Origin: Pseudotevenvirus miller
Taxonomy: Duplodnaviria; Heunggongvirae; Uroviricota; Caudoviricetes; Straboviridae
IMG/VR virus record: IMGVR_UViG_2706796139_000001
Location: 50,895 to 114,894 of that record
Length of the DNA stretch: 64,000 nt
Reading direction: 5' to 3' (one strand)
Shown: positions 1 to 64,000 of the stretch, piece after piece
How positions within the stretch are numbered: position 1 is the first letter of the stretch
Layout: every line of letters starts with the position of its first letter
Translations under genes and position numbers: made by a program
The notes under the pieces: model-generated
Databases searched by the model: none
Seen by the model: only the letters and a program-made list of their open reading frames with translations
Told to the model about the DNA's origin: nothing

Positions 1-335
1 TGAAAGTAAAAGCATCTTTTGAATACGTGATTATCGAAGCAACTGCTCGACCGCAGGGTTCCGAAATCGTATCATCAACTGGCATTGTAGTAGGTGTGCG
101 TCAACACGGGGAACAACCGTATTTTGGTAAAGTTGTTTCTGTAGGGCCGGAAGTACCGGAAGAAAACGCAAAAGCCCTGTTGGGTAAAATGGTTCCGCTT
201 CCACATGCTCAAATGGCGAATGTTCCAGATCCAGACCTGGTTGCTGGCTACATTTCCGAAAAAGAAGCAAAAGAGAAAGAAAAGAAATACGTTTCTGCAC
301 ATTACAAAGCTGTTCAAGCAATTTACGAGATCTAA
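1..335 (+). CDS. 31: co-chaperonin gp31 (GroES-like), 5' end outside window
   Basis: Open frame from position 3 with no upstream stop in the window. The C-terminal segment (...KYVSAHYKAVQAIYEI) and glycine-rich mobile-loop region resemble T4 gp31. It is followed by an rIII-like gene and ligase 30, as in T4. Confidence 0.6.
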   Translation, partial: KVKASFEYVIIEATARPQGSEIVSSTGIVVGVRQHGEQPYFGKVVSVGPEVPEENAKALLGKMVPLPHAQMANVPDPDLVAGYISEKEAKEKEKKYVSAHYKAVQAIYEI

Positions 336-337
336 TC

Positions 338-589
338 ATGGCTAAATCAATTCAAAGCATTATCGCTGATACCGTCAGCAAGTCCAAAAAACTGTTCGAC
401 AAAGGCGATATCCTGGAAGCTCCGGCACGTATCGACGTGATGACAGCAATGATCATCGATGCGCATCAGGGTAAACTGAAATCTCGTGCCGATGAAGTCA
501 TGGCATATGTTGTCCAGTTTGAAGACGTATGCAAATACGCGAAGGGTGTAGACCCGCTGGTACAAGAGATCTACCGTAAGCAATTCTAA
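338..589 (+). CDS. rIII: rIII-like lysis-inhibition accessory protein
   Basis: 83 aa ORF immediately 3' of gene 31. Size and position match T4 rIII. The sequence-level match is weak and taken from memory. Confidence 0.4.
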   Translation: MAKSIQSIIADTVSKSKKLFDKGDILEAPARIDVMTAMIIDAHQGKLKSRADEVMAYVVQFEDVCKYAKGVDPLVQEIYRKQF

Positions 590-595
590 AAATTT

Positions 596-673
596 GGCCC
601 CTTAGCTCAATTGGTTAGAGCGAACCCCTCATAAGGGTGTGGTTTCCGGTTCGAGTCACGGAAGGGGCCACCA
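596..673 (+). tRNA. tRNA-Met (anticodon CAU; could be elongator Met or lysidine-Ile)
   Basis: Cloverleaf readable by eye. Acceptor stem GGCCCCT/AGGGGCC, D-stem GCTC/GAGC, anticodon loop CTCATAA (CAT), T-loop TTCGAGT, and an encoded CCA. The T-stem has one bulge or mismatch, and there is an A27-G43 mismatch. Confidence 0.6.
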
Positions 674-691
674 AACAAACGAAGCGTAATT

Positions 692-931
692 ATGAAATTT
701 GAAAAAATCAAATGTACCTATGCTTTTTATGATAATTACTGTGATACAATTTTTTACGCATTTGACACAGTACCCGTAATCGGACATGGTGAATGGGCAA
801 TATCGCGTGGTGGTGATGTTGCATATGATTTACAAACTGATAGGATTACACAAACTGGATTTCCGAATGAATTAATGAGTGTACTTAATTATATTACGGA
901 TGACATTGAAATTGATGGTTTAGAAGAATAA
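692..931 (+). CDS. hypothetical protein (79 aa)
   Basis: ORF in a + strand early cluster. No recognisable domain. Confidence 0.4.
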   Translation: MKFEKIKCTYAFYDNYCDTIFYAFDTVPVIGHGEWAISRGGDVAYDLQTDRITQTGFPNELMSVLNYITDDIEIDGLEE

Positions 932-1103
932 ACATCGTTATAAAAATTAGGGTGCTGGCGCAATGCCGTTAAATGGTTCCGAATATGCAACCGTATCTTA
1001 TGGGATCGGCTCTGTTGGTATCGGGTAATAGGTTCCCTGGAATGCAGGGTGAAGTAAAGAAACTCCCAGCCCACAAATTAAATTAAACTTAAAGAGAAAT
1101 GAA

Positions 1104-1532
1104 ATGAATACATCTGGTCTGATTACCCTGTTTAAACTGGCTCCGAAAATGCGTGATATTCTTGCGCATCCTCATGGACACTATAACGAAGAACTCATGC
1201 GACTATTTCAAGAAGAAATTCCTGATTTTGAACGCGTGTTTGGTGATGCGCTTACCGCATATTCTACACAGGGTTATCTTGCAGCACCGTTAGTAAACAA
1301 CCCCGAAGAATATCGACGGACTTATTTCAACTGGCAGATTATTACACTGATTAAGCGTAGCGGCATTACCCCGACAAACTACCAGCTTTTAACAGTTGAC
1401 GCGTCGAAATTTTTGATCCAATATATGATCACGGGTGGATTCAAAAACGAACTCGTACCAGTTGATAATGATGCGTTGCTGGAAGAATTCGACGACGCAA
1501 AACATTTAATCGATGCAATGAAATCTATGTGA
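1104..1532 (+). CDS. hypothetical protein (142 aa)
   Basis: ORF with an upstream AG-rich RBS (aaagagaaatgaaATG). No recognisable domain. Confidence 0.5.
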   Translation: MNTSGLITLFKLAPKMRDILAHPHGHYNEELMRLFQEEIPDFERVFGDALTAYSTQGYLAAPLVNNPEEYRRTYFNWQIITLIKRSGITPTNYQLLTVDASKFLIQYMITGGFKNELVPVDNDALLEEFDDAKHLIDAMKSM

Positions 1533-1539
1533 GGTTTAT

Positions 1540-1704
1540 ATGCAGTTTCGTGAAAAGATGCTATATCATCCAGACGGACATTTTGAGCAAGTATTTGTTC
1601 CGATGTCTCCGGTTAAATTCAAAGAACGCTACGGCGTTACTTTTAAAGAGTGGAAATCAAACCTCCATAAAGACGACTACCGGAAGAACTTTACGAATCT
1701 GTAA
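1540..1704 (+). CDS. small hypothetical protein (54 aa)
   Basis: ATG preceded by GAGG, 54 codons, ending just before a terminator hairpin. It is absent from the ORF track because it is under 60 aa. Confidence 0.35.
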   Translation: MQFREKMLYHPDGHFEQVFVPMSPVKFKERYGVTFKEWKSNLHKDDYRKNFTNL

Positions 1705-1732
1705 TAACCGCAGCATACGAAATTTAATCAAC

Positions 1733-1760
1733 AGGCTATCTTCGGATAGCCTTTTTTCTG
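1733..1760 (+). terminator. rho-independent terminator
   Basis: aggctatcTTCGgatagcct hairpin followed by a T-run. Confidence 0.55.
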
Positions 1761-1768
1761 GAGAAACT

Positions 1769-2335
1769 ATGCGCTATTTAAAATACGCAAGCTGGATCTT
1801 ACTGGTTCCGGTAGACATTATCACAGGTGTTCTTGCTATCCTGTTAGCCCCCTTTGTGGTTCCGTTCTATGATGAAAAAGTAGGACATCTGCCTAAAGGG
1901 TTCCGATGGATGGAAACCTATGATAACCCGATTGATGGTGACGGTGGACACATCGAACGCTGGAAAGATATTCGCAAATGGGGCGCTGTCGGTGTCTATG
2001 CTCAACGTGTGGCGTGGCTATGGCGTAACAAGGCGTATAACTTCGCGTATCATGTGCTGGGGCGTGAGTCTATATCACACACCTACTGGAAAGGAAACAA
2101 ACTGGTAGACAGCAGTTCAAGCGATCCTAAACATCATGGCTTCCTGGTGATGTGGAACGAATCTGCGTGGGGTGTATTCGGTTTCGTGCCGTGGCTACGT
2201 ATCCATAACATTCAATTCTGTCTGCGTGTCTATTGCGGGTGGAAACTGAAATCGGAAGTAAACAACCCAGACAATAAAGACCGTGTGATGCTGGCATTCC
2301 ACATCAACCCGTTCCGGTTCTATAAAATCAAGTAA
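1769..2335 (+). CDS. hypothetical protein, hydrophobic N-terminus (about 189 aa)
   Basis: Starts at M of MRYLKYASWILLVPVDIITGVLAILLAPFVV. The listed 1529..2335 ORF is an upstream read-through in the same frame. Confidence 0.5.
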   Translation: MRYLKYASWILLVPVDIITGVLAILLAPFVVPFYDEKVGHLPKGFRWMETYDNPIDGDGGHIERWKDIRKWGAVGVYAQRVAWLWRNKAYNFAYHVLGRESISHTYWKGNKLVDSSSSDPKHHGFLVMWNESAWGVFGFVPWLRIHNIQFCLRVYCGWKLKSEVNNPDNKDRVMLAFHINPFRFYKIK

Positions 2336-2344
2336 AGGTAATAT

Positions 2345-2707
2345 ATGAAAGCGTATCAAATTTTAGAAGGTTTACATACTGGTACTATCTATCTGGAAGA
2401 AGGAAACGATGTTCGGATCGTAGTATCAAAAACTCTCGAAATGGATTCAGTGATCGGAAAAGCTCGCGTTGTACCATTCGCAAAACGTGAAGTTGATATT
2501 GAGTTTCAACCGACTGTTAAAGTTGAAGGTGGACAGCACCTAAACGTGAATGTGCTACGTCGCGAAACCCTGGAAGATGCTGTGAAACATCCTGAGAAGT
2601 ACCCACAGTTAACGATCCGCGTTTCAGGTTATGCAGTTCGCTTTAATGCACTGACTCCAGAACAACAGCGCGACGTTATCGCCAGAACCTTTACGGAAAG
2701 CATGTAA
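2345..2707 (+). CDS. grcA: autonomous glycyl radical cofactor (GrcA/YfiD-like; T4 Y06I-like)
   Basis: The C-terminus [29 protein letters not shown] is the glycyl-radical motif of PflB/GrcA (RVSGY). Confidence 0.85.
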
Positions 2708-2988
2708 TGTCTATTGAAGATATCAAGGGGTATAAACCCCATACTGATGAAAAAATTACGATCGTGAATCGTATCAAAGCAGCAGAAAATGAACTGGGTG
2801 CTATCCTGGATGATCTTGATAAACGATATTCAGGTGATTACGCCTGTTCAGATCTGGAATCACACACAGAAAAAGAACTTGATGAAATGCTCGAACGTAC
2901 ACATCAAATTCAATTGGCAAAAGACCGACTGAAAGAAGCCTCTATGTGGGCGTGTCGTGCGGTGTTCCAGCCAGAAGAAAACTATTAA
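2707..2988 (+). CDS. hypothetical protein (93 aa)
   Basis: ORF translationally coupled to the grcA-like gene (ATGTAATG overlap). Confidence 0.5.
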   Translation: MSIEDIKGYKPHTDEKITIVNRIKAAENELGAILDDLDKRYSGDYACSDLESHTEKELDEMLERTHQIQLAKDRLKEASMWACRAVFQPEENY

Positions 2989-2994
2989 AATCAA

Positions 2995-3024
2995 GCCGTT
3001 GCCGAAAGGTGACGGCTTTTTTCG
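2995..3024 (+). terminator. rho-independent terminator
   Basis: agccgttgccGAAAggtgacggct hairpin followed by a T-run. Confidence 0.5.
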
Positions 3025-3113
3025 TTTATATCGAAAATAATGCTTGCGTTGAATCCGGCTTTCTTGTATCTTTAACCACGTAGGCAAGACAACTTAACTT
3101 TGAGGATGACATT

Positions 3114-3404
3114 ATGAAAACTTACAACATGAAAGACCTGGTTTGCTTCAAAACTCGTCGTGAAGCCCGTGCGTATGTTCTGGCGGCTGGTAAAAATACC
3201 TCTGCTGTAATCGACCTGGGTACTGATAAAGAGGTTGGTGCTCGTTGGGCCGCTGTTGTGGTTATCGCTGTCCCTGTTACCCCTGCTAAAACTCTGGTTC
3301 TGGGTGCTCGCAATAGCGAAACTTTGAACACCAGCACTTGCAATAACAGAGGCGTTCATAGTGTCAAAGTGTTCAAACGTCGCAGCATTGGTGCGAGGGC
3401 TTAA
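3114..3404 (+). CDS. hypothetical protein (96 aa)
   Basis: ORF with GAGG RBS. Ala/Val-rich. No recognised domain. Confidence 0.4.
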   Translation: MKTYNMKDLVCFKTRREARAYVLAAGKNTSAVIDLGTDKEVGARWAAVVVIAVPVTPAKTLVLGARNSETLNTSTCNNRGVHSVKVFKRRSIGARA

Positions 3405-3613
3405 TGATGGTAAATTTCAAAGCAGGTGATCTTATTTCACCAAAGAACCGAGAATGCATTAAAGAGTTCCCATATTGGGAAAATCTGGAGATTGTATCTT
3501 TCTGCTCTGATTTGTGTGAAGCGGTAGTACGTCAAAAGGATGGTTGGATGTGTAATCATTTTAACCTCGACCCAGAATTTGGTGAAGAGTTCGAAGTTGT
3601 TGGGAGTGTATGA
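3404..3613 (+). CDS. hypothetical protein (69 aa), Cys-containing
   Basis: ORF in a tight early-gene array. Confidence 0.35.
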   Translation: MMVNFKAGDLISPKNRECIKEFPYWENLEIVSFCSDLCEAVVRQKDGWMCNHFNLDPEFGEEFEVVGSV

Positions 3614-3615
3614 AA

Positions 3616-3821
3616 TGAGCAAAACCAAAGAATTAGAACAGAAAGTATTGGGGTTCATGAGTAACAGCGAAGATCGCTATGCGAAACACCTCATTGTTGA
3701 ACTGATCACCGAGTTACGCCGCCGTGACAAAGAGATTAAAGATCTGAAAGATGAAAAGCGTGTGGTTCGCGAGGTTGTTGTAGAACCAGTTGAATACAAC
3801 TTTGGCCCTGGTGGTGCATGA
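3616..3821 (+). CDS. hypothetical protein (68 aa)
   Basis: Starts MSKTKELEQK. The listed 3540..3821 ORF is an upstream extension. Confidence 0.4.
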
Positions 3822-4048
3822 TGCGATATGGTAAAAAAGACTATGTTCTTATAGTCGGTCAGCAATACGTAAAGCGTGATTTCTTCGGTGAACTGTTCCT
3901 TTCGAACAATCCTGAATTGATGTACTCATTCGAAACGGAAGAAGACGCGTATATTGCTAAGAACAACAGCAGAAATGCAGATATTCGTAACTTTGCTCGC
4001 GTATACGAGCGCAACACTTTAATAACTTACGAGGCATGTGATCAATGA
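3818..4048 (+). CDS. hypothetical protein (76 aa)
   Basis: ATGA overlap with the upstream gene. Confidence 0.4.
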   Translation: MMRYGKKDYVLIVGQQYVKRDFFGELFLSNNPELMYSFETEEDAYIAKNNSRNADIRNFARVYERNTLITYEACDQ

Positions 4049-4212
4049 AAAAATTTATCAACGCAGCATTACAAGAAATCTTCGACGCGCTGGAAGCCTG
4101 GAAGACACGCACAGACGTTTCTATCACTTCGGCATCCAATGGTACTACATACGACCGTTACGATCCTTCTCGTGGCTTACACAAGCCGTATGAGACTAAG
4201 GAATCAAAATGA
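4045..4212 (+). CDS. small hypothetical protein (55 aa)
   Basis: ATGA-coupled small ORF, not in the ORF track because it is under 60 aa. Confidence 0.3.
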   Translation: MKKFINAALQEIFDALEAWKTRTDVSITSASNGTTYDRYDPSRGLHKPYETKESK

Positions 4213-4361
4213 AGTATTACGGGTTTAAAACAAGTCATTACGGTAAAGCGTACCGCACTGACAACATCGATCGCAAACGTCCGTATTACGATTCTCTGGT
4301 ACGTGCAGGTCGTAAACGTGCTCGCCAGGAAGGGAAGAAGGAAGGAGAAGACCGTGGTTGA
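4209..4361 (+). CDS. small basic hypothetical protein (50 aa)
   Basis: ATGA-coupled ORF MKYYGFKTSHYGKAYRTDNIDRKRPYYDSLVRAGRKRARQEGKKEGEDRG. Confidence 0.3.
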   Translation: MKYYGFKTSHYGKAYRTDNIDRKRPYYDSLVRAGRKRARQEGKKEGEDRG

Positions 4362-4493
4362 TAATTCAGATCTGAATGAAGCACTTCGTTCTATTACTGC
4401 GAATACTAAACCGAAAAAGAGAACAGGAGAAATCATCTTTTTATGTGTATGGTATTTTGTGTTTAGCTTTGTTGTTGGCGCTGCATTTGCGAA

Positions 4494-4946
4494 ATGGTTC
4501 TTATAATGGATATCGGATCAGGTAGTCAATACCCATCATGCGCATTGAGCAACTTTGCTCCGCATCCGTTTACATTTGACGGGGTAGAATGTGCATCGAT
4601 GGAGGGCTTTTTACAAAGTCTGAAATTTAGCAATCCAGATATGCAAGCACATGTGTGTACTCTGGTCGGTAAGGCTGCAAAGTTCAAAGGCAAAAAGAAA
4701 AAATGGTGGACAACCCAAACCCTGTATTGGAAGGGTATTCCGATCCATCGTGAATCAGAAGCCTATCAGATCCTTATCGAAAACGCGTACAATGCGTTGT
4801 TCCTGAATGAAGGGTTTCGCCGTGCGTTGAAAGCAACCGGAAAAAGTACCTTGACTCATTCAATGGGAAAGAATAAGATGAATGAAACGGTGCTCACTGA
4901 ACGTGAGTTTGTGCGAAATTTAACCCGACTAAGGGATCTGCTATGA
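4494..4946 (+). CDS. NADAR / YbiA-like (DUF1768) domain protein
   Basis: SNFAPHPF...DG...S.E..FQ..KF pattern typical of the NADAR fold, 150 aa. Confidence 0.7.
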   Translation: MVLIMDIGSGSQYPSCALSNFAPHPFTFDGVECASMEGFLQSLKFSNPDMQAHVCTLVGKAAKFKGKKKKWWTTQTLYWKGIPIHRESEAYQILIENAYNALFLNEGFRRALKATGKSTLTHSMGKNKMNETVLTEREFVRNLTRLRDLL

Positions 4947-5161
4947 TTGGTTATTCAGTAGTTCAGATGTCTAACGGGAAATGGCGACTGTTTTATTATT
5001 TTCGTTGGTTTCCGTGGTATAAATGGACTCCGACCTTTGGTGATGGTTGCGGGAACGATACGGGTATTCCGGTTGAATACAAACAAAAGATTGATGTTAT
5101 TGATTGGCATCTTAAGAACGAACAATTAAAAGAAAGGTTGAAATTATTACAATGCTTATGA
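4943..5161 (+). CDS. hypothetical protein (72 aa), Trp-rich
   Basis: ATGA-coupled ORF. Confidence 0.35.
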   Translation: MIGYSVVQMSNGKWRLFYYFRWFPWYKWTPTFGDGCGNDTGIPVEYKQKIDVIDWHLKNEQLKERLKLLQCL

Positions 5162-5364
5162 TTTATTTCGCAATCGTAGTTGGTGTCTTGATATACCTTG
5201 CTATTGGTGTATACTGTGCAGCACGGTTTTCCTGGTGTTTTGGTGTAAGTCATAACGGCTACCATACATTCTGGGGTACTGTGTTACAATATACCATTTT
5301 CCCGTTGATTGTGTTGTTTTGGCCTTTCTTCGCGTTGTGGTTCATCTTTGCATTATTTGTCTGA
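5152..5364 (+). CDS. small membrane protein (70 aa)
   Basis: Two predicted TM helices (IYFAIVVGVLIYLAIGVY...FPLIVLFWPFFALWFIFALF). Confidence 0.4.
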   Translation: MLMIYFAIVVGVLIYLAIGVYCAARFSWCFGVSHNGYHTFWGTVLQYTIFPLIVLFWPFFALWFIFALFV

Positions 5365-5370
5365 GGTTAT

Positions 5371-5638
5371 TATGAGTGAAAATGAAAGAGTAGAATGCGC
5401 GTTCCTGTTCAAAGGCGCGATCAACCCATTGGCATTACTCCACGCACAAGGTGCATTGAGTTCTACAATAATCATGAGTGTTATCTACAAAGCTGGTGTG
5501 TATTACGTTACGATCGGCGCAAACAATATGCGCGTGATGGAAAGCTACGTTGAAAAATGCGGACACAGAGGTATTGTATTTAACCGTATTGATATGGATA
5601 TTCCACCATACGACGCAATTTATATGTACAGGGGTTGA
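5371..5638 (+). CDS. hypothetical protein (89 aa)
   Basis: Starts MSENERVECAF. The listed 5309 ORF is an upstream extension. Confidence 0.4.
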
Positions 5639-5862
5639 TGATGGAATATTGGATTTATTTTGATTGCTCTGACCTCGATCCTGGGGTGTTGAGTCTTGCA
5701 GCAGCATATCACCAGACTATAACGGGGATCTCCGTGACTAACGATGATATGCTGTGTATTGAGTTTTCTGGGTATCGTCGATTTGAACGTGATATGTTCC
5801 TTGCATATTTGAACGCGCACAAATCAGATGTGTTCTACGATCGTTATGAGGTTAAATCTTGA
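5635..5862 (+). CDS. hypothetical protein (75 aa)
   Basis: ATGA-coupled ORF. Confidence 0.4.
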   Translation: MMMEYWIYFDCSDLDPGVLSLAAAYHQTITGISVTNDDMLCIEFSGYRRFERDMFLAYLNAHKSDVFYDRYEVKS

Positions 5863-6476
5863 AACCAGTTATTCTTACCGATATTGACGGGATCGCCGTA
5901 AAATGGCAAAGCGGCCTCCCGTTCTTTTTGTCTAAACACAATATGCCTACTGATATTGCTCTGGACATGGTCACCGATGAAAGATTTCGTGATATGACCG
6001 AAATATTCGGGTGTGATCACCAACTGGCTAAAATCCTGATGGAAGAATATAACAACAGTTCGTTTATTCGCTATCTAAGCGCGTATGACGATGCGTTAGT
6101 TGTGATCAACCGTCTGAAAGCCAAATATGATTTCGTCGCTGTCACGGCGCTGGGAACCACTCCTACGGCAAGTCTGAACCGTATTGCAAACCTGAACACA
6201 TTGTTCCCGTCTGCATTCAAAGAAGTGATGGTCGTCGGACATGGTGAAACAAAAACACATCGTTACCTGGAAGCAAAAGCCAAATACGGATCGCGGTTGG
6301 TTTGCTTTGTTGATGACCTTGCGGTAAACTTAAACGAGTGTCATAACGTTATCAGTCAGTTGCCGTTATTTCACATGTTGCGTGGTGAACGTGAACAACC
6401 AAATGTTCCGCACAGTATCGTAAAATCATGGTTTGAAATTGAAGAGAAATTAGATGATCTTATCAATATTGAATGA
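5859..6476 (+). CDS. HAD-superfamily phosphatase, 5'(3')-deoxyribonucleotidase-like
   Basis: N-terminal ILTDIDGI (DxDx[TV] motif I), a later conserved K and a (F)VDD motif. 205 aa. Confidence 0.6.
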   Translation: MKPVILTDIDGIAVKWQSGLPFFLSKHNMPTDIALDMVTDERFRDMTEIFGCDHQLAKILMEEYNNSSFIRYLSAYDDALVVINRLKAKYDFVAVTALGTTPTASLNRIANLNTLFPSAFKEVMVVGHGETKTHRYLEAKAKYGSRLVCFVDDLAVNLNECHNVISQLPLFHMLRGEREQPNVPHSIVKSWFEIEEKLDDLINIE

Positions 6477-7977
6477 ACTTGCATCGACTCTGAAAACCTC
6501 AGAGAAGGAAGCAATTTTAAAACGTAATGCAAACAACCTATTGTTGAAAGAGATTTTCCGAATTACGTACACAAAACAGATTATGTTCTATGTGCGTAAA
6601 TTTCCCCAAATCCTGTACAATGATATGAACCCTCGCGATCTTGCGTGGGCTGTTGATGCTCTGGGTGTATTGTCTCGACGTGAAAAGACGGGCAACGATG
6701 CGAAAGAATATCTTCGTCGGGTTGTATCATCAGTAAACGAGAACGATCGCGAAGTGTTGCGCCGTATCATTAACCGCGATCTTGAATGTGGTGCGGGTAC
6801 AACTCTGCCAAACCGCGTATGGAAGAAACTTATTCCAGAACAGCCTCAATGCCTCGCTACGCCGTTTAGTGAAAAAGCCTTAAAACGTATTCGCTTCCCT
6901 GCTTACTCTCAGCTTAAAGCCGATGGTGCGCGTTGTATGTCGGATCTGTTAGAAGACCAGATTCGCAAAGCAACCCGCGCGGGAAATGAGTATACAGGTT
7001 TGGTTGATCTGGATAAGGACTTGAAAAAGATCCGCGAATATCTGGGTTATGATGTTGTGCTGGATGGAGAATTGATTTATGTCCCTACTGAAAAAGCTGT
7101 TATCGAACCTGCAAGCGGGATTCCTTTTAGTCTTGCTGGGTTTATGGATGATGACGACGATGATATTTCTGGTCTTGTGGCAGATGTTCGACGGGAAACT
7201 ACCGAGAACGAAACACTGGAAGAAGCGAAACGCGAAGAGGGCAACGGGATTGTAAACAAATCCCTGAAAGGCACTATTAGCGACGAAGAACAGCGCAACA
7301 TTGTATATGTTGTCTGGGACATCATACCGTATGAAGTTTATTATGGCGATGCTCCGAGTGTTCAACCGTATTGCGATCGTTTGTCTATCCTGGATGGTGC
7401 TCTGGCTGGTTCTGGGGTATCGTGTGTTAAGTTAATCCCTTCTCGCGTTGTGTATAACATTGCAGAAGCAAAACTGGATTACAACAACTATCGAAATGAC
7501 GGTAAAGAGGGTTCTATCCTGAAAAATACCGATTTCGTCTGGAAGGATTCACGCGTTGCTGATCAGGTTAAGTTGAAGAACAAAACCCCGATTGAACTAC
7601 GGATCATCGACGTATACGCACATACCAAAGAACCCCATAAAGTCGGGGGTTTTGTGGTTGAAGACTTATCAGGTGAAGCCAGGACAAACACAGGTTCCGG
7701 TCTGACTGATACAGACTACCGCTATGATGAAGATGGTATTACGCGTGTGTATATCCCGTTAGAAGAACGCGGAGAACTGGATCGCGAGTACATCATGGCG
7801 AACAAAGATGACTATATCGGCGCTATCGTCGAAATGGAAGTTGACGGACTCCAGAAGTCTAAGACGCGTAAGAAAGGGGAACCTGAATACAGTTTCTTCT
7901 TGCCAATCATCAAAAAGATTCGACGCGATAAGACGGAACCTGATGATATTCATGTGGTTTTTGCTGATCTGTTTTAA
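6454..7977 (+). CDS. 30: ATP-dependent DNA ligase (T4 gp30)
   Basis: Strong similarity to the T4 ligase, with N-terminal MILSILNELAS and the KADGARC adenylation motif. 507 aa, with an acidic insertion (FMDDDDDDISG). Confidence 0.95.
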   Translation: MILSILNELASTLKTSEKEAILKRNANNLLLKEIFRITYTKQIMFYVRKFPQILYNDMNPRDLAWAVDALGVLSRREKTGNDAKEYLRRVVSSVNENDREVLRRIINRDLECGAGTTLPNRVWKKLIPEQPQCLATPFSEKALKRIRFPAYSQLKADGARCMSDLLEDQIRKATRAGNEYTGLVDLDKDLKKIREYLGYDVVLDGELIYVPTEKAVIEPASGIPFSLAGFMDDDDDDISGLVADVRRETTENETLEEAKREEGNGIVNKSLKGTISDEEQRNIVYVVWDIIPYEVYYGDAPSVQPYCDRLSILDGALAGSGVSCVKLIPSRVVYNIAEAKLDYNNYRNDGKEGSILKNTDFVWKDSRVADQVKLKNKTPIELRIIDVYAHTKEPHKVGGFVVEDLSGEARTNTGSGLTDTDYRYDEDGITRVYIPLEERGELDREYIMANKDDYIGAIVEMEVDGLQKSKTRKKGEPEYSFFLPIIKKIRRDKTEPDDIHVVFADLF

Positions 7978-7993
7978 ATAGCACTTTTTGTTT

Positions 7994-8071
7994 AAAAAGC
8001 CCCTTGCGTAAGTGAGGGGCTTTTGTTATTGTACACACATCGAAACGAAACAGACAAAAGGAACTACGAAA
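7994..8071 (+). promoter_or_regulatory. PeSL-like cassette: terminator hairpin carrying a -35 (TTGCGT), a -10 (TATTGT) and a conserved leader
   Basis: aaaaagccccTTGCGTaagtgaggggcttttgtTATTGTacacacatcgaaacgaaacagacaaaaggaac...ATG. Unit repeated 10 or more times in the window. Confidence 0.55.
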
Positions 8072-8326
8072 ATGGCTAGAACAATCAAAGATTTCCACGA
8101 TGACCAGATTATTTCTCATGTGATGAATGGTCGTATGATTCTGGTTCAGGATGGTGAAGATACCACTCTGATTGTCGAAAACGTAGTTCACTACAGCAAC
8201 AGCAGTTTAGAAGGCATGTTCAAATGGTTGTTGCGCCAGCACAAAGCAGAGAAAAGCAGTCTCCCAGCACAGTGCAAAGCCCACGCAAAAAACCTGGTTG
8301 TCGTTACTAAAATGAGAATGCGTTAA
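8072..8326 (+). CDS. hypothetical protein (84 aa)
   Basis: ATG 8072 downstream of the conserved leader. The listed 8012 ORF is an upstream extension through the promoter. Confidence 0.5.
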   Translation: MARTIKDFHDDQIISHVMNGRMILVQDGEDTTLIVENVVHYSNSSLEGMFKWLLRQHKAEKSSLPAQCKAHAKNLVVVTKMRMR

Positions 8327-8418
8327 AAATTGCCCCTTCGGGGGCAAATAATAGTTGCATTAAATCCTGGTTGTGATACATTACACACATCGAAACGAAA
8401 CAGAGAAAGGAACATACC
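8326..8418 (+). promoter_or_regulatory. PeSL-like cassette (hairpin, early promoter, conserved leader)
   Basis: ttgccccttcgggggcaa hairpin, then ...cattacacacatcgaaacgaaacagagaaaggaacataccATG. Confidence 0.5.
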
Positions 8419-8688
8419 ATGAACATCGATAAAGAACTCGAAGGAAAAGTAATCAACCTGGCAGACCGTGCGCGTTTTGAAAAGCTGGCTAATGGTGGTG
8501 AATCTCTGGGTGATGCAGTAGCATTATTCGAAAGACTTCGTGTTAAACGTGTTGTAGATGGCTGGGTTATTGCTCTCCCTGTCGCAGATGAAGACAAAGC
8601 GGTATATGACCCAGTTGCCGATTCATGGGATATCGCAATCTGTCTGGTTAACATTGAAGTAGAACTTTGCTTCGAGGAAGAAAAATAA
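8419..8688 (+). CDS. hypothetical protein (89 aa)
   Basis: ORF behind a PeSL leader. Confidence 0.5.
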   Translation: MNIDKELEGKVINLADRARFEKLANGGESLGDAVALFERLRVKRVVDGWVIALPVADEDKAVYDPVADSWDIAICLVNIEVELCFEEEK

Positions 8689-8692
8689 TTGA

Positions 8693-8759
8693 TTAAACCC
8701 CTTGCACATCGCGAGGGGTTTTGATACAGTACACACATCGAAACGAAAGGAGAAACATC
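8693..8759 (+). promoter_or_regulatory. PeSL-like cassette
   Basis: aaaccccTTGCACatcgcgaggggttttgatacagtacacacatcgaaacgaaaggagaaacatcATG. Confidence 0.5.
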
Positions 8760-9083
8760 ATGAAAGTTATGCACACTGCGAATCAACTTCAAAACGGCAA
8801 CTACGCGATCCACGATGCTATCGGTGCGCTGGTTGGGGTTTATCTTCCTGGTAGCAAATACCTCGAAGTTAGTGGGAATACCTTTACTGATGTTGAAAAC
8901 ATCGAAGCAGCAATGGAAATCATCGGTGAAGATCCGAATCTTCGTTGGTGTTGTGCGAAAACTGGTTTTGATGCTGCATGGGGTGCTACTCCAGAACAGG
9001 CGCGAGAAAACTGGGAACATCAGCAAATGTTCTTTGCGCATAAAACCCCATTCAATTATGACGGGAGTCACATAGCAGCATGA
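8760..9083 (+). CDS. hypothetical protein (about 107 aa)
   Basis: Starts MKVMHTANQLQNG behind a PeSL leader. Confidence 0.5.
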   Translation: MKVMHTANQLQNGNYAIHDAIGALVGVYLPGSKYLEVSGNTFTDVENIEAAMEIIGEDPNLRWCCAKTGFDAAWGATPEQARENWEHQQMFFAHKTPFNYDGSHIAA

Positions 9084-9388
9084 AAGAGCTAAATCTATCA
9101 AAAGAAGAAGTTGAAAAGCGGATTACCGAAGGACTTGAAGTTATCAAGTCTATCGACTGGGGAAAGGTGATTGATTCAATGCCTGATATCCCTGATACGA
9201 TTTGCCTTAATTGTGGGCGATCCGTAATGGTTGGAAAGTGCTGTGATAATCAGAATATCGTTATCATGGACAGGAAAGAAGTTTCACCGGAAGTGTGGGA
9301 TCAGATTCAAGAAATCATCAAAAACCCACCGGAACCGACGAAACGTTTACGCGAACTTATGAGCAGGACACCACGTTATGAAAAATGA
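9080..9388 (+). CDS. hypothetical protein (102 aa) with CxxC...CC motif
   Basis: ATGA-coupled ORF containing ICLNCGRSVMVGKCCDN. Confidence 0.5.
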   Translation: MKELNLSKEEVEKRITEGLEVIKSIDWGKVIDSMPDIPDTICLNCGRSVMVGKCCDNQNIVIMDRKEVSPEVWDQIQEIIKNPPEPTKRLRELMSRTPRYEK

Positions 9389-9755
9389 ACCAAGTAAGAC
9401 TGTGCGCCTTATCCGTTGGGAAGGTAACGAACTCCGTTATGAAGACGGCGATCGTGAATTCGTTCATGAAATGCTGGCGCACAATCTGGGATTGAAAAAC
9501 GCTAACCTTGTGCAGATGCAGCAGACAGCAGATCCCGACACATGGCAATGCGTCATTGTTGAACTGAACCCTAACAAGGAATACACAGAAGATGAACTCT
9601 TTGTGCTTGTTCAGGACGTTCCAGCGCGTCAGAAATGCTTTATGATCGACATGCCACGGGAAAACTATGAGAACATCAAGAAAGCCCGTCAGAAGCCCAT
9701 ACACAACGTATTTGATTTGTTTATGGGCTATCATGAGGAACCGGAAACGGCCTAA
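9378..9755 (+). CDS. hypothetical protein (125 aa)
   Basis: Overlaps the upstream gene's stop. No recognised domain. Confidence 0.5.
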   Translation: MKNEPSKTVRLIRWEGNELRYEDGDREFVHEMLAHNLGLKNANLVQMQQTADPDTWQCVIVELNPNKEYTEDELFVLVQDVPARQKCFMIDMPRENYENIKKARQKPIHNVFDLFMGYHEEPETA

Positions 9756-10855
9756 GCCTCGCTTGTTTTGCTGTCGTCGTTAGTCGATGCCGCCACCTGT
9801 ACACATTCTAATGTTTGCAGGTGGAAATCTTTTGATACGTCACGAATACATTCAACAATAAGATACTTACCCGCATATTCATCACCCAATACTTCAATTA
9901 ATGCCCCCACTTTTACATCCATTCGACCTTGATTAATATCAAACTTAATCCGTTTTTCATAGCTGGACAGCAACTGACATTTAACCGCCTGGAATGGCTG
10001 GCCTTGTTTGTCTGGGTTCTGAAAGTTGGTATCATATACCGCGTTTCGGTTCATGGTGATCCACGCGTTCTCTATGTCTGTACTTGCGAGGATATCGCTA
10101 TACAGCTTTTTATCTGTCATTGAGAAGCTAAAGAAACTTGCATCACCTAATAATGTGGTGTTATCCTTATACGTAATGTATTCCGCTTTCGTGAATACCA
10201 AAGAATCACCTAAAAACGGGTTGCTGACGTTATACTTGTAAGCCTTGATCGGGGTTTGTGCGAGGATCTCCGTATTGCTTTTCATAAAGATACCGGAACC
10301 ATCTTCCCACAAATAACAGAAGTCGGACGAATCAACACTCTGACCGTTATCCCTGATGTAATCAAAAACGGTTTCATACGTCCCGCTAAGACATGCAGGA
10401 GGTATACGCACGTTTGATGCGTCTATGGTTGGCGTGATTAGTTTCTTATCATTGTATAGTGCCGTCATGCACTCTGTAATCGTCTGTACGGCGTTATTAC
10501 TGAACGAACGGGAAAACTTACGACGAAACACCGTATGCACCGGAGAAAGGTTTAGGCGCAATATAGAACGGTTCATATCATCCGTTTCTACGTTCGAATA
10601 CAACACACCATAGTAATGCTGTTCTAACGTCTGATTATACTGGAAGGATACCTGTATGATCGGTTTCTCTGTCAACTGATAGATTAACTGATTATCATAG
10701 ATCTGCATCAATGTTTCGGAAGTTCCATTGATTATGGTCTTCTCACTCATTGAGACAAGGGCAGGTAACAATTCAAGATAGACGTTATCAGCAAACTTTT
10801 CATATGTTGGATATAATTTAACCGATACGACGCGGTTTATAACTTTATTGGACAT
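9752..10855 (-). CDS. 27: baseplate hub protein gp27-like
   Basis: 367 aa. The N-terminus ...VSVKLYPTYEKFADNVYLEL resembles my recollection of the T4 gp27 N-terminus (recalled, not checked). Divergently transcribed from gp28 and gp29. Confidence 0.5.
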   Translation of the reverse strand: MSNKVINRVVSVKLYPTYEKFADNVYLELLPALVSMSEKTIINGTSETLMQIYDNQLIYQLTEKPIIQVSFQYNQTLEQHYYGVLYSNVETDDMNRSILRLNLSPVHTVFRRKFSRSFSNNAVQTITECMTALYNDKKLITPTIDASNVRIPPACLSGTYETVFDYIRDNGQSVDSSDFCYLWEDGSGIFMKSNTEILAQTPIKAYKYNVSNPFLGDSLVFTKAEYITYKDNTTLLGDASFFSFSMTDKKLYSDILASTDIENAWITMNRNAVYDTNFQNPDKQGQPFQAVKCQLLSSYEKRIKFDINQGRMDVKVGALIEVLGDEYAGKYLIVECIRDVSKDFHLQTLECVQVAASTNDDSKTSEA

Positions 10856-10915
10856 TAGACATCCTCCCTTTATTCTATTTACTAAATAGTAAATATCGGG
10901 ATACTTGAGGCGATT
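10856..10915. promoter_or_regulatory. divergent late-promoter-like region (TAAATA boxes in an imperfect palindrome)
   Basis: tatttactAAATAgTAAATAtcggg between divergent gp27 and gp28. Resembles the T4 late promoter TATAAATA. Confidence 0.35.
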
Positions 10916-11491
10916 ATGAAAAGAAAGAACACACTTGATAAATTTATGGTTACTCGTTTAAACATCAAGAACAGCAAGAACAAAGTTGTTACCTTGCCTA
11001 CTGGTGAAGAAGTCACGATCCCGCGTCTGGGTTATCGTCATTTCACCCAGATTAAAGCAATGAAAGACCCTATGCAATTACTTGATTATATCATCAACGA
11101 GATCAAACCGCGTGATTTGACAGCAGCAGAAACCGAATTTCTTCTGATTCATTTGCACTATCATAACGATGATAAAGCGATGGAAGCATTGAAAGAGATC
11201 GGGATTAACCTGGATGATATGAAAATCAGTGAGGCTAAGTATGAATACACTTTTGATAACATCAAATTGGTATTCAATAAACCGACCCTGATGCTGGATG
11301 AACTTTCATTACTGATTAAAGAAGCATACGACAACGGGAAACCGATCGAGCTTACGGACGAAAACCGGATTCAATTAATTAACAGCCTGTATCGTTATGA
11401 ATATGACGAGGTAAAACGTGGCGTACTCCAGGAAGTATATATTGTGCATGAGGGGAAAACCATCAAAGGGCTTAACATCATCGGTGAATGA
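10916..11491 (+). CDS. 28: baseplate hub distal subunit gp28-like
   Basis: 191 aa (T4 gp28 is 177 aa). Assigned from position between gp27-like and gp29-like genes. Confidence 0.4.
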   Translation: MKRKNTLDKFMVTRLNIKNSKNKVVTLPTGEEVTIPRLGYRHFTQIKAMKDPMQLLDYIINEIKPRDLTAAETEFLLIHLHYHNDDKAMEALKEIGINLDDMKISEAKYEYTFDNIKLVFNKPTLMLDELSLLIKEAYDNGKPIELTDENRIQLINSLYRYEYDEVKRGVLQEVYIVHEGKTIKGLNIIGE

Positions 11492-13221
11492 TAATGGCTA
11501 AAAATCCATATTACAGCGACGAACAACGTCGCAGGATGCAAAATCCACAACAGCCACAACCCACCGTTCGTAAGATTAACGCAACGTTGGATAAGGCTTC
11601 AATGAATGAATTGAAGGACATCAACAATAACACTCTTGAAACCGCGTTGAATACGCTGGATATCAAGGATGGTATGAAGTCCTTCGAAGACCGCTTTAAA
11701 GATAAATTTGCTGGGTTTAAAGAGCAATTCGAACAGGATCAGGAACCGCTTGCAGAACAGCTACCTGATTTTGTTGACCCCGCTCGACCATCATTAACCG
11801 ATAACAGCACAACCAGTGTTGATAACTCCGTTAGTGTATCAAACAACCCGTTTAGCAAGCTGGAAGAACATACAGGCACTATTGCAGAAGCAATAACCTC
11901 GTTCATTGCGCTGGCAAGCAAAAAGCCGGAACCCGCGCCAGAACCGGAACCCGTACCGGAAGAAGAACCAGAAGTTGATAAGAAGAAAAAGAAAATTCGG
12001 GATAAAGACAAAGACGAGAAGAAATTCAGTAAACGTGTGTTAGCATTGCTTGATTCAATCAAAAACAATACATCAGGTATACTGTCTCGCTTTATTGGTT
12101 ATTCTCTGGAAGCACTCGCCAAATTTGCTAAGTGGACATTGATTATCGGTAGTATCGTATTTGCGATCGACGTTCTGGCTAAGGTTGTTCAGAAATGGTT
12201 CCAGGACATTCTAAGCGAGGGTGAAGCCTCGAAAGAGTTGTTCGGTTCTTACTTCAAAAACATCAAAGCGCTGGCAGAGAAAATAAACGAAGGTTTGGAA
12301 AACTTCGATATGAGTAATCTGGGCGAATCGCTGAAAAATCTTTTCATGGAACCGTTTAAAGTTCTGGGTGATACGATTAAAACTGCTATCACTGAGGGTA
12401 TCGGTAATTTAATCTATGCTCTGGGTGAATATACTGGTTCAGAAACGATTACTGATGCAGGTCGCGGAATGAAAGTATCTGCGTTGCGCGACAAACAGAA
12501 ATACGGTTTGGAGATTGATCAGGATGACCTGATTATGCTCAAAGAGCAAGAAATCCAGGATCAGAAAGATAAAATCGTCGAAGCCCGTTCTAAATTGGTG
12601 GATCAGGTTAAAGCAACACAGGGCGCGTTCTCCTATGGATTCGGGCAGCAGACAGACGCACAAAAGGCGTTATCTAAACAACTCGAAGAAATGCGTAATC
12701 AAGTTGATCTCGAAGAACAGATTACGAAAGAAAAGGAAAAAGAACTACAGGCGTTGAAAGACAATCCTAATCTGCTTAAAGAACAGGTACAGAAGGAGAA
12801 CACCGAAAACCGCAAACGTGTTGATGATACCAAACAGATTGAAGCAGCACAAAAGCAAGCCAAACCAAAAGCAGAAAGTGAATTCGATCGTGGTGATGAA
12901 ATCCTGAATAAAGATGATATCACCGGAAAAGACAAAGAGTTGATGGAAAAGATTCTGGAATCTCTGGAAGAGAAGAACAATTCACAGAAACTCGATGAAG
13001 ATGATAAGGATCGTTATCGCTCGATGCTCGACCAGTGGCAAAACAAAATTGCGGTAGTTCCAGAAAGCAGCGCACCGATTGATAAACAACCCGAACCTGT
13101 AAGAGCACCAGTTGATGCGGTTGCTTCTAACAACGTCCAGGTAAACCAAAAAACAGTTAACAACATGGTACAACATTCAGTACAAAGAACTGAACGTAAG
13201 CCGTTGATTGCATTAGCATAA
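11488..13221 (+). CDS. 29: tail tube tape-measure / hub protein gp29-like
   Basis: 577 aa (T4 gp29 is 590 aa). Coiled-coil-rich with one TM-like helix (WTLIIGSIVFAIDVLAKVV) and a PEP/K-rich low-complexity stretch. Position is upstream of the gp48-like and gp54-like genes. Confidence 0.55.
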   Translation: MIMAKNPYYSDEQRRRMQNPQQPQPTVRKINATLDKASMNELKDINNNTLETALNTLDIKDGMKSFEDRFKDKFAGFKEQFEQDQEPLAEQLPDFVDPARPSLTDNSTTSVDNSVSVSNNPFSKLEEHTGTIAEAITSFIALASKKPEPAPEPEPVPEEEPEVDKKKKKIRDKDKDEKKFSKRVLALLDSIKNNTSGILSRFIGYSLEALAKFAKWTLIIGSIVFAIDVLAKVVQKWFQDILSEGEASKELFGSYFKNIKALAEKINEGLENFDMSNLGESLKNLFMEPFKVLGDTIKTAITEGIGNLIYALGEYTGSETITDAGRGMKVSALRDKQKYGLEIDQDDLIMLKEQEIQDQKDKIVEARSKLVDQVKATQGAFSYGFGQQTDAQKALSKQLEEMRNQVDLEEQITKEKEKELQALKDNPNLLKEQVQKENTENRKRVDDTKQIEAAQKQAKPKAESEFDRGDEILNKDDITGKDKELMEKILESLEEKNNSQKLDEDDKDRYRSMLDQWQNKIAVVPESSAPIDKQPEPVRAPVDAVASNNVQVNQKTVNNMVQHSVQRTERKPLIALA

Positions 13222-13232
13222 GGGAAATTTAT

Positions 13233-14318
13233 ATGAAAATCAAAGTATTACAAGACACTGTGCAATCATTTGCTGAAATAAAAAATGCGGGCATCCCCTC
13301 TGGGGGTGCTACAACCACAAAGAACGCATTAAGCCAGCCTATCGTAACAGCGGAATTTCCTTCCCAACGTGCAGCAGGTATTGATAACGCATATAACGCA
13401 TCAAGCCTGTATAATAACGGTTTGCTGTTTACTGCGTATGATTTCACAGGTGGACTTGCGCCAGGCAGTAAAGATAACTATCGTTCACTGCGTCAAGCAG
13501 CACAGAACGCAAAACAGATATTGAGCGCCAACACTGGGAACGTTCGATACAAACAGGTTTTGAATACCCGTACTATGGGTACATTGAACCCGATTTGTCA
13601 AATACTTTTACCACGAAGCCTGAACGATAACGAGGTCAACAGTCACCGTTACCAGGATGCAACCGATAGTATTGTTACTAAAGGTTTGTCCCGTGCGGTA
13701 TCTAACGTTATCTGGGGTGCGGTAGAATCCGTTTCTGGTGGTATTCTGGCAGACCGTAGGGAAGCAATAGACATTGGTACAAAAGCAGCGTTTCAAGGCT
13801 CCGATAAACGTACAAAGATGTATTACAATACATTCGTAATCGAAAGCCGTTATGACCTGCTTGAACTGATTAAAATCTATTACCTGTTCACTGTTCTGGG
13901 GTATGGTACAACGTCAGGCGGTACACCTGCTGAATTAGCCGGATTGGTTAAACAAGCATATAACAACACAGCGTCGAAAGTGGCAAACGTGTTTGCACCA
14001 TCCAGTAACCAGACAACAGCAAGCGATTTCAACGATAGCATCGGGGATCAGATTGTTGACTTCGTATCAAACGTTGAAGTTATCAAATCGCCTCCTGTGT
14101 GGTTTATTCGTGATTTCCAGACAGGTGATAGTCTACGCTTCCCGCATTCGACTTTCGGGCCAGCAGGTATTACCAGCGTTCGTTTTGGGCGTACTATGGA
14201 TAATATCGTAAATACATTAAGAGAGTCACCCAATACACCAATATCCGTTGAAATCGAAATTCAGTTTATGGAATTGATCGACATGCGTCAAGATTCTATT
14301 TTCGATGTTCAATACTAG
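13233..14318 (+). CDS. 48: baseplate tail-tube junction protein gp48-like
   Basis: 361 aa (T4 gp48 is 364 aa). Lies between the gp29-like and gp54-like genes, as in T4. Confidence 0.5.
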   Translation: MKIKVLQDTVQSFAEIKNAGIPSGGATTTKNALSQPIVTAEFPSQRAAGIDNAYNASSLYNNGLLFTAYDFTGGLAPGSKDNYRSLRQAAQNAKQILSANTGNVRYKQVLNTRTMGTLNPICQILLPRSLNDNEVNSHRYQDATDSIVTKGLSRAVSNVIWGAVESVSGGILADRREAIDIGTKAAFQGSDKRTKMYYNTFVIESRYDLLELIKIYYLFTVLGYGTTSGGTPAELAGLVKQAYNNTASKVANVFAPSSNQTTASDFNDSIGDQIVDFVSNVEVIKSPPVWFIRDFQTGDSLRFPHSTFGPAGITSVRFGRTMDNIVNTLRESPNTPISVEIEIQFMELIDMRQDSIFDVQY

Positions 14319-14326
14319 GGGGAATA

Positions 14327-15190
14327 ATGTTTTATAGCGTAGATGAATTCTTATCTGGAATGGCTAACAATGATTTTCAACGCAGCAACTTGTTTAGCGT
14401 TGTATTTGCCACGAGTCCAGCATCACGCATTCTTGATAGCACGATCGGGAGTATTCGAGATACGTTAATTGATGGTACAATGAGTTCCATTAACGCGAAC
14501 AACCCGAACGAGTTCATGAACGCTATCACGGGGGGTGTAAGCAAATTATTCAGCTATACAGTTGATAAAGCGATTATGTCCCTTAACAAAACAGGATTCA
14601 GTAAAATTATGGGGGCGTTAAGCCCTCGCCTTGTTACTTCCCTGTTTGGTGATAGCGTTTACGGACAACTGTTGACAGAATTCCGTGATAAAATGATGTA
14701 CAATATGGGGTTGAGTATCGTCGGTGTTCAGTTGCCCGGTAAAACACTGGGATATGAATATGTTTACAACGGCGGTGTACCCCAGATCCGATTTACCCGA
14801 CCGGAGAATGGAGAGCTATCTCTTACATTCCGTGTTGATTCAGAAGCACGTAACCTGAAAGTGTTTAACGAATGGATATCCGCTATTCGTGATGACATTA
14901 CAGGGCAGTTTGCTTTCATTGATGAAGTATCCAGCGCGATCCAGGTTAACTTACATAACCGTGATGGTGTTCCGCATAGCACATACGTATTCCAGAAGTG
15001 TTTACCTGTTAAGGTCAGCAGCCCTGAATTGAGCTATGAAACAAACAACGAAATCTGGACATTTACGGTTGACTTCGCATATAAAACGGCGTGGATCGTA
15101 GAAGCAGACAAAGAAGGTTGGGACGGATTCAAACAATCAATGATTGAAGGTGCAGCGGTTGCCCTTCGTGGTGTTGTATCAGGACAATAA
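14327..15190 (+). CDS. 54: baseplate tail-tube initiator gp54-like (gp19 tube family)
   Basis: N-terminal ...NDFQRSNLFSVVF matches the gp19/gp54 tube-family motif (FARPNLFQV). 287 aa. Confidence 0.65.
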   Translation: MFYSVDEFLSGMANNDFQRSNLFSVVFATSPASRILDSTIGSIRDTLIDGTMSSINANNPNEFMNAITGGVSKLFSYTVDKAIMSLNKTGFSKIMGALSPRLVTSLFGDSVYGQLLTEFRDKMMYNMGLSIVGVQLPGKTLGYEYVYNGGVPQIRFTRPENGELSLTFRVDSEARNLKVFNEWISAIRDDITGQFAFIDEVSSAIQVNLHNRDGVPHSTYVFQKCLPVKVSSPELSYETNNEIWTFTVDFAYKTAWIVEADKEGWDGFKQSMIEGAAVALRGVVSGQ

Positions 15191-15210
15191 GGGGCGTAAG
15201 CCCCTTTTGA
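15189..15210 (+). terminator. rho-independent terminator
   Basis: aaggggcGTAAgcccctttt. Confidence 0.5.
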
Positions 15211-15217
15211 GGTTAAT

Positions 15218-15961
15218 ATGATTGATGTAATTCGCGTCAAACTCCCTTGTGGGGTAAAACGTTTTCCTATGTTCACTGTACGCGATCAGTTGAGTTTCTT
15301 GCTCACCAGCGCGGATATGGAAGGGAAAACATTAACAGAACAGCAGCAGATCCTTGATGAAATTTTAGATATTCTTTATCCTGGGTATTCAAAAACCGAA
15401 CAGGAAAACATATTCACTAAGGTTTATTGTGTATCGTTTGGTAAGAACGTCATTAAGATCCGAATCAAAAACAAAGACAGTTACGCAGAAACATTCATGC
15501 AGGTCAAAGACTATGAATTGCAGAATGAATATGCTCTTGATGATTCTCTGACCCTGGGGTTCCGGTTCCCAAAACACAGAAAGAACAGTGAAGAATTGTT
15601 CCTTGAATGTATCCAGTATGTCAAGCAAAATGATACCCGTTATGAATGGGAAGCACTCGACGAAGACACGAAGAATGCTATACTTGATTTGGTATCTATC
15701 ACCGATATGGAAAACATTGTGAAGATGTTACGTAAATCCTGTCATGTTGTCGTTCGCGACCTTGAATTCAGTGATTTGCTTACCCTTTACAAGATCCTGT
15801 TTAACAAATCAGAATTGAATGAGTTCTTCAAGACAAACTATTTGTTAAATAAGAATGAAGTACATATTGAACCTATCATGAATGCAAGCCCGATGGAACG
15901 GTCAATTTACGTTGCAATACTGGCAGAAGATTTAAAACAGAGACAAAATACAAATGCGTAA
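15218..15961 (+). CDS. hypothetical protein (247 aa), possibly baseplate hub assembly (gp51-like?)
   Basis: Size and position next to gp25. No direct motif match. Confidence 0.3.
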   Translation: MIDVIRVKLPCGVKRFPMFTVRDQLSFLLTSADMEGKTLTEQQQILDEILDILYPGYSKTEQENIFTKVYCVSFGKNVIKIRIKNKDSYAETFMQVKDYELQNEYALDDSLTLGFRFPKHRKNSEELFLECIQYVKQNDTRYEWEALDEDTKNAILDLVSITDMENIVKMLRKSCHVVVRDLEFSDLLTLYKILFNKSELNEFFKTNYLLNKNEVHIEPIMNASPMERSIYVAILAEDLKQRQNTNA

Positions 15962-16511
15962 ACATACTCCAAAGCATATCCAAAAATATAATGTGACTTA
16001 TCGCCCGTTGACTATTGGTGATGTGAATGACACGGATAACTTCATTTTAGAAGGGAAGGTGTTTAAGCATCAACGCGATTATGTGTATCTTATGGCCTTG
16101 TTTGATTCAATCAATAAAGATACTGTCGATCTGCAAATCAAGTGTCCTGATTGCGGTGAACTGATTAAGTTCACGTTAAACCGTCATCATATCATGGTTG
16201 ACGAGTTCGAAGAAAAACTCTTCGGTAATGAAATTAAAATTGCGGTCAGCCCGTATGTTACCGGAAAAGAAGAATTACCGGATCTGATTAAGTTTGTTGT
16301 CATCGACGGCGAACAAATCTTATGGGAAGACTGCAAAGAGTCAGAAAAGGAAGCGGTATTAGATAGCATCGACTATCCGGTCTTTAAATCGATGAATACC
16401 GCGCTGGAAGCCCCAGCAATGGTCGCAAACATTCCGGTCGGGTGTTCGTGTGGCTATAAACACATAGTCTCTCTGCGTGGCTTAGAGGCGTTTTTAAAGG
16501 TGGTTGGATAA
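15954..16511 (+). CDS. hypothetical protein (185 aa), CxxC...CxC zinc-binding, possibly gp26-like
   Basis: CPDCGELIKF...CSCGYKH. Position immediately upstream of gp25. Confidence 0.3.
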   Translation: MRKHTPKHIQKYNVTYRPLTIGDVNDTDNFILEGKVFKHQRDYVYLMALFDSINKDTVDLQIKCPDCGELIKFTLNRHHIMVDEFEEKLFGNEIKIAVSPYVTGKEELPDLIKFVVIDGEQILWEDCKESEKEAVLDSIDYPVFKSMNTALEAPAMVANIPVGCSCGYKHIVSLRGLEAFLKVVG

Positions 16512-16904
16512 ATGGCTGTTAACCTTCGCTTACTATACAGCGATATCGATCCGAACCTTACGAAAGATTGGAATAAAGATGTTGCCGCCTCGAAAGGGGC
16601 GGCAGCAGTAAAGAACAGTCTGATCGGTATCGTTACTACCCAGAAAGGCACACGTCCTTTCGATAGCAATTTTGGATGTGAGATCGGGGAACAGATATTC
16701 GAAAACATGAACCCGCTAACAGCGGAATCAGTACGAACTTCGATTACCTCCGCAATACGAACCTACGAACCCCGCGTTTATAACCTTAATGTTGAAGTGA
16801 TCCCGCAGTATGACGAAAACGCGATTACTGTTACGATTTACTACAGCATCATTGATGAACCGGAAGAAGTAGAAAAAATCAAACTCCAGCTTTCATCCTC
16901 ATAA
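16512..16904 (+). CDS. 25: baseplate wedge protein gp25 (GPW/lysozyme-like fold)
   Basis: Near-collinear with T4 gp25: LYSDIDPNLTKDWNKDV...GTRPFDSNFGCEIGEQIFENMNPLTAESV...EPEEVEKIKLQLSSS. Confidence 0.9.
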   Translation: MAVNLRLLYSDIDPNLTKDWNKDVAASKGAAAVKNSLIGIVTTQKGTRPFDSNFGCEIGEQIFENMNPLTAESVRTSITSAIRTYEPRVYNLNVEVIPQYDENAITVTIYYSIIDEPEEVEKIKLQLSSS

Positions 16905-16941
16905 CAAAAAAGCCCCTTCCTTTCGGTTGGGGCTTTTCTTT
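16905..16941. terminator. bidirectional rho-independent terminator between convergent genes
   Basis: aaaaaagccccttcctttcggttggggcttttcttt. The same hairpin recurs at 55072..55104. Confidence 0.6.
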
Positions 16942-17419
16942 ACGCAAGGACAATGAATCCCATCAACGTTTGATATCTTAATTCAAAGGGGGTAATGAAC
17001 TGTGCGGCTGTTACAACCTTTGTACCCATGTACGTTGTAATTATTTCTTCGGTACGCAAGCGATATTGATACACAGTTTCAGAACCATCATAGACGGCTT
17101 CGGTGATTTCGAAACAGAAATTTGTATCATCAACAGCACCTAAAGCACCAATATAGTTCTTATCTTGAGAACCCTGGCGATCCAGTTCACGGATCGCAAT
17201 TCTGATGAAGATTGCAAGTGCTCGCATGAAATGGTCGCACTCCCATTCATAGCCGTTCATGGTAACAGAGCGGTATTTCTTACCGTCTGAATGGATATAG
17301 CCGATGTTTTCTCCACCGATACGAACGTTCCATACAGTACGACCGTCTTTCTGAGAACCGAAAGTAACCTCTTTCAGCAACATTGACATGATCCCGCACT
17401 TGACATAGTTCATATTCAT
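16940..17419 (-). CDS. hypothetical protein (159 aa)
   Basis: Last gene of the minus-strand early cluster. No recognised domain. Confidence 0.5.
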   Translation of the reverse strand: MNMNYVKCGIMSMLLKEVTFGSQKDGRTVWNVRIGGENIGYIHSDGKKYRSVTMNGYEWECDHFMRALAIFIRIAIRELDRQGSQDKNYIGALGAVDDTNFCFEITEAVYDGSETVYQYRLRTEEIITTYMGTKVVTAAQFITPFELRYQTLMGFIVLA

Positions 17420-17421
17420 AA

Positions 17422-17655
17422 TTAGCCCCTTTTAAGATTAACCAGCCATGAAGTTTGTGTTTCTAAGCCAACAGCTTTCCAATCATAGGCAACACTATAC
17501 CCTGAATAGGTTTGACACACAACAGCATTTTCGTTCAGAAACTTAACTTTGTGTTTCGCTTCCTCTTCGTTCAAAGCAGCGCACACGAAGTTCTTTTCAT
17601 ACACACCGCCATTAGGCTGGATAATGGTTTCTTCAATCAGATATACACAGTTCAT
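17422..17655 (-). CDS. hypothetical protein (77 aa)
   Basis: Tightly packed ORF. Confidence 0.45.
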   Translation of the reverse strand: MNCVYLIEETIIQPNGGVYEKNFVCAALNEEEAKHKVKFLNENAVVCQTYSGYSVAYDWKAVGLETQTSWLVNLKRG

Positions 17656-17864
17656 TTCATTTCCTTTTCGATTGCGTCGATGATATGGAGAACATAACCA
17701 TTCAATCTTTCGGCTTGTTCAGCGGCTTCGATCATACCGTAACGAGGAACTTCTAAAACGTCGAAACCTTCGATCGGGTTGCTTTCGATATCAACGATGA
17801 TATAGCTTTCACCGATTACCGCACCTTTTCTCCAGTCTTTTACGAATTTCATTTTAGCGTTCAT
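17652..17864 (-). CDS. hypothetical protein (70 aa)
   Basis: First ORF behind the PeSL at 17865..17944. Confidence 0.45.
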   Translation of the reverse strand: MNAKMKFVKDWRKGAVIGESYIIVDIESNPIEGFDVLEVPRYGMIEAAEQAERLNGYVLHIIDAIEKEMK

Positions 17865-17944
17865 TTTCTCGTTCCTTTTGTCTGTTCCGTTTCAACACCC
17901 CCAATATACAAAAACCCCTCGCGTTATGCAAGGGGTTTTTTCGA
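17865..17944 (-). promoter_or_regulatory. PeSL-like cassette (minus strand)
   Basis: Reverse complement reads aaaaaccccTTGCATaacgcgaggggtttttgTATATTgggggtgttgaaacggaacagacaaaaggaacgagaaaATG. Confidence 0.55.
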
Positions 17945-18595
17945 TTAACTGAATTTATTGTATAGGGTGAACTTAATACCCATATTATTCAGTGCTTTAC
18001 ATGTTGCTTCCAGGTCGCTAGGTGCAATCTCGACAACATACATTGCTTGTTTTAGCACAGGAACCGTTTCTGATTCTTCAAAAGATGTAAGGGTAGGTTT
18101 CACAACTTCCGGTTCCTTGACTACCTTTTTCTTCTGGTCGAACGATTCTTTGAACTTGTTGATGCGCACCAACATATCATCGATCAGTTCTGTATTCGCA
18201 CATTCAAACCGTTTGGTCTGTTCAAGCATACTTGTAATCTTTCCGTATGTTGTGCGTCTGGTAGTTTCCGTATACTTTGGATCTTCATAGCGATTGATAT
18301 TTTCGATAATCGCGTAAACATGCCCCAGGTTAGCACGGTCAAAATATGCGATAAGATGACCTCGCTTGAACACAAACATATACGGAACGTTGCCTACAAT
18401 ATAATGCGTTGCAGTTAACGCGCAATCCGAATCAAGCAGAAGATTAACCGCGTCGAAGTAAGGATAGATCTTGATATGAGTCTCAGGGATGCGAAAAACT
18501 TCTTCTTTGAAGTTCTTCGCACTTCTGTTGATCTCGTCCAGAGTCTTACCCATCATGGATGCAATGATTTCGATTTTTTTAGATACATAAGCCAT
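17945..18595 (-). CDS. hypothetical protein (216 aa)
   Basis: ORF with no recognised domain. Confidence 0.5.
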   Translation of the reverse strand: MAYVSKKIEIIASMMGKTLDEINRSAKNFKEEVFRIPETHIKIYPYFDAVNLLLDSDCALTATHYIVGNVPYMFVFKRGHLIAYFDRANLGHVYAIIENINRYEDPKYTETTRRTTYGKITSMLEQTKRFECANTELIDDMLVRINKFKESFDQKKKVVKEPEVVKPTLTSFEESETVPVLKQAMYVVEIAPSDLEATCKALNNMGIKFTLYNKFS

Positions 18596-18610
18596 ATTTC
18601 AAATTCTCTT

Positions 18611-18901
18611 TTAGTGCATGAAAGATTTTACGTACTTCAATATTTCTTCACGACATGTGTCAACGCTTGTGTTTTCGGCAATCATAGCATGACAAAGTAT
18701 CTCACCGTCAAGCCAAAACGTAAGCATGTATTGAATATCACGACCTTCTGTTGCTTCCTGATGATACTTGATTTTCGCGAAAGCAGTTTCGATACTTTCG
18801 GTTACTGTCAACATTTCGGAATCACCATCTACAGCAGCCATTTCTGCTGCATCGTCGTTATACGCGCTTTCCAGTTCTTCCCAGTATACTATCGTTATCA
18901 T
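18611..18901 (-). CDS. hypothetical protein (96 aa)
   Basis: ORF. Confidence 0.45.
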   Translation of the reverse strand: MITIVYWEELESAYNDDAAEMAAVDGDSEMLTVTESIETAFAKIKYHQEATEGRDIQYMLTFWLDGEILCHAMIAENTSVDTCREEILKYVKSFMH

Positions 18902-19034
18902 TGATTACCCCAAACATACTTTACATTTGCATAAAGGGCATTCAGCCTCTTTGATGCGTAGACGTTTCGTTGTTGTCTTCTTCGCCGTATTGTGATCATA
19001 TACATGAAGACAACGGAAGCAGATCACCCAACGT

Positions 19035-19502
19035 TTATCCGTCATAACCGCCACCGCACTTAACCTCACCTTCAATGAACAGTTCGCGGTTGTCTCTCAA
19101 AAGATTGTATTTCTTTTCGAGTTCCGGCCCGAATGCGTCAGCGTCTTCATAATAGCTATAATTATAACAACCGCATTCATCATCCCATTCAGGTTCATCA
19201 CCGCGTTCGTTGAAGTGTACGACTTTGAGATCGTCAACTCCAGACTCTTTCATTTTATCCCAGATATACCGGATGTCAACGCTATGGTAACTGAATGCTT
19301 CAAGGGTGATGTTATCACCATCGATTTGAGGGATACCCCATTTAGGACGTTGGTCATCGGTGATGATATCAAGCAAAGATTCTACGTTTTCGTGTCCGTA
19401 AATCTTCGCGACCTCTTCCTCTTTACCAGGACGAACAAGCCCGATCCCGATAATAAAGCTACTGCTTGAACTGTTACTTACAAAACCAGAACGGATCTTC
19501 AT
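19035..19502 (-). CDS. hypothetical acidic Cys-containing protein, paralog A with N-terminus MKIRSGFVSNSSSSSF
   Basis: 155 aa. The first 16 aa are identical to the 22913..23425 product, but encoded with different synonymous codons. Confidence 0.55.
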   Translation of the reverse strand: MKIRSGFVSNSSSSSFIIGIGLVRPGKEEEVAKIYGHENVESLLDIITDDQRPKWGIPQIDGDNITLEAFSYHSVDIRYIWDKMKESGVDDLKVVHFNERGDEPEWDDECGCYNYSYYEDADAFGPELEKKYNLLRDNRELFIEGEVKCGGGYDG

Positions 19503-19690
19503 CGTCTTGCCTCATATTTCGCGTTCTCAGCGATTTTTTCTTGATATATGTTATATGACATTACCAGAGGCGCAACCGCCACGATAAGCCCTATAAAGCA
19601 CACAGAGAACTCACGTTTATTGAAAGCCAGGAACGCAATTGCGCTCCCGACCACGAACACACCCAGTGCCAGTAAGAAGAATAACGTCAT
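19499..19690 (-). CDS. small membrane protein (63 aa)
   Basis: Two hydrophobic helices. Confidence 0.4.
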   Translation of the reverse strand: MTLFFLLALGVFVVGSAIAFLAFNKREFSVCFIGLIVAVAPLVMSYNIYQEKIAENAKYEARR

Positions 19691-20304
19691 TTCGGCAACG
19701 TGTCCATTTTGCGTGATTTTTCCAACAGGGTTTTGATTACCGTATCCATCGCCTGTTCTGTATCACCATCATGATAGATGATCGCGGTTTGATGCAAACC
19801 TTTCACCAGACGATTGATAATGTACGCCATTTCGGTCGGTAACAGTTTACCCGTTTTGTTGAATTTTTCAAACAGATTGAACAGTTCTTCGTTATTCCCT
19901 TTCTTACGGAAATTGAAGTTGTGCATCCCAGACAGAAGACTATCCAGATACAGAACTGTTTTGTTATCAGAGCGGAGGTGTCCACCGATTTTGTAGTAGT
20001 TGCTGAAAACGTATGGTGCTTCACGAACATCATCGATGTCGAAACCAGCATCATCGATATTGCCTACGTGGGAGAAGAAATCCGCATCGTTATCGAACAG
20101 ATTGATCGCGCCTTTCTTGTATGGGAATCCAGCCAGGTTAATGACTCCCTTTTCATACGCATCATCGTTATCAACGACAACGTATTCAGGAAGCATAGGG
20201 GCATATGGTTTGTTTTTGTCGTGGTTTTCGCGATACGCTAAAGGTTCAGCCAGATAGAGGATATCGCCTTGTTTGACTTCATCCCAAAAGATATTACGTG
20301 ACAT
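19687..20304 (-). CDS. hypothetical protein (about 205 aa) downstream of the vWA gene
   Basis: Starts MSRNIFWDEVKQGD with a GAGG RBS and an upstream gcccccTTTCgggggc hairpin. The listed 261 aa ORF is an extension into the vWA gene. Confidence 0.5.
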   Translation of the reverse strand: MSRNIFWDEVKQGDILYLAEPLAYRENHDKNKPYAPMLPEYVVVDNDDAYEKGVINLAGFPYKKGAINLFDNDADFFSHVGNIDDAGFDIDDVREAPYVFSNYYKIGGHLRSDNKTVLYLDSLLSGMHNFNFRKKGNNEELFNLFEKFNKTGKLLPTEMAYIINRLVKGLHQTAIIYHDGDTEQAMDTVIKTLLEKSRKMDTLPK

Positions 20305-20344
20305 ATTAAATTCCTCAACATGCCCCCTTTCGGGGGCTATATCA

Positions 20345-22564
20345 TTACAGTTTAACTTCTTTTTCTTCCAGGACGATTTCGCAATCGAATGTTGCACCTT
20401 CCCAGAACTTATGCGGGATAATGTCAGTCGCTTTAACCGATACTTTGGTTTCTTCGAAATCCATATCCGCAAACCATGCGTGGCCTACAACGATACCGTA
20501 CATTACACGGCTCAGGCGCTTGTTCAGTGCGCGTACTTCGTTGATGGTTGCCTTTGTTTCTTTATCAAGGTACTCGATTACCTTATCCTTGTCAAGCGCT
20601 GCGAGTTCAGCTTTAACAGCATCGTAAGCCCACAGGATGATCAGGTCGCCGTTGTTCAGTTTCTTCTTACCTTCGGCACGTTTCGCAACGGTTGCCGCTA
20701 CAGCAGGAAGGGAGGAAACACCCTTGATTTTCAGATTCAGTTCTTTCGACATATAAACATCAGTCGAATCGGTACGGGTTACTTTCGGGGAGAATCCATA
20801 ATCACGAATACCCTGTTCAGATAACCATTCACCAGCGGCTTCACCGTATTTCTGTTTCAGACCTTCGGCATTACGTAAACCGATCGCATCGTCACGGAAG
20901 AACTTCATCACCTTCTGGCGACCTTTCAGGATTTCCAGACGGATAGAGTCGTTTACATACTCTTTACCGGAGATCCCGCGAGTCATCGCACGGTTAACCA
21001 GAGGCAGACTTGTAAAGTCAACCAGAACCGACATACGGTCTTCACCGATTTTTGCCAGCGGCTTGATGGTCAAACCAGAAGCGCGGAGGTTTTTCAGTGT
21101 CGGAATATCAGTTTCCAGAGGCAGAACCTTAACGTTTACGATACCGTCTTTAACGATGGTAAAGTTACGCACCTGCTTAGTTTCGATCTGTTCAGGCAGT
21201 CCGAATTCTTTCTGCTTACTTTCTGGGATAGTTACGTAACCAGCCAGATCCGTGTTAATGGAAATGTTCGGACGTGAACTGTTACCGACCAGATGCTTAA
21301 CCGATACTTTGGTTGTAGTCTGGGTAAATTTCGGTGTCCAGATTTCGTGCGTTACCATTTGCGCGGCTAATGCTTTGCGTTCTTCCGGTGTTTTCGCATT
21401 TGCGATCTGTTCTGACAGTTGATCCAGAGTATCATCTTCTTTCTGTACTGTCTGACGGCCTGTACGGTTGTACGCCCAGTGTTCAGAAGACAGGTCGATC
21501 ACTGTGTCAGTTTCTGCCAACAGTTCGAGAGCATCAACCAGAGTGAATGCGTTTTCGTCTGGAACCATGTTGTAATCAACACCCTCAATCAGACGTTTAC
21601 CCGCATCAACTACCGCTTCCGCGATCAGGTCTTTGGCGTTGGAATAATCCTGCTTAGTAAAGCAGTTATCGTATGCCTTAATCAGACGAACGTCACCGAC
21701 TTTTTTCAGCACTTTCCATGCCAGATCAGGGTTCATGGTGTGCAGTGCATGATACAGCACCACGTACAGAACCTGTTCACCTTCCATCGTAGCCGGATCG
21801 AATCCGTCGATGTCGTTGATTGCGTTTTCACCCAGCGCCCAGATGTTTTTGATATGCTCAGGAACCAGCACAACACCGTTTGCAGCGTTAAGGACATACA
21901 CGCGCCCTTCGTCAATGTAGATCGCATGGGTAGCATCACCTACTTTAACTTCAACACGCGCTGATGTTTGAGCGGTAATGATTTCAGCAAATGCTGGCTC
22001 GTATGCGTCGAAACCTTCAACGAATTTATGCAATGCGTTGGTTGCTTCTGCCATTTTTTCCAGCAGAGGACGGTTAACATAGTAACCATATTCCAGGAAC
22101 GCAATGCTGTTAAACGTCAGCGGGAGAACCGCACACGCTTTCAGGATGTCATCGGTACGCCAGCAGTTATCATAACCATCCGTCAGGAAGATCAGGCTGT
22201 TCAGGTTTCCGTTTTCGGATTGCAGGTCAGTTGCAATCTCAGCAGCCAGATTCAGAGGTTCGACGAAACCAGTACAACCAGTAGGTTTCAGATAACGGTC
22301 GATCGCGGTGCAGATATTGGTCAGATCCGATACGTTGCTAACCTTCTCACCACGGAACACAGTACCGTAATCGCCTTTGCTGGAGAAGTACAGGATCGAA
22401 ACAGTATCATCCTGTTTAACCAGGCTTGCCAGATTCGCTTTCAGGTGCTTACGAATTTTCGGCAATTCACTGTACATTGAACCGGAAACGTCGCAAACGA
22501 AAACGTGGTTGGTCGGAGTCGGTTTAGATACTGCATTTTTGAATTCGATATTTGTAATTGACAT
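20345..22564 (-). CDS. von Willebrand factor A (vWA) domain protein, 739 aa
   Basis: N-terminal MIDAS motif VFVCDVSGSMYS ... LFLTDGYDN. The long C-terminal region has no recognisable domain. Not Alt-like or RIIA-like. Confidence 0.8.
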   Translation of the reverse strand: MSITNIEFKNAVSKPTPTNHVFVCDVSGSMYSELPKIRKHLKANLASLVKQDDTVSILYFSSKGDYGTVFRGEKVSNVSDLTNICTAIDRYLKPTGCTGFVEPLNLAAEIATDLQSENGNLNSLIFLTDGYDNCWRTDDILKACAVLPLTFNSIAFLEYGYYVNRPLLEKMAEATNALHKFVEGFDAYEPAFAEIITAQTSARVEVKVGDATHAIYIDEGRVYVLNAANGVVLVPEHIKNIWALGENAINDIDGFDPATMEGEQVLYVVLYHALHTMNPDLAWKVLKKVGDVRLIKAYDNCFTKQDYSNAKDLIAEAVVDAGKRLIEGVDYNMVPDENAFTLVDALELLAETDTVIDLSSEHWAYNRTGRQTVQKEDDTLDQLSEQIANAKTPEERKALAAQMVTHEIWTPKFTQTTTKVSVKHLVGNSSRPNISINTDLAGYVTIPESKQKEFGLPEQIETKQVRNFTIVKDGIVNVKVLPLETDIPTLKNLRASGLTIKPLAKIGEDRMSVLVDFTSLPLVNRAMTRGISGKEYVNDSIRLEILKGRQKVMKFFRDDAIGLRNAEGLKQKYGEAAGEWLSEQGIRDYGFSPKVTRTDSTDVYMSKELNLKIKGVSSLPAVAATVAKRAEGKKKLNNGDLIILWAYDAVKAELAALDKDKVIEYLDKETKATINEVRALNKRLSRVMYGIVVGHAWFADMDFEETKVSVKATDIIPHKFWEGATFDCEIVLEEKEVKL

Positions 22565-22574
22565 TTAAATTTTC

Positions 22575-22913
22575 TCAGTATTTGGTTGTTTTATGTGCGT
22601 TTAAAATGCTTTGGATTTTTTCGGAAATCGTTTGCTGGTCTGGTTCACATTCCAACTTACCGCCAATCGCCTTATAAAAATCTTCAACAGAGTTTACGTT
22701 AAAATCCTGCATATTGAAACCTAAAGAGTACATGTGTGGATTTTTGAATTCGTAAACATCTACATCATACTCGTTAAGGTCGAAACGTTCAATATATTTC
22801 TTCAAAGAAAATAAATCGAACGGTAGCGGGAGGTGCTGTTCAATCGTTACAGGTTCCCCCAGCTTATGCGCTTTTAGTGTTGCCGCTTTCGTATACGTCA
22901 TTTCTTCTTTCAT
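22575..22913 (-). CDS. hypothetical protein (112 aa)
   Basis: ORF between paralog B and the vWA gene. Confidence 0.45.
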   Translation of the reverse strand: MKEEMTYTKAATLKAHKLGEPVTIEQHLPLPFDLFSLKKYIERFDLNEYDVDVYEFKNPHMYSLGFNMQDFNVNSVEDFYKAIGGKLECEPDQQTISEKIQSILNAHKTTKY

Positions 22914-23425
22914 CAGTGGTGACTCTTTGATGTATGTTCAAGGTTGCGGAAAATGTTACCATGTTCCAGTTGGGTTCCGATAGGACCGCATTCATCGGAG
23001 TATGTGAACTCGTAGATAAACACGCCGCCCTGGTTCCCGTACTTCATGTTGTATTCTTCATACAACCACATCTTGATCAGAGCGTCTTTCTCTTCGGTTT
23101 CTAAATCGTACCAATCCCGACCATCATATGCAAGCGCAATTTTAGGATTTGAACGATAACGGGTTTCGGCGCTGTCTTCGGTTTCCCAATCATAACGCTT
23201 ATCATCATAAAACGATTCAAAGCTGTTACCCATATGACCGCCCAAATCACGGTGTACATGGTTGACCACTTCTTCGGATGTCAGCGACGGGGTATAGTAA
23301 CCGCACGTAGGATGACAGTCACCCATCATTTCGCGGAGGTTGTCGATATCAGTCGGATCTTTCGGGAACCGGACAATGAAACTACTTGATGAACTATTGC
23401 TAACAAAACCAGAACGAATTTTCAT
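22913..23425 (-). CDS. hypothetical acidic Cys-containing protein, paralog B with N-terminus MKIRSGFVSNSSSSSF
   Basis: 170 aa. N-terminal 16 aa identical to paralog A. Confidence 0.55.
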   Translation of the reverse strand: MKIRSGFVSNSSSSSFIVRFPKDPTDIDNLREMMGDCHPTCGYYTPSLTSEEVVNHVHRDLGGHMGNSFESFYDDKRYDWETEDSAETRYRSNPKIALAYDGRDWYDLETEEKDALIKMWLYEEYNMKYGNQGGVFIYEFTYSDECGPIGTQLEHGNIFRNLEHTSKSHH

Positions 23426-23670
23426 TTTATTTTCCTGAATTTAATTTCAGTGATACCACGATTAACCGTATAGCAAGACAAGCTGGTACGTTCTAATATA
23501 GTACCAGTGAATCCGTCAAAGACGCATACTGTATATGAGAAACATGCATCATCCAGCGGGTTATTGTTAATGTACGCGATAACAGTGTTTAAGTCCACAG
23601 TCGCGCATACACATGTACACGATTGGTCATAGTTGTCATCAAACTCTTTTTCAATAGTATAAATTTTCAC
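23422..23670 (-). CDS. hypothetical protein (82 aa), Cys-rich
   Basis: ORF. Confidence 0.4.
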   Translation of the reverse strand: MKIYTIEKEFDDNYDQSCTCVCATVDLNTVIAYINNNPLDDACFSYTVCVFDGFTGTILERTSLSCYTVNRGITEIKFRKIK

Positions 23671-23909
23671 GATGCTTTACCTTTTCTTTCAGATTTCAGG
23701 ACAATGTTACTGTAAGGATCTTTTGCTACCAGTTCCCACAGGTCGCCAGGATGTTCCCCGCTACGGTAAACTGACGAACGCATGATCTCATTAAACTTGC
23801 TTAGGGCTTCGTCGATATCGTCATACCCGCGTTTAAGGGGCTTACGGTTGCGACGTATGAAGAACATTTCTTTGGTCTTCTCCCAGCGTTCGGAGTTTTT
23901 AACCTTCAT
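23667..23909 (-). CDS. hypothetical protein (80 aa)
   Basis: ORF. Confidence 0.4.
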   Translation of the reverse strand: MKVKNSERWEKTKEMFFIRRNRKPLKRGYDDIDEALSKFNEIMRSSVYRSGEHPGDLWELVAKDPYSNIVLKSERKGKAS

Positions 23910-24180
23910 TAATTTGCACCATATTAGACATAATCTCTTCGAATGTCACGAGTTTTTCTTCATAAAAGTCTAAATCGTCGCTCCATTCTTCGCGGTTGCC
24001 TTTAATTTTGCTAACCGCGACCTTTTTATCGTTTTCCCACACGGTTACTTCAATGCGGTCGCCAATATAAGGAAAGCTGGGATGTTTGTTGATTACATCA
24101 ACACAGGTTAGCAGGGATTCGGATACGTGAACAACTTCACCGAAATCATAATCCCCATGACGTGCTAGAACATAGATCAT
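23899..24180 (-). CDS. hypothetical protein (93 aa)
   Basis: ORF. Confidence 0.4.
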   Translation of the reverse strand: MIYVLARHGDYDFGEVVHVSESLLTCVDVINKHPSFPYIGDRIEVTVWENDKKVAVSKIKGNREEWSDDLDFYEEKLVTFEEIMSNMVQINEG

Positions 24181-24365
24181 AGAACCCCCAAAGCGTGTCC
24201 CATTTTGCGCATAATATCAGCAAATAATGCTAAGTTGACAACAAACACAACGACAATGGAAACAATATATGTTACGTGATGTCCTCTTTTGGCGCACTTC
24301 ATAGAAAGAAACAACAATAGAAAAGAACAAGCTAGTATTAACCATATCATAATATAAACCCTCAC
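24177..24365 (-). CDS. small membrane protein (62 aa)
   Basis: Two TM helices. Confidence 0.4.
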   Translation of the reverse strand: MRVYIMIWLILACSFLLLFLSMKCAKRGHHVTYIVSIVVVFVVNLALFADIMRKMGHALGVL

Positions 24366-24391
24366 AAAAGCCCCTTTCGGGGCTTGATTAA

Positions 24392-24670
24392 TCAGTGTCC
24401 AAACACACCACGAATTGATTCAGCGAAAGCGTAAAATGCTGGGTTGTTTTCTTTCAGCATCGCTTCTGATTTCAGAAGATAATCGCTTTTGAACTTAGTA
24501 CCGAACAGGCAGTAAGAGAAAGAGCGATCCCACATGAAGCAATTGTAATACTCACCACAACGAACTTCTACCCAAACAGAGGCAGGATTAGAACCTTCGG
24601 CATACTCTTTCAGGAGGTTGTATTTCGCATCAGCACCAGGAAAACCAGCCAGCAAATCGTTGTAAGTCAT
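24392..24670 (-). CDS. hypothetical protein (92 aa)
   Basis: ORF behind a PeSL-variant leader (24671..24741). Confidence 0.45.
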   Translation of the reverse strand: MTYNDLLAGFPGADAKYNLLKEYAEGSNPASVWVEVRCGEYYNCFMWDRSFSYCLFGTKFKSDYLLKSEAMLKENNPAFYAFAESIRGVFGH

Positions 24671-24741
24671 GATGTGTTCCTTTTCGGTTTCGTTTCAACA
24701 AGGACACTGTATTATAATTCAATCATCATTGCAAGCACTTT
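24671..24741 (-). promoter_or_regulatory. PeSL-variant early promoter and leader (minus strand)
   Basis: Reverse complement: ...gaatTATAATacagtgtccttgttgaaacgaaaccgaaaaggaacacatcATG. Confidence 0.4.
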
Positions 24742-24996
24742 TTAAAAAAGATGCGTTAAATGCCCTGCATTGCTGGGATATTCTACGTAATCACCACGGA
24801 AGATGTTCAAATCTTTGTCAAATTTAAACCCTTGACCTTGAACATCTTCATGGCGCGACACATAAGAAACTCCATATTTTTCAAGGTCTTCCATATACAT
24901 TTCAGTGATTCTCTTCGCCTTATCCATCCCGCGCCCCTCGAATCGAGAACGTCGATAATGTGTAAGAAGAAACGCGTATAATTTTTCGTATGTCAT
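24742..24996 (-). CDS. hypothetical protein (84 aa)
   Basis: ORF. Confidence 0.4.
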   Translation of the reverse strand: MTYEKLYAFLLTHYRRSRFEGRGMDKAKRITEMYMEDLEKYGVSYVSRHEDVQGQGFKFDKDLNIFRGDYVEYPSNAGHLTHLF

Positions 24997-25904
24997 TTCA
25001 ACACCTTTCTGATTTGTTTTGCTATCGCTTCGATCACCGGAACCGATACAGAGTTACCAGCTTGTTTGTATGCCTGTTTCTTGCTTGTGGGGATCTGGAA
25101 TGTATCGGGGAATCCCTGCAAGCGAAAACATTCACGCGGGGTTAATCGTCGTGGGTTCTTCCCGTCCTGCAACACCAGACACTGAACACCATCCTTATAA
25201 TATTGCGCTGTGATGGTTCCTGTGTGCGTAGAATCGCTTGTGACGGCCTGATAACCAAACCCCTTACCATTCGCCTTGTTTCGTTCCTTACGCTCTCTAA
25301 AGCCTTTCCATGCGTTATCTGATAGGGTGTATGAATCATCAGCATCTTCGAGGATGTCGCCCACTCTCGTAGGGGTACGCGGGGGAACCGGAAACGAAAA
25401 GAATACATCTTCCAGGAAACAAACAATAAACACACGTTCACGTCGCTGGGGCAATCCGAAATCTTTTGTATTCAGTCGTTGATAGAATACGTTGTATCCT
25501 TCGGCCTCCAGAAGCCCGTAAATCGTTTTAAACGTCTTTCCCTTGTCATGGGTTAGTAGTTCAGGCACGTTCTCAAAGAACAGCACACGGGGCTTTTTAG
25601 CGCGTATGATGCGGAGTATTTCGAAGAACACCGTACCGCGAACATCATCGAACCCCAGTTTTAATCCTGCTTTACTGAATGCCTGACACGGGAACCCAGC
25701 CAACAGGATATCGTGATCAGGTACTTTGTTTTCGTCGATAGCGAACAAGTCACCTTCGAGATTATCACCGCCCCAGTTAGCGGCATATGTTTGTTGCGCG
25801 TATTTGTCAATCTCAGCAGTCAACGCACATTCAATACCATTGAACGCACGATCGAAGCCCAGACGAACACCGCCCACGCCAGCGCATAAATCAATTACTT
25901 TCAT
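24993..25904 (-). CDS. DNA (cytosine-5)-methyltransferase (Dcm-like)
   Basis: All canonical C5-MTase motifs present: I DLCAGVGG, IV GFPCQAFS, VI ENV, VIII QRRERVFIV, X GNSVSVPV. 303 aa. Confidence 0.9.
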   Translation of the reverse strand: MKVIDLCAGVGGVRLGFDRAFNGIECALTAEIDKYAQQTYAANWGGDNLEGDLFAIDENKVPDHDILLAGFPCQAFSKAGLKLGFDDVRGTVFFEILRIIRAKKPRVLFFENVPELLTHDKGKTFKTIYGLLEAEGYNVFYQRLNTKDFGLPQRRERVFIVCFLEDVFFSFPVPPRTPTRVGDILEDADDSYTLSDNAWKGFRERKERNKANGKGFGYQAVTSDSTHTGTITAQYYKDGVQCLVLQDGKNPRRLTPRECFRLQGFPDTFQIPTSKKQAYKQAGNSVSVPVIEAIAKQIRKVLK

Positions 25905-25931
25905 AAATATACCTAAAAAGAGGGATTTATT

Positions 25932-26633
25932 ATGCTAATATCAGCAGACAGTGTAGACGAACTCAATCAGAAGGTCAACCAACTATTAGATCAAGGTATG
26001 TATCTATGGGGTAGCCCTTTTGTTGTACCCAACAGCTATCACAACCAGACACGATTCTTCCAGCAGGTTTCAAACGTGAATCCATCAGGAGGCGGCGTTG
26101 ATGGTAAAAGCGCGTATCAGCTTTGGCTTGAACAACCAGGGAATGCAGGGAAACCAATAACAGATTTCTTTGCAGCGACTGCTGGCGTTCGTAAAAAATC
26201 AGAGGTGTTCTGGACGGGGTTAACTTTGGTCGTTCCAGAAGATACACCAACAAACTTAATCAACCTGCTTAAAACGATCGTACCAACAACGGGAACTCTT
26301 GAACCATTCTTTAAGATCACCGATAACAAATTGCATCCATTCAATGAAGATGCAACAGTTCAATTCAAGTTGAACCTGAAAGGTACTTTCACTGGTGCGG
26401 CAACAGCCCCACGAAGCGTAACACTGGATTTTGTCGGTACACAGGGAAATACCCTTGTATTGAACAGAAGCCAATCAGTAACAACCAGCACCCTTTCATT
26501 CGTCACTTTCTTTAGTGTCGATAAAAACGGTAATATGGCAACCAACGGAACCGCGATCAATATCTTCGCAAGCGGTAGTCCGTTCACATTGTCAGAAGTT
26601 TTACTGGTTGCAGAACAGCGCACCACTCAATAA
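25932..26633 (+). CDS. putative fiber-like or surface protein, 233 aa, Thr/Gly-rich
   Basis: The only + strand gene in the minus-strand region. Contains GKSAYQLWLEQPGNAG, a motif common in phage tail-fiber proteins. Preceded by cATAAATAta (late-promoter-like). Divergent from the MTase gene. Confidence 0.5.
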   Translation: MLISADSVDELNQKVNQLLDQGMYLWGSPFVVPNSYHNQTRFFQQVSNVNPSGGGVDGKSAYQLWLEQPGNAGKPITDFFAATAGVRKKSEVFWTGLTLVVPEDTPTNLINLLKTIVPTTGTLEPFFKITDNKLHPFNEDATVQFKLNLKGTFTGAATAPRSVTLDFVGTQGNTLVLNRSQSVTTSTLSFVTFFSVDKNGNMATNGTAINIFASGSPFTLSEVLLVAEQRTTQ

Positions 26634-26658
26634 AAAGCCCCTTTCGGGGCTTTTCTTT
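26632..26658. terminator. bidirectional rho-independent terminator
   Basis: aaaaagccccTTTCggggcttttcttt between convergent genes. Confidence 0.6.
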
Positions 26659-26920
26659 ATGCTTCAAAATCGATTTCGTCGATCTTGTAAGACTGTTCAT
26701 CAATGTCAGCCCACAGAGTGACTTTAATCGATTTACGATCTTCGTACAGCGGCTGTCCGTTGAGTCCACCAGTGTATTCACTGTGTGTATTTTCATCAAC
26801 TTCCAAACGCAGACTTTCACGAAGGATGTTAACAACGGCTTCCTGCAACGTTACCGCGCCGGACTCTTTACCTGTATTATCCAGGCACACATCTTTGATG
26901 CTCAAAATTAAATCAGACAT
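26657..26920 (-). CDS. hypothetical acidic protein (87 aa)
   Basis: ORF. Confidence 0.4.
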   Translation of the reverse strand: MSDLILSIKDVCLDNTGKESGAVTLQEAVVNILRESLRLEVDENTHSEYTGGLNGQPLYEDRKSIKVTLWADIDEQSYKIDEIDFEA

Positions 26921-27201
26921 CAGTAACTACCCCATGTATAAAAATCAAACTTTTCGGTTTCCGCTTCTTCAACACGAATTCTATAATCGCAACCTTCTTC
27001 TATGCGGTTAACGTGTTCGAAATCAACGTTATATATGCGATTAAACACAGAATATAAAGCATCACGGATCTTTTCTGCGATTACCTTATCTTCTTTTCCG
27101 ATATGCAAAGTAAGCATATCACGAATTGTATCTTCAATACGGCGAACATCGCGTTCATCGATGTATCCAGTATATAAATTGATTTCTTTCATTAGTGCCA
27201 C
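26920..27201 (-). CDS. hypothetical protein (93 aa)
   Basis: ORF. Confidence 0.4.
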   Translation of the reverse strand: MALMKEINLYTGYIDERDVRRIEDTIRDMLTLHIGKEDKVIAEKIRDALYSVFNRIYNVDFEHVNRIEEGCDYRIRVEEAETEKFDFYTWGSY

Positions 27202-27437
27202 TCCGTTTCAATACCGTGTTTGTATGCGTCAATACCCAGAGGGGTGATCAGAAGACACATATCAGTATTTTCTGTTGGTGATTTAAACGCCGTCATTGCG
27301 TACCCTTTTTCAATCAGGGCATTACGCCCTGCTTTACTGGGTACATCATTGAAGTCCAGATCCAGCACTTTTGATGCGTAGCTGTACAATTTGTAAAGCA
27401 CATCAATTTCAGCACCGGACAATTTAGGAAAACTCAT
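27192..27437 (-). CDS. hypothetical protein (81 aa)
   Basis: ORF. Confidence 0.4.
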   Translation of the reverse strand: MSFPKLSGAEIDVLYKLYSYASKVLDLDFNDVPSKAGRNALIEKGYAMTAFKSPTENTDMCLLITPLGIDAYKHGIETEWH

Positions 27438-28444
27438 TTGTAGTACCCCACAACATGATCACGATATACACGTTCAATAAAGTCGTCCCAGAACTCGCGA
27501 TCAACCTCTTTCGGATAGGTTGATACTGCTGCAAGTCGTTCGACTTCGCCCATAACTTCTTCCAGTTTTTCCTGAACAAAACTGAACGGTTTCGTTCCGG
27601 CTTTGACTTCTTTTAAAAGCTGGCTCTCTTCCAGAGGATATACGATATCACCATGTTTGTAAATGCTGATAAGCTGTAAGCCCCCGCGCAATGCGTGAGA
27701 AAGCGCTTTCCAGTCGATACCGTTGTTGGCTTCTGCCTGTCTTGCTCTTTCACCGTATTCATCCCAGAGTTTATACACGGATTTTTTCATTTCCGCAACT
27801 GTGATTGTCGATTGGAACTTACGCCCCAACACTTCGTAGAAGTCCTGACAACCCGCTTTCTGTGTTGTGTCGGTAACGAATCGACAGAACTCGTTGGTCG
27901 GGAACTTGTCTGACACTTCGCCAACTTTAACGCGGAATTCAGTTAATTGCGCCGCACGTCCAGAAGGATGACTAACCCACTCTTTACGAGTATCTTCAAG
28001 CCCCTGCAACACATCATAGATTTCACGCAGTGCAGCCAGGCGAGAACCTTTAACGCCATACTTCGCGGCTTGCTTACGAACATAACCGAACAGACCAGTT
28101 AATTCTGTAGTGTAGAAACGCCAACGGTTAGCGCGGATATACTGCCAGATTTCGGAGTTAGCGATCAGCTTACTATCTTCAGCATGAAGCATATCGAGCG
28201 CTACGGTATCACCATCACACGCAAGGCTAATGAACTTAGGCAGACTATACAACTGACGGTCAATGTCGTCTACGGTGTTTTTAGAGCTTTTATCGCCCGT
28301 GCTCGTGTCGATAGTCTTAGGGGCTTTACCCAGCAGAATATCGCGTGGATGCGGGAGAAAGATCCCTTTATAGTCTTTGTCGCTTGTCGGTGTGTTCAGT
28401 CCATACAGGTGAGAACCGAACACAGTTTCCATTACAATTTTCAT
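27434..28444 (-). CDS. pol-beta superfamily nucleotidyltransferase (YcgL/RlaP-like predicted NTase)
   Basis: ETVFGSHLYGLNTPTSDKDYKGIF matches the minimal NTase signature GS-x10-DxD. A third acidic cluster DGDTVALD follows, then a helical C-terminal domain. 336 aa. Confidence 0.65.
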   Translation of the reverse strand: MKIVMETVFGSHLYGLNTPTSDKDYKGIFLPHPRDILLGKAPKTIDTSTGDKSSKNTVDDIDRQLYSLPKFISLACDGDTVALDMLHAEDSKLIANSEIWQYIRANRWRFYTTELTGLFGYVRKQAAKYGVKGSRLAALREIYDVLQGLEDTRKEWVSHPSGRAAQLTEFRVKVGEVSDKFPTNEFCRFVTDTTQKAGCQDFYEVLGRKFQSTITVAEMKKSVYKLWDEYGERARQAEANNGIDWKALSHALRGGLQLISIYKHGDIVYPLEESQLLKEVKAGTKPFSFVQEKLEEVMGEVERLAAVSTYPKEVDREFWDDFIERVYRDHVVGYYK

Positions 28445-28869
28445 TCTTCACTCTCCGATGTATCAATACCTAACATCTTTGCAATATCTTTCAGTTGAAA
28501 AGTCGCGATTTCGGGAACACGAACACTATGAGAACCGAACTCTTTTCGAATTTTCTCAGACAGCATAACACGATATTGAATTTCATCATATACTGTTTTG
28601 CTGCGATACATGTAGAATCCACCCCATCCACCGCCAGTACCAGAAGTTAACCCGCACTTACGATCGACTTTCTCAACGTTCCAATCTTTTAAATCAGCAT
28701 TCTTATTCGGGGATGCGTACAAGTATTGACGAGCAACCTTGATTACATGGAACACGCGAGGATTCGCAGTTTTTCGATTGTTGTATTGACTTACGCCAGG
28801 ATCGTACAGGGTATCACCCACTTTCACATCAGACAAATCTCTTAAATCAGTCATTTCATTTTCCAACAC
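28441..28869 (-). CDS. hypothetical protein (142 aa)
   Basis: ORF immediately upstream of the NTase gene. Confidence 0.45.
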   Translation of the reverse strand: MLENEMTDLRDLSDVKVGDTLYDPGVSQYNNRKTANPRVFHVIKVARQYLYASPNKNADLKDWNVEKVDRKCGLTSGTGGGWGGFYMYRSKTVYDEIQYRVMLSEKIRKEFGSHSVRVPEIATFQLKDIAKMLGIDTSESEE

Positions 28870-29102
28870 TTTTTCTTTTCACAATAAAACACAGGGAGTT
28901 TAGACAATACCGGAGTAGTGACATTCTCACCAGTTTTCGTATTATGCACCAGTTCGATAGTAAGTGATTTACCCATCGCAGATTTCACAATATCCAGTTC
29001 CAGGATCTCACGATTACCCTTTGTGTTGATTTCCGCAACGTAGTAATCATTCCCGTTGATGTTAATAACATCACCCATCAAAACGCTTCTGGCATGTTTC
29101 AT
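28851..29102 (-). CDS. hypothetical protein (83 aa)
   Basis: ORF. Confidence 0.4.
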   Translation of the reverse strand: MKHARSVLMGDVININGNDYYVAEINTKGNREILELDIVKSAMGKSLTIELVHNTKTGENVTTPVLSKLPVFYCEKKKCWKMK

Positions 29103-29680
29103 TTAAACGTCACCTTCGTATACAGTGCAGACATCAGAGAACGGTCAACACCGTCAATAATAGCCATACCCTGATAAGAATCTTTATCTTTGCGGGAGTA
29201 CATACGACACACTAAAGAACCATCTTTCGCGATGTATTCAACCTGGTATGTACGACGTTCTGTTTTCAGAATATCACCAACAGAAACCGGACGTTCTACC
29301 TTTTCGCGAGTATTGAGCGCGAACGATAATACATGATCCCCATCAACAACGACCGTTGTATCTTTTGCAGAGACTTCGCGGCTATCAATGCTATGGATAT
29401 TCACAGAATACACACTATCGGAAATTAACATGTGTTCATCACCAGAACCGATTTTAGCGATGATAGTCGATCCCTTAGTACGTGTGTCAGAAGCAAACAC
29501 ATACACAGTAATCGGTGCGCCGCCTTGAGTGTCTTTCGCAACAGATTGAACAGTGAACGGTTCTTTGAGTCCGCGAGATTTCGAGTGATTGATATAGACG
29601 CTATCACCTGGGATCAGAGCGCGACGGACAACTTTCGATTCTTCTGTTTTGATAAATGCAGTTTTGTTCATTTTGTTCAT
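29099..29680 (-). CDS. hypothetical protein (193 aa)
   Basis: ORF. Confidence 0.45.
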   Translation of the reverse strand: MNKMNKTAFIKTEESKVVRRALIPGDSVYINHSKSRGLKEPFTVQSVAKDTQGGAPITVYVFASDTRTKGSTIIAKIGSGDEHMLISDSVYSVNIHSIDSREVSAKDTTVVVDGDHVLSFALNTREKVERPVSVGDILKTERRTYQVEYIAKDGSLVCRMYSRKDKDSYQGMAIIDGVDRSLMSALYTKVTFK

Positions 29681-29946
29681 AATGATTTCCTCTCAAATTC
29701 TTCATCAGATTTCCAATACACGTTAAAGTTACGGCAATCATGATCAGAAGTCAACGTATATTTTTCACTTGTTTTTTCATCGGTGATAACCATCGTTTCG
29801 TTTTCGATAGAGTCAACACCATACACAAACACTTTATCACCGCGCTTATTCAGGAACGCGTCACCTTTTTCAATCAACTGCCAACAGTTAACAGGTAAGC
29901 CACCCGCACAAATCGGACGACTTACCAAACAGTAAGGATGTTTCAT
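29677..29946 (-). CDS. hypothetical protein (89 aa), CxxG Cys-containing
   Basis: ORF. Confidence 0.4.
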   Translation of the reverse strand: MKHPYCLVSRPICAGGLPVNCWQLIEKGDAFLNKRGDKVFVYGVDSIENETMVITDEKTSEKYTLTSDHDCRNFNVYWKSDEEFERKSL

Positions 29947-30131
29947 TAATCAGCCAGCCTTATATTGTTTGGATCAGGAACGAATGTATCTTTCTGGGTA
30001 ATCATGAACACCAGGAAAGCAGCGACTTCGGGATCTTCAATCACATTGAATTTGCGATTACCTTTCCAACGTACCGCGATTTTACCATCATCGAGTTTTT
30101 TGATTTCGGCTACTTCTGATTTCTTGCTCAT
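29946..30131 (-). CDS. hypothetical protein (about 61 aa)
   Basis: Starts MSKKSEVAEIKK after the PeSL leader. The listed 92 aa ORF reads through the promoter cassette. Confidence 0.4.
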   Translation of the reverse strand: MSKKSEVAEIKKLDDGKIAVRWKGNRKFNVIEDPEVAAFLVFMITQKDTFVPDPNNIRLAD

Positions 30132-30200
30132 AATTACCTCCTTCGTTTCGATGTCCCTAATATAGCAAAAGCCCTCACGCGAACGCAAGGGCTTTTTAAT
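30120..30200 (-). promoter_or_regulatory. PeSL-like cassette (minus strand)
   Basis: Reverse complement: aaaaagcccTTGCGTtcgcgtgagggcttttgcTATATTagggacatcgaaacgaaggaggtaattATG. Confidence 0.55.
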
Positions 30201-30299
30201 CTTTTTTATCGGCAGAACGGACAACTAAACTTATCGCCGCTTCCACCATGACGAGGACAGCAAATTTTTTCGATTGGTGTCATTGTTAAAATTTTCATC

Positions 30300-31358
30300 T
30301 TAAATTCCCGTAAACGCTACGATAATCTGATAGTGGTCATCGAAGAACTCACCACGTTTCTGTTTGACTTCGTGCATTGGCATCCAGAAAGCCTCTGCTG
30401 CATCGTCAGCGCCTCCCATGATGCGGGGCAGACTTCCATCATTGTTAGGTTCTAACTTGATGTACTGCGCCACAGTCGGTTTTGAGAAGTGTACAGAACG
30501 CTTCGGATGGTCGAACAACATCGAATTGCGGATTGAACCACGAATAACCTTTTCAGGAACCTTGATCCGAACCTCTTCGAGCAATTCACGGATCGCACAA
30601 TCCAGGAATGATTCATTTGCGTTTTTGTGTCCACCTGGCAGGGCCAACGCGCCTTTACCTGGTGCAAACTTACGACGAATTACCAGAAGGTGATTGTTAC
30701 ACACAACCACGCTATCACCCGTACAGCAGTTTAACGCGTCTGGGTATGGGTAGTTTTTGAACTTCTCCAGTTCGTCTTCCCATTTTTCGAACTCGTAATA
30801 CAAACGCCAGAATGTATCGGTCATCATCCATGAATCAATATAATTCACCGTAGATTGCGGTGCGTATTGTGCGATTTTTTCATCCCATCCGTTTTTATGC
30901 AAAAAGATGGTCGGACGCAGATCGGTAGCAGACAAATCTTTACCATCAACTTTAACCGGATCTACAGGAACATGAGTCCATCCGAACGCTTTAAGCCAGT
31001 ACGAATCAGCATCCTTTTCGTAACCATAGATCGCGATGTTATCGCCTTTGGTTTCGTCGATTGCTGTACGAACAGAGGTTTTCCATTTTTCTTCATTGTA
31101 AAGGTAATCTGGAATAGGTTTGAATTGCACACGGGATACATCTTCGTATTTGAACTCAGACAGTAACCAGCTAGTGATCATGCGTTCCCGTTCGGTTGCC
31201 GTCAGCGGGTTTAAAACGTTAGGGTAAGCGTAAGCTGAACCCAGAAGGATGTAAACGGTCTTCGACTCTTCAAGTGCTTTACGCACCATCGCTGCATGAC
31301 CATTATGGAAGGGTTGGAATCTGCCAATTACGACAGCTTTATCAAATTTGAATTTCAT
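30300..31358 (-). CDS. natV: bifunctional NMN adenylyltransferase / Nudix ADP-ribose pyrophosphatase (NatV/NadM-like)
   Basis: N-terminal GRFQPFHNGH is the (H/T)xGH nucleotidyltransferase motif. The C-terminal Nudix box is GGHKNANESFLDCAIRELLEEV. Likely start at MKFKFDKAVV. Confidence 0.85.
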   Translation of the reverse strand: MKFKFDKAVVIGRFQPFHNGHAAMVRKALEESKTVYILLGSAYAYPNVLNPLTATERERMITSWLLSEFKYEDVSRVQFKPIPDYLYNEEKWKTSVRTAIDETKGDNIAIYGYEKDADSYWLKAFGWTHVPVDPVKVDGKDLSATDLRPTIFLHKNGWDEKIAQYAPQSTVNYIDSWMMTDTFWRLYYEFEKWEDELEKFKNYPYPDALNCCTGDSVVVCNNHLLVIRRKFAPGKGALALPGGHKNANESFLDCAIRELLEEVRIKVPEKVIRGSIRNSMLFDHPKRSVHFSKPTVAQYIKLEPNNDGSLPRIMGGADDAAEAFWMPMHEVKQKRGEFFDDHYQIIVAFTGI

Positions 31359-31386
31359 AACGTGCTCCACGTTTAAAGGGTAATCA

Positions 31387-31482
31387 TAAAACAGACGCAA
31401 TAATCAATACACCAAGCAAACCGCCAATAAAGCCGAAGAATGACGAAATGAAGATAGTTAGTATAGCCTGTTTTATGTTCAT
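31387..31482 (-). CDS. 32 aa hydrophobic peptide (MNIKQAILTIFISSFFGFIGGLLGVLIIASVL)
   Basis: Unlisted small ORF between the SPFH and natV genes. Single TM helix with a weak RBS. Speculative. Confidence 0.3.
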
Positions 31483-31535
31483 TATAGTATTCTCGTTTTA
31501 AGAATCAAGCCCCCAGGAGAGGGGGCTTTAAACCC

Positions 31536-32462
31536 TTATTTACGAGAATCGAAAATCACTTTGCCAGCGTAATCCGAACCCATGACAGTCTGAGGTACAC
31601 CACCTTTATAGCGGGTAGAGTAGTTCATCTGTACATCCAGTTCTTTCCAGCGGATCATTTCTGGGGTAATTGTGCGTTGCAGTACGGCGTTAGCCTCTGC
31701 TTCTTTCTTCGCCGCGTACAGTTTAGCATCAGCATCACGTTCGTTGGCGATTGCTTCGTTTTCACGCGCCTGACGATTTGCTTCCGCTTGTTTTACTGCT
31801 TGCTGTGAAGTCTGTTCGACTTTTGCCAGTTCCGCACGAGCGGCGTTAACCTGTTCTTCGCGGATCTTCGTGTTCGTTACCTGTTCCATGATAACATCAG
31901 GCAGGGTAATATCCTGCAAGAATACCTGTTTCACGGTGTAACCGTAAGGACGTGCATACTCTTCAACTTCCTGTTGAATCGCGGTCTGCAACTGGTTCTG
32001 GATCTTAGCATCGAACAGATCCTGTGCTTTCGGAACTGATTTACCGAACTCACGAACGGTAGACAGCAGTTTTTCGGTTACATATTTATCCAGCGCTTGT
32101 TCCTGATCTCCCGCGTTAATACGGTTGATCGGCGCTTTGTTACCGTCAAATTGCAGCATAACAGTCATATCCACGGTGGATTTAAACTTATCCTGTGAAG
32201 GAACCTGCAATTTATCGAATTTCTTCGCGATGTCTTTCGTGCTGAAAGTATCGAAATCAGCCAGCGGGTTTACGATATGGAAACCAGGCATTACAGGTTT
32301 CGGAGAAACCTTACCCATGAAGGTCTGGGTTTTGACCGTACCGTCCTGTACTACTGTAAAGGAGTTCGGGATCAGCCACAGTGCGGCTACTACGCCCAGA
32401 GCGATCAGAGTGGTTTTCTTCGGGTTGTTCAGGATAGCATTCATATTCATAGTATTTCTCAT
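31536..32462 (-). CDS. SPFH / band-7 (prohibitin/HflKC/stomatin-like) domain protein
   Basis: N-terminal TM anchor (LIALGVVAALWLI), an SPFH core, and a C-terminal Ala/Glu-rich coiled coil (ARAELAKVEQTSQQAVKQAEANRQARENEAIANE). 308 aa. Confidence 0.8.
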   Translation of the reverse strand: MRNTMNMNAILNNPKKTTLIALGVVAALWLIPNSFTVVQDGTVKTQTFMGKVSPKPVMPGFHIVNPLADFDTFSTKDIAKKFDKLQVPSQDKFKSTVDMTVMLQFDGNKAPINRINAGDQEQALDKYVTEKLLSTVREFGKSVPKAQDLFDAKIQNQLQTAIQQEVEEYARPYGYTVKQVFLQDITLPDVIMEQVTNTKIREEQVNAARAELAKVEQTSQQAVKQAEANRQARENEAIANERDADAKLYAAKKEAEANAVLQRTITPEMIRWKELDVQMNYSTRYKGGVPQTVMGSDYAGKVIFDSRK

Positions 32463-32524
32463 TTAAGGTTATGTTTCAATTCGATAGTTATTCTATCATC
32501 ACTTTTTCGCTTGTCAAACTCTTT

Positions 32525-32908
32525 TTAAGAAAGTTTTGTCAGCTTGTAAATCGTTTGATAGCACAAGCCTTTGATCTCGTCCAGGATGTTCTTCAATGAA
32601 CTGTCTACTGAATCATAGATTTCTTCGGCTTCGGTGACTATTTTACGGAGATACGCTACCGTGTCAAGCATATTTTCAACTTTTAATACGGGTTTATAAC
32701 GTCCTGTAATGCCTATATGGATCTCGGTGAATTTATCAACTAAATCCTGCATATCTTCGTAAAAACCCTCGTATGCCTTGTGTTGCGAATATGAACCAGT
32801 AGCAAAATGTGCGCTGTGCATATACGTAACGGACATCAGGCATCTGCCAATAAAGGCATCTATTTTACTTGCATTATCGCGATCGACAACTTCGTTAAAC
32901 GTTTGCAT
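32525..32908 (-). CDS. hypothetical protein (127 aa)
   Basis: ORF downstream of the rI-like gene. Confidence 0.45.
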   Translation of the reverse strand: MQTFNEVVDRDNASKIDAFIGRCLMSVTYMHSAHFATGSYSQHKAYEGFYEDMQDLVDKFTEIHIGITGRYKPVLKVENMLDTVAYLRKIVTEAEEIYDSVDSSLKNILDEIKGLCYQTIYKLTKLS

Positions 32909-32918
32909 CTTTCATCCC

Positions 32919-33203
32919 TTATGAACGGTGAATAGAAGCAAATTCAGTTGCTACCCTAAGCCCTAAACGTTTGCATTCAGGTTCGGATTTACACTGTTTC
33001 TGCTGCCATTTTCGTTCCATATAATTATAGAAAAGTTCACTGGTATTTACGCTGGGAGGGATGGTGTCTAGATACACCTGTAGCGCTGCATTGATGTAGT
33101 AGTCGAATTCTTTCGCGACAACAGAACGGTCGTCGGCTTGCGATGCTGGAGACAAGATTAACAAACCAAACATCAGCGCTTTTGATATGCGTTTAATGTT
33201 CAT
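32919..33203 (-). CDS. rI: antiholin RI-like (lysis inhibition), secreted
   Basis: Signal/SAR-like N-terminus. The C-terminal FYNYMERKWQQKQCKSEPECKRLG pattern resembles T4 RI (FYSFMRTTYKNDPCSSDFECIERG). An exact TATAAATA late promoter lies upstream at about 33238. Adjacent to tk as in T4. Confidence 0.6.
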   Translation of the reverse strand: MNIKRISKALMFGLLILSPASQADDRSVVAKEFDYYINAALQVYLDTIPPSVNTSELFYNYMERKWQQKQCKSEPECKRLGLRVATEFASIHRS

Positions 33204-33262
33204 AGCAATTCTCTAAGTGCTTACGGATCAACAATAGATCCATTCCTGTATATATTTATAGC

Positions 33263-33285
33263 AAAAAAGGGGCTAAAAGCCCCTT
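33263..33285 (-). terminator. rho-independent terminator (minus strand)
   Basis: Reverse complement aaggggcTTTTagcccctttttt, downstream of 33309..33701. Confidence 0.5.
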
Positions 33286-33308
33286 ATGTCAAATTAGTCT
33301 AAAAATAC

Positions 33309-33701
33309 TTACGTTATGTCATACCAGCATAAACCGCGTTCATAAGCGCGGATCTTGTTGGCGTTTTCGACATTTTCATCCCAACCAATCACACCAGCTT
33401 TCATCCGGCGCAATTCCTGACGCATTTTAGAACGTACTTTTGATTCAATACGTTTCTTTGCGATGTTGAGCATAGCGGAAATATCACCATGCGCCTTGTT
33501 ACCGTCACGATTCAAATTATTATCGAACCGGATATAATCACAACCTGATTTGTGTTTCCAGTTGGTTGAATACCAACGAAGACCATCAGGATCGCGACCG
33601 TTTTGCGCGTAATACTCAGAATACGCTTTTGTCTCTTCAATCTGTTCAATGGAAGAAAGGCCACGGACAGGAACATATTTGTTACGGTAAGTACGGCTCA
33701 T
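33309..33701 (-). CDS. hypothetical protein (130 aa), basic
   Basis: ORF between tk and rI (rI.1-like position). Confidence 0.45.
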   Translation of the reverse strand: MSRTYRNKYVPVRGLSSIEQIEETKAYSEYYAQNGRDPDGLRWYSTNWKHKSGCDYIRFDNNLNRDGNKAHGDISAMLNIAKKRIESKVRSKMRQELRRMKAGVIGWDENVENANKIRAYERGLCWYDIT

Positions 33702-33730
33702 AGATATCTCCTTTGTTGTCTGATTACACC

Positions 33731-34315
33731 TTAACAGTCTACGCCAACTTTATCAAGCACTTTTTCATGATAATGCTTACGACACAGCGAAACGTATTTG
33801 TCTTCGGCTCCGATTTCGACTTGCTCCCCTTCGGTTACGAAATTGCCTTGTGCGTCGATACGTGCGACCGTAGTTGCTTTACGCCCACAATGACACATTC
33901 CCCGAAGTTCTCGGATCTCGTCAGCCCAGGCAAGCAACCAGTAAGAACCCTCGAACAGATTCAACTGAAAGTCTGTGCGCAACCCGTAGCACATAACAGG
34001 AATTTCGAGTTCATCGACAACACGACAGAGGTCGAAAACGTTTCTCTTTGAAAGAAACTGTGCTTCATCAACAAAGATGCACGAAATGTTATTCCGGCGC
34101 TGGATATCCCAAAACAGATCCATATTAGGTGCAATCAATTCGCATGTTGCGCTTAACCCGACACGAGAAGCAACAGTGTGTGATGTGCGAGTATCAAGCA
34201 TAGGCTTGTAGATCACAACGTTCATACCGCGTTCTTTGTAGTTGTATGCGTCTGTAAGTAGTCGCGCACTTTTACCAGCGTTCATTGATGCGTAGTGATA
34301 ATACAGTTTAGCCAT
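33731..34315 (-). CDS. tk: thymidine kinase
   Basis: MAKLYYHYASMNAGKS Walker A. The C-terminal zinc ribbon CHCGRKATTVARID...VSLCRKHY is close to E. coli Tdk. Confidence 0.9.
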   Translation of the reverse strand: MAKLYYHYASMNAGKSARLLTDAYNYKERGMNVVIYKPMLDTRTSHTVASRVGLSATCELIAPNMDLFWDIQRRNNISCIFVDEAQFLSKRNVFDLCRVVDELEIPVMCYGLRTDFQLNLFEGSYWLLAWADEIRELRGMCHCGRKATTVARIDAQGNFVTEGEQVEIGAEDKYVSLCRKHYHEKVLDKVGVDC

Positions 34316-34520
34316 GTTTAGAACGTTCCTCTGCAATAGCATCTTCTACCGCGTCTTCAACTTCCTTTTCAACGAACGCGATAATGTCATCAACCATGTT
34401 ATTGATATATGTCATGTTCAGGTTGCGTGAATCTGGATCGTCTTCTGCTGCATAGTCCTGGTAAAGTTCTCCCAGTTCTTTCAGCTTATGTTTTAACACT
34501 TTTTCTTCTTGATGTCTCAT
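34308..34520 (-). CDS. hypothetical acidic protein (70 aa)
   Basis: ORF. Confidence 0.4.
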   Translation of the reverse strand: MRHQEEKVLKHKLKELGELYQDYAAEDDPDSRNLNMTYINNMVDDIIAFVEKEVEDAVEDAIAEERSKHG

Positions 34521-35005
34521 AATTCCACCTTGCGCATATCAACCGAAGGATCGAAGTGTACCACGATGATCGGATAGTCACCTGTACATTCATCAATGAT
34601 GCGTTTAATGTGTTCCCAATCTCCCCCAGCAAGTCCCGCGCCGATAAGAGGGGTAACTATAGGAAATTGTTTAGGACACGCCCTAGCGCTTTCCACTGCA
34701 CTTTCAAAGCAAGTTTTAATCGCATCGTAATCAACTTGCGGACCAGCACCCCAGAATTTAAACTGGGTATAGGCATTGAATACCATACGACCATCCTCTT
34801 GAACATAAACAGAGTTACGGCCCAACTTGTTCTGATTGCCTTTCATCGTCATTGCATCAGCTTTGAACGCATTAGGAATTTTATGTTTTACTTCTTTTGC
34901 GATACCCGCACCCATGTTACAGAAGCAGTTGCACCCGTGGATCAGGTGTACGTCACGACGAAGGAACAATTCAACCGCGTTCCCTTTAATCTCTTTGATA
35001 ATCAT
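34517..35005 (-). CDS. macro domain protein (ADP-ribose binding/processing, YmdB-like)
   Basis: HGCNCFCNMGAGIAKE ... TPLIGAGLAGGDWE motifs, 162 aa. Confidence 0.8.
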   Translation of the reverse strand: MIIKEIKGNAVELFLRRDVHLIHGCNCFCNMGAGIAKEVKHKIPNAFKADAMTMKGNQNKLGRNSVYVQEDGRMVFNAYTQFKFWGAGPQVDYDAIKTCFESAVESARACPKQFPIVTPLIGAGLAGGDWEHIKRIIDECTGDYPIIVVHFDPSVDMRKVEL

Positions 35006-35239
35006 TCTTTATTACCCATTTTATAGCCGATCCCTATGACCAGCCCCATCAAAATAACCGCGCCTATCAAAAGCGCGAATTGTAGACCTATGCTCATTTA
35101 AATTGATCATCCCATAGTTGCCATGCTTCCAGTTCATCATTGTATTCAGGAAGTGAACGTTCCCCTGGTTTCTTGACGTAGTACCAGATAATGATAGCAA
35201 CAGCGATAACAGTACCGTAAAAGATAATTAATCCCAACA

Positions 35240-35569
35240 TCAGTATAATCCTATTCCGGCGTTATATTCATCCACCAGATAAGTACGCAGTTTTTCACAA
35301 CGTTCCTTGTTTGGTGCGCGGGTACAGAGGTTCATCATTGGTTCAGACTGCAAAAACTCACGCTGTTTAGCCAGCTTTTGACGTTTGACTAAGTGCGCGT
35401 TTTCTTCTCCCCAGACATAAGCAGCGTCCAGTTGTTCCGCGATCACCTGGTAACATACCGAAGTATCTTTAATGTCGCGATGGTCGCAAAGTTCAGAAAG
35501 GCGGTTGTCTGAAATATCCGCATACGCGAAACCAGAAACTAAAGTCAACAGCAGCGCAAGTTTTTTCAT
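35240..35569 (-). CDS. secreted periplasmic Cys-containing protein (109 aa)
   Basis: Signal peptide MKKLALLLTLVSGFAYA plus 4 Cys. Confidence 0.45.
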   Translation of the reverse strand: MKKLALLLTLVSGFAYADISDNRLSELCDHRDIKDTSVCYQVIAEQLDAAYVWGEENAHLVKRQKLAKQREFLQSEPMMNLCTRAPNKERCEKLRTYLVDEYNAGIGLY

Positions 35570-35571
35570 GA

Positions 35572-35973
35572 TTACTCTCCCAACACGTAAACAAAGCGGT
35601 CTTCGATTGCATCGTTAACACATTCGTAAATTCCCCCAGCACGTACCGCTTTACGAATGCCAGATTTTACGATGTTCATGATCTCTATGTGGCTACCCCA
35701 TACATTCAGATTGAAGTATAGGTCACATTCGATCGGATAGTCGTCTACATCGCGATACACATCATCGCTTTCATACACAAACAGTTTGCGCTTTTCTTCA
35801 CCGTATTCGAAATAAATGTTAAATGCTTTCATACTGTCTTTATCAACAGTGATTTGGAGAATTTTAACATTAGGTTGATTTTTGAGTTCGGATAGAACTG
35901 ATTGGATAACACTCAATGCGTTTCGTTTAATGAGTCCGCATTTTCCGACAATAACTCGATGTGATGTACTCAT
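35572..35973 (-). CDS. hypothetical protein (133 aa)
   Basis: ORF. Confidence 0.45.
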   Translation of the reverse strand: MSTSHRVIVGKCGLIKRNALSVIQSVLSELKNQPNVKILQITVDKDSMKAFNIYFEYGEEKRKLFVYESDDVYRDVDDYPIECDLYFNLNVWGSHIEIMNIVKSGIRKAVRAGGIYECVNDAIEDRFVYVLGE

Positions 35974-36006
35974 GATTTAATCCTCAATAGTTGGTATACC
36001 CATAAT

Positions 36007-36040
36007 AAAAAAGCCCCTGCAAAAATGCAAGGGCTTTTGA
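36007..36040 (-). terminator. rho-independent terminator (minus strand)
   Basis: aaaaaagcccctgcaaaaatgcaagggctttt hairpin downstream of 36041..36688. Confidence 0.5.
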
Positions 36041-36688
36041 TCAAATAATTTGCTTTTCTTCTAACAGTTTCGCGGTATGGTTAACCATGCGAGCATACTC
36101 ACGGGCTTCTTTCTTAGTATACTTGAAGCCAGCATTGTAACTCGCGAGCGCCTTTTTCAAGTCGCCTTTGTGGTAATCAAGCCAGTATTCCAGTTCATGA
36201 ATGGCAAACTTAGAACCTCCCCGAAGGGATTCGAGCTTATTGATTACTACGCGTTTGGAATATGATTTATCCATCCGTGCGGAAGCACTGTTTACAGTGA
36301 CTTGCCAACAGCCATAAGCATGATGACCTTTTTTGCCCTTTCCGGTGTTCTCACATGCGCGAGACTCGATCCAGGCAATAGCCGCTAAATGATATCCCAA
36401 ACGTTTCGATTTTTCCGTTTCAACAGGCTTTGCAGTTTTTAGATCATAGTCGTTTCCAACTCTGAAAGCATACTCCAAAACCTTTTTCTGCTTTGGTGTA
36501 ATTTCATCCAATTCCTTGACATATGCAGGGGCATTGGCTGGCGCTTTCTTGATCACTGTTGCTTGTTGTAGCGGTAGTGTTGACTTTACAGCAGGAAGTT
36601 CTTCAATAAATTTTCCAAGCGGATCAGTCGTTGCGTGACCAGAAAAAGAGCATAAGAAAATGCTGGTCGCTAAAATAATTTTCTTCAT
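36041..36688 (-). CDS. secreted lytic transglycosylase (SLT/lysozyme-like domain)
   Basis: Signal peptide MKKIILATSIFLCSFSGHA. The catalytic Glu motif is HLAAIAWIESRACENTG. 215 aa. Confidence 0.55.
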   Translation of the reverse strand: MKKIILATSIFLCSFSGHATTDPLGKFIEELPAVKSTLPLQQATVIKKAPANAPAYVKELDEITPKQKKVLEYAFRVGNDYDLKTAKPVETEKSKRLGYHLAAIAWIESRACENTGKGKKGHHAYGCWQVTVNSASARMDKSYSKRVVINKLESLRGGSKFAIHELEYWLDYHKGDLKKALASYNAGFKYTKKEAREYARMVNHTAKLLEEKQII

Positions 36689-36748
36689 TGTTTAATACCT
36701 TTTGTAACAAGAGAGGGCAATGATACCCTCACCTTATTATTTATGCAA

Positions 36749-37312
36749 CTAAAATTCTGGTTCTTCCGACTCACCCAGTTTATTGATGATGAATTCAGCA
36801 ACGTTATAATTTGAAATAGACTTATTGGAATCGTACAGGGAAACAAGTTCTTCGAACGATACTTGTACTACTTTCTTAAAGTGAACACCCCAGTTAGTAA
36901 ACAGGATCTCGTTACTGTCAAAACCGCAATCAGGGCTGGACAAAGCGCGATACTTGTACCCGCTATAACCTTTCAGTCGGCTACCATGATGCGCGTTACT
37001 GGTGAGAAGGAAACGCCCATGATGCGTTTCGACGACATAAAAGAAACTAAATCGTTCTTTATCATCAAATATCGCATTGAATTTACGATGCTTTTCCTCT
37101 CGGTCAACACGAGTTTCAATAGCTTTCCATGTTGGTTCGTATTCAGGCCAATCATGCTCAACAACAACAGCCGCGAATTCGTCTTTGCCTTGTTCTTTAC
37201 GATAGCGTTCAACTTTGCTCAGGATCGCAGAGAGAAGCAATTTATCGCTATCAGACAGTGCTGAATCAATATCTGTATGTTTCATCACAACATACATATT
37301 TTTACGTTCCAT
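36749..37312 (-). CDS. hypothetical protein (187 aa)
   Basis: ORF. Confidence 0.45.
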   Translation of the reverse strand: MERKNMYVVMKHTDIDSALSDSDKLLLSAILSKVERYRKEQGKDEFAAVVVEHDWPEYEPTWKAIETRVDREEKHRKFNAIFDDKERFSFFYVVETHHGRFLLTSNAHHGSRLKGYSGYKYRALSSPDCGFDSNEILFTNWGVHFKKVVQVSFEELVSLYDSNKSISNYNVAEFIINKLGESEEPEF

Positions 37313-37319
37313 AATAACC

Positions 37320-37517
37320 TCAGTTCAGATTTAAATTTACTTTACTACCACATTTCGGGCAAGTAATGAACTTCTTCACGATATAGTCAGCAGGAGTATA
37401 AAACCCTTTATAGATGGTTTTTGTTTTGCGCTGAATGTCGTCGAGTTCGTATGCTAACCCAGTTCGACAAGATTCGCAAACAGTAATCAGCTTTGGCGAA
37501 ACAATAATATTGATCAT
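37320..37517 (-). CDS. zinc-ribbon protein (65 aa)
   Basis: CESCRTG...CPKCGSK. Confidence 0.4.
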   Translation of the reverse strand: MINIIVSPKLITVCESCRTGLAYELDDIQRKTKTIYKGFYTPADYIVKKFITCPKCGSKVNLNLN

Positions 37518-37526
37518 ATAAACCTC

Positions 37527-37551
37527 ACAAAAAAGGGGCCGAAGCCCCTTA
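37527..37551 (-). terminator. rho-independent terminator (minus strand)
   Basis: aaaaaaggggccGAAGcccctt hairpin downstream of the PhoH-like gene. Confidence 0.5.
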
Positions 37552-37553
37552 GA

Positions 37554-38897
37554 TTAAAAGTTGTCTTCGACGAATGCAGCCAGGCGTCCACGATACACAG
37601 TATTCAGGATTATGTGACTAGCATGGTCATATTCTTTAAGTTTTTCAACAGCATACACAAAGCCGTTGTTAACCGCAGTGTTTCGCGGGTTGTCAATCTG
37701 CTTAATGTTCCCGCATAGTATCAGAAGTGTGTTCTCACCGCAACGGGAAATAATGGATTTTATTTCATGGTTGCTCAAGTTTTGACATTCGTCAACAATC
37801 AGCACGGAACCTTTGCCTGGATCTGGATGTCCGATTGAACGCCCACGGAAGTAATACAGGCTAGGGAACTGCACCACACCTTTTTCCAGAAGTCCTTCAA
37901 CGTACTTGTCAACTTCCGGTTGATCCTTAAACAGAATGTTCAGGCTCGTGATACAAGGCTCAACAGACGGTCGGAGTTTTTCGCCCAGAGTGCCAGGCAA
38001 GAAACCGATTTCACCAGACAGCGGACTATCAGCCTTGACATACATCAGGTTTGCGAAGTGTCCCGCGTTTACCATGTGCATCGCACCAGCAACCGCCAGC
38101 ATTGTTTTACCGGAACCAGCCGCACCCATGATGGTCACAACGTCATTGTTTTTGTCCAGAATAGCATCAACGAATGACGCTTGCAGAGCATCGCGAGGCT
38201 GAATTGTTTTCATCAGCTTACGCTTTAATGCTTGCTCGTGCTTAATAGGCAATACTTCAAGCTGAAACTCTCCAGCAGCAACCACACGCCCCACAATCTC
38301 ACCATGTGACAGAATGTATTGGTTTGGGTAGAAATCTGCGTCAGGAAGCGATGAATACGTTATAATGGCATATGGCCCGACATACTCCAGAACTTCGACG
38401 GTTTCCCAGAACAAAGGCAGTTCGATATAGCCAGAATACAACACATCACTATCTTTCAGCGAGTCATCGCCAGTGTATTGCAGAACCGGACAGCCTTTAG
38501 ACATCGCAATCAACAGCATGTTAATATCGCGAGTCACCAGCGTTGCGCCCTGTTGAATACAAGTTGCAATGATCCGAGCATCTTGTTTATCAAGCGGGAA
38601 TTCTTCTTCACCGACATAATCGACGATTTTAAGCGTTACGCTTTCCGGTACTGCTGGGTTTGACAGGTTTAACGAAACCCCTGTTTGGGTAATTGCTTCA
38701 TAATTTTGTCCCAGGATTGCTTTGGACAATAACCGGATCGCCAGTCTTGCTTCATGAGCGGTTCGCTCTTTGCTTTTCAGGTGATCCAGTTCTTCCATCG
38801 TCGCAGCAGCGATAATGATTTCACTACCCGATTCGATGTAAGAATAGATTGAATATGGGTTCGAGATTAAAACGTTGGTATCTAGAACATATTTCAT
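37554..38897 (-). CDS. phoH: PIN-domain / PhoH-like ATPase fusion (PhoH2/YlaK-like)
   Basis: N-terminal PIN (MKYVLDTNVLISNP...), then Walker A IMGAAGSGKT and Walker B LIVDECQN. About 448 aa from the MKYV start. Confidence 0.8.
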   Translation of the reverse strand: MKYVLDTNVLISNPYSIYSYIESGSEIIIAAATMEELDHLKSKERTAHEARLAIRLLSKAILGQNYEAITQTGVSLNLSNPAVPESVTLKIVDYVGEEEFPLDKQDARIIATCIQQGATLVTRDINMLLIAMSKGCPVLQYTGDDSLKDSDVLYSGYIELPLFWETVEVLEYVGPYAIITYSSLPDADFYPNQYILSHGEIVGRVVAAGEFQLEVLPIKHEQALKRKLMKTIQPRDALQASFVDAILDKNNDVVTIMGAAGSGKTMLAVAGAMHMVNAGHFANLMYVKADSPLSGEIGFLPGTLGEKLRPSVEPCITSLNILFKDQPEVDKYVEGLLEKGVVQFPSLYYFRGRSIGHPDPGKGSVLIVDECQNLSNHEIKSIISRCGENTLLILCGNIKQIDNPRNTAVNNGFVYAVEKLKEYDHASHIILNTVYRGRLAAFVEDNF

Positions 38898-38951
38898 AGA
38901 AGTTTTCCTGTTAATTGCGGGGTACGCGGATTCGCACCCCGCGCACTGCAA

Positions 38952-39419
38952 TTACATACCCAAACGGATAATATGAATGTATGGGAACGGATGTAAATGA
39001 CTGCTACGCATACACAGAGTAAGTGTGCGCACCAGTTCGTAACGTTCGTCCCTTGTTGTATCACATTCATCAAAAATCAGGTTGATCGCCTGATACTCAA
39101 TTGTACGTCCTCGAAATATCGAACGTAGATCTTGTTTAGCAGACAACAGGATCACGTTATCGCCATTTTTGAGTTCGTTTTGTGTAGCGTTGTCAATTGC
39201 AGCGCACTTATTCTGTGCAATGTAGATATTCAACACGCCTTGTGATTGCTTGATGATATCAAACGCCGCTTTTGTTTTCCCACTCATACGACCCATATCC
39301 AGAGCGGTTTCAAAAATTGATACTGCTCCGCATTGTTCGCCCCATCGACCCTCAATGATGCGTGACAGGTGCATATTGCGTGACTGCTTTACAGCGTCAA
39401 CATAAAATTGTGAAATCAT
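38952..39419 (-). CDS. hypothetical protein (155 aa) with a degenerate P-loop-like GRMSGKT and LIFDECD
   Basis: ORF immediately upstream of phoH. The motifs are weak. Confidence 0.4.
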   Translation of the reverse strand: MISQFYVDAVKQSRNMHLSRIIEGRWGEQCGAVSIFETALDMGRMSGKTKAAFDIIKQSQGVLNIYIAQNKCAAIDNATQNELKNGDNVILLSAKQDLRSIFRGRTIEYQAINLIFDECDTTRDERYELVRTLTLCMRSSHLHPFPYIHIIRLGM

Positions 39420-39428
39420 GTTATCGCC

Positions 39429-39824
39429 TTATGCAAGTTCAATATGCGGTGCATCGATGAATTTAGTTTCAATTGGAAGGTTTGGATCATTCTTCCAGTT
39501 GATACCGAAACGCAGTTTCACGCCCAGTTCATCGCCAGCTTTTTTCATTGCTTCCAGGACAGGCAACCACACTTTCGGGTTTTTCTGCCAGCCATCAGGC
39601 AGTTTGCTAGGATACAGATCCACAGCATCACCAGTGATATGCTTTGATGCCATTGTCTGAGAAACACCCTGTCGCACATATTCGCGCTGTTGCTCTACAG
39701 TACGCAGACCTTCACGCACACCGAAATCAACGGTTGAGAGTTCCAGAGCACGGTTTACAACTTTAACCAGTTCAGGCTTAACACCTTTCAGGTTATTGAT
39801 ACTCTTTTGACTAAATTTAAACAT
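39429..39824 (-). CDS. peptidase M15 (L-alanyl-D-glutamate peptidase / VanY-like), candidate endolysin
   Basis: Zn-binding motifs SKHITGDAVD and DAPHIEL. 131 aa. It sits where T4 carries lysozyme e, relative to nudE/tk. Confidence 0.7.
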   Translation of the reverse strand: MFKFSQKSINNLKGVKPELVKVVNRALELSTVDFGVREGLRTVEQQREYVRQGVSQTMASKHITGDAVDLYPSKLPDGWQKNPKVWLPVLEAMKKAGDELGVKLRFGINWKNDPNLPIETKFIDAPHIELA

Positions 39825-39891
39825 ATGTACCTCTATTATGAAAATACCCTATGGGCTACACAGGGTATTTACGGTTTAAGAGGCGCAACAG

Positions 39892-40287
39892 TTACATTCC
39901 CCAGAGAGCATCTTCCGCTCTACGGACGATCCATTCTCTGTGCATTTTACGACTTTCTTCTCTGAGTTCAGGAGGCAGATTATCGTTGTTGATTTGGTCA
40001 ACATATTCCTTTGCATCTTTCTCGCTAAGGAAAAACGCATGGAAGTTATAACCGTTACGCCCCACTACATTTCGATCCATCAATGAAAAATGACTATGGT
40101 TTTCCCAGTCATTGTAAATGGTAATGCCGTTAACAAACAACCCGATTCCACGATGGTTGTACGGGAACCCAGTGATGATATGTTTACGACCCATTTCAGC
40201 TTTAACCCCGTTGATGCTAAACACTTCATACAGAACAGCACCAGGTTTAATGTCTTTCAGTTGAGCACGTTTTTCGAAAGCATTCAT
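39892..40287 (-). CDS. hypothetical protein (about 131 aa)
   Basis: Starts MNAFEKRAQ. Confidence 0.45.
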   Translation of the reverse strand: MNAFEKRAQLKDIKPGAVLYEVFSINGVKAEMGRKHIITGFPYNHRGIGLFVNGITIYNDWENHSHFSLMDRNVVGRNGYNFHAFFLSEKDAKEYVDQINNDNLPPELREESRKMHREWIVRRAEDALWGM

Positions 40288-40342
40288 AATATATTCCTCA
40301 CAATTAGTTTTCATATACAGATTATCATAATCTGTTTTAGTG

Positions 40343-40663
40343 TCAACAAGGTTTATCGTTTTTTGATGGAAAAGTTAACTGGAACAGGCGATCATGTAGT
40401 GCGTCGATGCGTTCACATGCCTGTTTCAGTATGACTTTATCACCCGCGCTTGTTGTCTCAATGCAGCCTAATTCGTCTGCGTCGATCGCTATAACGTCAT
40501 CCATCAGTGAAGCGAATATGTTCACGTCAGGGTGTGTCAACTCCTTTATCTCCGCTTGCATCCCGTCATGTTGGGATAACAGTTCAATGATATCTCTTTG
40601 CAGATCTCCCTGGTATGGGAAGCCTGTTTGAAGATGGTTAATGATTCTTTCCGCTTTGGTCAT
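40343..40663 (-). CDS. hypothetical protein (106 aa)
   Basis: ORF. Confidence 0.4.
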   Translation of the reverse strand: MTKAERIINHLQTGFPYQGDLQRDIIELLSQHDGMQAEIKELTHPDVNIFASLMDDVIAIDADELGCIETTSAGDKVILKQACERIDALHDRLFQLTFPSKNDKPC

Positions 40664-40674
40664 ATTTCACCTAC

Positions 40675-40695
40675 AAAAAAGCCCCTTTCGGGGCT
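40675..40695 (-). terminator. rho-independent terminator (minus strand)
   Basis: aaaaaagccccTTTCggggct. Confidence 0.5.
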
Positions 40696-40700
40696 GGGAA

Positions 40701-40964
40701 TTAAAGGTCTTTACACTGACAAACACCGTATTTGCTGAAAGGTTCTTCACCGCTCAAGTAAGACCAGAAGTCGCAAGCCTGTTCAGCAGTTTCGAAGATT
40801 GCAGCATCATAGAAGCCGTGTTCTTCGTTGCCCTGTTCATTGAGGAACACAGGAAGCCAGCTTTGCGGTTTGAAGCAGTCAGTAACAACTACCCAACCTT
40901 CTTTCGCTTTCATTGCTTCTTTGTTCGCTTCAACCATTTCCAGCATTTCGTTCAGTAAGTTCAT
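40701..40964 (-). CDS. hypothetical acidic protein (87 aa)
   Basis: ORF. Confidence 0.4.
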   Translation of the reverse strand: MNLLNEMLEMVEANKEAMKAKEGWVVVTDCFKPQSWLPVFLNEQGNEEHGFYDAAIFETAEQACDFWSYLSGEEPFSKYGVCQCKDL

Positions 40965-41036
40965 TTTAATCCCCTTGTTTATCCGTTTCGTTGTCTACGA
41001 GAGAGATATTATCACAATGGGGATTAGTGTCAACAC

Positions 41037-41300
41037 TTATTCGAAACGAATTGTGCTATTTTTGAAAAACATTCCAGAACACACAGCACCAGCGATCGGT
41101 TTACCGTTTACACCCGTAGCCGTAAATCCGGTTGCGTATGTGTCTTTTTCGGAACATGAGAACCAGCTATAGCCAGTGAATTCAATGTTCTCATACCCTT
41201 GTGCTTCCAGGATACGTTGCGCTTCTCGTTCGTCGGTACAACTCGATTGCAGGAATACACAGACGACGACCAACAGGATACATCCAATTACTTTTAACAT
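41037..41300 (-). CDS. secreted/lipoprotein-like small protein (87 aa)
   Basis: Signal peptide MLKVIGCILLVVVCVFLQSSC. Confidence 0.45.
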   Translation of the reverse strand: MLKVIGCILLVVVCVFLQSSCTDEREAQRILEAQGYENIEFTGYSWFSCSEKDTYATGFTATGVNGKPIAGAVCSGMFFKNSTIRFE

Positions 41301-41301
41301 G

Positions 41302-41736
41302 TTACACTCTTTTTAAGTTAGTTTTGCTTGCTTTGACCCAGCTAACGCCAGGATATGCGTTAACATTACCAAGACACACAGTTGTGTGACTGAAAGTGTT
41401 AGGCAAATCGATTTTATGATCTGGACTGATACCCAAATCATGTACGCTTACGTCAGTTGCATACAGATAACCACCGGACATATACAAAGAATTAATAGAT
41501 CCAAAAGCATCGTTAGGCCATTTGAAACGGTATTTTTCTCCCCACAATTCGACTTCATACACATCGTATTCATCGAAAAGCGGATCGTTACCCTTCGTTG
41601 CTTTATACAAAGCACTTCGCCATTCATACAGCTTTGCTTCAATGTCGCTAACATTGATTTCTTTACCAGCGCTCAAATCATCAAGCACCTGTTCAATGGT
41701 GCGGATCGCACCGCTTAACTCACGTTCAAGATTCAT
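41302..41736 (-). CDS. hypothetical protein (144 aa)
   Basis: ORF. Confidence 0.45.
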   Translation of the reverse strand: MNLERELSGAIRTIEQVLDDLSAGKEINVSDIEAKLYEWRSALYKATKGNDPLFDEYDVYEVELWGEKYRFKWPNDAFGSINSLYMSGGYLYATDVSVHDLGISPDHKIDLPNTFSHTTVCLGNVNAYPGVSWVKASKTNLKRV

Positions 41737-42080
41737 TCTATACCTTCCTCTTTTAACACTTCCCAGATCAGCTTATCCATGTGCATGAGATTCCACATAA
41801 CGGAATCATGAGAACCCAGAGATCGAGAGTAGATCACTCCCCATGAACGATACGCCTTTTGGAATTCTGCTGCATTGGTTGCATCATACGGCATATCATC
41901 ACCAGAAGCAATCAACAGTTTAAGAATCATTAAACTATTCAACAATTTTGCGCTGGCATCTTGTGCCTGTATTTTCGAGCAATAATTTTCAATAATTGCC
42001 CTTACCTTTGGTTCAGTAATGCGAGCATTTTCACAACGTTCCCGATATACGTACATGAGTTCATCGATTATTTCTTGCAT
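41733..42080 (-). CDS. hypothetical protein (115 aa)
   Basis: ORF. Confidence 0.45.
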   Translation of the reverse strand: MQEIIDELMYVYRERCENARITEPKVRAIIENYCSKIQAQDASAKLLNSLMILKLLIASGDDMPYDATNAAEFQKAYRSWGVIYSRSLGSHDSVMWNLMHMDKLIWEVLKEEGIE

Positions 42081-42405
42081 ACATTTCCTCTCTTTCTTCC
42101 ATTGACAATCCGCGAATATAGTTCTGTGATTGTCTTTCTGCTTTAGAAACCTCTTGTGCCGTTCGCTGTGAAGAAAGAATATGCGTCACAACTTCATTAC
42201 GAATATGCCACAGATAATCCATCATTGCAAGGTCTTCTTGCGTATGAAAACCTTTAGCATCGCATTCATAACAGATAGCCTCTCTTTCAGCTAATGCCAG
42301 TTGTGCAGATTGCGCGTTGATTGGCATCATACTGTACTTGTCGATCAAACTATCGAGAGTTCGAGGTTTTGCAATATCTATCACTATAGGAACTGGACGT
42401 ATCAT
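42061..42405 (-). CDS. hypothetical protein (114 aa)
   Basis: ORF. Confidence 0.4.
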   Translation of the reverse strand: MIRPVPIVIDIAKPRTLDSLIDKYSMMPINAQSAQLALAEREAICYECDAKGFHTQEDLAMMDYLWHIRNEVVTHILSSQRTAQEVSKAERQSQNYIRGLSMEEREEMYARNNR

Positions 42406-42698
42406 AAGTGACTAATCTCAGCAGATTTCATTTTCATCTGGATAGCCTGAACAGCAAGGTCGCGCTGTTCTTCGGTTTCGTATCCAGCCCACGTTACAGA
42501 ATCTTTATGAACGAAGTGAAACACAATAGCAGGTTTCCACACGTTACCAGGACACGGAACAGTAGCATCAGTTTGTATCCAAGAAACGTGGTCTGTGTTT
42601 ACCGGATAATTGGTACATTCAACACTACCACTATCAACAAACATTGTATGCGGTGCGTACAAACGTGTATATTTTTTGATTCTGGATATAATCAACAT
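42402..42698 (-). CDS. hypothetical protein (98 aa)
   Basis: ORF immediately downstream of the radical SAM gene. Confidence 0.4.
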   Translation of the reverse strand: MLIISRIKKYTRLYAPHTMFVDSGSVECTNYPVNTDHVSWIQTDATVPCPGNVWKPAIVFHFVHKDSVTWAGYETEEQRDLAVQAIQMKMKSAEISHL

Positions 42699-43852
42699 TA
42701 TTTCAACTCCACCGCGTATACATCAGTTTCGGGGGCTTTGTGTACGCGCATATCTTTACCGCATACTGCATAAGCCGGACAGTTACGACAACCGTTATGA
42801 TCCTTATTACCGATCAGTTCATTACGGAACTGTTTGGTTTTCGGATGTTCCCAGATATCCTTAATGAAATCGTTCGCTTCCAGGACATTCAAACCTTCTT
42901 CCCAACCACCTTCAACCCAGCGTTCGGTAAACGAACAAGGGAAGAACTCGCCTTTCTCGTTGATGTACGAGCTAAACATGGTTGCTTCACAATCTTCGGC
43001 ATACTGTTTGTACTGTTCGAAGTTTGGGTGTCCTTCCATCGCTTCAACGAAAGCGGGGGCTGAACAGCTATCGAAACCAAATCCTACACCAGAATCAAGG
43101 CAGTATTCAACAAGTTTTTTGTATTGTTCGCGGGTAACAGTATCCCAGTTCTTACCGCGTCCCTTTTGTTTCAGCCCCAGGAACACAATCGCATTGACTT
43201 GTTTCAGGCGCGGATCATTCTTCACAGCGTCAACCACGTTAAACGCGTCATCATAGGTTTTAGAGCTAACCATGAAATGAAGGTTGATCTGCTGTTGTCC
43301 TGCTTCTGACAGGTTCGCTACCGAGTCGAAAGCGACATCGAAGCCAGCATGTTTATAAACCGATACCGCAACAGCCCCAGCAACCGCAGCCAAACGCGCT
43401 GCAACGTCTTTTGATACATCGGCAATGGTAAGGTTCGGCACAATGCCTTTAGAACGCGCATAGGCCATCATATCGAACATATCAGGGTTTGTTTGTCCCT
43501 GTGCATCAGCACCGAGGGCGCATTGAGTCAACCAGGGCATTTTATCAATGATAGATTTGAACGATTTCAGATCCATATTGTAGCCGTTAGGGTTGTTAGA
43601 CTTGTAACAGAAACCGCATAGCTTACCAGCGGGGCCATTACATTTCGTGGTGATCTCAATATCGAGAATTTCAGGGAAAGGCGCGTATGTCGGATCGCTT
43701 GCAAAGGTTGTACCCCAACGAGCGAATTCGCCAGTGTCAACATTGAAATTGTAGTTGTACCACTTAGAGCGAGCAAAGCGCATATTACCCTGCTGGTAAA
43801 TCATCAGCGAAGGGGCTTTCATTACAGTTTGTGCGCGGTCAATAATATCCAT
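42698..43852 (-). CDS. radical SAM-like enzyme with C-terminal Cys-rich (SPASM/twitch-like) domain
   Basis: DIEITTKCNGPAGKLCGFCY resembles the radical SAM core (T..CN..C.YC) but with Cx7Cx2C spacing. The C-terminal half has 7 Cys, including GCRNCPAYAVCG. Start uncertain (MDIIDRAQ or upstream). Confidence 0.55.
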   Translation of the reverse strand: MDIIDRAQTVMKAPSLMIYQQGNMRFARSKWYNYNFNVDTGEFARWGTTFASDPTYAPFPEILDIEITTKCNGPAGKLCGFCYKSNNPNGYNMDLKSFKSIIDKMPWLTQCALGADAQGQTNPDMFDMMAYARSKGIVPNLTIADVSKDVAARLAAVAGAVAVSVYKHAGFDVAFDSVANLSEAGQQQINLHFMVSSKTYDDAFNVVDAVKNDPRLKQVNAIVFLGLKQKGRGKNWDTVTREQYKKLVEYCLDSGVGFGFDSCSAPAFVEAMEGHPNFEQYKQYAEDCEATMFSSYINEKGEFFPCSFTERWVEGGWEEGLNVLEANDFIKDIWEHPKTKQFRNELIGNKDHNGCRNCPAYAVCGKDMRVHKAPETDVYAVELK

Positions 43853-43862
43853 GATATAGTTC

Positions 43863-44069
43863 TCAAAATTTAACGTGGGATTGGAAAACAGCACGAGCAA
43901 GGTTTTCGCTATCGAACGGGATTGATGTTCCATGGTCTTTGCTGTCAATGTTAACGCGCCAGAACTCACTAGACCCGTTTTTGGTGGAGTAATGCATCAG
44001 CGTTACCGTCTTATTCTTTTCCAGGAAGGTGCGTTTATCAATCTCTGTTTTTATTTCGTGCTGCATCAT
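43863..44069 (-). CDS. hypothetical protein (68 aa)
   Basis: ORF upstream of the radical SAM gene. Confidence 0.35.
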   Translation of the reverse strand: MMQHEIKTEIDKRTFLEKNKTVTLMHYSTKNGSSEFWRVNIDSKDHGTSIPFDSENLARAVFQSHVKF

Positions 44070-44326
44070 TTTACACTCCGTTTCAGTTTACGTTCGTCAG
44101 CCAGTTCTTTTTTGTACGTTTTGATGTACTTCCCGTTAAGGATTCGAAGCTGTTGGAAAACTTTGTTGCACAAAGCACGTTTCGCTTTGTATTCCGGCGT
44201 ATTGCGGATTGATTCGATCGTCATACCCATTTCGTTTTTAGGGTAAGCGCTCAACTCCCTGCCGATCTCTCTATGCCAGTTGCTTAACTGGTCACGCTTT
44301 GCTTTGTACTCTTCAAAAGTTAACAT
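44066..44326 (-). CDS. hypothetical basic protein (86 aa)
   Basis: ORF. Confidence 0.4.
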   Translation of the reverse strand: MLTFEEYKAKRDQLSNWHREIGRELSAYPKNEMGMTIESIRNTPEYKAKRALCNKVFQQLRILNGKYIKTYKKELADERKLKRSVK

Positions 44327-44391
44327 AACAATCTCCGGTTTCGTTTCTATGGGTGTAAGATAACATCATCCCACACCCAGCGCAAGCGATT

Positions 44392-44592
44392 TTATTTTCC
44401 GTAAAGAACACAATATTCTTTATATTTTTCACGGGCTTTTTCTTCATTACTAAAGGAAACTCCCATTCCAAAATCAGAACCTTCGAACGTAACATCCCAC
44501 GATTCACACCCATCTTCCGAATAATAGGAAAGTGTTATTTTACGATCTTCAAGAACAAGTTGTTCAACAACAATATCAATTTCAGTAGTCAT
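44392..44592 (-). CDS. hypothetical protein (66 aa)
   Basis: ORF. Confidence 0.35.
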   Translation of the reverse strand: MTTEIDIVVEQLVLEDRKITLSYYSEDGCESWDVTFEGSDFGMGVSFSNEEKAREKYKEYCVLYGK

Positions 44593-44731
44593 AGTTCATT
44601 TCCATAATCTTTCGCTGCATCTTCGGGGGTTGCGTCCAGTCGATAAAGCTCAACGGCTAACGGACTGGGTTTGATTTCGCGGTTCAGGATCTCACTGATA
44701 CCGCGAAGGAATTCGATATAAGGACGGAATC

Positions 44732-44983
44732 TCATTTGATACGTACCGCGTTAAAAGCCTGGTTGCGCAGTTCATAAGCCTGTTCAAGCTGTTCAGTAGT
44801 GAACAGAGGACTATCGGTGTTAGTGGTGAAACTGCAAATGGTTTTGTTGTCGGCGTTGACTTCTTCGACAACGATTTCATAACCCCAGATCCCGCTATAT
44901 TCACATTTCACGTTCCGGTACTTGATGTAAACTGCTGCAACATCTTCTTTTTTGTAGTTCCGGCTTTTGTAGATGATTTCCAT
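44732..44983 (-). CDS. hypothetical protein (83 aa)
   Basis: ORF behind a PeSL-type leader at 44984..45054. Confidence 0.4.
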   Translation of the reverse strand: MEIIYKSRNYKKEDVAAVYIKYRNVKCEYSGIWGYEIVVEEVNADNKTICSFTTNTDSPLFTTEQLEQAYELRNQAFNAVRIK

Positions 44984-45054
44984 GATATCCTCCTTCGTTT
45001 CGATGTGTGTACAATAACAGATCAGGGTTATCGAGTTTTAGCAATTCGTGCTAA
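44984..45054 (-). promoter_or_regulatory. PeSL-type promoter/leader (no obvious hairpin)
   Basis: Reverse complement: ...tgttATTGTAcacacatcgaaacgaaggaggatatcATG. Confidence 0.4.
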
Positions 45055-45333
45055 TTATGACATTTTCTTAGCGATTTTCCAGGCGGCTTTGAACGCCGGA
45101 ACATCTTCAATATCAACCCAGAAACCAGAACCGAAACCATCATTGTAGCAAGGGCAACCGTCGCAGTAGTTTTCCCAGGTCATCACTTTACCACCAACAG
45201 AAGCACCAGTTTCCATCGCACGTAATGCATCTTCAACCTTTTCCAGTTTTTCTGCGTTGTCGTCATAAATGATGAAGTACCATTTGCCGTTGTATTCGTT
45301 ACCAAGTTTGATTGCTTCGCGAACAAGTTTCAT
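45055..45333 (-). CDS. hypothetical protein (about 92 aa)
   Basis: Starts MKLVREAIKLGNEY behind a PeSL leader. The listed 119 aa ORF reads through the promoter cassette. Confidence 0.45.
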   Translation of the reverse strand: MKLVREAIKLGNEYNGKWYFIIYDDNAEKLEKVEDALRAMETGASVGGKVMTWENYCDGCPCYNDGFGSGFWVDIEDVPAFKAAWKIAKKMS

Positions 45334-45424
45334 GATGATTTCCTTTCTCTGTTTCGTTTCGATGTGTGTAATATAACAAAAGCCCTCACCATAGGCAAGG
45401 GGTTTCTTTAACAAAAAGTGCTAT
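45334..45424 (-). promoter_or_regulatory. PeSL-like cassette (minus strand)
   Basis: Reverse complement: aaagaaaccccTTGCCTatggtgagggcttttgTTATATTacacacatcgaaacgaaacagagaaaggaaatcatcATG. Confidence 0.55.
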
Positions 45425-46027
45425 TTAATAGTATCCAGGATCTTTGAAGTGTGCTTTCACATATCGCAGAATTTCATGCAACATCTGCGTTTGCTCATGC
45501 CCTCGTTGTGAAGCCATATCGATCATGACGCGAGTCATTTCGACGTTCTCCAGGCTGGCTATACGATGTTTTAAGGCTTCGTTTTCCTTTTCCAACTCAA
45601 CCATACGGTCATATGCTTTGATGCGCTCCAGAGGCATATCAGGGCGCTGTTTGAGGACACGGGCGCGTGACACTTCGCATTCGTGATTTGCTTTCCAGTG
45701 ATCACGTTCACCAGCAATTTTATCGTTCTCCTGGTGTAGACGTACAATCTCTTTAAGGAGGCGTTCAGTGGTATCGGGATCAAACGAAACCATGTATTGC
45801 ATCAGGGATTGCAGCCACAGATCCTCTTGTACCGCCTGTAACGCTTTAGGCCCAATAATGGTAAACGCGCGTTTCTTCATGTTGCTACCGCAACCGTAGT
45901 TAACGTTACCCGTAATCGAACCTGGTTGATTCGTACCATCCCATTTGTCACCGATAACAGGTTTTACTTGCTGAATAGCACGATTCAGCATTTCGAATTC
46001 TTCATCTAAAATCATTTCATATCCCAT
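45425..46027 (-). CDS. hypothetical protein (200 aa), coiled-coil C-terminus
   Basis: ORF. Confidence 0.45.
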   Translation of the reverse strand: MGYEMILDEEFEMLNRAIQQVKPVIGDKWDGTNQPGSITGNVNYGCGSNMKKRAFTIIGPKALQAVQEDLWLQSLMQYMVSFDPDTTERLLKEIVRLHQENDKIAGERDHWKANHECEVSRARVLKQRPDMPLERIKAYDRMVELEKENEALKHRIASLENVEMTRVMIDMASQRGHEQTQMLHEILRYVKAHFKDPGYY

Positions 46028-46416
46028 AATTCATATTGTGAGCGAAGGATAGCGTAAAGACTACCGATATGGATTGTATCTACCGGACACTGGAACAGAT
46101 CCCCGCGCATCATGTTAAACTCGATATCGTTACGTTCAACATAGTTACCGATCATCGATGTCCATCCCATCACCAGGTTGTAACCATCTTCCGATAACCC
46201 ATAAGCCAGCTTAACAAGAATGCAACGCTTATCAGCCAGTTCTACGCGCATATGGGTACTGGTATGAGTGACCTTGTTCGGGAATCTGCGAAACATTTTA
46301 GTAAGGAGTTTGGCGGTTTCAATATTGAACGCCAGTTCTTGATCCTTACTGGTCTGGTTATCATGACGACGATCCAGATATTTCTTCATTTTCGGATTCA
46401 GATTCACATGTTGCAT
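46012..46416 (-). CDS. hypothetical protein (134 aa)
   Basis: ORF. Confidence 0.45.
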   Translation of the reverse strand: MQHVNLNPKMKKYLDRRHDNQTSKDQELAFNIETAKLLTKMFRRFPNKVTHTSTHMRVELADKRCILVKLAYGLSEDGYNLVMGWTSMIGNYVERNDIEFNMMRGDLFQCPVDTIHIGSLYAILRSQYELWDMK

Positions 46417-46598
46417 AATATATCCCTCACAGGTTTATAACGTTCTTTTCCAGTGCCGTTGCATGAACTGCATTTTGGCGATCCGTGGTTATCATATCGC
46501 CCAGACCCATTACATGCAACACATTTCCGTAATTTCCAGCCATACACGAACCGCATGTAATAATCGGTTCGTGCTGCCTTGCGTTCGTGGAAGTTCAT
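46404..46598 (-). CDS. zinc-ribbon protein (64 aa)
   Basis: CVACNGSG...CSSCNGTG. Confidence 0.4.
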   Translation of the reverse strand: MNFHERKAARTDYYMRFVYGWKLRKCVACNGSGRYDNHGSPKCSSCNGTGKERYKPVRDILCNM

Positions 46599-46819
46599 CA
46601 GTTTGCTTCTTTGTAAACAGCAACCATCCAGTAACCCATAGATTCAGTGTAGTACACGTCAACCCGTGGCATGTTACGATAAACGTAAGCGGCTTTGTAC
46701 GCTTCCAGTTCAGTTTTCACACCGAAAGAGAACCCAGTGAGATAGCTGGAATATTCCAGGACTTCACAACCAACAACTTTAGACAGACGTTTAGAAGCAA
46801 CCGCGCTTGAAATACCCAT
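46598..46819 (-). CDS. hypothetical protein (73 aa)
   Basis: ORF behind a PeSL leader. Confidence 0.4.
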   Translation of the reverse strand: MGISSAVASKRLSKVVGCEVLEYSSYLTGFSFGVKTELEAYKAAYVYRNMPRVDVYYTESMGYWMVAVYKEAN

Positions 46820-46899
46820 TTTTGAATCCCCTTTCTGTGTTTCGTTTCGATGTGTGTAATATACAAAAAAGCCCCCTGCATTGCAAGAGGCTTTTTGAA
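46820..46899 (-). promoter_or_regulatory. PeSL-like cassette (minus strand)
   Basis: Reverse complement: aaaaagcctctTGCAATgcagggggcttttttgTATATTacacacatcgaaacgaaacacagaaagggg...ATG. Confidence 0.55.
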
Positions 46900-47859
46900 T
46901 TATTTTGGTAATTTTTTGATTAATGCTTGTAAGTCGTTGATTTTAGAAAACAGTTCATCGCTATATCGCATCAATTCCTGTCTGCGTTTTGCAGCCCATG
47001 AAACCAATGTTTTTGCATCATCAACACCATAAGTGTATCCATCAGCGGATAGACGAATGATCGCACGAGAACCGTAGTCAACATTTGCATGTTCGATTAA
47101 AAACTTCACCGCTTCGAGAAGTTCGGAATCTTCCTTACTGACTAGAACACCGTTATCATCAGGAAATTCGTTTTCATCATGAACACTCGCAAAATCAAGG
47201 TCGATATAATCATCCTGATTCACCTGGCGGCGCGTGTTGTCTTCGAGACTTTCAATCTGTGAAACCATAGTTTCTACCGGATCTCTTTCAATTGGTTCTC
47301 TGTCGGTTCCTACTTCTTCCAGGAACATCAACAACCAACCAGGGATCAACGAATCAAAAGAACGCTGAATAGGGCTTGCATGGTCACTACCCAGTATTTT
47401 CAACGCACAACCGTCTTTAGTAGCGGTGTGGATATAAATGACGTTACGGTCACGCATACGGCGGCTACCATGAGAAAGGAAGCGACGTAACGAGGTGTTA
47501 TGTCCATAGCGACTCAGATCCAGATTACACAGAGAATCGATAGCCCCACGGTTAGCAATCCGGTAGCGCTTGAATGTTTCAAATCGCAGATTTTCGGTAG
47601 TTACTGGCTTAAATTCTTCGTAAAGAATATAATATTCTTTCGGAATCTCGCGATGGAGAACTCGCAATTCACCATTTTCCGAAGGAGTGAGCACAGAACG
47701 AACATTACCGTTCGCATCACAATGTACCTGCATGACTTGAGGATAATAGAACCCATTAGCCTTTATGGTGTAGTCGGGTACGCGACTCAGGCGCTTTCTG
47801 TAGTACCATTTACCAGTAACAAACGGGGTTGCAGATCCTGCTAAACTAATTGGTTTCAT
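46900..47859 (-). CDS. hypothetical protein (319 aa) downstream of the DUF262 gene
   Basis: ORF overlapping the DUF262 gene by 4 nt (operon). No confident domain. Contains HCDANGN. Confidence 0.5.
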   Translation of the reverse strand: MKPISLAGSATPFVTGKWYYRKRLSRVPDYTIKANGFYYPQVMQVHCDANGNVRSVLTPSENGELRVLHREIPKEYYILYEEFKPVTTENLRFETFKRYRIANRGAIDSLCNLDLSRYGHNTSLRRFLSHGSRRMRDRNVIYIHTATKDGCALKILGSDHASPIQRSFDSLIPGWLLMFLEEVGTDREPIERDPVETMVSQIESLEDNTRRQVNQDDYIDLDFASVHDENEFPDDNGVLVSKEDSELLEAVKFLIEHANVDYGSRAIIRLSADGYTYGVDDAKTLVSWAAKRRQELMRYSDELFSKINDLQALIKKLPK

Positions 47860-48386
47860 TTTGTGGCCTTATACATTTCAATTACGCGTTTCATGTGCTC
47901 TTGTGATTGAGGCACACCAGCGAAGTTCAATTTAATGAAGAATTCAAGACGATCCTTTTTATTACATTCATCCAGCCCCAGGGCAGGTAATGACAGGTTT
48001 TCAAAGGCTCGTTGTTCATGTCGTTGCATATCATCCCAGAACAGACGGGAACCATCCGGCATAGGAATCCCAATCTCACCCTCATAGACTTTGATGATAG
48101 TCGTCAGGCGTTGTTTCCCGTCGATTACTTCTACCCAATGGGATTCGTTGAATTCACTATCAACAGCAATCGCGATAATACCACACGGGAAACCAGTGAT
48201 CAACGTAGTCAGGAATTCATCTTGTTCTTTCTGCGTCCACACATAGGGGCGCTGATAGGATGGATTCAGATCCAGATCTTTGTTTTTCCACCAGTGGATA
48301 TAACTTCCAACCATGATCGCATGTTCGCGACTTCTGAAAGTTATCCGTTCACGAATCCGGTTACGGACTACGATTTCATCAGCCAT
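47856..48386 (-). CDS. DUF262 (ParB/Srx-like, GmrS N-domain-like) protein
   Basis: YQRPYVW and DGKQRLTT (the DGQQR motif). 176 aa. Confidence 0.7.
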   Translation of the reverse strand: MADEIVVRNRIRERITFRSREHAIMVGSYIHWWKNKDLDLNPSYQRPYVWTQKEQDEFLTTLITGFPCGIIAIAVDSEFNESHWVEVIDGKQRLTTIIKVYEGEIGIPMPDGSRLFWDDMQRHEQRAFENLSLPALGLDECNKKDRLEFFIKLNFAGVPQSQEHMKRVIEMYKATK

Positions 48387-48708
48387 GATAAACCACCATC
48401 CAGATCAAACCAGTTACAACAACCGCAACAGTGAAACACATAGCAGCATACACACGCGCATTATGAACCTGCGTTTTCATTTCTGCGATCTCTTGATCCT
48501 TTTCGCTTTCGAATTCGTCGCGGGTTCCGTAGTAGCCAGGATCAGCAGGGGTAGCGATACGCACCGCATCTTTTTCTACAATAGTCGCATAACCATTGTT
48601 TACATTTGTTGCGCCGTACCAATCACCACGATCGTTGTTAATGATCAGGTGTTGCCCCTTTTCATTGTGCTTTGATTCACCAATGACAACTACACGTTTA
48701 CCATTCAT
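48379..48708 (-). CDS. C-terminally membrane-anchored protein (109 aa)
   Basis: C-terminal TM helix AAMCFTVAVVVTGLIWMVVY. Confidence 0.4.
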   Translation of the reverse strand: MNGKRVVVIGESKHNEKGQHLIINNDRGDWYGATNVNNGYATIVEKDAVRIATPADPGYYGTRDEFESEKDQEIAEMKTQVHNARVYAAMCFTVAVVVTGLIWMVVYHG

Positions 48709-48711
48709 AAT

Positions 48712-48969
48712 TTAATCCTTCACATGTTGTAACAGGAATTCTAACAGCTTTCCTTCGGCTTGCATAGCATAAACTTTATTAAGTTTTGCGATGTTTTGAA
48801 AATCAGAGGTTTCTGGATATTCCCAAGCACCATCATCAGAAACAACTGCACCTACTGATATACCAGAAGGATCGCGGGTTAACGCCAGCCCCAGCGGGTG
48901 CAATATTTCTTTGTTGATTTTCCAGATCAGCCCCATATCGGACAGAGTATTGAAATCAACGATTTTCAT
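48712..48969 (-). CDS. hypothetical protein (about 85 aa)
   Basis: Starts MKIVDFNTLSD. Confidence 0.4.
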   Translation of the reverse strand: MKIVDFNTLSDMGLIWKINKEILHPLGLALTRDPSGISVGAVVSDDGAWEYPETSDFQNIAKLNKVYAMQAEGKLLEFLLQHVKD

Positions 48970-48970
48970 G

Positions 48971-49357
48971 TTATGCCTTTGGGACAACACCGAATGCCAG
49001 AAGACCCATACGATGATCGTTATCTGCACCGTCACGGAAGAAGTAGTATTGATTGTCGGAAATATCGGTTACGGTGATACCCTCTTTCAGATACGGCAAC
49101 AGATATAACGGGATCAGCATCAAATCAGATTCACTGCTCCACTTACGGAAACCCAGATTTTTCATTTCTTCCAGTGTCAACTCGTTAGGATCGACGGGAG
49201 AAAAATCAGGTGACCCGATCAGGCGATTAGGAAGGTCGCGAATATGCTTGATTGCGAATTCAGAATCCCACGAACTGTAAGCGATAGGTTCAGCGGCACG
49301 GGTTGCTGTAGCCAGCATAATCATTTGACAGATTTGAAAAGTTGTTGATTTGCTCAT
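48971..49357 (-). CDS. hypothetical protein (128 aa)
   Basis: ORF. Confidence 0.4.
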   Translation of the reverse strand: MSKSTTFQICQMIMLATATRAAEPIAYSSWDSEFAIKHIRDLPNRLIGSPDFSPVDPNELTLEEMKNLGFRKWSSESDLMLIPLYLLPYLKEGITVTDISDNQYYFFRDGADNDHRMGLLAFGVVPKA

Positions 49358-49767
49358 GATGTATATCCCACAATTTTAGTCAGAAGGTGTCCCATAGTTT
49401 TACGCGCATGATCGCGGATTTCGCTATAAGGAACATATTTGAAACCATCCATTTCTGTAATGGTTCGACCATTCTTAACGAAGGTTGACGCACAGAAACA
49501 TTTTTCGGCTTCGGGGTAAGTATCGCCTTTATAGACAAACAATGCAAGTTTTTTCTTGCTTGTATAGTCCAAAACACCCAGGCTGATCAGTTGGTCTGGG
49601 AACACTTCAAAACCAGTTTCTTCGAAGCATTCACGAATAGCAGCATCAATATGGGCTTCGCCTTTTTCAACATGCCCCTTTGGGATATCCCAGTGGGGCG
49701 TTTCGGTAGCGTGACCCATTAGAATGCTGCCGTTATTCAGAAAGAGAATACCAGCAGACAATTCCAT
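49354..49767 (-). CDS. nudE: Nudix hydrolase (NudE-like)
   Basis: Nudix box GHVEKGEAHIDAAIRECFEETG. About 137 aa from MELSAGILF. Confidence 0.75.
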   Translation of the reverse strand: MELSAGILFLNNGSILMGHATETPHWDIPKGHVEKGEAHIDAAIRECFEETGFEVFPDQLISLGVLDYTSKKKLALFVYKGDTYPEAEKCFCASTFVKNGRTITEMDGFKYVPYSEIRDHARKTMGHLLTKIVGYTS

Positions 49768-49768
49768 A

Positions 49769-49996
49769 TTATACCCCTTTAGAGGTAAACTGTTCGTCAT
49801 ATGCGGCAAGCGCATTATCTGCACGTTTTTTCGCTTCGGTATGTCCACGACTATCATTGATAGCGCGACGATACATTTCGACCCAGAACACGCGACGTGT
49901 ATCTTCGTTCGCTTCAAACAGTTTAATATCGCGGTATACGTTTTGCTCGTTGATCATTTGAGCAAGTTGCAGGTCATGTTCAGATTGGAAAGTCAT
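49769..49996 (-). CDS. hypothetical protein (75 aa)
   Basis: ORF. Confidence 0.4.
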   Translation of the reverse strand: MTFQSEHDLQLAQMINEQNVYRDIKLFEANEDTRRVFWVEMYRRAINDSRGHTEAKKRADNALAAYDEQFTSKGV

Positions 49997-50256
49997 AATT
50001 CACCTATTTCTTTCAGTTCAGTTTTGAGTTTATCGAGGGTCGATTGGTATTGTATCATATTTGTTCCGTCAGCGAAACGGTAATAATACAGTGTACGGGT
50101 TTCGTTGATGTCTGCCAGCACTTGCTGATCAAGCGTTGCAGGGTCAATCCCGAACGCCATTTTGAACATCATTTCGGCGCTGTCGGCAAAACCGTGCGCG
50201 TAGAAAGCGAAACCCAGCTTAGGATCGAACTGCAACAAGGATACTTTAGCCATAAT
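49993..50256 (-). CDS. hypothetical protein (about 87 aa)
   Basis: Starts MAKVSLLQFDPK. Confidence 0.4.
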   Translation of the reverse strand: MMAKVSLLQFDPKLGFAFYAHGFADSAEMMFKMAFGIDPATLDQQVLADINETRTLYYYRFADGTNMIQYQSTLDKLKTELKEIGEL

Positions 50257-50539
50257 ATTCTTCGTAGTCCTCGCAGTCTGGGAGATACGTTTCACAGAAC
50301 ATGCACAGCGTGAAGAAAGTAGGCTGGCGAATCCCTGGGTTATCCGGTAGATACATCCAGAACGTGTTAGCAAACACGATGAAGGTTTTCAGGTTTTCGA
50401 CAGTGATTTCGCTGATACCGTCATAACCGGATTGAGCAATTGCACGTTCCAGGGGAACAGGGTATTGCTCGCAATATTCGGCGTAATGTTCACTCAATAA
50501 CATTGAGTTAGCCGCTTTTACAAGATCGATGATTTTCAT
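50246..50539 (-). CDS. hypothetical protein (97 aa)
   Basis: ORF. Confidence 0.4.
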   Translation of the reverse strand: MKIIDLVKAANSMLLSEHYAEYCEQYPVPLERAIAQSGYDGISEITVENLKTFIVFANTFWMYLPDNPGIRQPTFFTLCMFCETYLPDCEDYEEYYG

Positions 50540-51006
50540 GCTTTGACATATTCCACTTTAACAGGTTTGGCGATAAGGTGATCTTTGGTGTAACCTTGTC
50601 CGTCGCAAACATCACAAACGATTTTGAAATCTTCCATTTGGTCGACCCATCCAGAATCAGGCAATCCAGAAGGGTACGTGTTGAAGGTTTTAACACTGTA
50701 TCCTTTTCCATCACACTTAGGGCATTTATACGGGTATTTCGATTTGATCGCACTATACAATTGACCCAGTGTGGTCGAATGATCAAAGTGTATAACAAGT
50801 GCTTCAACGTCAGCAATGCGCAATTCGTTTGGCTTGATCACAGTAAACACATTTGAAGGTATGTTTGGACGCATAATATATTTCTCACTTAAAGAATTTT
50901 TTGATGAAAGAGAGGAACAATCCACCGCCGAACATGATCCAGTATCCCGCGCCGTCACCGTGAAACAGGACGTAAACCGCGACACCATAACAAAAGATTT
51001 CTGCAA
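50536..51006 (-). CDS. protein with two DnaJ-type CxxCxGxG zinc-finger motifs
   Basis: CPKCDGKGY and CDVCDGQGY. Start uncertain. Confidence 0.4.
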   Translation of the reverse strand: MQKSFVMVSRFTSCFTVTARDTGSCSAVDCSSLSSKNSLSEKYIMRPNIPSNVFTVIKPNELRIADVEALVIHFDHSTTLGQLYSAIKSKYPYKCPKCDGKGYSVKTFNTYPSGLPDSGWVDQMEDFKIVCDVCDGQGYTKDHLIAKPVKVEYVKA

Positions 51007-51114
51007 TATTCAGTAAGTTTCTCATAACTCCCTCCTTTGTCTACACCAGGTATTTTACCAGAAAATAGACTACTGTCAACAACAAAGTTTTATCAACCCA
51101 CTTATCACCAGTCA

Positions 51115-51252
51115 TTAGTAATCCCCTACAGGTTGAGAAGATGCAACGCTCAGGATACGGAAAGAGCATTCATTCCACTTGCAATAAGTTTTCGCACAGT
51201 GAACACTACCTTTCATCACAAACCCGTTTGAGAACACCAGCCAGTAAAGTTT
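51115..51252 (-). CDS. small hypothetical protein (about 45 aa)
   Basis: Starts MKLYWLVF behind a PeSL leader. The listed 80 aa ORF reads through the promoter cassette. Confidence 0.3.
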   Translation of the reverse strand, partial: KLYWLVFSNGFVMKGSVHCAKTYCKWNECSFRILSVASSQPVGDY

Positions 51253-51320
51253 CATGATTGTCTCCTTTGTTTCGACACCCCTAATATAACAAAAGCCCCT
51301 GCACGAATGCAAGGGTTTTT
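51253..51320 (-). promoter_or_regulatory. PeSL-like cassette (minus strand)
   Basis: Reverse complement: aaaaacccTTGCATtcgtgcaggggcttttgTTATATTaggggtgtcgaaacaaaggagacaatcATG. Confidence 0.55.
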
Positions 51321-51860
51321 TCAAATATTTTTCAACATACGTAGTTGAGGTGGACAATCAGGAGAAGCAATCAGACGATCCAGACGAGACATAACGCGAC
51401 GGTATCCGTCATACTCAAACTTGATTTTAGGCGGTACGTAGTTCACGTTAATTGCGTTGCGCGTGTTAATGTTTGCTTCGTACTCAGGGATCACAGTTCG
51501 TAAGCGTAGCGCGATCACTGGCTTTTCTTCACCATCAAACAACTGGACGGTACAAACACACGCAAACACCTTACCATTAACGCGACGATAAGCAATAAGC
51601 TCTTGTGCGCCACCACCTTTCGTTTTAACTGCATGGTGTAGAACGTTACACGAATAATGTTTCGCAAGGCTAATCAAGATATCTCGATACAGTTCGAAAT
51701 CTTTCTTGATAGAAGAAGAACGGTCAATAAAACGATCTGCAATATGATCTCGTGTTGCAGATACCTTGACAGTATAGAAATCACCAAGAACAATATTAAA
51801 CAAGTCGTTTATTTCTTTCCGTACATCATTGATACGAGACATCAATCGTGTTCTGTTCAT
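51321..51860 (-). CDS. hypothetical protein (179 aa)
   Basis: ORF. Confidence 0.45.
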   Translation of the reverse strand: MNRTRLMSRINDVRKEINDLFNIVLGDFYTVKVSATRDHIADRFIDRSSSIKKDFELYRDILISLAKHYSCNVLHHAVKTKGGGAQELIAYRRVNGKVFACVCTVQLFDGEEKPVIALRLRTVIPEYEANINTRNAINVNYVPPKIKFEYDGYRRVMSRLDRLIASPDCPPQLRMLKNI

Positions 51861-51863
51861 AAA

Positions 51864-52487
51864 TCACCCATTACGCTTAAAGTATTCGATCTGGCGTAAG
51901 CGTTTTTCCGCAGCCTCTTTCGAATCATATTCACCAAGTTCTTTCGTGCGGTCTTGATTCAGGATAACCCATTTATCGCCGCGATGTTCGATGTGCTCCG
52001 TGATATCTTCAACAGTTTTATCAAGATCCAGCGGTTCAGCATCTTCCTCGATAATAGTCAAATCTACGGGCAGTGTCAACAGTCTTTTCACTCCGCTGAT
52101 ATCTTCTATACGGGAATCATATGCAAGCGTAACATGCGGTTTGTAATCGTCGTAATCATAGGTTGCTCCGGCATCCATCGCATCTTTAAACCGACTATGA
52201 AGATAATCCGATTCCAGAACACCGACGATTGTATTGCCATACTTCGTTTCCCACTTTTCAACATCAACCAAACGGGCAGGTTCAGAGATACCGGAAGCAG
52301 GGAACAGATCAACAGTTTTACGACTATACACAATCGTTGTATGCAGTTTTTCAGCAGAAACAGGATTCTCTACACCCAGAAGTTTTTGCACTTGAGCAAG
52401 CGCTTCACAGGAAGCCTGGTCGAACTTCGCACACATATAGATCCCTGGATCTTTCACAGGTTTCGCAATTTCAATAAAACTTTTCAT
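51864..52487 (-). CDS. 2H phosphoesterase superfamily protein (LigT-like); candidate Acb1/gp57B-like cyclic-nucleotide phosphodiesterase
   Basis: Two H-x-T/S motifs (HTTIVYS and HVTLAY). Sits 57B-like, after gene 1 and a 57A-like coiled-coil ORF. Confidence 0.6.
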   Translation of the reverse strand: MKSFIEIAKPVKDPGIYMCAKFDQASCEALAQVQKLLGVENPVSAEKLHTTIVYSRKTVDLFPASGISEPARLVDVEKWETKYGNTIVGVLESDYLHSRFKDAMDAGATYDYDDYKPHVTLAYDSRIEDISGVKRLLTLPVDLTIIEEDAEPLDLDKTVEDITEHIEHRGDKWVILNQDRTKELGEYDSKEAAEKRLRQIEYFKRNG

Positions 52488-52502
52488 GTGTACTCCAAAT
52501 GA

Positions 52503-52521
52503 AAAAGGGGCTTTCGCCCCC
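52503..52521 (-). terminator. rho-independent terminator (minus strand)
   Basis: Reverse complement gggggcGAAAgccccttttt. Confidence 0.45.
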
Positions 52522-52539
52522 AGGTTAAACGCCTAAGCG

Positions 52540-52794
52540 TTATTCTTTTTCGGTTGATTCTGCTTCATCAGGTTCCGGCAGGAGGGCGCGGATTGCACCC
52601 AAGAGGGCATCAGGAGATACACCTTGAGAACCGTCGATTTCCAGCAGTTGGCAAATCTGGCCTACGAGTTGACGATGGCTAGTCAGTTCGTTTTCTTTAC
52701 CTTGAAGGATTTCATTCAGGTCGAAAACACGGGCTTTCAGGATCAGTACATCGTTTTGCAGTTGCTGGGTTTGGTTTTGGGTTTGTTCAGTCAT
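52540..52794 (-). CDS. small coiled-coil protein, gp57A-like by position
   Basis: 84 aa, Gln/Leu-rich coiled coil, immediately downstream of gene 1, as T4 57A is. Confidence 0.35.
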   Translation of the reverse strand: MTEQTQNQTQQLQNDVLILKARVFDLNEILQGKENELTSHRQLVGQICQLLEIDGSQGVSPDALLGAIRALLPEPDEAESTEKE

Positions 52795-52805
52795 TGTTTA
52801 CACTC

Positions 52806-53468
52806 TTAAAAGTTAAATACATTCAGCACGTCAGCTTTCAATTCACTAAGCGTACCATTATTTAGGATGATAATATCATTGGGTTGAGGTTTCAAGCCTT
52901 TCTCAGTTGAATGGCTATCATCTTCACCAGTTTCACGTTCGATGAATACAAATTTAGCTCCGAACTTGCTCAGATATTTATATTCATGTTTTTGTCGAAC
53001 ATCCGTAATGATAAAGTTATCTTTGTCGGATTTCAACATTTTCTTCAATACAATATCAGTCCATACAGAATCGTTATTATTACACACGATATCCGTACCG
53101 AAAACCTGCATCAGACGGCGTATTGTCCAGGGCTGTTTGTTGTTTCTGCAAATCTCAAAAGCAGCAATATCAGCATTTCTGAGAGAATAACCTTGTTTGG
53201 TCAACGCTTTAACACCAAAGCTAAACAATACTCGCGCATCCTCGTTAGACATCAACAAGGGGGCTTCACGATCGCCTGAATAGAATGGGTTTGTTTTAGA
53301 AAGTTCACACAGATAGCGATTGTCTACTGATGACTCCATTCCGTTTCTCAGGATACGTTTAATTTCATCAGCAAGCGCCAGCGTTTCAACGTTCTCGTAG
53401 TTCATCGTAACGAATTGCGCAACAGTATCTTTGCCCGTTCGTTTTTTACCACAAATGCAATAAATCAT
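52806..53468 (-). CDS. 1: deoxynucleoside monophosphate kinase (T4 gp1)
   Basis: P-loop CGKKRTGKDT. WTIRRLMQVFGTDIVCNNND, TDVRQKHE and HSTEKGL match the T4 gp1 blocks. Confidence 0.9.
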   Translation of the reverse strand: MIYCICGKKRTGKDTVAQFVTMNYENVETLALADEIKRILRNGMESSVDNRYLCELSKTNPFYSGDREAPLLMSNEDARVLFSFGVKALTKQGYSLRNADIAAFEICRNNKQPWTIRRLMQVFGTDIVCNNNDSVWTDIVLKKMLKSDKDNFIITDVRQKHEYKYLSKFGAKFVFIERETGEDDSHSTEKGLKPQPNDIIILNNGTLSELKADVLNVFNF

Positions 53469-54004
53469 GATTCTTTTTTCCGTGGAGTCGGCACGATCAC
53501 CCGTCCATCAATTTCAATCTCCATGTGAGTGAAGTTGAACATAGCCATACAGGAAACGGCTTCATCCGAATCGTTTGTATACATAAGCTCAAGCTCTCCG
53601 AGGTTGGAGGGCCAAGCACCATAAAAGCGAAACGTCGCTACAGTTTTTGATTGCGAGTTATCGAGGATATGCAAAGCCATAGCTTGCTGTGATTCACTCC
53701 ATCGAACTGATTCAAAGGTGTTGTAATCAACAGTCCCAAGCATCCACAGGTAAACACCAAGATAAGATCGCAATTCTTCATCAACAGCAAATCGAATGGT
53801 TAACGGATCGAACTCCATTGCTGAACCAGGGATCTTACTTCGGATCATTGGGTTCAGAGGTACATCCGTAATCGGTATGTTGATAGAAGGTAGTGTAACA
53901 CCCTGAACTTGTAGTTTCAACCCTTTCATGTAGTCATTATCAGGAATATCCAATAGAAAGTTGGTTGGTGAAATTTGGTTCAGGATCATAGCAGTAGTGT
54001 TCAT
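53465..54004 (-). CDS. hypothetical structural protein, gp3 (tail completion)-like by size and position
   Basis: 179 aa (T4 gp3 is 176 aa), adjacent to gene 1. Late-promoter-like ATAAATA lies upstream. No motif confirmation. Confidence 0.3.
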   Translation of the reverse strand: MNTTAMILNQISPTNFLLDIPDNDYMKGLKLQVQGVTLPSINIPITDVPLNPMIRSKIPGSAMEFDPLTIRFAVDEELRSYLGVYLWMLGTVDYNTFESVRWSESQQAMALHILDNSQSKTVATFRFYGAWPSNLGELELMYTNDSDEAVSCMAMFNFTHMEIEIDGRVIVPTPRKKES

Positions 54005-54276
54005 TTATGATCTCCATTTTATAGATATTTATGTAGACCGTGAGCGAAGCGAACACACGAACGAAGTGAGTGTTTTTGACTCAACTACATAATTATATAT
54101 TTATATTTTATATATAGAGAAAAATGTAGTTTTTGGTATGGTTTTTAACCAGATGTAAACTATCCGTCTTCGCTTCGCTTGACGGAACTCGCTTCGCTCG
54201 TAACCTTGAATAATTTACTTGATCCTTTCAATAAATAGGTATATCATACCCATACTTTCAAAAGAGATTGAAAACA
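54005..54276. repeat. AT-rich divergent-promoter region with nested inverted repeats
   Basis: The outer repeat gagcgaagcgaa ... ttcgcttcgctc and the inner repeat aactacat ... atgtagtt flank the core aattatatatttatattttatatatagagaaaa. ATAAATA late-promoter-like boxes face both ways. Confidence 0.5.
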
Positions 54277-55067
54277 TGAAATCATTCAAAGAACTACTTT
54301 CTGAATCCACTCAGAACAAAAAATTTGCAAAGACCGTTGAACTGGTTGACCGTAATGGTGTTGCTCCATCAAAAGGCCAGATAGGTTTCCTTCATTTTGC
54401 ACACGGTGCTGATTACGATGTGTATGCGCCGGATTCTCATGACCTGGCTTACTTCGGTAAAGGCGTTGTTCGTCTGAAAGGGAAAACCACTGGTAAAACT
54501 CAGGCTGCATACGTTGACTGGGCTAAGGGTACGGTTTCCTTCTACAGCGGTGATCCTGCTGATGACCTGAAATTCGACAAACCGTTAAAATTCAAAGGTG
54601 CTTCCCTGTACAAAGAAGCCGAAGAAAATCTGGATCTGTACAATCAGTTAGCGGAAGATTTCGAAATCGAACTTCCGTTAGATGAATCACTGGTTAAGGG
54701 TGCTATTTACAAATTGCCAAGCAATGATATGCGCCTGATGTACACTGGGCGTTCAAAGACAAAAGCAACTGGTGAATACGCTGTCTTTACCGTTGTAGAT
54801 GCTTCTGGTAAGCCTCGTCTGGTTTCTGGTAAACGTTTTACCCAAGAATATAAAGGCGATATTCTGTCTAAGCTGGTTCTCGCTGAATCGGAAGACCTGA
54901 ATGAAGCGGCTAAAGACATTCGCGAAAAAGTTATTGCGGTGTTGGTGAAACGCGGGTTTAACGAAAAAGATGCAGAAAAGATGGTTGACAAAAACCTGAA
55001 AGATGCGATGAAAGTTAGACCTGGTGCGACCCCTGGCAAACTTGCAGAAATCGTGAGTACCCTGTAA
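54277..55067 (+). CDS. internal head protein (IP) with a T4-type capsid targeting sequence
   Basis: N-terminal MKSFKELLSE|STQ matches the T4 IP CTS MKTYQEFIAE, cleaved after LxE by the prohead protease. Lys-rich, 263 aa. Lies in the ipI-like neighbourhood (near genes 1, 2 and 3). AATAAATA lies upstream. Confidence 0.55.
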
Positions 55068-55071
55068 AAAT

Positions 55072-55104
55072 AAAGCCCCTTCCTTTCGGTTGGGGCTTTT
55101 TGTT
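55072..55104. terminator. bidirectional rho-independent terminator
   Basis: aaagccccttcctttcggttggggctttttgtt, the same hairpin as at 16911..16934. Confidence 0.6.
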
Positions 55105-55957
55105 AATATCTGTTCCAGACTTTTTTCGCAGAGAAAGGTTTCCCTTTCGATACAAACGCCTGTGTAGGCAACCAGACAGCTTTCGCCCAATCTTTCGGGG
55201 CAATTTCTGCAAGTGGTGATCGCAAATGGGCTGGTAGGTAGGCTTTGATCATTTGATCCGCACCTCGCATCCCTTTTACGTTGTTCCAGTTGATTTTCAA
55301 TCTGGTTTTGTTTGAAAGTCGATCCGTTGATCCGTAACCACGTTTCAAAAGTTCTTCTAAAAACTCCTGTCGTGCTTTCGGTGGCGCATAGTGCAAGTTC
55401 AGCCCATACAGAACCACGTTACCCGCTTTAGAACGTCCTGAACCCAGGAAGATGATTAGCGGGAACCGATCCCAGTATGGTAAGGTGTCTTTGTACTTCG
55501 CATCATACACGAACGTATACAGACGACCTGTTGCTGGTTTTGCTACTCTGTGCGTTTTAATACTGGTTTTGATGAAATCACCAAACCATTCAGTAGATTC
55601 TTTCTGACGTTTCGCAGCGGGAACACCAACTGTAATTTTCCGTAAACTATTTCGGAAATCGTTGATTATATCAACCGTGTGTTTTTTGCGATAGTCATTA
55701 CGCTTTCGTCGGGCTTCGGTTTCTGCTGTACGTCTTGCGATCTCGTCGTCGATCTGTTGCTTGTAACGGTGCATAGACTTCGTGAACGTCGCGTATGCAA
55801 TTCCGTTTTCGTCTGCGAATTTTTTGGCAGTCATGCCTTTTAATTTTGCGCGTCGGAATTTAATACCAAGTTCTACCCATTCACCCAACTTTCGCTTCGG
55901 TGGCGGTTTTGGCTTGTCTTCTTCTGCGATGATCTCGAACTCAAATATAAAACTCAT
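55103..55957 (-). CDS. 2: gp2-like DNA end-protector protein
   Basis: 284 aa basic protein (T4 gp2 is 274 aa), downstream of the gp4-like gene on the minus strand, as in T4. Confidence 0.45.
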   Translation of the reverse strand: MSFIFEFEIIAEEDKPKPPPKRKLGEWVELGIKFRRAKLKGMTAKKFADENGIAYATFTKSMHRYKQQIDDEIARRTAETEARRKRNDYRKKHTVDIINDFRNSLRKITVGVPAAKRQKESTEWFGDFIKTSIKTHRVAKPATGRLYTFVYDAKYKDTLPYWDRFPLIIFLGSGRSKAGNVVLYGLNLHYAPPKARQEFLEELLKRGYGSTDRLSNKTRLKINWNNVKGMRGADQMIKAYLPAHLRSPLAEIAPKDWAKAVWLPTQAFVSKGKPFSAKKVWNRY

Positions 55958-55978
55958 AATTCCCTCCGTTTAGGGTAT

Positions 55979-56446
55979 TTATTGCCCTTTCCATCCGAAT
56001 ACACGTTTCAACGTATCTTCTGTGATGATCTTGAACTCCCAGCCTTTTTGTTTTGCTGCTGCATTCGCGGCTTTCCATTTGTCTATGTTTACTGCATAAG
56101 TATACAGTGCATCAACAAATTTCTTTTTGTTGTGAACGTTGTTGTTCGCTGGCTTAGGTGGGGGCAATGTTTCTTTCATCGGTTTGACTTCCCATAGGTA
56201 GGTCACACCGTTATCCATCTCAACATAAAAATCCATGAAGTAACGCCGTCTTTTACCGTCTGCGTTGCTGAAATAAGGTATCACAACCTCTTCACTGTTC
56301 CAGCGTTTCACATGCGGATTCCTGTCAAGCCAGTTCATTATATATTTTTCCCAGCTTGACCGATACGTTATCTTTCGAGGATCGCCTTTATATTTTGTTA
56401 TGTTCTGGGGCATAAAAGACCCCTTGTACGTCTGTCTTCCAGCCAT
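55979..56446 (-). CDS. 4: head completion protein gp4-like
   Basis: 155 aa (T4 gp4 is 150 aa). Position adjacent to gp2 and gp53. Confidence 0.45.
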   Translation of the reverse strand: MAGRQTYKGSFMPQNITKYKGDPRKITYRSSWEKYIMNWLDRNPHVKRWNSEEVVIPYFSNADGKRRRYFMDFYVEMDNGVTYLWEVKPMKETLPPPKPANNNVHNKKKFVDALYTYAVNIDKWKAANAAAKQKGWEFKIITEDTLKRVFGWKGQ

Positions 56447-56490
56447 TATAGATCCTAAATATAGTAAACATTAGATAGGGGAAATTACAA

Positions 56491-57045
56491 ATGTTATTCT
56501 CGTTCTTTCCACCAGTTGATTACAAAGGCACACCGACTACTGATATTTTTCGGGATTATCGTTTTTACTTTAATCGCGTTATCAGAAATTATAAGCCACG
56601 TACTTATCAACTGACCGGATCACTAAGACCCGAACAATTAGCTGAAACGCTATACGGAAACCAACAATATTATTGGGTTATCCTGATGCTCAATGATAAC
56701 TATGACCCGTTTTACGGATGGATTACAGATCAGGAAACCGCTTATCAATGCGCGGTGCAGCGTTATTCAAAAGTAGGTGGTGAACAGGTTCTTTATCATA
56801 TGGATGGGAAAAACAACCGATATTACAATCTGGTTGAAGATCCTAACAACCCTGGTCATTGGTATGACAAAGGTGATAAAGATATGCGGTATTTGCAATA
56901 TCAAGGAACATTAGTCCCTATTGATATTTATGAAGATGCAGTGTTGAAAAATGAATCAATGCGAACCATCAAAATTATTAACCCTTCGGATATTCAATCG
57001 TTTGTAAGCGATTATATCAAGGAAATGGAAAAGGCAAACACATGA
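56491..57045 (+). CDS. 53: baseplate wedge protein gp53
   Basis: N-terminal MLFSFFPPVDYKG matches T4 gp53 MLFTFFDPIEY. 184 aa, upstream of gp5. Confidence 0.7.
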   Translation: MLFSFFPPVDYKGTPTTDIFRDYRFYFNRVIRNYKPRTYQLTGSLRPEQLAETLYGNQQYYWVILMLNDNYDPFYGWITDQETAYQCAVQRYSKVGGEQVLYHMDGKNNRYYNLVEDPNNPGHWYDKGDKDMRYLQYQGTLVPIDIYEDAVLKNESMRTIKIINPSDIQSFVSDYIKEMEKANT

Positions 57046-58802
57046 GATACGGTGGAAACCCATATTCCCCTTACTTCGAAGGGGTGGTCGAAAACGTCGA
57101 TGATCCTCGTTATCTGGGGCGCGTACAGGTACGTGTGTTCGGTGAACATCCGGCGCAAAAACAAAAATCTGAAACTATCGGTATTCCTGTTGAAGAATTG
57201 CCGTGGATGATCCCTATCCAGGACATCACTAGCGCTGCTGTATCGGGTGTGGGTTTCTCTCCTACTGGTATTGTAAGGGGTTCATTCGTATTCGGCGTAT
57301 GGCGCGATAAATGGCATCAGGACGGGCTTATACTGGGAACCTTTGCAGGACAGTACACCGAAAAACCAGACACACAGAAAGGCTTCTGTGACCCTCTGGG
57401 TGAATATCCTCGCTATGTGGGTAATGATGTCAACGTTCTGGCTCGCGGTGGTTTAGAGGGTAAAGGTTCGTCAAGCGTTATCATTCGTAACACAAACAGT
57501 TCAATTGCAGTAAATCCAGACGATCGACCTCTTGACGATATACCGGAAGATAACCGACCGGATACTGGGGGCTTTACAATTGAAACAATGCTCAAACAGG
57601 ATGAAGGTATTCGCACACGCTGGTATATTGACAGTGAAGGATATCCGACTATCGGGATCGGACATTTGCTTATCATGGAGAAAACCCGTGATACGGCTAA
57701 GATTAACGCAGCAATCAGTAATGCGGTTGGTCGAGAAGTAACCAATGGAACAATAACAGCAGAAGAAGTATCAACTCTGTTTGCTCAGGATCTGGCGAAA
57801 GTTCGTCAGGGTATTTCGAATACACCAAGTGTTCGTGAAGTCTATGTTGATTTAAACCGTCCTCGTCAAATGGCTATTGAAAATATGTGCTTTCAGATGG
57901 GCGTTGGCGGTGTTGCCAAATTCCGTAATGCTCTTGCAGCAATGAAAGCGAAAGATTGGCAAACCGCGTATAATGAATTGCGTAATTCAACATGGGCTAA
58001 TCAAACTCCTGGGCGTTCTTCTCGTGTGTCTAAAATTGTTCTGGTGGGTAACTTAGAATCATATGGTGTTCAGGTTCCAGATCCAGAAGGGCGTAGTTTA
58101 AGTGCTGCATATAATCCGGTATTACTCGCAGCAAGCAACCCAGAAGATCCTTTTGTTCCTGGTGATACCCGCGTTATGTTTGAAGAACCAAAGTCTTCGT
58201 ATAATGCTGAATATCCTTACAACATGGTATTTGAATCACGTTCAGGCCATATTCAGGAATTCGACGATACGCCAGGCTATGAACGATATAACCGAGTACA
58301 TCCAGCAGGGTCATACGAAGAAATTCGTCCTGATGGAACCCGTGTTGTTAAAATCGTTGGTGATGATTATCTGATTGTTCAACAGGGAAGAAAGGTAAAC
58401 ATCAAAGGTAATTTGCAAGTAGTGATCGAAGGTGACGCGTTCATTTACAATATGGGTAACGTCCAACAAACTGTTGATGGTAATGTGACCGAGTTCGTGC
58501 GCGGGAACGTAAACCAGACTGTTGAGGGTGAATATGTGGGGCGCATTAAAGGCAACGCAGAATTAACTGTCGAAAAAGATGCTACCGTAAACGTTGATCA
58601 AAATTTAATGGCTAACGTGAAACAAAACGCAACTGTTAATGTCACCGAAGATGCACTCGTTACTGCGAAAAATGCAATGATGGATATAGAGCAAGATTTC
58701 GATGTTAACGCAGAAAATATCACGATGATTGCGCGACAAAATACACTAATCGATTCCGGTTCTCTGACTAAGATTACTGGCGGGACAGTCCAGGTAGGTT
58801 AA
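57042..58802 (+). CDS. 5: baseplate central hub / tail lysozyme gp5
   Basis: An N-terminal OB-like region, a T4 lysozyme-family domain (EGYPTIGIGHLL...NMCFQMGVGGVAKF...WANQTPGRSSRV) and a C-terminal VxVxxN beta-helix repeat. 586 aa. Confidence 0.9.
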   Translation: MRYGGNPYSPYFEGVVENVDDPRYLGRVQVRVFGEHPAQKQKSETIGIPVEELPWMIPIQDITSAAVSGVGFSPTGIVRGSFVFGVWRDKWHQDGLILGTFAGQYTEKPDTQKGFCDPLGEYPRYVGNDVNVLARGGLEGKGSSSVIIRNTNSSIAVNPDDRPLDDIPEDNRPDTGGFTIETMLKQDEGIRTRWYIDSEGYPTIGIGHLLIMEKTRDTAKINAAISNAVGREVTNGTITAEEVSTLFAQDLAKVRQGISNTPSVREVYVDLNRPRQMAIENMCFQMGVGGVAKFRNALAAMKAKDWQTAYNELRNSTWANQTPGRSSRVSKIVLVGNLESYGVQVPDPEGRSLSAAYNPVLLAASNPEDPFVPGDTRVMFEEPKSSYNAEYPYNMVFESRSGHIQEFDDTPGYERYNRVHPAGSYEEIRPDGTRVVKIVGDDYLIVQQGRKVNIKGNLQVVIEGDAFIYNMGNVQQTVDGNVTEFVRGNVNQTVEGEYVGRIKGNAELTVEKDATVNVDQNLMANVKQNATVNVTEDALVTAKNAMMDIEQDFDVNAENITMIARQNTLIDSGSLTKITGGTVQVG

Positions 58803-58804
58803 TA

Positions 58805-60877
58805 ATGATCATGGATTATGAATCCATCATTGATGGAATTATGCAAGATTTTCAGCATCCGTGTGATGCTGAAATACCTGCTGGATCGTACAGACGTATT
58901 ATCTGGCAGGGACATACAGAAGACTACCCCGCTGTCGGGGTAGAATGGGATACTGAAATAATTCCGATCGGGGCGCATCTTTACACACAATCCCCTTTCG
59001 GACAGAAAAGCGATCCGCTTCCGGTAGTTAACTCCCCTGGAACCGATCCAGGAACTGGGGAAGCAACTGGGATTCTGGTAGAAAAGATAGGTTATTATTT
59101 CGCCACACAACAGGAGATTGATGACTATATCACTTCTATCGGGGCAACAAAACTAACTGGTAATGATTGGTACGGCGCGGATCTGACAAAAGCAAACCTG
59201 TATAAAAACCCTGGGGAACTCGCGATGTATAAGGTCGAGAACTCTGGAGGTTATTTGCTTACTTCTGGCCCACGTTGCGATCAACGCATCAGACAGGCAT
59301 ATAATGAGGACACAGGCGCGTTTACAAGCATTGATTACTATTGGAATGGCAATCGTATTGCCTACATGAAACACGACGACACAGGGGCGCACAATTGCAA
59401 ATACGTGGGTATGGTGGTTAACACCAACGCAGATACAAGCATACCTCCGATCCCTCCGGCTATGCCGTCAATATACGGGGCTTTGCCTAGCGAAATCTCT
59501 ATGATGCGATCCGGTTTGGGTTGTGTTCCTGCAACAGTAGGATTTGCCTATACAAACATCAGCGATGCGATGCTTTCTGCATGGAACGAAACACGCAAAT
59601 CATTCAAACTGGTATTTGATATGTTATCCGGTATCACAAAAACGGGTTCCGGTGGTATATCGACGATGTATGATGGTTTGTGTATTGCTATGGAAGAAAT
59701 CACAGCGGGTGCGCTGGCGCTGTCACAACAGGCATGGCAAGCCGCGATAAAGGTATTCAAAGATATTATGTCTTCTGCGCTGAACATCGTAGGCGGTGCA
59801 TGGAACATGATAATGAGTTTTTTACCGACTGTTACAATTCTGGGTGTTTCTATAAACATCTATGATCTGATTTTCGGTGATAACTCCGTACAGACTTTGA
59901 AGGATTCGTTTCAGGCGATCATTGATGCGGGTACAGAAACCTATGAGAACGTCATAAACGCAATATACAGCGCTATAGGCAGCGCATACAATTATACCGT
60001 GGAATATGTCAAGGCTGGCGCTCGCGACCTTGTAGACGCTTGCAGCACGTTATTTGATTGGTGTATTACGATGTTCCAGAATGGTTGTGTTGCTCTGGTG
60101 GATCTGTACGGACGGATAATGCAAATTTGGGCTATGCCTCCAACGGTTCCAAACCCGTTATGGGCTGCTGTGTTGGCTATCCGTAACATTATGATGCAAA
60201 TTAAACCACTTGATGTAATTCTGGGAGGAAATTTCCCTGGGTTTACGGCAATGGATTTGTACCAAATGGCACAGGAGAAAGTAAAAGAGTTTATTGATCA
60301 GTCATATGCACAGATTCGTGTGTATTATGATCAGGTTAAGGATCTTTATAACACATTGACTTCCCAGACACAAGAAAGGGATTCGATCAAACGTAAGTTC
60401 GAACAGTACCTTAACTGGATGTGGGGCGCTGTTACCGAAGAAGCAACTGCTGCATATCAGGCTGCATTAGATGCGGCAAACGCTGCAATTGATCAGACAA
60501 AAGCAATGATTGCGAGTGTTAAAGCACAGATAGCCTCTCTGCAAGACGCAATGAAAGATACTTACAGCCTGGCGATGGAAGAACTTAAAAAACTTCCTCT
60601 GATGCAACAGATTAATGAATTCTTAGGGTTCTGCGGTATCGCTTTTGATGATCTGCTGAAAACTTATGATAACGCGGTTACTGGTGCAAAATCTTTATAT
60701 AAAAACTTTGTTGATAGTTCCCGTTCGTTCAAGGACACATGCAAAGTCATATATAACCAGATATGCACACTTGCTCTAAGTAAGGTGACTCAATACGTGA
60801 ATAAACTGTTGTCTCTAATCGGACTCGCGATCACTTTTGCATCAATCAATATTTGCGTTCCGATGATCCAACTATAA
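58805..60877 (+). CDS. large unknown protein (690 aa) between gp5 and gp6; Gly/Pro-rich N-terminal domain, Ala-rich helical and hydrophobic C-terminal region
   Basis: Lies in the slot where T4 has the small 5.1/5.3/5.4 (PAAR spike tip) genes. Hydrophobic segments TVTILGVSINIYDLIF and LIGLAITFASINICVPMIQL. No PAAR motif recognised. Confidence 0.6.
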   Translation: MIMDYESIIDGIMQDFQHPCDAEIPAGSYRRIIWQGHTEDYPAVGVEWDTEIIPIGAHLYTQSPFGQKSDPLPVVNSPGTDPGTGEATGILVEKIGYYFATQQEIDDYITSIGATKLTGNDWYGADLTKANLYKNPGELAMYKVENSGGYLLTSGPRCDQRIRQAYNEDTGAFTSIDYYWNGNRIAYMKHDDTGAHNCKYVGMVVNTNADTSIPPIPPAMPSIYGALPSEISMMRSGLGCVPATVGFAYTNISDAMLSAWNETRKSFKLVFDMLSGITKTGSGGISTMYDGLCIAMEEITAGALALSQQAWQAAIKVFKDIMSSALNIVGGAWNMIMSFLPTVTILGVSINIYDLIFGDNSVQTLKDSFQAIIDAGTETYENVINAIYSAIGSAYNYTVEYVKAGARDLVDACSTLFDWCITMFQNGCVALVDLYGRIMQIWAMPPTVPNPLWAAVLAIRNIMMQIKPLDVILGGNFPGFTAMDLYQMAQEKVKEFIDQSYAQIRVYYDQVKDLYNTLTSQTQERDSIKRKFEQYLNWMWGAVTEEATAAYQAALDAANAAIDQTKAMIASVKAQIASLQDAMKDTYSLAMEELKKLPLMQQINEFLGFCGIAFDDLLKTYDNAVTGAKSLYKNFVDSSRSFKDTCKVIYNQICTLALSKVTQYVNKLLSLIGLAITFASINICVPMIQL

Positions 60878-60900
60878 ATACCCGATAAAGAGGGGTAATA

Positions 60901-62814
60901 ATGGCTACCGTAAAGAAACAAATTAATCAGATCCCCGATATTTTTGTCGGGGCTACTTTTGATGAAATCAAATCCGATTTAATTAACTGGCTTCGAGGTC
61001 AGGAAGAATTCAAAGATTATGATTTCTCCGGCTCGCGTATGAACGTTCTTGTTGACCTGTTGTCTTACGCGACTTTGTATATTCAACAAATGGGTAACAG
61101 TGCTCTATTTGAATCGTTTATTCGAACTGCGGCGCTTCGTAGTTCTGTTGTGCAACATGCTCAGGATTTCGGATATATGCCGGATTCCCGAACCGCTGCA
61201 AACACTTCGATCATGATTACTGCAAAGAACCCACTAAACCCGACATCCATTCGTATTCCTCGCGGTACGAAGTTTATCGGTACGGTAAAAGATACAAACA
61301 GCTTCCCGTTCGTCGTGTCTGATGACGTGGTAATCGTCCGTGATACGAACAACAACTATGTGTCGATGCTGAACATCGTTCAAGGTCGTTTGGTTCGTAC
61401 AGAAGTAATCTATGATGGTTCTACCATTTTGATTCGTGATCCGAATATTGACCGTAGTCAGGTTCGTGTTACGATTAACGGCGCACAGTGGGACGATTGG
61501 ACAAACGAGAGTATCGTTAACGCAACGGGCGCAAGTACCATATTCTACATGCGCGAAACTGTAGACGGACACACTGAGGTTTATTTTGGTGAAGGTGAAA
61601 CAAGTCAACAGGTAGCGGGTGGTGCTCTTACTGCTGACTACATCGGGGGCTTAAAACCTGCAAACGGTTCTGTCGTTGTTATTGAATACATTTCAACCAA
61701 CGGCGAAGAAGCAAACGGTGCGGAAAACTTTGTTTACGTGGATACGTTGACAAACATCAGCATTACCAGTATTGTAGAGAACCCGACCAACTCCGCTGAT
61801 TACGTTGGCGCTGATGGTGGTGGTGAACCAGAAAACATTGAACGTATTCGAGAGTTAGCACCGATCATGCGCGAAACGCAGCGTCGTTGTGTTACTGCAT
61901 CGGATTATGAATCATTCCTGTCGCATCGCTTCGGTTCGGTGATTCAGGCGGTTCAGTGCTTTACTGATAGCGAAAAACCTGGATATGCGTTCATTGCGGT
62001 TAAACCGAAGTCAGGGTTGCGCCTAACCTCTGTACAGAAAGAGGATATGCAAAACTATCTGGCTAAGTACAACCTTGCGACGATCACACCGTCGATTCTC
62101 GACCCTAACTATCTGTATATCGTACAAAGTATCAAAGTAACGTATGATATCAGTAAGTTGATTGAGTCTGAGGAATGGCTTCGTGGTCAGGTTATCAATG
62201 AAATCGACAAATACTATACAGATAACGTTGAAATTTTCAACAAATCTTTCAGTAAATCGAAAATGTTGACTTATGTCGATAACGCTGATGTGTCAATCAT
62301 TGGTTCCTCTGCAACAATCAGTCTGTTGCGTGAACTGGACAACTATTACAGTGCGCCGATGTCTGGTATTCACTTCTTAAACCAGGTTGCATCAAGATCT
62401 GTTGTCTCCAACGGGTTCAAGTATACCAATGCGGATAATGATTCATATGATGTTCGATATGCGTCAACCGATATGGATACGACGACCGGACGTGCTAAGA
62501 TTGTAATTGGCCCGTTTAAGGATGGTGATATTTCAATAACTCCGTATGCTGGGGATGATTTTGATAAATACCCAGGGGTGACGGACAGAACGAAATATTA
62601 TGAGGTTGGTTATATTGAACACTATAGCGACTTCATCAGCTTCGATCTGGGTGTTCTTAACGTACCGTCAGAACGCTTTAGCGCTGCATATATCGAACTG
62701 ACTGCTAAACCGTTAGAGGAAACTATCTTTACTCGTGATGGTTCTCTGATTGTGTTTGAAAATGACTTACGTCCTCAGTATACCACTCTGACGATGAATC
62801 CAATCAGTCAATAA
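60901..62814 (+). CDS. 6: baseplate wedge protein gp6
   Basis: Near-collinear with T4 gp6 (IFVGATFDEIK..., CVTASDYESF..., FTRDGSLIVFENDLRPQY). 637 aa. Confidence 0.9.
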   Translation: MATVKKQINQIPDIFVGATFDEIKSDLINWLRGQEEFKDYDFSGSRMNVLVDLLSYATLYIQQMGNSALFESFIRTAALRSSVVQHAQDFGYMPDSRTAANTSIMITAKNPLNPTSIRIPRGTKFIGTVKDTNSFPFVVSDDVVIVRDTNNNYVSMLNIVQGRLVRTEVIYDGSTILIRDPNIDRSQVRVTINGAQWDDWTNESIVNATGASTIFYMRETVDGHTEVYFGEGETSQQVAGGALTADYIGGLKPANGSVVVIEYISTNGEEANGAENFVYVDTLTNISITSIVENPTNSADYVGADGGGEPENIERIRELAPIMRETQRRCVTASDYESFLSHRFGSVIQAVQCFTDSEKPGYAFIAVKPKSGLRLTSVQKEDMQNYLAKYNLATITPSILDPNYLYIVQSIKVTYDISKLIESEEWLRGQVINEIDKYYTDNVEIFNKSFSKSKMLTYVDNADVSIIGSSATISLLRELDNYYSAPMSGIHFLNQVASRSVVSNGFKYTNADNDSYDVRYASTDMDTTTGRAKIVIGPFKDGDISITPYAGDDFDKYPGVTDRTKYYEVGYIEHYSDFISFDLGVLNVPSERFSAAYIELTAKPLEETIFTRDGSLIVFENDLRPQYTTLTMNPISQ

Positions 62815-62818
62815 TTTT

Positions 62819-62847
62819 AAACCCCTGTCTTATGGCAGGGGTTTTTT
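62819..62847 (+). terminator. rho-independent terminator
   Basis: aaacccctgtcTTATggcaggggtttttt. Confidence 0.55.
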
Positions 62848-62893
62848 GTTTGCTAAATATGGGATATAAGTAACGCAAATTTGGAGAAACATA

Positions 62894-64000
62894 ATGATTA
62901 AAGCGCCATCAATTACCAGTTTGCGCGTTGATAAACTGGCTGCTAACTTCGTTTATTTGAAGTGGGATAGCGTCGGCATGGATTTTTACTATGTCGTAGA
63001 AATGGCTGAAACTCGCGGCGCGGGTGGTGCAGTGATTCCAGATGCGGATTTAACATGGTTTCAGTTAGGCTATGCGTATGTGAACGAATGGTTCTCTACG
63101 GATGTGCAGCCTGATAGCTTCTATAAATTCCGTATTAAGGTTACGCATCAGGGCTTTGAACCGTCTGATTGGGTTTACAGTGATGAACTCTGGACGTTCA
63201 ACCTCAACGCCTATACATATTCAACCATGCGCGAATTTACACCAAGTGACGCATTTATAAACGAAAAATTCGCAAAAAATAATCAGAACTATGTGAATTT
63301 TAACAACGATGTTATTATGGCAGCGCTGATGAAAGAAGACTTTGTTTTCTCTCCGCTGTATACGGACGTATCCCAGATCAGTGATAAAATTCTCACACAG
63401 GAAAACTATCACGAGATCCAGGATCATATTGAACACGTTTGTAATGACATTAACAGAACTTTTCTGGTTGCGTCAAACGGTTTGTTATACCTGTTTGAAC
63501 GTTTTCAGAACATGGCTAAGGTATCAAATGATAAGGGGCAAACATGGCATTACTACAAGGCGTTTAACGACCGCGTAGGAAACCCTGTATCGCGTTCTGT
63601 CGCGTACCAAAGCACAAACACAACATATGTACTGGGTTACGACCGGATCTTCTACGGGCGCACCTCAACGGATATTCGCTGGTCTGCTGACGATGTGCGA
63701 TTCTCTGCTGACGATATCACCTTTGCAAAACTGGGGAACCAGACAGGGTTAGATTTTGATGTTGACTCATACAATACCTTTGCAAAACTTCCTGGTGATG
63801 TATCGAAATATGCAGAAGCAATGGCATGTTCCGACGATTGGCTTTATGTTGCAGCGAAAAACATAGTTCGTCGTATTGCTCTGAAACAAACACCGATCGA
63901 CACCGATCCGAGTTCTCCAACTTTTGGGGAAAAGATTTTCGACGAAACAAGCTATACCATTGTTCCAGGCAATGATAAAATTGTTGTTAAGAAAATGGAT
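62894..64000 (+). CDS. 7: baseplate wedge protein gp7-like, 3' end outside window
   Basis: ATG 62894 with a GGAG RBS. The frame stays open to the window end (369 codons). Follows gp6 as in T4. Confidence 0.6.
   Translation, partial: MIKAPSITSLRVDKLAANFVYLKWDSVGMDFYYVVEMAETRGAGGAVIPDADLTWFQLGYAYVNEWFSTDVQPDSFYKFRIKVTHQGFEPSDWVYSDELWTFNLNAYTYSTMREFTPSDAFINEKFAKNNQNYVNFNNDVIMAALMKEDFVFSPLYTDVSQISDKILTQENYHEIQDHIEHVCNDINRTFLVASNGLLYLFERFQNMAKVSNDKGQTWHYYKAFNDRVGNPVSRSVAYQSTNTTYVLGYDRIFYGRTSTDIRWSADDVRFSADDITFAKLGNQTGLDFDVDSYNTFAKLPGDVSKYAEAMACSDDWLYVAAKNIVRRIALKQTPIDTDPSSPTFGEKIFDETSYTIVPGNDKIVVKKMD

Follow-up and report, generated by a model that had tools for sequence, protein, structure and literature searches.

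Two genes of Citrobacter phage CfP1, an RB43-like relative of T4, encode proteins that start with the same short peptide, and this peptide proved to be an N-terminal tag borne by a very large family of phage proteins whose genes are tightly linked to that of a radical-SAM enzyme. The tag is conserved at the protein level, keeps a fixed N-terminal position and precedes diverse bodies, and the family is phage-restricted. The tag genes lie on the same strand as the enzyme gene and co-occur with it phyletically, and the cysteines of the enzyme that bind the clusters are intact. We infer, with the balance of probability tilting slightly in its favour, that a phage radical-SAM maturase recognises these proteins by the tag and modifies them there, so that the enzyme would act directly on the tag. 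The window, that is, the whole stretch of 64,000 nt of phage DNA that was analysed, contains the two tag genes and the enzyme gene (Table 1).

Table 1. Location in the window of the two tag genes, the genes between them and the radical-SAM gene
Feature	Position	Strand	Basis or remark
orf155, tag-bearing protein, 155 aa	19035-19502	minus	ORF at these coordinates
48 nt coding for the 16-residue tag of orf155	19455-19502	minus	DNA pattern and HMM match
Intervening genes, operon-like block with the tag genes	19499-22913	minus	context only
Membrane protein, 63 aa	19499-19690	minus	between orf155 and orf170
orf205	19687-20304	minus	between orf155 and orf170
VWA-domain protein, 739 aa	20345-22564	minus	between orf155 and orf170
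orf112	22575-22913	minus	between orf155 and orf170
orf170, tag-bearing protein, 170 aa, phrog_7397	22913-23425	minus	ORF at these coordinates
48 nt coding for the 16-residue tag of orf170 (MKIRSGFVSNSSSSSF)	23378-23425	minus	DNA pattern and HMM match
Radical-SAM enzyme, 384 aa, SPASM/twitch-type auxiliary Fe-S domain	42698-43852	minus	tblastn, Pfam, phrog_7293

The first-pass annotation had described orf155 and orf170 as a paralog pair with an identical N-terminal 16-mer. The identity in fact extends over 17 residues (MKIRSGFVSNSSSSSFI), one more than had been claimed. At the DNA level, the first 51 nt have 41 identical positions, and 8 of the first 16 codons differ, all of them synonymously (K2, I3, V8, S9, N10, S13, S15 and F16); at Ser13 one gene has AGC where the other has TCA, without a base in common. 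No exact DNA match is longer than 14 nt (CGTTCTGGTTTTGT), and the long stretch of identical DNA that would indicate a recent recombination is not present. The regions upstream of the two genes gave no alignment. As had also been noticed, the remainder of the proteins diverges: the BLASTP alignment of orf155 and orf170 is limited to residues 1-18, and in a profile-profile comparison of the two families residues 1-25 alone align. A degenerate DNA pattern covering the first 8 residues occurs at exactly these two sites in the window, versus none in 100 shuffles, and a tag HMM run on the six-frame translation of the window scored 39.6 and 38.9 bits on the two ORFs and no more than 6.9 bits elsewhere.

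The same picture was obtained across the loci that were fetched. There, the 16-mer is encoded by 335 distinct 48-nt sequences, every one of the six Ser codons and of the six Arg codons occurs at fixed tag positions, and third-position identity among the tag coding sequences is 0.50 compared to an amino-acid identity of 0.90, in agreement with the purifying selection on the peptide that had been proposed from the two copies. The 16-mer is conserved as protein while the DNA coding for it varies, and the pair did not arise by recent duplication or recombination. An identity due to a DNA- or RNA-level element, or to recent gene conversion between orf155 and orf170, would have nothing to support it beyond the identity itself, and is already refuted by the eight synonymous codon differences, the shortness of the longest run, the unrelated flanks and the 335 other coding versions found elsewhere; we give it practically no weight. 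Of the term 'paralog pair', what holds is that two genes share their N-terminus, but they do so as members of a very large phage family.

The consensus of the tag is M-K-[IVT]-R-x-G-F-[VI]-S-N-S-S-S-[ST]-S-F, followed by a hydrophobic strand. K2 and R4, which were outside the search pattern, are each conserved in 256 of 257 sequences. The glycine is residue 6 in 293 of the 318 ORFs, and the position immediately before it is freely variable (N, T, S, Q, I, K, H, D and others). A type IV prepilin (class III) signal was considered and rejected, since in the tag K-I-R-x-G precedes F and is then followed by the polar V-S-N-S-S-S-S-S, with no Glu at +5 and no hydrophobic helix. Family size was taken from an exhaustive HMM search with the N-terminal profile among 1.84 billion proteins, which gave 24,660 clusters (50% identity) at E<=1e-3 and 1,503 clusters at E<=1e-10; a word-index protein search with the tag profile gave short fragments only. 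The tag family has no Pfam or NCBIfam model. The family phrog_7397 was matched by all of the best 142 N-terminal-profile matches and by 54 of the 87 body representatives, over the N-terminal region wherever residue ranges were shown. Viral contigs carry up to 10 tandem tag genes per 12 kb. Among 185,579 species genomes, only 18 tag loci were found, almost all of them on MAG contigs and one on a phage-sized contig; these arrays contain up to 14 tag genes, often together with a radical-SAM enzyme. A literature search of incomplete coverage returned no paper containing the motif strings or a phage rSAM/SPASM system with tagged proteins, and a prior description elsewhere is possible.

Behind the tag, the bodies are hypervariable, mostly acidic (median pI 4.6) and 40-320 aa long. 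They form at least 89 unrelated BLASTP clusters (62 singletons), and a Pfam scan of 87 body-cluster representatives found no domain in any of them. Predicted architectures differ as well, ranging over an alpha/beta sandwich, a mainly helical body and a Cys-rich, zinc-ribbon-like one. Certain C-terminal endings are nevertheless recurrent among the bodies (..GAGRNG, ..AWRDG, ..GGY and ..SHH), which hints at a shared core missed by sequence methods. In both AlphaFold2 models the most conserved part of the protein is predicted with low confidence, the first 10-11 residues having a pLDDT <50 (residues 1-11 in the orf155 model, whose pLDDT is 85.6; residues 1-4 and 6-10 in that of orf170). Residues 13-20 of the conserved stretch form a core beta-strand, the first of the sheet, in both models (13-23 for the strand in orf155), and part of the tag conservation could therefore be structural. 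The occurrence of the same 16-mer at the head of at least 89 unrelated bodies, together with the low model confidence at that end, bears out the earlier suggestion of a portable N-terminal signal.

Both tag genes of the window are preceded by a Shine-Dalgarno-like sequence, and in phage Miller both have CDS annotations that include ribosome-binding sites. The orf155 family is characterized by GDEPEYD..YNY motifs and the C-terminal ending G.G(Y/R)(D/N)G-COOH, and the tag is invariant in its alignment down to 30% overall identity. The orf170 family has the conserved C-terminal signature YSDExG..LEHGNIFRN..SHH-COOH, and orf170 itself matches the phrog_7397 profile over its full length (E 9e-118, positions 1-170 of 170). 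Pfam and NCBIfam scans of orf155, orf170 and their distant homologues gave no match, a PDB sequence search with orf170 and the tag profile gave chance-level matches only, and the orf155 structure model had no fold match in PDB or BFVD. Two existing names were treated with caution. The UniRef name 'YubB ferredoxin-like domain-containing protein' of a 90%-identical copy was not reproduced by a Pfam scan, and the 'head-tail adaptor' label (phrog_132) on orf155 homologues comes from a sequence match alone, without structural or contextual support, and is probably an annotation carry-over. The genes located between orf155 and orf170 are missing between the orthologous tag genes of a T4-like contig (L004), and no recurrent neighbours were found among them outside the RB43 group. 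The VWA protein was likewise rejected as a partner of the tag, related arrays outside the RB43 group being devoid of a VWA gene.

In the window, the radical-SAM gene shares its strand with the tag genes and is situated ~19 kb upstream of them. Its product belongs to phrog_7293, carries the GenBank label 'radical SAM protein' and matches the Pfam SPASM family (PF13186, E 1e-5), and a homologue matches Radical_SAM (PF04055). By tblastn it is 57-64% identical to the rSAM genes located inside the tag arrays of two contigs, L004 and L014. The array-associated enzymes are ~350 aa long and combine a radical-SAM domain with a SPASM/twitch auxiliary-cluster domain. C71/C79/C82 and C263/C288/C306/C358 are 100% conserved in 60 diverse enzyme copies, the spacing of the radical-SAM triad being CX3CX2C in most copies and CX7CX2C in the window enzyme. 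The triad and the four further invariant cysteines therefore indicate one fully ligated auxiliary cluster. Judged by its sequence, the protein would thus be a candidate radical-SAM/SPASM maturase, with the cluster motif and the C-terminal Cys-rich auxiliary domain expected of such enzymes. In NCBIfam, partial rSAM/SPASM and twitch matches only were obtained, weak ones, to peptide or protein maturases. All matches to the characterised maturase subfamilies (anSME, PqqE, MftC, FxsB, StrB and others) were far below the curated cut-offs, the best being TIGR04317 with 28-34 bits versus a cut-off of 380. The best PDB sequence match, to the twitch domain of BtrN, is marginal (E 1.7e-4 over ~40 residues), and no RiPP recognition element (RRE) was recognisable in the enzyme. 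More distant rSAM relatives are present in one Vibrio phage and in Prevotella and Microcystis phages.

The radical-SAM gene was the only recurrent neighbour of the tag genes, occurring in ~43 of ~79 loci chosen by the motif. In the reciprocal test, 79 loci were picked by the enzyme alone and scanned for tag ORFs within 10 kb. Such ORFs were found in 63 loci with the pattern and in 67 with the HMM, mostly 1-9 kb downstream of the enzyme, and every hit was on the enzyme's strand (259/259 with the pattern and 293/293 with the HMM). Of the 12 loci without a hit, seven come from the RB43 group, whose tag genes are ~20 kb downstream, as in the window. The next commonest neighbour family was present in 9 of 72 enzyme-chosen loci. 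Furthermore, among 50,697 cultured-phage records the enzyme was found in 174, orf155 in 174 and the DNA of the region in 177, with near-identical genus counts for the enzyme and the tag proteins. This gene linkage shows a functional connection between tag and enzyme, without giving its direction. Clusters of putative substrate genes that share one sequence and vary in the remainder, as found here, are also a mark of maturase systems.

In the reading that we favour, the tag would be the docking and modification site of the co-encoded radical-SAM enzyme, and one enzyme would modify post-translationally a whole set of different phage proteins. As in a RiPP system, a single maturase would then serve many precursors, but what varies would be a folded protein and not a short core peptide. 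As for the chemistry, our leading guess, of low confidence, is that a tag serine may become formylglycine through oxidation to a carbonyl, a reaction type known from the radical-SAM dehydrogenases anSME and BtrN; instead, there could be an epimerisation, or a cross-link of the cyclophane or ether type within Phe7-x-Ser9. The tag proteins are highly variable and mostly acidic, and their genes are amplified in tandem in an early-type context, which suggests that they may be host-takeover or anti-defence effectors. The observations could be accommodated in an undescribed protein-tagging system of many large phages, involved in the phage-host arms race, in which a single radical-SAM/twitch enzyme would put a radical-derived modification (e.g. 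a formylglycine aldehyde or an intramolecular cross-link) on the 16-residue tag of up to 14 tandem acidic effectors per genome; this complete scheme is tentative, and we would sooner bet slightly against all of its parts holding together than for it. Several counterpoints to the maturase reading should be kept in mind. The enzyme reaches no cut-off of the characterised families and has no recognisable RRE, and small molecules, too, are substrates of SPASM/twitch enzymes (BtrN, MoaA, NirJ and AhbD). Moreover, the distance of 19 kb means that the window enzyme is not adjacent to the tag genes, and radical-SAM enzymes are oxygen-sensitive whereas the cultured hosts are facultative aerobes.

Since the linkage gives no direction, the tag could instead be a short linear motif, or a handle in beta-strand form, by which all the proteins dock onto a common hub (a host protease, chaperone, ribosome or polymerase, or phage assembly), with the enzyme linked for a different reason, e.g. 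by acting on the hub or making its ligand. A portable and terminal tag of low confidence in the AF2 models would fit such a role, and diverse bodies are expected for effectors with one delivery or docking route. However, no other recurrent gene exists near the arrays, so that a phage hub besides the enzyme is not visible, and on the host side only a hub conserved among probably very diverse hosts would do. Docking would also leave unexplained why the enzyme alone travels with the arrays, and we regard it as rather unlikely. Less likely again, all tag proteins might belong to a single superfamily, extremely divergent but with one small fold in common, whose N-terminal Ser-rich loop would be a catalytic or ligand site (e.g. 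a phosphate or nucleotide loop), possibly binding a small-molecule product of the enzyme. Such invariance is typical of active sites, residues 13-20 are the first sheet strand in both models, and unrelated-looking bodies have recurrent C-terminal endings. In flavodoxin and NrdI, phosphate is bound by Ser/Thr-rich loops that follow an N-terminal strand. Yet the predicted body architectures differ, the profiles align over residues 1-25 only, the invariant residues 1-11 are of low AF2 confidence and not packed against the body, and there was no fold match to any nucleotide-binding family.

The analogy put forward in the first-pass annotation was with the capsid-targeting sequence (CTS) of the T4 internal proteins, in which case the tag would direct delivery to the prohead and then be cleaved by the prohead protease. 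There is a formal resemblance, both being conserved N-terminal leaders on polymorphic proteins in T4-like phages, and PHROG-based GenBank annotations name orf155 homologues 'head-tail adaptor', but no structural similarity to solved adaptor proteins was seen. The T4 CTS is a leader of ~10 residues (MKTYQEFIAE) with a gp21 cleavage site (L/I-x-E) at its end. The tag is also unlike this sequence and contains no Glu, hence no gp21-type site; Glu first appears beyond the conserved part, at residue 28 of orf155 and residue 32 of orf170. Furthermore, part of the tag is in the predicted core strand, and the bodies are acidic whereas T4 internal proteins are basic and DNA-associated. No T4 late-promoter consensus was found near the tag genes, which are located in early-type clusters of small genes. 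As capsid targeting would in addition leave the radical-SAM linkage unexplained, we hold it to be very improbable; the evidence favours a different partner, namely the co-encoded radical-SAM/SPASM enzyme.

If the maturase reading is true, tens of thousands of unannotated phage genes (judging from the number of clusters at 50% identity) would come under one testable principle, namely that a dedicated radical-SAM enzyme reads a tag which their products share. Radical-SAM/SPASM maturation, so far a matter of peptides and a few enzymes, would then take in an entire set of viral proteins, as a protein-scale counterpart of RiPP biosynthesis, and new radical chemistry on a Ser-rich motif may emerge. 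The tag would be the label of a large pool of phage effectors that evolve fast and are probably directed at the host, and the 16-mer with its enzyme could become an orthogonal protein-modification tool. The system is accessible in the cultured phages RB43, RB16, KP15, CfP1 and Miller, whose hosts are E. coli, Klebsiella or Citrobacter.

The tag and its enzyme have features in common with several known systems. Like the glycyl-radical enzymes and their activases (R-V-x-G-[YF]), the tag has an invariant Gly followed by an aromatic residue and an Arg upstream (I-R-x-G-F-V), and a radical-SAM enzyme is co-encoded. However, the glycyl-radical motif is in a buried C-terminal loop of a 10-stranded barrel whereas the tag is at a disordered N-terminus, and the activases are not SPASM/twitch enzymes. 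The PROSITE-type glycyl-radical signature is [STIV]-x-R-[IVT]-[CSA]-G-Y-x-[GACV]; it was rejected for the tag, in which the Arg is at -2 and not -3, position -1 is variable and not Ser/Ala/Cys, and the motif is N-terminal. The T4 internal proteins (IPI, IPII, IPIII and Alt) also have a short conserved N-terminal leader on polymorphic, fast-evolving T4-type accessory proteins, but the tag differs in sequence, has no prohead-protease site, precedes acidic rather than basic bodies, occurs well beyond T4-like phages and is linked to a radical-SAM gene.

The anaerobic sulfatase-maturating enzyme (anSME/AtsB), whose substrates are sulfatases, and the related dehydrogenase BtrN are radical-SAM enzymes with fully Cys-ligated auxiliary cluster(s); anSME acts on a whole protein at a short Ser/Cys motif, with no leader, and the phage tag is serine-rich while the phage enzyme has the BtrN twitch domain as its best PDB match. 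On the other hand, anSME has two auxiliary clusters and the phage enzyme one, the tag does not contain the sulfatase motif (C/S)-x-(P/A)-x-R, and the bodies are not sulfatase folds. The sulfatase formylglycine motif was rejected because no tag serine is followed by Pro/Ala at +2 or by Arg at +4. The RiPP-type radical-SAM/SPASM systems (PqqE/PqqA, AlbA/subtilosin, MftC/MftA, SCIFF and the triceptide 3-CyFE) differ in that the putative phage substrates are apparently folded proteins of 40-320 aa and not short peptides, and that the conserved element comprises only 16 residues at the extreme N-terminus, which may serve for both recognition and modification. Moreover, the phage system has no recognisable RRE domain and no protease or exporter, is phage-borne, and its enzyme is below the cut-off of every characterised maturase family. 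What it has in common with these systems is that an enzyme with a C-terminal auxiliary Fe-S domain adjoins several same-strand genes, the products of which share a short invariant sequence and are otherwise different, and with prochlorosin ProcM/ProcA it would share the logic of one enzyme acting on many substrates.

The region matches Citrobacter phage vB_CfrM_CfP1 (KX245890) at 100% identity and phages Miller, IME-CF2, RB16, RB43 and Lw1 at 95-99.8%, all T4-related myoviruses of the genus Pseudotevenvirus. The two genes that share an N-terminal 16-mer (hereafter the tag), orf155 and orf170, lie on the minus strand in a long series of small genes, most of them unannotated, that comes after the baseplate genes 48, 54, 51, 26 and 25. 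A block encoding a large VWA protein, orf112, orf205 and a 63-aa membrane protein separates them. This block is missing between the orthologous tag genes of a T4-like contig (L004), where one small gene lies between the orf170-like and orf155-like genes, and therefore seems to have been inserted into an older array of tag genes.

Features of the window and examples of the Cys/His-rich class of tag proteins in other loci
Feature	Coordinates	Strand	Remarks
orf155	19035-19502	-	N-terminus MKIRSGFVSNSSSSSFI
VWA protein, 739 aa, phrog_2426	20345-22564	-	N-terminal von Willebrand factor A domain; between orf155 and orf170
orf170	22913-23425	-	N-terminus MKIRSGFVSNSSSSSFI
C-5 cytosine DNA methyltransferase	24993-25904	-	so annotated in phage Miller; directly upstream of block
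Radical-SAM enzyme	42698-43852	-	57-64% identity to copies inside L004 and L014 arrays
Cys/His-rich body class, L002	5384-5881
Cys/His-rich body class, L076	5404-5994
Cys/His-rich body class, L027	6875-7387

As the first-pass annotation had reported, the two genes encode the same N-terminus with different codons: 8 of the first 16 differ, every change being synonymous; the two Ser13 codons, for instance, are AGC and TCA. The first 51 nt agree at 41 positions, with 14 nt as the longest unbroken match, and the DNA upstream is unrelated. Across the fetched loci carrying the motif, the 16-mer is encoded by 335 distinct 48-nt sequences with a third-position identity of 0.50, all six Ser codons occurring at the fixed Ser positions and all six Arg codons at the fixed Arg position. 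Recent recombination thus does not apply, and a DNA-level element or recent conversion is excluded as the source of the identity; the purifying selection claimed for the peptide does act at the protein level, given the synonymous codon differences. The proteins were also rightly said to diverge beyond it, since the BLASTP alignment ends by residue 18 and only residues 1-25 align in a profile-profile comparison of the two families. In the window, a degenerate pattern of the first 8 residues matches exactly the orf155 and orf170 sites (0 matches in 100 shuffles), and the motif HMM scores ~39 bits for both and <7 bits elsewhere.

Beyond the window, many proteins start with the motif, including those of the T4-like contig. 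Scanning IMG/VR for GFVSNSSS matched 465 stretches, and 318 motif ORFs were counted in ~12-kb stretches of 77 fetched loci and 4 fetched earlier (best 80 loci per scan). These ORFs encode 42-322 aa (median 138), occur in tandem with up to 10 per ~12-kb locus, and have the motif Gly as residue 6 in 293 cases. Three adjacent genes of one locus (L002) share the N-terminus and have very different bodies, the body being the remainder of each protein. With the motif removed, the bodies formed 89 BLASTP clusters (62 singletons), and no Pfam domain was found in any of 87 cluster representatives. They are strikingly acidic (median pI 4.6; 73% have a pI below 5, compared with 22% of the remaining ORFs at these loci), and about a quarter are Cys-rich. 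In an exhaustive HMM search of 1.84 billion proteins, the short N-terminal profile matched 24,660 cluster representatives (50% identity) when the threshold was E<=1e-3, of which 1,503 also passed E<=1e-10; the top 142 have no Pfam family. The motif is essentially restricted to phage: 18 loci, almost all on MAG contigs, were found in 185,579 species genomes. One of the 18 is on an RB43-like contig of 178,077 bp in a Flagellimonas marina isolate assembly (NZ_JBHSCL010000010.1), with a tag gene at 93% identity, and is most likely phage contamination; UniRef calls the orf170 copy there 'YubB ferredoxin-like domain-containing protein', a name that a Pfam scan did not support. The largest array found, 14 tag genes on one strand within ~8 kb, lies on an uncultured Gammaproteobacteria MAG contig (L167, 2215-10016), and no radical-SAM gene was present in the 17 kb fetched.

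One common body class has a Cys/His-rich segment directly after the tag (F-x-C-x-V-C-G-E..S-G-x-D-M..A-E-M-x-E-C-x-N-G-H-x-x-C-x-x-H, with CPxC further on) that looks like a zinc-binding module. Certain C-terminal endings (..GAGRNG, ..GGGYDG, ..AWRDG, ..GGY, ..SHH, ..GTRxC) recur in sequence-unrelated bodies (L005-L081), which hints that the C-terminus is also important and perhaps positioned near the tag. In database proteins with two motif units (P0196-P0204) each unit keeps its own Met; gene callers seem to have joined adjacent genes here, perhaps because of stop-codon recoding in those phages or assembly errors.

Clustering of the other ORFs in motif-chosen loci gave a single recurrent neighbour (~43 of ~79 loci), a protein of ~350 aa (...DIEISTxC...CxFCYKSN...; phrog_7293) matched by the Pfam SPASM and Radical_SAM models. 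It is a radical-SAM enzyme whose C-terminal Fe-S domain is of the SPASM/twitch type; NCBIfam gave partial, sub-threshold matches only, to various rSAM/SPASM maturases. Among 60 diverse copies, conservation is 100% both at C71/C79/C82, the radical-SAM triad, and at another four cysteines, C263/C288/C306/C358, a pattern that indicates a single auxiliary cluster with full ligation. The best PDB sequence match was to BtrN, a dehydrogenase, in its twitch domain (E 1.7e-4). More distant relatives of the enzyme are encoded by phages of Vibrio (one), Prevotella (six) and Microcystis (six).

In the reciprocal test, 79 IMG/VR loci were selected solely for the enzyme and taken with 10 kb to either side of it (best 80 loci per scan); tag ORFs were present in 63 by pattern and 67 by HMM, mostly 1-9 kb downstream of the enzyme and always on its strand (259/259 and 293/293, respectively). 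Seven of the 12 loci without a tag ORF came from the RB43/RB16/KP15 group, where, as in the window, the tag genes are not adjacent and lie ~20 kb downstream on the same strand. Every other gene family reached at most 9 of 72 enzyme-chosen loci. Of 50,697 cultured-phage records, 174 contain the enzyme, 174 contain orf155 and 177 contain the region DNA, and the counts per genus are nearly the same. Enzyme identity between contigs falls to ~40% and other neighbours are not conserved, so that common descent by itself can hardly account for the adjacency, which suggests a functional connection. The system is flanked by mobile elements in L002, where LAGLIDADG-like genes and an IS605-type TnpB lie beside the tag genes (174-2398 and 5954-6883), and in several Klebsiella phages, where homing-endonuclease or GIY-YIG genes adjoin the radical-SAM gene.

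SPASM/twitch radical-SAM enzymes are best known as peptide or protein maturases (anSME, PqqE, AlbA, MftC and many RiPP enzymes), and the standard signature of a maturase and its substrates in a genome is a single enzyme gene beside a variable number of genes that have only a short invariant sequence in common. The tag is a free terminus, has low confidence in AF2 models (monomer-only) and is the most conserved part of the proteins, and therefore fits a segment that must enter an enzyme active site. Together with the gene signature, this leads us to propose, with somewhat better than even confidence, that the 16-mer is the site that the enzyme would recognise and modify. For the chemistry we tentatively favour an alcohol-to-carbonyl oxidation of the kind carried out by anSME and BtrN, which here would convert Ser to formylglycine. 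The serine run, the weak similarity to BtrN and the single auxiliary cluster, fully ligated by Cys, speak for it; epimerisation or a cross-link at F7-x-S9 (cyclophane-type or ether) is also possible. Against a glycyl-radical site, which is unlikely, stand an out-of-register Arg, a variable position -1 and an enzyme that does not belong to the activase type.

The tag could instead serve to dock these proteins on a shared hub, the link to the enzyme then being indirect; we regard this as improbable. Less probable still is that all belong to one hyper-divergent superfamily whose Ser-rich loop binds a ligand or forms the active site; the recurring C-terminal endings and a strand at residues 13-20 lend this some support. 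The capsid-targeting role suggested by first-pass analogy with the IP signal is very unlikely, as the gp21 site is missing, the bodies are acidic, the gene context does not fit and the radical-SAM linkage is left unexplained. Homologues of orf155 in PQ657829, PQ657830 and PP889458 are annotated 'head-tail adaptor', apparently via phrog_132; the label has no support from fold searches or gene context and probably reflects a mis-annotation passed from record to record. As to their role, the tag proteins may be host-directed or anti-defence effectors, as suggested by their acidity, tandem amplification and extreme divergence, by an early-type gene context and by the failure to find the T4 late-promoter consensus near tag genes.

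The tag family is covered by no Pfam or NCBIfam model, and the literature searched, with incomplete coverage, held no mention of the motif or of such a phage system. Radical-SAM/SPASM maturases with cognate substrates are already known as a kind of system; a phage-borne maturase acting on an N-terminal tag common to many whole proteins would, if true, be a new form of it, and possibly more.

What the first reader, a model, noticed from the sequence alone, without database searches (positions are those of the whole stretch)
24993..26633. Dcm-type C5-cytosine methyltransferase divergently paired with a late-promoter-driven fiber-like gene
A complete C5-MTase with all canonical motifs sits in a T4-like genome, where cytosine is normally replaced or hypermodified. 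Its start codon is only 27 nt from the start of the sole + strand gene in this region. That gene is a 233 aa Thr/Gly-rich protein with a tail-fiber-type G-K-SAYQLWLEQ motif, preceded by a late-promoter-like cATAAATAta. This pairs an early anti-restriction or epigenetic function with a probable virion surface protein in one divergent unit.
Basis: partly seen in the sequence, partly recalled or inferred. Interest (0 to 1): 0.6.

Follow-up and report, generated by a model that had tools for sequence, protein, structure and literature searches.

The report
Phage cytosine methylase beside knob-fibre gene
Two real and already annotated phage genes sit back to back because one was inserted next to the other, not because they work together: an orphan cytosine methyltransferase that probably protects CC(N/W)GG sites from host restriction enzymes, and a late-expressed knobbed fibre that probably decorates the virus particle.

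Summary
The window is Citrobacter phage CfP1/Miller, an RB43-like Pseudotevenvirus. Both ORFs exist exactly as described.

**Methyltransferase.** The 303-aa protein is a complete C5-MTase. It is not surprising here, because the genome has no dCMP hydroxymethylase and so carries ordinary cytosine. Its closest relatives are the SsoII/Ecl18kI/NlaX methylases. I predict it methylates the inner C of CCNGG, or of the CCWGG subset. The site statistics fit this: CCWGG is tolerated, while CCSGG and about 30 six-base palindromes are nearly purged.

**The + strand gene.** It has three parts:
- an N-terminal DUF1737 domain, which a 2026 preprint shows by cryo-EM to be a capsid-binding decoration domain;
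- one shaft repeat, whose copy number is 1, 2 or 5 in close relatives and which is replaced by collagen in others;
- an Sf6-type TNF-like knob with conserved L-glutamate-binding residues.

The CATAAATA late promoter is credible. Three other late genes in this genome use the same octamer, and orthologues carry TATAAATA at the same spacing.

**The pairing is incidental.** RB16 has the methylase without the fibre gene. Dhakavirus and Kanagawavirus phages have the fibre gene without the methylase. The fibre gene is a self-contained cassette of promoter, ORF and terminator.

Both genes were described before, so overall interest is low to moderate.

The parts
24993..25904 (-). Orphan C5-cytosine DNA methyltransferase, 303 aa (CfP1 gp223; RB43 ORF127c orthologue), SsoII/Ecl18kI/NlaX clade
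   Evidence: PF00145 E 1e-94 over the full length. TIGR00675 scores 321 bits against a cut-off of 100.65. M.HhaI matches at E 5e-64. It is 59% identical to P0127, an HTH-MTase paired with an R.Ecl18kI-like enzyme.
25683..25691 (-). Motif IV, Pro-Cys-Gln (catalytic Cys73)
   Evidence: Regex on the translation. It aligns with GFPCQAFS of M.HhaI.
25155..25394 (-). Target-recognition domain (aa 171-250)
   Evidence: 51 of 80 residues are identical to the Ecl18kI-system MTase P0127. About 23 of 79 are identical to M.HhaI (that sequence was partly reconstructed, so the figure is approximate). The core motifs GxGFGY and A(Q/R)YYKDG are shared with E. coli Dcm.
25902..25909 (+). T4-type late promoter candidate CATAAATA; bases 25902-25904 are the MTase start codon on the other strand
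   Evidence: It ends 22 nt before the ATG. AnYang and PEi20 orthologues have TATAAATA 22 and 25 nt before their ATG. In CfP1, CATAAATA also precedes the tail tube gene (14 nt), the long-tail-fibre distal subunit gene (21 nt) and gp160 (21 nt). It is conserved in RB43, GuL6 and L019.
25920..25924 (+). Shine-Dalgarno GAGGG of the fibre gene
   Evidence: Read directly from the sequence.
25932..26633 (+). Knob-fibre gene, 233 aa (CfP1 gp222; RB43 ORF128w orthologue)
   Evidence: ORF. dN/dS 0.06-0.07. PHROG 1030 E 7.5e-74.
25935..26069 (+). N-terminal DUF1737 domain (aa 2-46), the putative capsid anchor; Tyr36 is at 26037-26039
   Evidence: PF08410 scores 26.0 bits (cut-off 24) when the domain is scanned alone, and 12 of 12 homologues match. 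hhalign against the 933W NanS-p N-terminus gives 86.5% probability and E 4.6e-6, with Y36 aligned to Y42. The AF2 model shows one helix plus three strands, the same elements reported for phi24B gp84.
26103..26186 (+). Single copy of the GKSAYxxWxxxxGNxGK..F shaft repeat (aa 58-85, two short helices)
   Evidence: Copy number is 1, 2 or 5 in close homologues, and collagen G-X-Y replaces it in others. The repeat occurs in hundreds of fibre-like protein clusters. Helices 61-66 and 76-84 appear in the model.
26187..26624 (+). Sf6-type TNF-like knob domain (aa 86-231); putative L-glutamate ligands E91, K146, S195, D197
   Evidence: PF16532 E 7e-35. Sf6 gp9 (3RWN) and HS1 (4K6B) match at E 6e-34. The model superposes on 3RWN with TM 0.89 and rmsd 2.2 A. 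The four residues are invariant in 17 homologues. By manual indexing of the alignment, they correspond to Sf6 E146/K200/S248/D250 (PMC3741392).
26633..26659 (.). Bidirectional intrinsic terminator between the fibre gene and the convergent upstream - strand gene
   Evidence: Hairpin energy is -14.1 kcal/mol on + (z -3.5) and -16.6 kcal/mol on - (z -4.9), with U runs on both strands. CfP1 and RB43 annotate the same site (PMC1524935 supplement).
25905..26656 (+). The whole inserted cassette (remainder of the promoter, RBS, ORF, terminator), absent from RB16
   Evidence: In RB16 the MTase ATG overlaps the stop codon of the upstream gene (TCATG). CfP1 carries this ~750-bp block exactly at that junction.

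Best explanation
These are two independent accessory genes of an RB43-like phage that uses ordinary cytosine.

**(A) The methyltransferase.**
- *Shown:* gp223 is an orphan C5-MTase of the SsoII/Ecl18kI/NlaX lineage. It lacks the N-terminal HTH regulator and has no partner endonuclease.
- *Inferred:* it is made from the - strand (early-type) transcripts and methylates C5 of the inner cytosine of CCNGG, or of its CCWGG subset, on replicating phage DNA. This would block EcoRII-type and SsoII/Ecl18kI-type restriction enzymes, which are common in its enterobacterial hosts. Sites the phage cannot protect have been purged from the genome instead.

**(B) The fibre gene.**
- *Shown:* the protein consists of a DUF1737 N-domain, a flexible linker, one helical shaft repeat and an Sf6-type TNF-like knob.
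- *Inferred:* it is transcribed late by gp55-RNA polymerase from CATAAATA, trimerises through the knob and shaft, and is displayed on the virion. I think the most likely site is the capsid, attached through the DUF1737 domain at hexon centres as in phi24B. There it would act as a non-essential adhesion fibre whose shaft length evolves quickly.

**(C) The arrangement.** The back-to-back layout results from where the cassette inserted. It is not a regulatory unit.
For: **Identity and DNA chemistry**
- The window is 100% identical to CfP1 positions 50895-114894.
- There is no gp42 or beta-glucosyltransferase. A gp56 homologue and a Dam homologue are present (annotation; PMC2993671).

**MTase family and target**
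- Family assignment.
- It is 59% identical overall, and 64% in the recognition domain, to P0127. P0127 sits divergently from an enzyme that matches R.Ecl18kI at E 2e-101 and is followed by Vsr.
- M.NlaX is a natural HTH-less SsoII homologue with the same CCNGG specificity (PMC3978073). M.SsoII methylates the inner C, and SsoII-like systems are widespread in Enterobacteriaceae (PMC6100179).
- Site statistics (observed/expected): CCWGG 310/398, CCSGG 8/106, GGWCC 15/96. Thirty of 64 six-base palindromes have O/E below 0.2.

**Fibre protein**
- Domains.
- DUF1737 is a capsid-binding domain in phi24B (bioRxiv 10.64898/2026.04.10.717836).
- Variable shaft.
- In Aeromonas phage 44RR2.8t the knob homologue lies between genes 23 and 24, in the head module.
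- A knob homologue was detected by mass spectrometry in a Vi01-like phage (PMC10892097).

**Late promoter**
- Position and comparisons.
- gp55 and gp33 homologues are annotated in the genome.

**Independence of the two genes**
-.
Against: - No methylome, transcript or virion-proteome data exist for this phage or any Pseudotevenvirus that I could find.
- N versus W in the target cannot be settled by homology at 59% identity. The strong CCSGG depletion fits a CCWGG-only enzyme at least as well as a CCNGG one.
- Host Dcm could also explain why CCWGG is tolerated.
- The DUF1737 match is marginal: 21.8 bits in the full-length protein and 26.0 bits as an isolated domain, against a cut-off of 24.
- The capsid-binding evidence is a single preprint on a T=9 podovirus with a different capsid protein.
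- CfP1 also encodes a Hoc-like protein. In T4, Hoc occupies the hexon centre.
- A six-fold anchor has to be reconciled with a three-fold knob.
- Nolan et al. did not call a late promoter at this site in RB43.
- No convincing promoter for the MTase was found. Sigma-70-like hits in the region are at chance level.
Confidence: 0.55

Rival explanations
1. The fibre is attached to the tail (baseplate, tail tip or fibre tip), as the RefSeq label 'tail needle knob' suggests, and takes part in adsorption or envelope penetration like the Sf6 needle.
For: In the only solved homologues, Sf6 gp9 and HS1, the knob sits at the tail-needle tip. The phi812 central spike knob and PRD1 P5 are distant fold matches. 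The GKSAYxxW repeat is common in tail-fibre-like proteins, and three long-shaft homologues weakly hit the T4 gp34 family PF21560.
Against: No P22/Sf6 needle N-terminal plug or long coiled coil is present; the N-terminus is DUF1737. T4-like myoviruses use gp5/gp5.4, not a needle. The gene lies far from the tail and baseplate modules, and in 44RR it sits between head genes 23 and 24. Leavitt et al. treated these homologues as of unknown function.
Confidence: 0.28
2. One reading: the two genes form one divergent regulatory unit that couples an early anti-restriction function to a virion protein. For example, late-promoter firing at the MTase start codon would shut off MTase transcription.
For: The 26-27 nt spacing and the CATAAATA/ATG overlap are conserved in CfP1, RB43, GuL6 and the metagenomic relative L019. 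Early antisense transcripts must cross the fibre gene to reach the MTase.
Against: RB16 keeps a 93-95% identical MTase with no fibre gene, and there it overlaps the upstream gene. Three other T4-like lineages keep the fibre gene with TATAAATA and no MTase. The overlap follows simply from the insertion point.
Confidence: 0.07
3. The MTase has a different specificity (for example GCGC like M.HhaI, its best PDB match) or a non-protective role. One proposed role is shielding phage DNA from the phage's own DenA and gp56 homologues (PMC8056088).
For: M.HhaI is the top PDB hit and aligns over the full length. GCGC is not depleted, with O/E 0.99. The review speculation appears.
Against: The HhaI recognition loops are not conserved. 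Recognition-domain identity to HhaI is about 29%, against 64% to the Ecl18kI-system MTase. [quoted passage not shown]
Confidence: 0.1

Closest known systems
M.NlaX / M.SsoII / M.Ecl18kI (C5-MTases; CCNGG, inner C)
   Same: Same length class as M.NlaX (303 aa against about 310). It is 57-61% identical to NlaX-like proteins and 59% identical to an Ecl18kI-system MTase, with a recognition domain that is 64% identical. All ten-motif hallmarks that I checked are present.
   Different: It is phage-encoded and has no endonuclease partner. Like NlaX, it lacks the SsoII N-terminal HTH autoregulator. Its specificity has not been measured, and it could be restricted to CCWGG.
E. coli Dcm / M.EcoRII (CCWGG)
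   Same: The recognition-domain core is homologous (GxGFGY...A(R/Q)YYKDG). In the phage's own genome 310 of 318 CCNGG sites are CCWGG, so its practical substrate resembles that of Dcm.
   Different: Only 36% identical, with many insertions in Dcm. It scores 200 bits against the 710-bit cut-off of the Dcm subfamily model NF007772.
Sf6 gp9 / HS1 tail-needle knob (PF16532; PDB 3RWN, 4K6B)
   Same: 45% identical knob domain. The predicted fold superposes at TM 0.89. The four L-glutamate-contacting residues are conserved.
   Different: No needle N-terminal plug or long coiled-coil shaft. The host virus is a T4-like myovirus. The N-terminus is DUF1737.
phi24B gp84 / 933W NanS-p (DUF1737 capsid-decorating esterase)
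   Same: The N-terminal ~50 aa are homologous (hhalign 86.5%; Pfam above cut-off as an isolated domain). The secondary structure is the same: one helix plus three strands. The 'tooth' tyrosine aligns, Y36 to Y42.
   Different: The payload is a trimeric knob fibre rather than a sialate O-acetylesterase. Capsid binding is untested, and the capsid protein and T-number differ.
PRD1 P5 spike, adenovirus-type fibres and T4 Hoc (display proteins on virions)
   Same: Same architecture of anchor, thin and sometimes collagen-like shaft, and TNF-like trimeric knob (PRD1 P5 is a fold hit). Like hoc, it is a dispensable-looking late gene.
   Different: No sequence relationship to Hoc. P5 sits at vertices, not hexons.
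Phage 'morons' (Hendrix)
   Same: A single ORF flanked by its own promoter and terminator, inserted between two genes of an operon, and present or absent among close relatives.
   Different: It uses a phage late promoter rather than a host sigma-70 promoter, and it probably encodes a virion component rather than a lysogenic-conversion factor.

Membership tests
C5-cytosine DNA methyltransferase (PF00145 / TIGR00675) | Full-length profile match above the curated cut-off | tested here: met
   PF00145 scores 317.9 bits (cut-off 22), covering aa 1-299 of 303. TIGR00675 scores 320.9 bits (cut-off 100.65).
C5-cytosine DNA methyltransferase (PF00145 / TIGR00675) | Catalytic and AdoMet motifs I (FxGxG), IV (PCQ), VI (ENV), VIII (QxRxR), IX and X (GNSV) intact | tested here: met
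   All were located and align with M.HhaI. They are conserved in RB43 and RB16.
SsoII/Ecl18kI/NlaX clade (CCNGG) | Recognition domain closest to MTases that pair with an Ecl18kI-type endonuclease | tested here: met
   51 of 80 recognition-domain residues are identical to P0127. P0127's neighbour matches R.Ecl18kI at E 2e-101.
SsoII/Ecl18kI/NlaX clade (CCNGG) | Methylation of the inner C of CCNGG | not testable with these tools
   Only indirect evidence is available: CCWGG is tolerated (O/E 0.78) and CCSGG is purged (0.08). This fits either CCNGG or CCWGG.
SsoII/Ecl18kI type II R-M system | Adjacent cognate endonuclease and an N-terminal HTH regulator on the MTase | tested here: not met
   The neighbours are small hypothetical genes and the fibre gene. 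The protein starts at motif I. It is therefore an orphan, like NlaX.
Dcm subfamily (NF007772) | Score above the subfamily cut-off | tested here: not met
   200.4 bits against a cut-off of 710. 36% identity to K-12 Dcm.
T-even hydroxymethylcytosine DNA | dCMP hydroxymethylase (gp42) and glucosyltransferase genes in the genome | tested here: not met
   A tblastn search of T4 gp42 against the whole CfP1 genome hits only td (24.5% identity). Beta-glucosyltransferase has no hit. Nothing relevant is annotated.
[quoted passage not shown] | Profile match above cut-off and a TNF-like jelly-roll fold | tested here: met
   120.6 bits (cut-off 27). The AF2 model has pLDDT ~90 over the knob and superposes on 3RWN at TM 0.89 and rmsd 2.2 A.
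[quoted passage not shown] | Conserved L-glutamate-binding residues (Sf6 E146, K200, S248, D250) | tested here: met
   E91, K146, S195 and D197 are invariant in 17 homologues. I mapped them to the Sf6 residues by manual indexing of the alignment. The residues are defined in PMC3741392.
P22/Sf6 tail needle protein (whole protein) | N-terminal portal-plug domain and long trimeric coiled-coil shaft | tested here: not met
   No such Pfam or PDB match exists upstream of the knob. The N-terminus is DUF1737 and the shaft is 28 aa.
DUF1737 (PF08410) capsid-decoration domain | Profile match above cut-off | tested here: met
   21.8 bits within the full-length protein (below the cut-off of 24), but 26.0 bits when aa 1-54 are scanned alone. 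12 of 12 homologous N-domains match. hhalign against the NanS-p N-terminus gives 86.5% probability. The match is marginal but consistent.
DUF1737 (PF08410) capsid-decoration domain | Fold of one helix plus three antiparallel strands, with an anchoring Tyr in the loop | tested here: inconclusive
   The model shows E2-5, H8-20, E24-26 and E42-47, and Y36 aligns with Y42. No superposition was possible, and Tyr is replaced by Thr or Phe in AnYang and PEi20.
DUF1737 (PF08410) capsid-decoration domain | Binding to the centre of capsid hexons | not testable with these tools
   Shown only for phi24B.
T4-type late promoter | TATAAATA-like -10 element at a suitable distance upstream of a gene, with gp55 and gp33 in the genome | tested here: met
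   7 of 8 bases match, and the element ends 22 nt before the ATG. The same CATAAATA stands before three bona fide late genes. Orthologues have TATAAATA. The -13 position is known to be poorly conserved (PMC1524935). gp55-like and gp33-like genes are annotated.
T4-type late promoter | Late transcription start observed | not testable with these tools
   No transcript data are available. Nolan et al. did not predict this site.

The most novel reading that the evidence does not exclude
DUF1737-anchored trimeric knob fibres may be an unrecognised second class of head decoration in T4-like phages, distinct from Hoc and Soc. Six N-domains would sit on a gp23 hexon and carry two glutamate-binding TNF-like knobs on shafts. 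Shaft length changes quickly, through gain or loss of repeats or replacement by collagen. The gene would move between genera as a late-promoter/terminator cassette that lands near nrdC.11.
Probability: 0.35. Interest if true: 0.5.

Novelty: new member of a known kind. Interest (0 to 1): 0.25.

Why it matters
**What removes the original interest.** This phage lineage keeps ordinary cytosine, so a C5-methyltransferase has a normal substrate. The adjacency of the two genes is an insertion accident.

**What remains useful.**
- There is now a concrete, testable target prediction for the Pseudotevenvirus methylase: the inner C of CC(N/W)GG. It comes with a genome-wide picture of how an unmodified T4-like phage copes with restriction. 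It methylates a few motifs and purges the rest.
- There is a testable assignment for a protein whose function was explicitly called unknown in 2013: a capsid-anchored knob fibre. This extends the very recent DUF1737 capsid-binding result to large lytic myoviruses.

Both points bear on phage-therapy candidates against Klebsiella, Enterobacter and Citrobacter. They affect restriction escape and host range, and they point to a capsid display or adhesion module.

Tried and rejected
- **Structure for the N-domain.** A PDB sequence search with an N-domain profile found nothing at E up to 10, so no solved structure could be used for that domain.
- **Published promoter predictions.** I searched the Nolan 2006 supplements for a predicted early or late promoter near RB43 positions 75220-75340 and 75900-76100. 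None is listed; only the bidirectional terminator appears.
- **MTase promoter.** A sigma-70 promoter scan around the MTase gave 12 hits against 8.4 +/- 3.1 expected. All hits were 9 of 12 matches, which is not informative. The MTase promoter remains unknown.
- **Motif count.** The YATAAATA count in the window is not above chance, so I rejected it as stand-alone evidence.
- **GCGC specificity.** I considered a GCGC target because M.HhaI is the top PDB hit, and rejected it on recognition-domain comparison.
- **Virion proteomics.** Literature searches for Pseudotevenvirus virion proteomics and for the fHe-Yen9-01 primary paper returned nothing usable. The vB_EcRAM-01 paper mentions neither gene.
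- **NCBIfam.** It has no model for the fibre protein.
- **Hoc-like protein.** Pfam gives no hit for the Hoc-like protein gp124, so I could not verify its Hoc assignment.
- **N-domain relatives.** The representative-library search with aa 1-85 was dominated by the shaft repeat. It yielded only a few extra N-domain relatives.
Full report
**Where the window comes from.** Bases 24500-27200 are 100% identical to Citrobacter phages vB_CfrM_CfP1 and Miller (Pseudotevenvirus miller, Straboviridae). I rebuilt the whole CfP1 genome from four fetched pieces. The window equals CfP1 positions 50895-114894 exactly. RefSeq already labels the two genes 'DNA methyltransferase' (gp223) and 'tail needle knob' (gp222).

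**Checking the observation.**
- The - strand ORF 24993..25904 encodes 303 aa. The + strand ORF 25932..26633 encodes 233 aa. They are 27 nt apart.
- The MTase matches PF00145 end to end (E 1e-94) and TIGR00675. It has motifs I, IV (PCQ, Cys73), VI, VIII, IX and X.
- GKSAYQLWLEQ is at aa 58-68.
- CATAAATA occupies 25902-25909, and its CAT is the MTase start codon.
- The fibre gene is the only + strand gene across about 37 kb.
- It is clearly coding, with dN/dS of 0.06-0.07 against RB43 and GuL6.

Only 'Thr/Gly-rich' is overstated.

**Why a C5-methylase is not surprising here.**
- T4 gp42 finds only the thymidylate synthase gene in CfP1 (24.5% identity), and beta-glucosyltransferase finds nothing. 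gp56 (46%) and Dam (52%) homologues are present.
- The full annotation lists no hydroxymethylase, glucosyltransferase, Alc or DenB.
- Petrov et al. list genes 42, alc and denB as absent from RB43-type phages (PMC2993671). Nikulin et al. note that this group has no non-canonical-base genes but does have a C5-methylase (PMC8056088). Nolan et al. listed RB43 ORF127c as a C5-methylase in 2006 (PMC1524935).
- The DNA therefore contains ordinary cytosine, which is a normal substrate.

**What the methylase most likely targets.**
- The best solved homologue is M.HhaI (E 5e-64), but the HhaI recognition loops are not conserved.
- A database search gave thousands of bacterial homologues at 57-61% identity and 305-310 aa. 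Some of them are named NlaX.
- One homologue, P0127, carries an N-terminal HTH. It lies divergently from a 309-aa enzyme that matches R.Ecl18kI at E 2e-101, and a Vsr gene follows it. This is the SsoII/Ecl18kI organisation.
- The phage enzyme is 59% identical to P0127 overall and 64% identical in the recognition domain. Its recognition-domain identity to HhaI is about 29%; that sequence was partly reconstructed, so the figure is approximate.
- M.NlaX is described as a natural HTH-less SsoII homologue with the same specificity (PMC3978073). M.SsoII methylates the inner C of CCNGG, and SsoII-like systems are widespread in Enterobacteriaceae (PMC6100179).
- E. coli Dcm (CCWGG) is only 36% identical, but it shares the recognition-domain core.
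- I conclude that the target is the inner C of CCNGG or of CCWGG. This is an inference.

**Support from genome composition.** I compared observed site counts with Markov expectations.

| Site | Observed | Expected |
|---|---|---|
| CCWGG | 310 | 398 |
| CCSGG | 8 | 106 |
| GGWCC | 15 | 96 |
| RCCGGY | 0 | 69 |
| CCWWGG | 2 | 41 |
| GGATCC | 0 | 55 |
| CTGCAG | 0 | 47 |

- Thirty of 64 six-base palindromes have O/E below 0.2. GATC (0.93) and GCGC (0.99) are untouched.
- Purging on this scale is what I would expect of a phage whose DNA is exposed to type II enzymes.
- The motifs that survive include the one this methylase family modifies and the Dam motif.
- CCSGG depletion can be read in two ways. 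The enzyme may be CCWGG-only, so that CCSGG is the residual target of CCNGG endonucleases; this effect has been shown experimentally for Dcm-methylated DNA (PMC8989522). Alternatively, methylated CCGGG would create CmCGG, which McrA-type enzymes attack; this second point rests on my own knowledge. I cannot decide between the two readings.

**Anatomy of the + strand protein.**
- *Knob.* aa 84-229 match PF16532 (E 7e-35) and the Sf6 and HS1 knob crystal structures (E 6e-34, 45% identity). An AlphaFold model (mean pLDDT 85) superposes on 3RWN with TM 0.89. More distant fold matches are TNF-like trimers: PRD1 P5, C1q and lectins.
- *Ligand site.* The four residues that Leavitt et al. identify as L-glutamate ligands correspond to E91, K146, S195 and D197, by manual indexing of the alignment. 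All four are invariant in 17 homologues.
- *Shaft.* Homologues share the N-terminal ~50 aa and the knob, but the segment between them varies. There are one, two or five copies of a ~33-aa GKSAYxxWxxxPGNxGKT..F repeat, or collagen G-X-Y tracts. The five-repeat form sits at the same locus in a close relative. This looks like a fibre with an evolvable shaft.
- *Earlier notice.* Leavitt et al. (2013) had already noted knob homologues of unknown function in RB43 and other T4-like phages.

**The N-terminal domain.**
- aa 2-46 hit DUF1737 at 21.8 bits in the whole protein. Scanned alone, the domain scores 26.0 bits, above the cut-off of 24. All 12 homologous N-domains match.
- hhalign against the 933W NanS-p N-terminus gives 86.5% probability and E 4.6e-6, with Tyr36 aligned to Tyr42.
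- A 2026 preprint on phi24B shows by cryo-EM that this domain of the NanS-p esterase gp84 has one helix and three strands. It binds as a hexamer to the central pore of capsid hexons, with Tyr42 acting as an anchoring 'tooth'.
- The model of the CfP1 protein has the same elements: E2-5, H8-20, E24-26 and E42-47.
- In Aeromonas phage 44RR2.8t, a knob protein with a different N-terminus lies between genes 23 and 24, in the head module.
- My preferred reading is therefore a head-decoration fibre. The caveats are listed under evidence against.
- Weak support for presence in the virion comes from a mass-spectrometry hit in a Vi01-like phage and from 'structural protein' labels in a few records.

**Late promoter.**
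- In CfP1, ATAAATA occurs 38 times on both strands together. Fifteen copies lie 14-49 nt upstream of virion or lysis genes.
- CATAAATA specifically precedes the tail tube gene (14 nt), the long-tail-fibre distal subunit gene (21 nt) and gp160 (21 nt), as well as this gene (22 nt).
- Orthologues in Dhakavirus AnYang and Kanagawavirus PEi20 have canonical TATAAATA 22 and 25 nt upstream.
- Nolan et al. report that position -13 is poorly conserved.
- The gene ends in a hairpin that terminates on both strands.

**Are the two genes a unit? No.**
- RB16 has the methylase, 93-95% identical, directly overlapping the upstream - strand gene and with no fibre gene. Junction alignment shows that window 25905-26656 is a clean indel.
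- AnYang, PEi20 and a metagenomic T4-like phage carry the fibre gene as a lone + strand gene next to nrdC.11/RlaP, with no methylase.
- The conserved neighbour of the fibre gene is nrdC.11, not the methylase.
- One consequence is left open. In cassette-bearing phages the methylase has lost its overlap with the upstream gene. It must be transcribed either through the terminator or from an unidentified promoter inside the antisense fibre gene. Promoter scans there are at chance level.

**Verdict.** Both genes were already annotated and discussed in the literature. The new elements are inferences:
- a CC(N/W)GG target for the methylase;
- the cassette structure of the fibre gene and the CATAAATA promoter built on the MTase start codon;
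- the DUF1737 domain and the capsid-fibre hypothesis it suggests.

I rate interest at 0.25 and classify the finding as a new member of known kinds.

Noticed in passing
Whole window (and the whole CfP1 genome): Palindrome avoidance is extreme. 27 of 64 six-base palindromes are absent from the 64-kb window. Genome-wide, 30 of 64 have O/E below 0.2 (for example GGATCC 0/55, CTGCAG 0/47, AAGCTT 0/39). Among five-base sites, only CCSGG (8/106) and GGWCC (15/96) are purged, while CCWGG, GATC and GCGC are not.
   Followed up: partly
window 14735: This is the only CCSGG site in the window, against 121 CCWGG sites. Its methylation state would discriminate a CCNGG enzyme from a CCWGG enzyme.
   Followed up: no
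window 54230-55099 (+): A second lone + strand gene lies among - strand genes (CfP1 gp159, 54276..55067, 263 aa, no Pfam hit). It has AATAAATA 38 nt upstream and a bidirectional terminator. This is the same cassette-like layout as the fibre gene.
   Followed up: partly
L019:3001-4140 and proteins P0001, P0003, P0004: In near-identical Pseudotevenvirus relatives, the shaft repeat of the fibre protein is present in 1, 2 or 5 copies at the same locus. Yersinia phage fHe-Yen9-01, AnYang and PEi20 have collagen G-X-Y tracts instead.
   Followed up: yes
protein P0276 (metagenomic, 520 aa): It carries two tandem DUF1737-like domains, followed by a different beta-repeat fibre. This suggests that the N-domain is a reusable anchoring module.
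   Followed up: partly
L006:2066-2932 (Aeromonas phage 44RR2.8t ORF163w): This knob homologue has a different N-terminus (FNGRIGPV...GDYTA motif). It is encoded between the major capsid gene 23 and the vertex gene 24.
   Followed up: partly
CfP1 genome outside the window: 153859-154710 and 19871-20605: There are two further methyltransferase genes. One is Dam-like (PF02086, 52% identical to T4 Dam). The other is a 244-aa protein with only a weak MTS-domain hit. The phage therefore carries three methylases.
   Followed up: partly
CfP1 genome 17648-18181 (outside the window): A gp56 (dCTPase/dUTPase) homologue, 46% identical to T4 gp56, is retained in a phage that keeps cytosine in its DNA. PMC8056088 also notes this puzzle.
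   Followed up: no
window 20345-22564 (-) and 42698-43852 (-): A 739-aa protein has an N-terminal von Willebrand A-like DxSxS motif (the RB43 ORF119c orthologue). A radical SAM protein lies among the small early genes. The function of both is unknown.
   Followed up: no
L011:3523-4927 (Morganella morganii P2-like prophage): The closest cellular homologue of the phage MTase (61% identical) sits next to a truncated 156-aa EcoRII-C fragment. This looks like a decayed R-M system that left an orphan methylase.
   Followed up: no

Follow-up and report, generated by a model that had tools for sequence, protein, structure and literature searches.

Whether neighbouring genes in a phage accessory region work together or simply sit side by side is the question raised by a minus-strand locus of Citrobacter phage vB_CfrM_CfP1 (hereafter CfP1; Pseudotevenvirus, RB43-like, T4-type; records KX245890 and NC_031057). 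In this locus, a strong hairpin separates a gene for an SPFH/Band-7 membrane protein from a hydrophobic ORF of 32 codons, after which comes a gene for a bifunctional NadM-Nudix enzyme (NatV), all of which lie where a preliminary description of the same DNA had placed them (Table 1; the window is the whole stretch of DNA analysed, 64,000 nucleotides long). That description regarded the genes as an operon-like trio and considered a link between SPFH and NAD salvage to be undescribed. However, the adjacency was already visible in phage RB43 in 2006, when ORFs for SPFH, NatV-like and NAPRTase proteins were catalogued, including the adjacent ORF138c and ORF139c (PMC1524935). The reading that we favour, with a probability of roughly 0.7, is that the locus brings together three accessory early genes of the tk-rI hyperplastic region, each evolving separately, rather than forming a dedicated three-part system. 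Overall, the locus appears mostly ordinary, with the NAD+ enzyme being part of the already described NARP2 pathway.

Table 1. Features of the CfP1 locus and the distant nadV gene (window coordinates unless stated otherwise).
Feature	Position	Strand	Description
Cys/His-rich ORF	30206..30298	-	30 aa; starts 1 nt after natV stop (TAAGATG)
NatV gene: bifunctional NMN adenylyltransferase/Nudix (ADP-ribose pyrophosphatase)	30300..31358	-	352 aa
NatV translation-initiation region	31359..31373	-	inverted repeat AACGTG-GAG-CACGTT with Shine-Dalgarno bases, up to ATG
Micropeptide gene (predicted)	31384..31482	-	32 aa; encodes MNIKQAILTIFISSFFGFIGGLLGVLIIASVL; GRAVY 1.88
Internal sigma70-like promoter (predicted)	31481..31508	-	TTGATT-16-TATAAT; 10/12 consensus matches
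G+C-rich terminator-like hairpin	~31507..31528	-	8-bp stem AAGCCCCC/GGGGGCTT; weak T tract
SPFH/Band-7 membrane protein gene	31536..32462	-	308 aa from first ATG
Sigma70-like promoter before SPFH gene (predicted)	32490..32517	-	TTGACA-16-TAGAAT; TG before -10
Nampt (NadV) gene	record 152140-153573		477 aa; annotated; Pfam NAPRTase + NAMPT_N

The SPFH protein, for which GenBank places the start at window position 32450 (304 aa), consists of an N-terminal hydrophobic anchor (TTLIALGVVAALWLIP, as read from the sequence), the SPFH domain and a charged helical region. It matches the Pfam family Band_7 (PF01145; E=4.7e-15; 56.5 bits against a gathering cut-off of 23.6) and the PHROG family phrog_200 (E=5e-79), and its best solved relative is QmcA (8Z5G; E=1.8e-5); PADLOC yielded no match for this protein. 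Homologues are present in 722 phage records. The candidate promoter in the intergenic region between rI.-1 and the SPFH gene matches the consensus at 11 of 12 positions. The gene product would be a phage-specific band-7 membrane scaffold with one N-terminal helix as its anchor, probably expressed from its own promoter, with transcription terminating at the strong but T-poor hairpin.

This hairpin begins 8 nt past the SPFH stop codon and is labelled as a terminator in the GenBank annotation. The 46-nt stretch containing it has a predicted folding energy of -21.8 kcal/mol (z=-3.8), with 0 of 200 shuffles as good, and the stem is kept in relatives, while the loops and stem sequences vary. Its 3′ arm overlaps the -35 element of the internal promoter, and the final two bases of the -10 element are the A and T of the micropeptide ATG; here, the promoter is predicted from the consensus and the terminator from the fold. 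Given that promoter-like matches across the region are not enriched (42 found versus 40.4 expected from shuffles), the support for the internal promoter comes from its conservation across species. It is present in every locus encoding the 32-aa form of the peptide, with 9-12 of the 12 consensus positions matched and a constant 16-nt spacer; phage Miller alone, with its 1-nt insertion, shows the lowest value (9/12), and Slopekvirus has a perfect match (12/12). No such promoter was found in loci encoding a 36-aa form (7-8/12 matches), and the three genes there are therefore plausibly co-transcribed by read-through. Thus, the operon-like organization is plausible for these relatives, but in CfP1 the hairpin and the conserved promoter split the SPFH gene from natV. 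Transcription of natV would then proceed mainly from the internal promoter in phages of the 32-aa type and by read-through in those of the 36-aa type.

NatV itself shows significant matches to the Pfam families NUDIX (E=2.3e-14) and CTP_transf_like (E=1.4e-8) and full-length matches to NadM-Nudix proteins of known structure (2QJO, E=2.7e-53, residues 1-349; 2QJT, E=3.4e-47). The N-terminal nucleotidyltransferase domain contains the (H/T)xGH and SxTxxR motifs, which in the translation read GRFQPFHNGH and SATDLR, and the C-terminal domain carries a Nudix box, GGHKNANESFLDCAIRELLEEVRI, with one Gly-to-Arg deviation. The match to the NCBIfam bifunctional NMNAT/Nudix model is strong (E=1.7e-77), but the score of 261 bits is below the equivalog cut-off of 397, so that the exact substrate range is a putative one. 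NatV homologues are found in 432 phage records, and several from jumbo Vibrio phages are ~41% identical to the CfP1 protein. In Aeromonas and Serratia phages, natV has other upstream genes; in L042 and L043, it comes immediately after nadV. On its downstream side, the Cys/His-rich ORF is kept in RB43, where the two overlap (TAATG), and in vB_EcRAM-01, but is absent in Miller, Slopekvirus and Phynn, suggesting an optional add-on in some relatives.

The preliminary description noted that the window held no NadV-like Nampt partner for NatV. The window indeed contains none, but the genome carries a 477-aa Nampt ~70 kb away, which scores 459 bits against NCBIfam NF006629, above the cut-off of 405, and is listed (as KX245890_00238) as 'Nmnat-associated' in Table S2 of the NARP2 paper. 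The Nampt that marks NARP2 is thus encoded in the same phage genome, and CfP1 possesses a standard NadV/NatV pair in which the two genes are unlinked. NadV and NatV together would constitute NARP2, with nicotinamide and PRPP converted to NMN by the former, and NMN and ATP to NAD+ by the latter; the Nudix half of NatV may, in addition, recycle ADP-ribose. The genes of phage KVP40 have been shown to make NAD+ from nicotinamide and to counteract NAD+-depleting defences (NARP2 paper) and, by analogy, the CfP1 pathway would restore NAD+ depleted by Thoeris, DSR, SIR2-type or similar defences. With this pathway complete, albeit split, the NAD+ biology of the phage needs no new explanation.

The SPFH, micropeptide and natV genes are found in several combinations. 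In T5-like, Proteus and Aeromonas phages, as well as in a TerD/vWA context, the SPFH gene is accompanied by neither the peptide gene nor natV; NatV, too, is encountered without SPFH or the peptide; and the T4-like contig L071 retains the SPFH gene, the hairpin and natV, with 56 nt between the two genes and no peptide. The existence of all these arrangements indicates that the three genes evolve separately. The junction seen in CfP1 is found in 177 phage records. We find no functional tie between the NatV enzyme and the SPFH protein: the two are distributed independently across phages, and a terminator-like hairpin and a conserved promoter separate their genes, so the proposed link between SPFH and NAD salvage is not supported.

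The component of the locus that does add to current annotation is the micropeptide ORF. Called unannotated in the preliminary description, it is indeed missing from the annotation of both KX245890 and NC_031057, although several relatives carry it as a hypothetical CDS. By itself, a 32-codon ORF is not above chance here, where a 7-kb stretch is overlapped by 88 ORFs of 25 aa or longer, and it is the conservation and the substitution pattern across relatives, gathered by DNA search, that set this one apart. None of the 35 related loci, which comprise 11 DNA variants, interrupts the ORF (32 or 36 aa), and a GAG-type Shine-Dalgarno-like motif, albeit a weak one, is kept 6-9 nt upstream. Furthermore, a metagenome scan with the conserved natV initiation motif returned 26 matches, 9 of them true loci, all with the same architecture. 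Variable sites are distributed over the three codon positions as 9:2:15, and pN/pS is 0.17 in frame compared to 0.66 and 3.68 out of frame; set beside its neighbours, the micropeptide (0.18) falls between SPFH (0.12) and NatV (0.24). Constraint on the middle portion of the 36-aa forms is weak (pN/pS 0.56). It could still be argued that the ORF is untranslated and that what is conserved is the promoter and 5′ leader of natV, with a T-rich composition, which favours hydrophobic codons and yields few stops, leaving the frame open by chance. The -10 element overlapping the ATG, the weakness of the Shine-Dalgarno-like motif, the lack of a PHROG or Pfam family for the peptide and the fact that a shuffled micropeptide sequence remains open in 12-18% of trials are all compatible with this possibility. 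However, it accounts neither for the substitution pattern nor for the maintenance of the ORF in at least four divergent lineages (63-77% nucleotide identity), in which the 32- and 36-aa forms differ by an in-frame 12 nt (four codons), nor for its retention in the 36-aa lineages, which do not have the promoter. We therefore consider this explanation highly improbable and conclude, from the pattern of sequence evolution, that the micropeptide ORF is very likely a real protein-coding gene. Accordingly, a conserved small membrane-protein gene can be added to the annotation of CfP1, Miller, RB43 and Lw1.

The predicted product consists of one hydrophobic helix, which carries small-residue (Gly) repeats, and its ends are conserved (M-x-x-K-Q ... 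A-S-V-L). Small-residue repeats of this kind pack helices together. The peptide would span the inner membrane once, with its N-terminus in, a topology suggested by the sole charge, Lys4. Because the -10 element of the internal promoter overlaps the ATG, the peptide is translatable only from RNA initiated further upstream and extending across the hairpin. Searches of Pfam, PHROG, NCBIfam and PADLOC with the micropeptide returned no match. It is one among many uncharacterised phage membrane peptides.

What such a peptide might do at this position can be approached from either neighbour, given that it is seen solely at SPFH-NatV junctions, as a functional tie to one of them would also predict. 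One candidate role, akin to the NfeD-like partnership suggested in the preliminary description, is to act as a membrane partner for SPFH, equivalent in function to NfeD or other small SPFH-cage proteins, with the two genes co-transcribed through the hairpin and the Gly repeat packing against the SPFH anchor helix. An NfeD protein proper was rejected, as the entire 32 aa form one hydrophobic helix, too short for the NfeD soluble domain, and none of the four databases gave a match to NfeD or another family. In bacteria, NfeD pairing is limited to SPFH subfamilies 1, 2 and 5 (PMC2636767). The broader notion of a partner is consistent with the invariable position of the peptide gene, immediately after the SPFH gene and in the same orientation, with its single helix bearing small-residue repeats, and with the poor T tract of the hairpin together with the missing internal promoter in the 36-aa-type loci, which make co-transcription plausible. 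The pS of the peptide (0.49) is also closer to that of SPFH (0.46) than to that of NatV (0.72), although 99 nt are too short for this value to be relied upon; a sliding identity profile, which might show the peptide travelling with SPFH or with NatV in recombination, is mosaic. By contrast, the peptide is not co-inherited with SPFH across homologues: no micropeptide-like ORF follows the SPFH orthologues (59-78% identity) of L073, of the TerD/vWA context or of T5-like, Proteus and Aeromonas phages, L071 keeps both neighbours without it, and every occurrence comes from one lineage, so that the linkage has no independent replication. On balance, we regard a partnership with SPFH as unlikely. A more specific variant, quite unlikely in our estimation, is that the peptide (32-36 aa) serves the SPFH cage as a dedicated transmembrane accessory, minimal and NfeD-independent, that was born as a gene within a leader-region terminator/promoter cassette; if so, it would alter the contents of the cage or its contact with host membrane proteases.

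Seen from the other side, the small ORF could be a leader whose translation controls NatV expression, by opening the natV Shine-Dalgarno stem or by termination-reinitiation. The geometry is suggestive, as the distance from its stop to the NatV ATG is 25-30 nt in all loci (25 nt in CfP1), the peptide is seen only upstream of natV, and the NatV initiation region, an inverted repeat around GAG, is invariant within the CfP1 clade. However, this region is equally identical in the peptide-less L071, and the other natV lineages have similar initiation regions without the ORF, for instance, the analogous small stems around GAG/GGAG in Serratia 92A1, L034 and L037; each of these folds, including that of CfP1, is weak and not above shuffles. 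A search of positions 30100-32700 against Rfam for a riboswitch or leader, such as an NAD+ riboswitch, in the 125 nt before natV produced only two sub-threshold chance matches. Moreover, a pure leader ORF requires no purifying selection on amino acids, which is evident here alongside many synonymous changes, and transcripts from the internal promoter would not include the ATG of the ORF. Control of NatV by this ORF thus seems very unlikely. Most likely, the micropeptide would act on its own as a small effector or modulator in the membrane, produced early during infection and dispensable for both SPFH and NatV. The clear selection signal and the natural presence/absence contrast provided by L071 make it a tractable small target.

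The NatV protein resembles the NadM-Nudix enzymes of Synechocystis (2QJO) and Francisella (2QJT/2R5W) in that both domains align, including the HxGH and SxTxxR motifs and the Nudix box, but differs in being phage-encoded, in scoring below the equivalog cut-offs and in the replacement of the Nudix-box Gly by Arg. As in NARP2 of Vibrio phage KVP40, the same two enzyme families are encoded in one genome and NatV has the same two-domain architecture, whereas the CfP1 genes lie ~70 kb apart instead of being expressed together, and the NatV sequence shares ~41% identity with the Vibrio jumbo-phage homologues. With the bacterial SPFH-NfeD operons (such as QmcA/YbbK-YbbJ and YqiK-YqiJ), the locus shares an SPFH gene, with QmcA as the best solved relative of its product, followed on the same strand by a gene for a small membrane protein; unlike in those operons, the follower lacks an NfeD domain and has only 32 aa, a promoter and a terminator-like hairpin intervene, and the pairing is missing in most homologues. 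A further parallel is with the promoter-early stem-loop (PeSL) cassettes of T4-type phages (PMC2839356, PMC4122927), in which, as predicted here, a stem-loop terminator and, directly after it, a near-consensus sigma70 promoter are placed between the accessory genes of hyperplastic regions. A search for the exact motif GGGCTTGA-N16-20-TANNAT gave one copy in the 64-kb window. Because genes in such regions sit in independent terminator/promoter cassettes, function should be inferred from adjacency only with caution. What distinguishes CfP1 from the PeSL pattern is that the -10 element shares bases with the ATG of a conserved small ORF.

Window positions 30000-32700 (record position = window position + 50894) match Citrobacter phage vB_CfrM_CfP1 (KX245890 / NC_031057), an RB43-like T4-type phage of Pseudotevenvirus miller, at 100% identity (megablast). 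The preliminary description of an SPFH gene, a hairpin, a small ORF and an NMNAT-Nudix gene (natV) in a row is confirmed, each element lying where it had been placed, and the trio is part of the T4-type tk-rI accessory region. Its interpretation holds in part: both the SPFH and the NAD+ components had been described before, and what remains of use is a conserved gene for a small membrane protein, missed by the CfP1 annotation. The product of a gene at 34517-35005 (minus strand), labelled hypothetical and situated 3 kb upstream of natV, contains a macro domain (Pfam Macro, E=2.4e-7) resembling that of DarG (PADLOC, E=5.6e-11); the gene is a possible counter-defence gene reversing ADP-ribosylation. 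An RlaP-type nucleotidyltransferase (27434-28444, minus strand; PF10127, E=6e-13) is encoded 2 kb downstream of natV; Serratia phage 92A1 also carries a 'nucleotidyltransferase' ~1.3 kb downstream of natV.

Features of the SPFH-natV region (window coordinates)
Feature	Position	Strand	Remarks
Gene order		minus	tk, rI, rI.-1, SPFH gene, hairpin, small ORF, NMNAT-Nudix gene, 30-aa ORF, terminator
rI		minus	antiholin, Pfam PF24205
rI.-1		minus	DUF5856
Candidate upstream promoter	32517..32490	minus	TTGACA-16-TAGAAT, before SPFH gene
SPFH gene	32462..31536	minus	Pfam Band_7, E=4.7e-15; GenBank start at 32450
Putative internal promoter, sigma70-like	31508..31481	minus	TTGATT-16-TATAAT; 3' arm of hairpin runs into promoter
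Micropeptide ORF	31482..31384	minus	encodes MNIKQAILTIFISSFFGFIGGLLGVLIIASVL, GRAVY 1.88
NMNAT-Nudix (NatV) gene	31358..30300	minus	cytidylyltransferase-like and NUDIX domains

The SPFH protein is a member of phrog_200, and its closest solved structure is QmcA. As originally noted, its gene ends in a hairpin: the stem (AAGCCCCC/GGGGGCTT) begins 8 nt past the stop codon, and the stretch bearing it has a folding energy of -21.8 kcal/mol (z=-3.8), a stability reached by 0 of 200 shuffles. GenBank labels the hairpin a terminator; its T tract is poor (GATTCTT). Close homologues of the protein in a large protein database are all on phage-sized contigs, and Escherichia phage IrisVonRoten (L022, 3001-3948) and many Tequintavirus records carry one. 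The SPFH proteins of RB43-like myoviruses and T5-like siphoviruses are 76-78% identical, closer than to some T4-like relatives; comparison of the homologues suggests that the gene moved recently between phage families. The protein is probably a phage-specific membrane scaffold.

Pseudotevenvirus, Slopekvirus and relatives carry the 206-nt SPFH-natV junction; of 177 phage records, all except two show 84-100% identity across it. The micropeptide ORF is open in 35/35 loci drawn from phage records, IMG/VR, metagenomes and assemblies (11 distinct DNA sequences). Pseudotevenvirus and Slopekvirus encode a 32-aa form, Pantoea phage Phynn and three environmental lineages a 36-aa form, and common to both are an M-x-x-K-Q start, spaced Gly residues and an A-S-V-L end. 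Within the 32-aa group, variable columns are distributed 9:2:15 over codon positions 1, 2 and 3, and the summed pN/pS is 0.17 for the ORF frame, with values of 0.66 and 3.68 for the two alternative frames. When CfP1 is compared with a Slopekvirus, the ORF has a pN/pS of 0.18, SPFH 0.12 and NatV 0.24, with similar synonymous divergence. The 36-aa forms show 23-37% nucleotide differences among themselves and are still open and hydrophobic, and in every lineage the ORF is preceded at 6-9 nt by a GAG-type Shine-Dalgarno-like motif. From its conservation and codon-level pattern, we conclude that the ORF is very probably a genuine gene for a small membrane protein. Indeed unannotated in both CfP1 records, it is already present in GenBank, as a hypothetical protein in newer records of relatives (vB_EcRAM-01, phi1_146010, Roth22 and Phynn).

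Phage records with an SPFH homologue number 722, those with a NatV homologue 432 and those with the junction 177. Tequintaviruses encode an SPFH protein 76-78% identical to that of CfP1 beside tRNA genes and lack a small ORF downstream of it. Salmonella phages account for 273 of the SPFH records; the ten most frequent organism names for NatV do not include them. The micropeptide was not found in Proteus or Aeromonas phages or in a contig with SPFH after TerD and vWA genes. The genes upstream of natV differ in other T4-like lineages. In Aeromonas phages (L023:6626-6859, L026:2254-2496), natV is directly preceded by a 77-80 aa TM2-like membrane protein and in Serratia phage 92A1 (L025:2001-2447) by a 148-aa membrane protein; these small genes, unrelated to the micropeptide, may reflect coincidence in membrane-protein-rich accessory regions. 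The 179-kb T4-like contig L071 has the order tk, rI, rI.-1, SPFH, hairpin and then, after only 56 nt, natV, with no micropeptide between SPFH and natV and with the same natV initiation region as in CfP1 (AAACGTGGAGCACGTTATG). Its NatV is an outgroup (~60% identity) to those of the peptide-bearing clade, which share 66-89% identity among themselves, so that the peptide was either gained once after the split or lost once. Under gain or loss alike, the micropeptide is needed by neither SPFH nor NatV, and since all its occurrences belong to one lineage, the adjacency has no independent statistical weight. The row most likely represents three independent accessory early genes.

The suggestion that the micropeptide could play the part of NfeD is not supported: Pfam, PHROGs, NCBIfam and PADLOC yield no match for it, and it is too short for the soluble domain of NfeD. 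Bacterial SPFH-NfeD pairing is itself limited to SPFH subfamilies 1, 2 and 5 (PMC2636767). A looser functional partnership with the SPFH protein, which would suit a peptide that always follows SPFH, may be co-transcribed with it and contains a helix-packing Gly repeat, is rather unlikely. Less likely still, and quite improbable, is that the ORF acts as a leader for natV, because its amino acid sequence is under selection and L071 has the same natV initiation region without it. As an independent accessory gene, it would specify a single-pass inner-membrane peptide (predicted topology) made from read-through transcripts.

Over its full length, NatV matches two NadM-Nudix enzymes of solved structure, 2QJO (E=2.7e-53) and 2QJT (E=3.4e-47). 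The reported lack of a NadV partner holds for the window, which ends at record position 114894, but not for the genome: the RefSeq annotation places a nicotinamide phosphoribosyltransferase at record positions 152140-153573, with NAMPT_N and NAPRTase domains and a score passing the NCBIfam equivalog cut-off (459 versus 405 bits). The SPFH and NAD+ components had also been catalogued earlier. A 2006 comparison of T4-like genomes listed RB43ORF138c (NUDIX and cytidylyltransferase), RB43ORF255w (NAPRTase) and RB43ORF139c (SPFH) (PMC1524935), and Table S2 of the paper defining NARP2, the NAD+ pathway of NadV (Nampt) and NatV, gives KX245890_00238 as an 'Nmnat-associated' Nampt. Together with the Nampt gene itself, these listings make the CfP1 NadV/NatV a standard pair with unlinked genes; nadV directly precedes natV in two IMG/VR contigs. 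According to the NARP2 paper, KVP40 Nampt and Nmnat together regenerate NAD+ and defeat both Thoeris and DSR2; NatV, with its predicted activities and putative counter-defence role, would act with the distal NadV as NARP2, restoring NAD+ in infected hosts that have NAD+-depleting defences. A 30-aa Cys/His-rich ORF (MKILTMTPIEKICCPRHGGSGDKFSCPFCR; 30206-30298, minus strand) with zinc-knuckle-like CxxH...CPxC spacing begins 1 nt past the natV stop (TAAGATG); conserved in vB_EcRAM-01 and RB43 (overlapping TAATG, unannotated in RB43), this ORF is missing from Miller/IME-CF2 (~92-nt deletion), Slopekvirus and Phynn.

Promoter and terminator activities in the region are predicted from sequence. In all 32-aa-type loci the internal promoter is retained with an invariant 16-nt spacer, and in Slopekvirus it is a perfect TTGACA-16-TATAAT; promoter-like matches are not enriched in the region (42 versus 40.4 expected), so its support comes from cross-species conservation. 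The A and T of the micropeptide ATG are the final two bases of the -10; given this overlap, transcripts from the internal promoter would begin inside the ORF and could serve only natV, so that the peptide would have to derive from upstream-started transcripts reading through the hairpin. A comparable internal promoter is missing from the 36-aa-type loci (7-8/12 matches), where natV would likewise depend on read-through. In phage Miller, a 1-nt insertion upstream of the micropeptide ATG changes TATAATG to TATAAATG, which weakens the sigma70 -10 (9/12 matches) and brings 7 of 8 positions into agreement with TATAAATA, the T4 late-promoter motif. The natV Shine-Dalgarno bases are flanked by short inverted repeats (31359-31373, minus strand; L025:2483-2497; also in L034 and L037, two other natV loci) that vary by lineage (AACGTG-GAG-CACGTT, TGAG-GAG-CTCA, GAGG-GGAGT-CCTC, ACTTG-GGAGT-CAAGT); these look like covarying stems, though each is weak and no better than shuffles. 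The leader has no Rfam family match. In joining a putative stem-loop terminator to a strong sigma70-like promoter, the SPFH-natV junction resembles the PeSL (promoter-early stem-loop) cassettes of Arbiol, Comeau and Krisch, which combine these two elements between accessory genes of T4-type phages (PMC2839356, PMC4122927).
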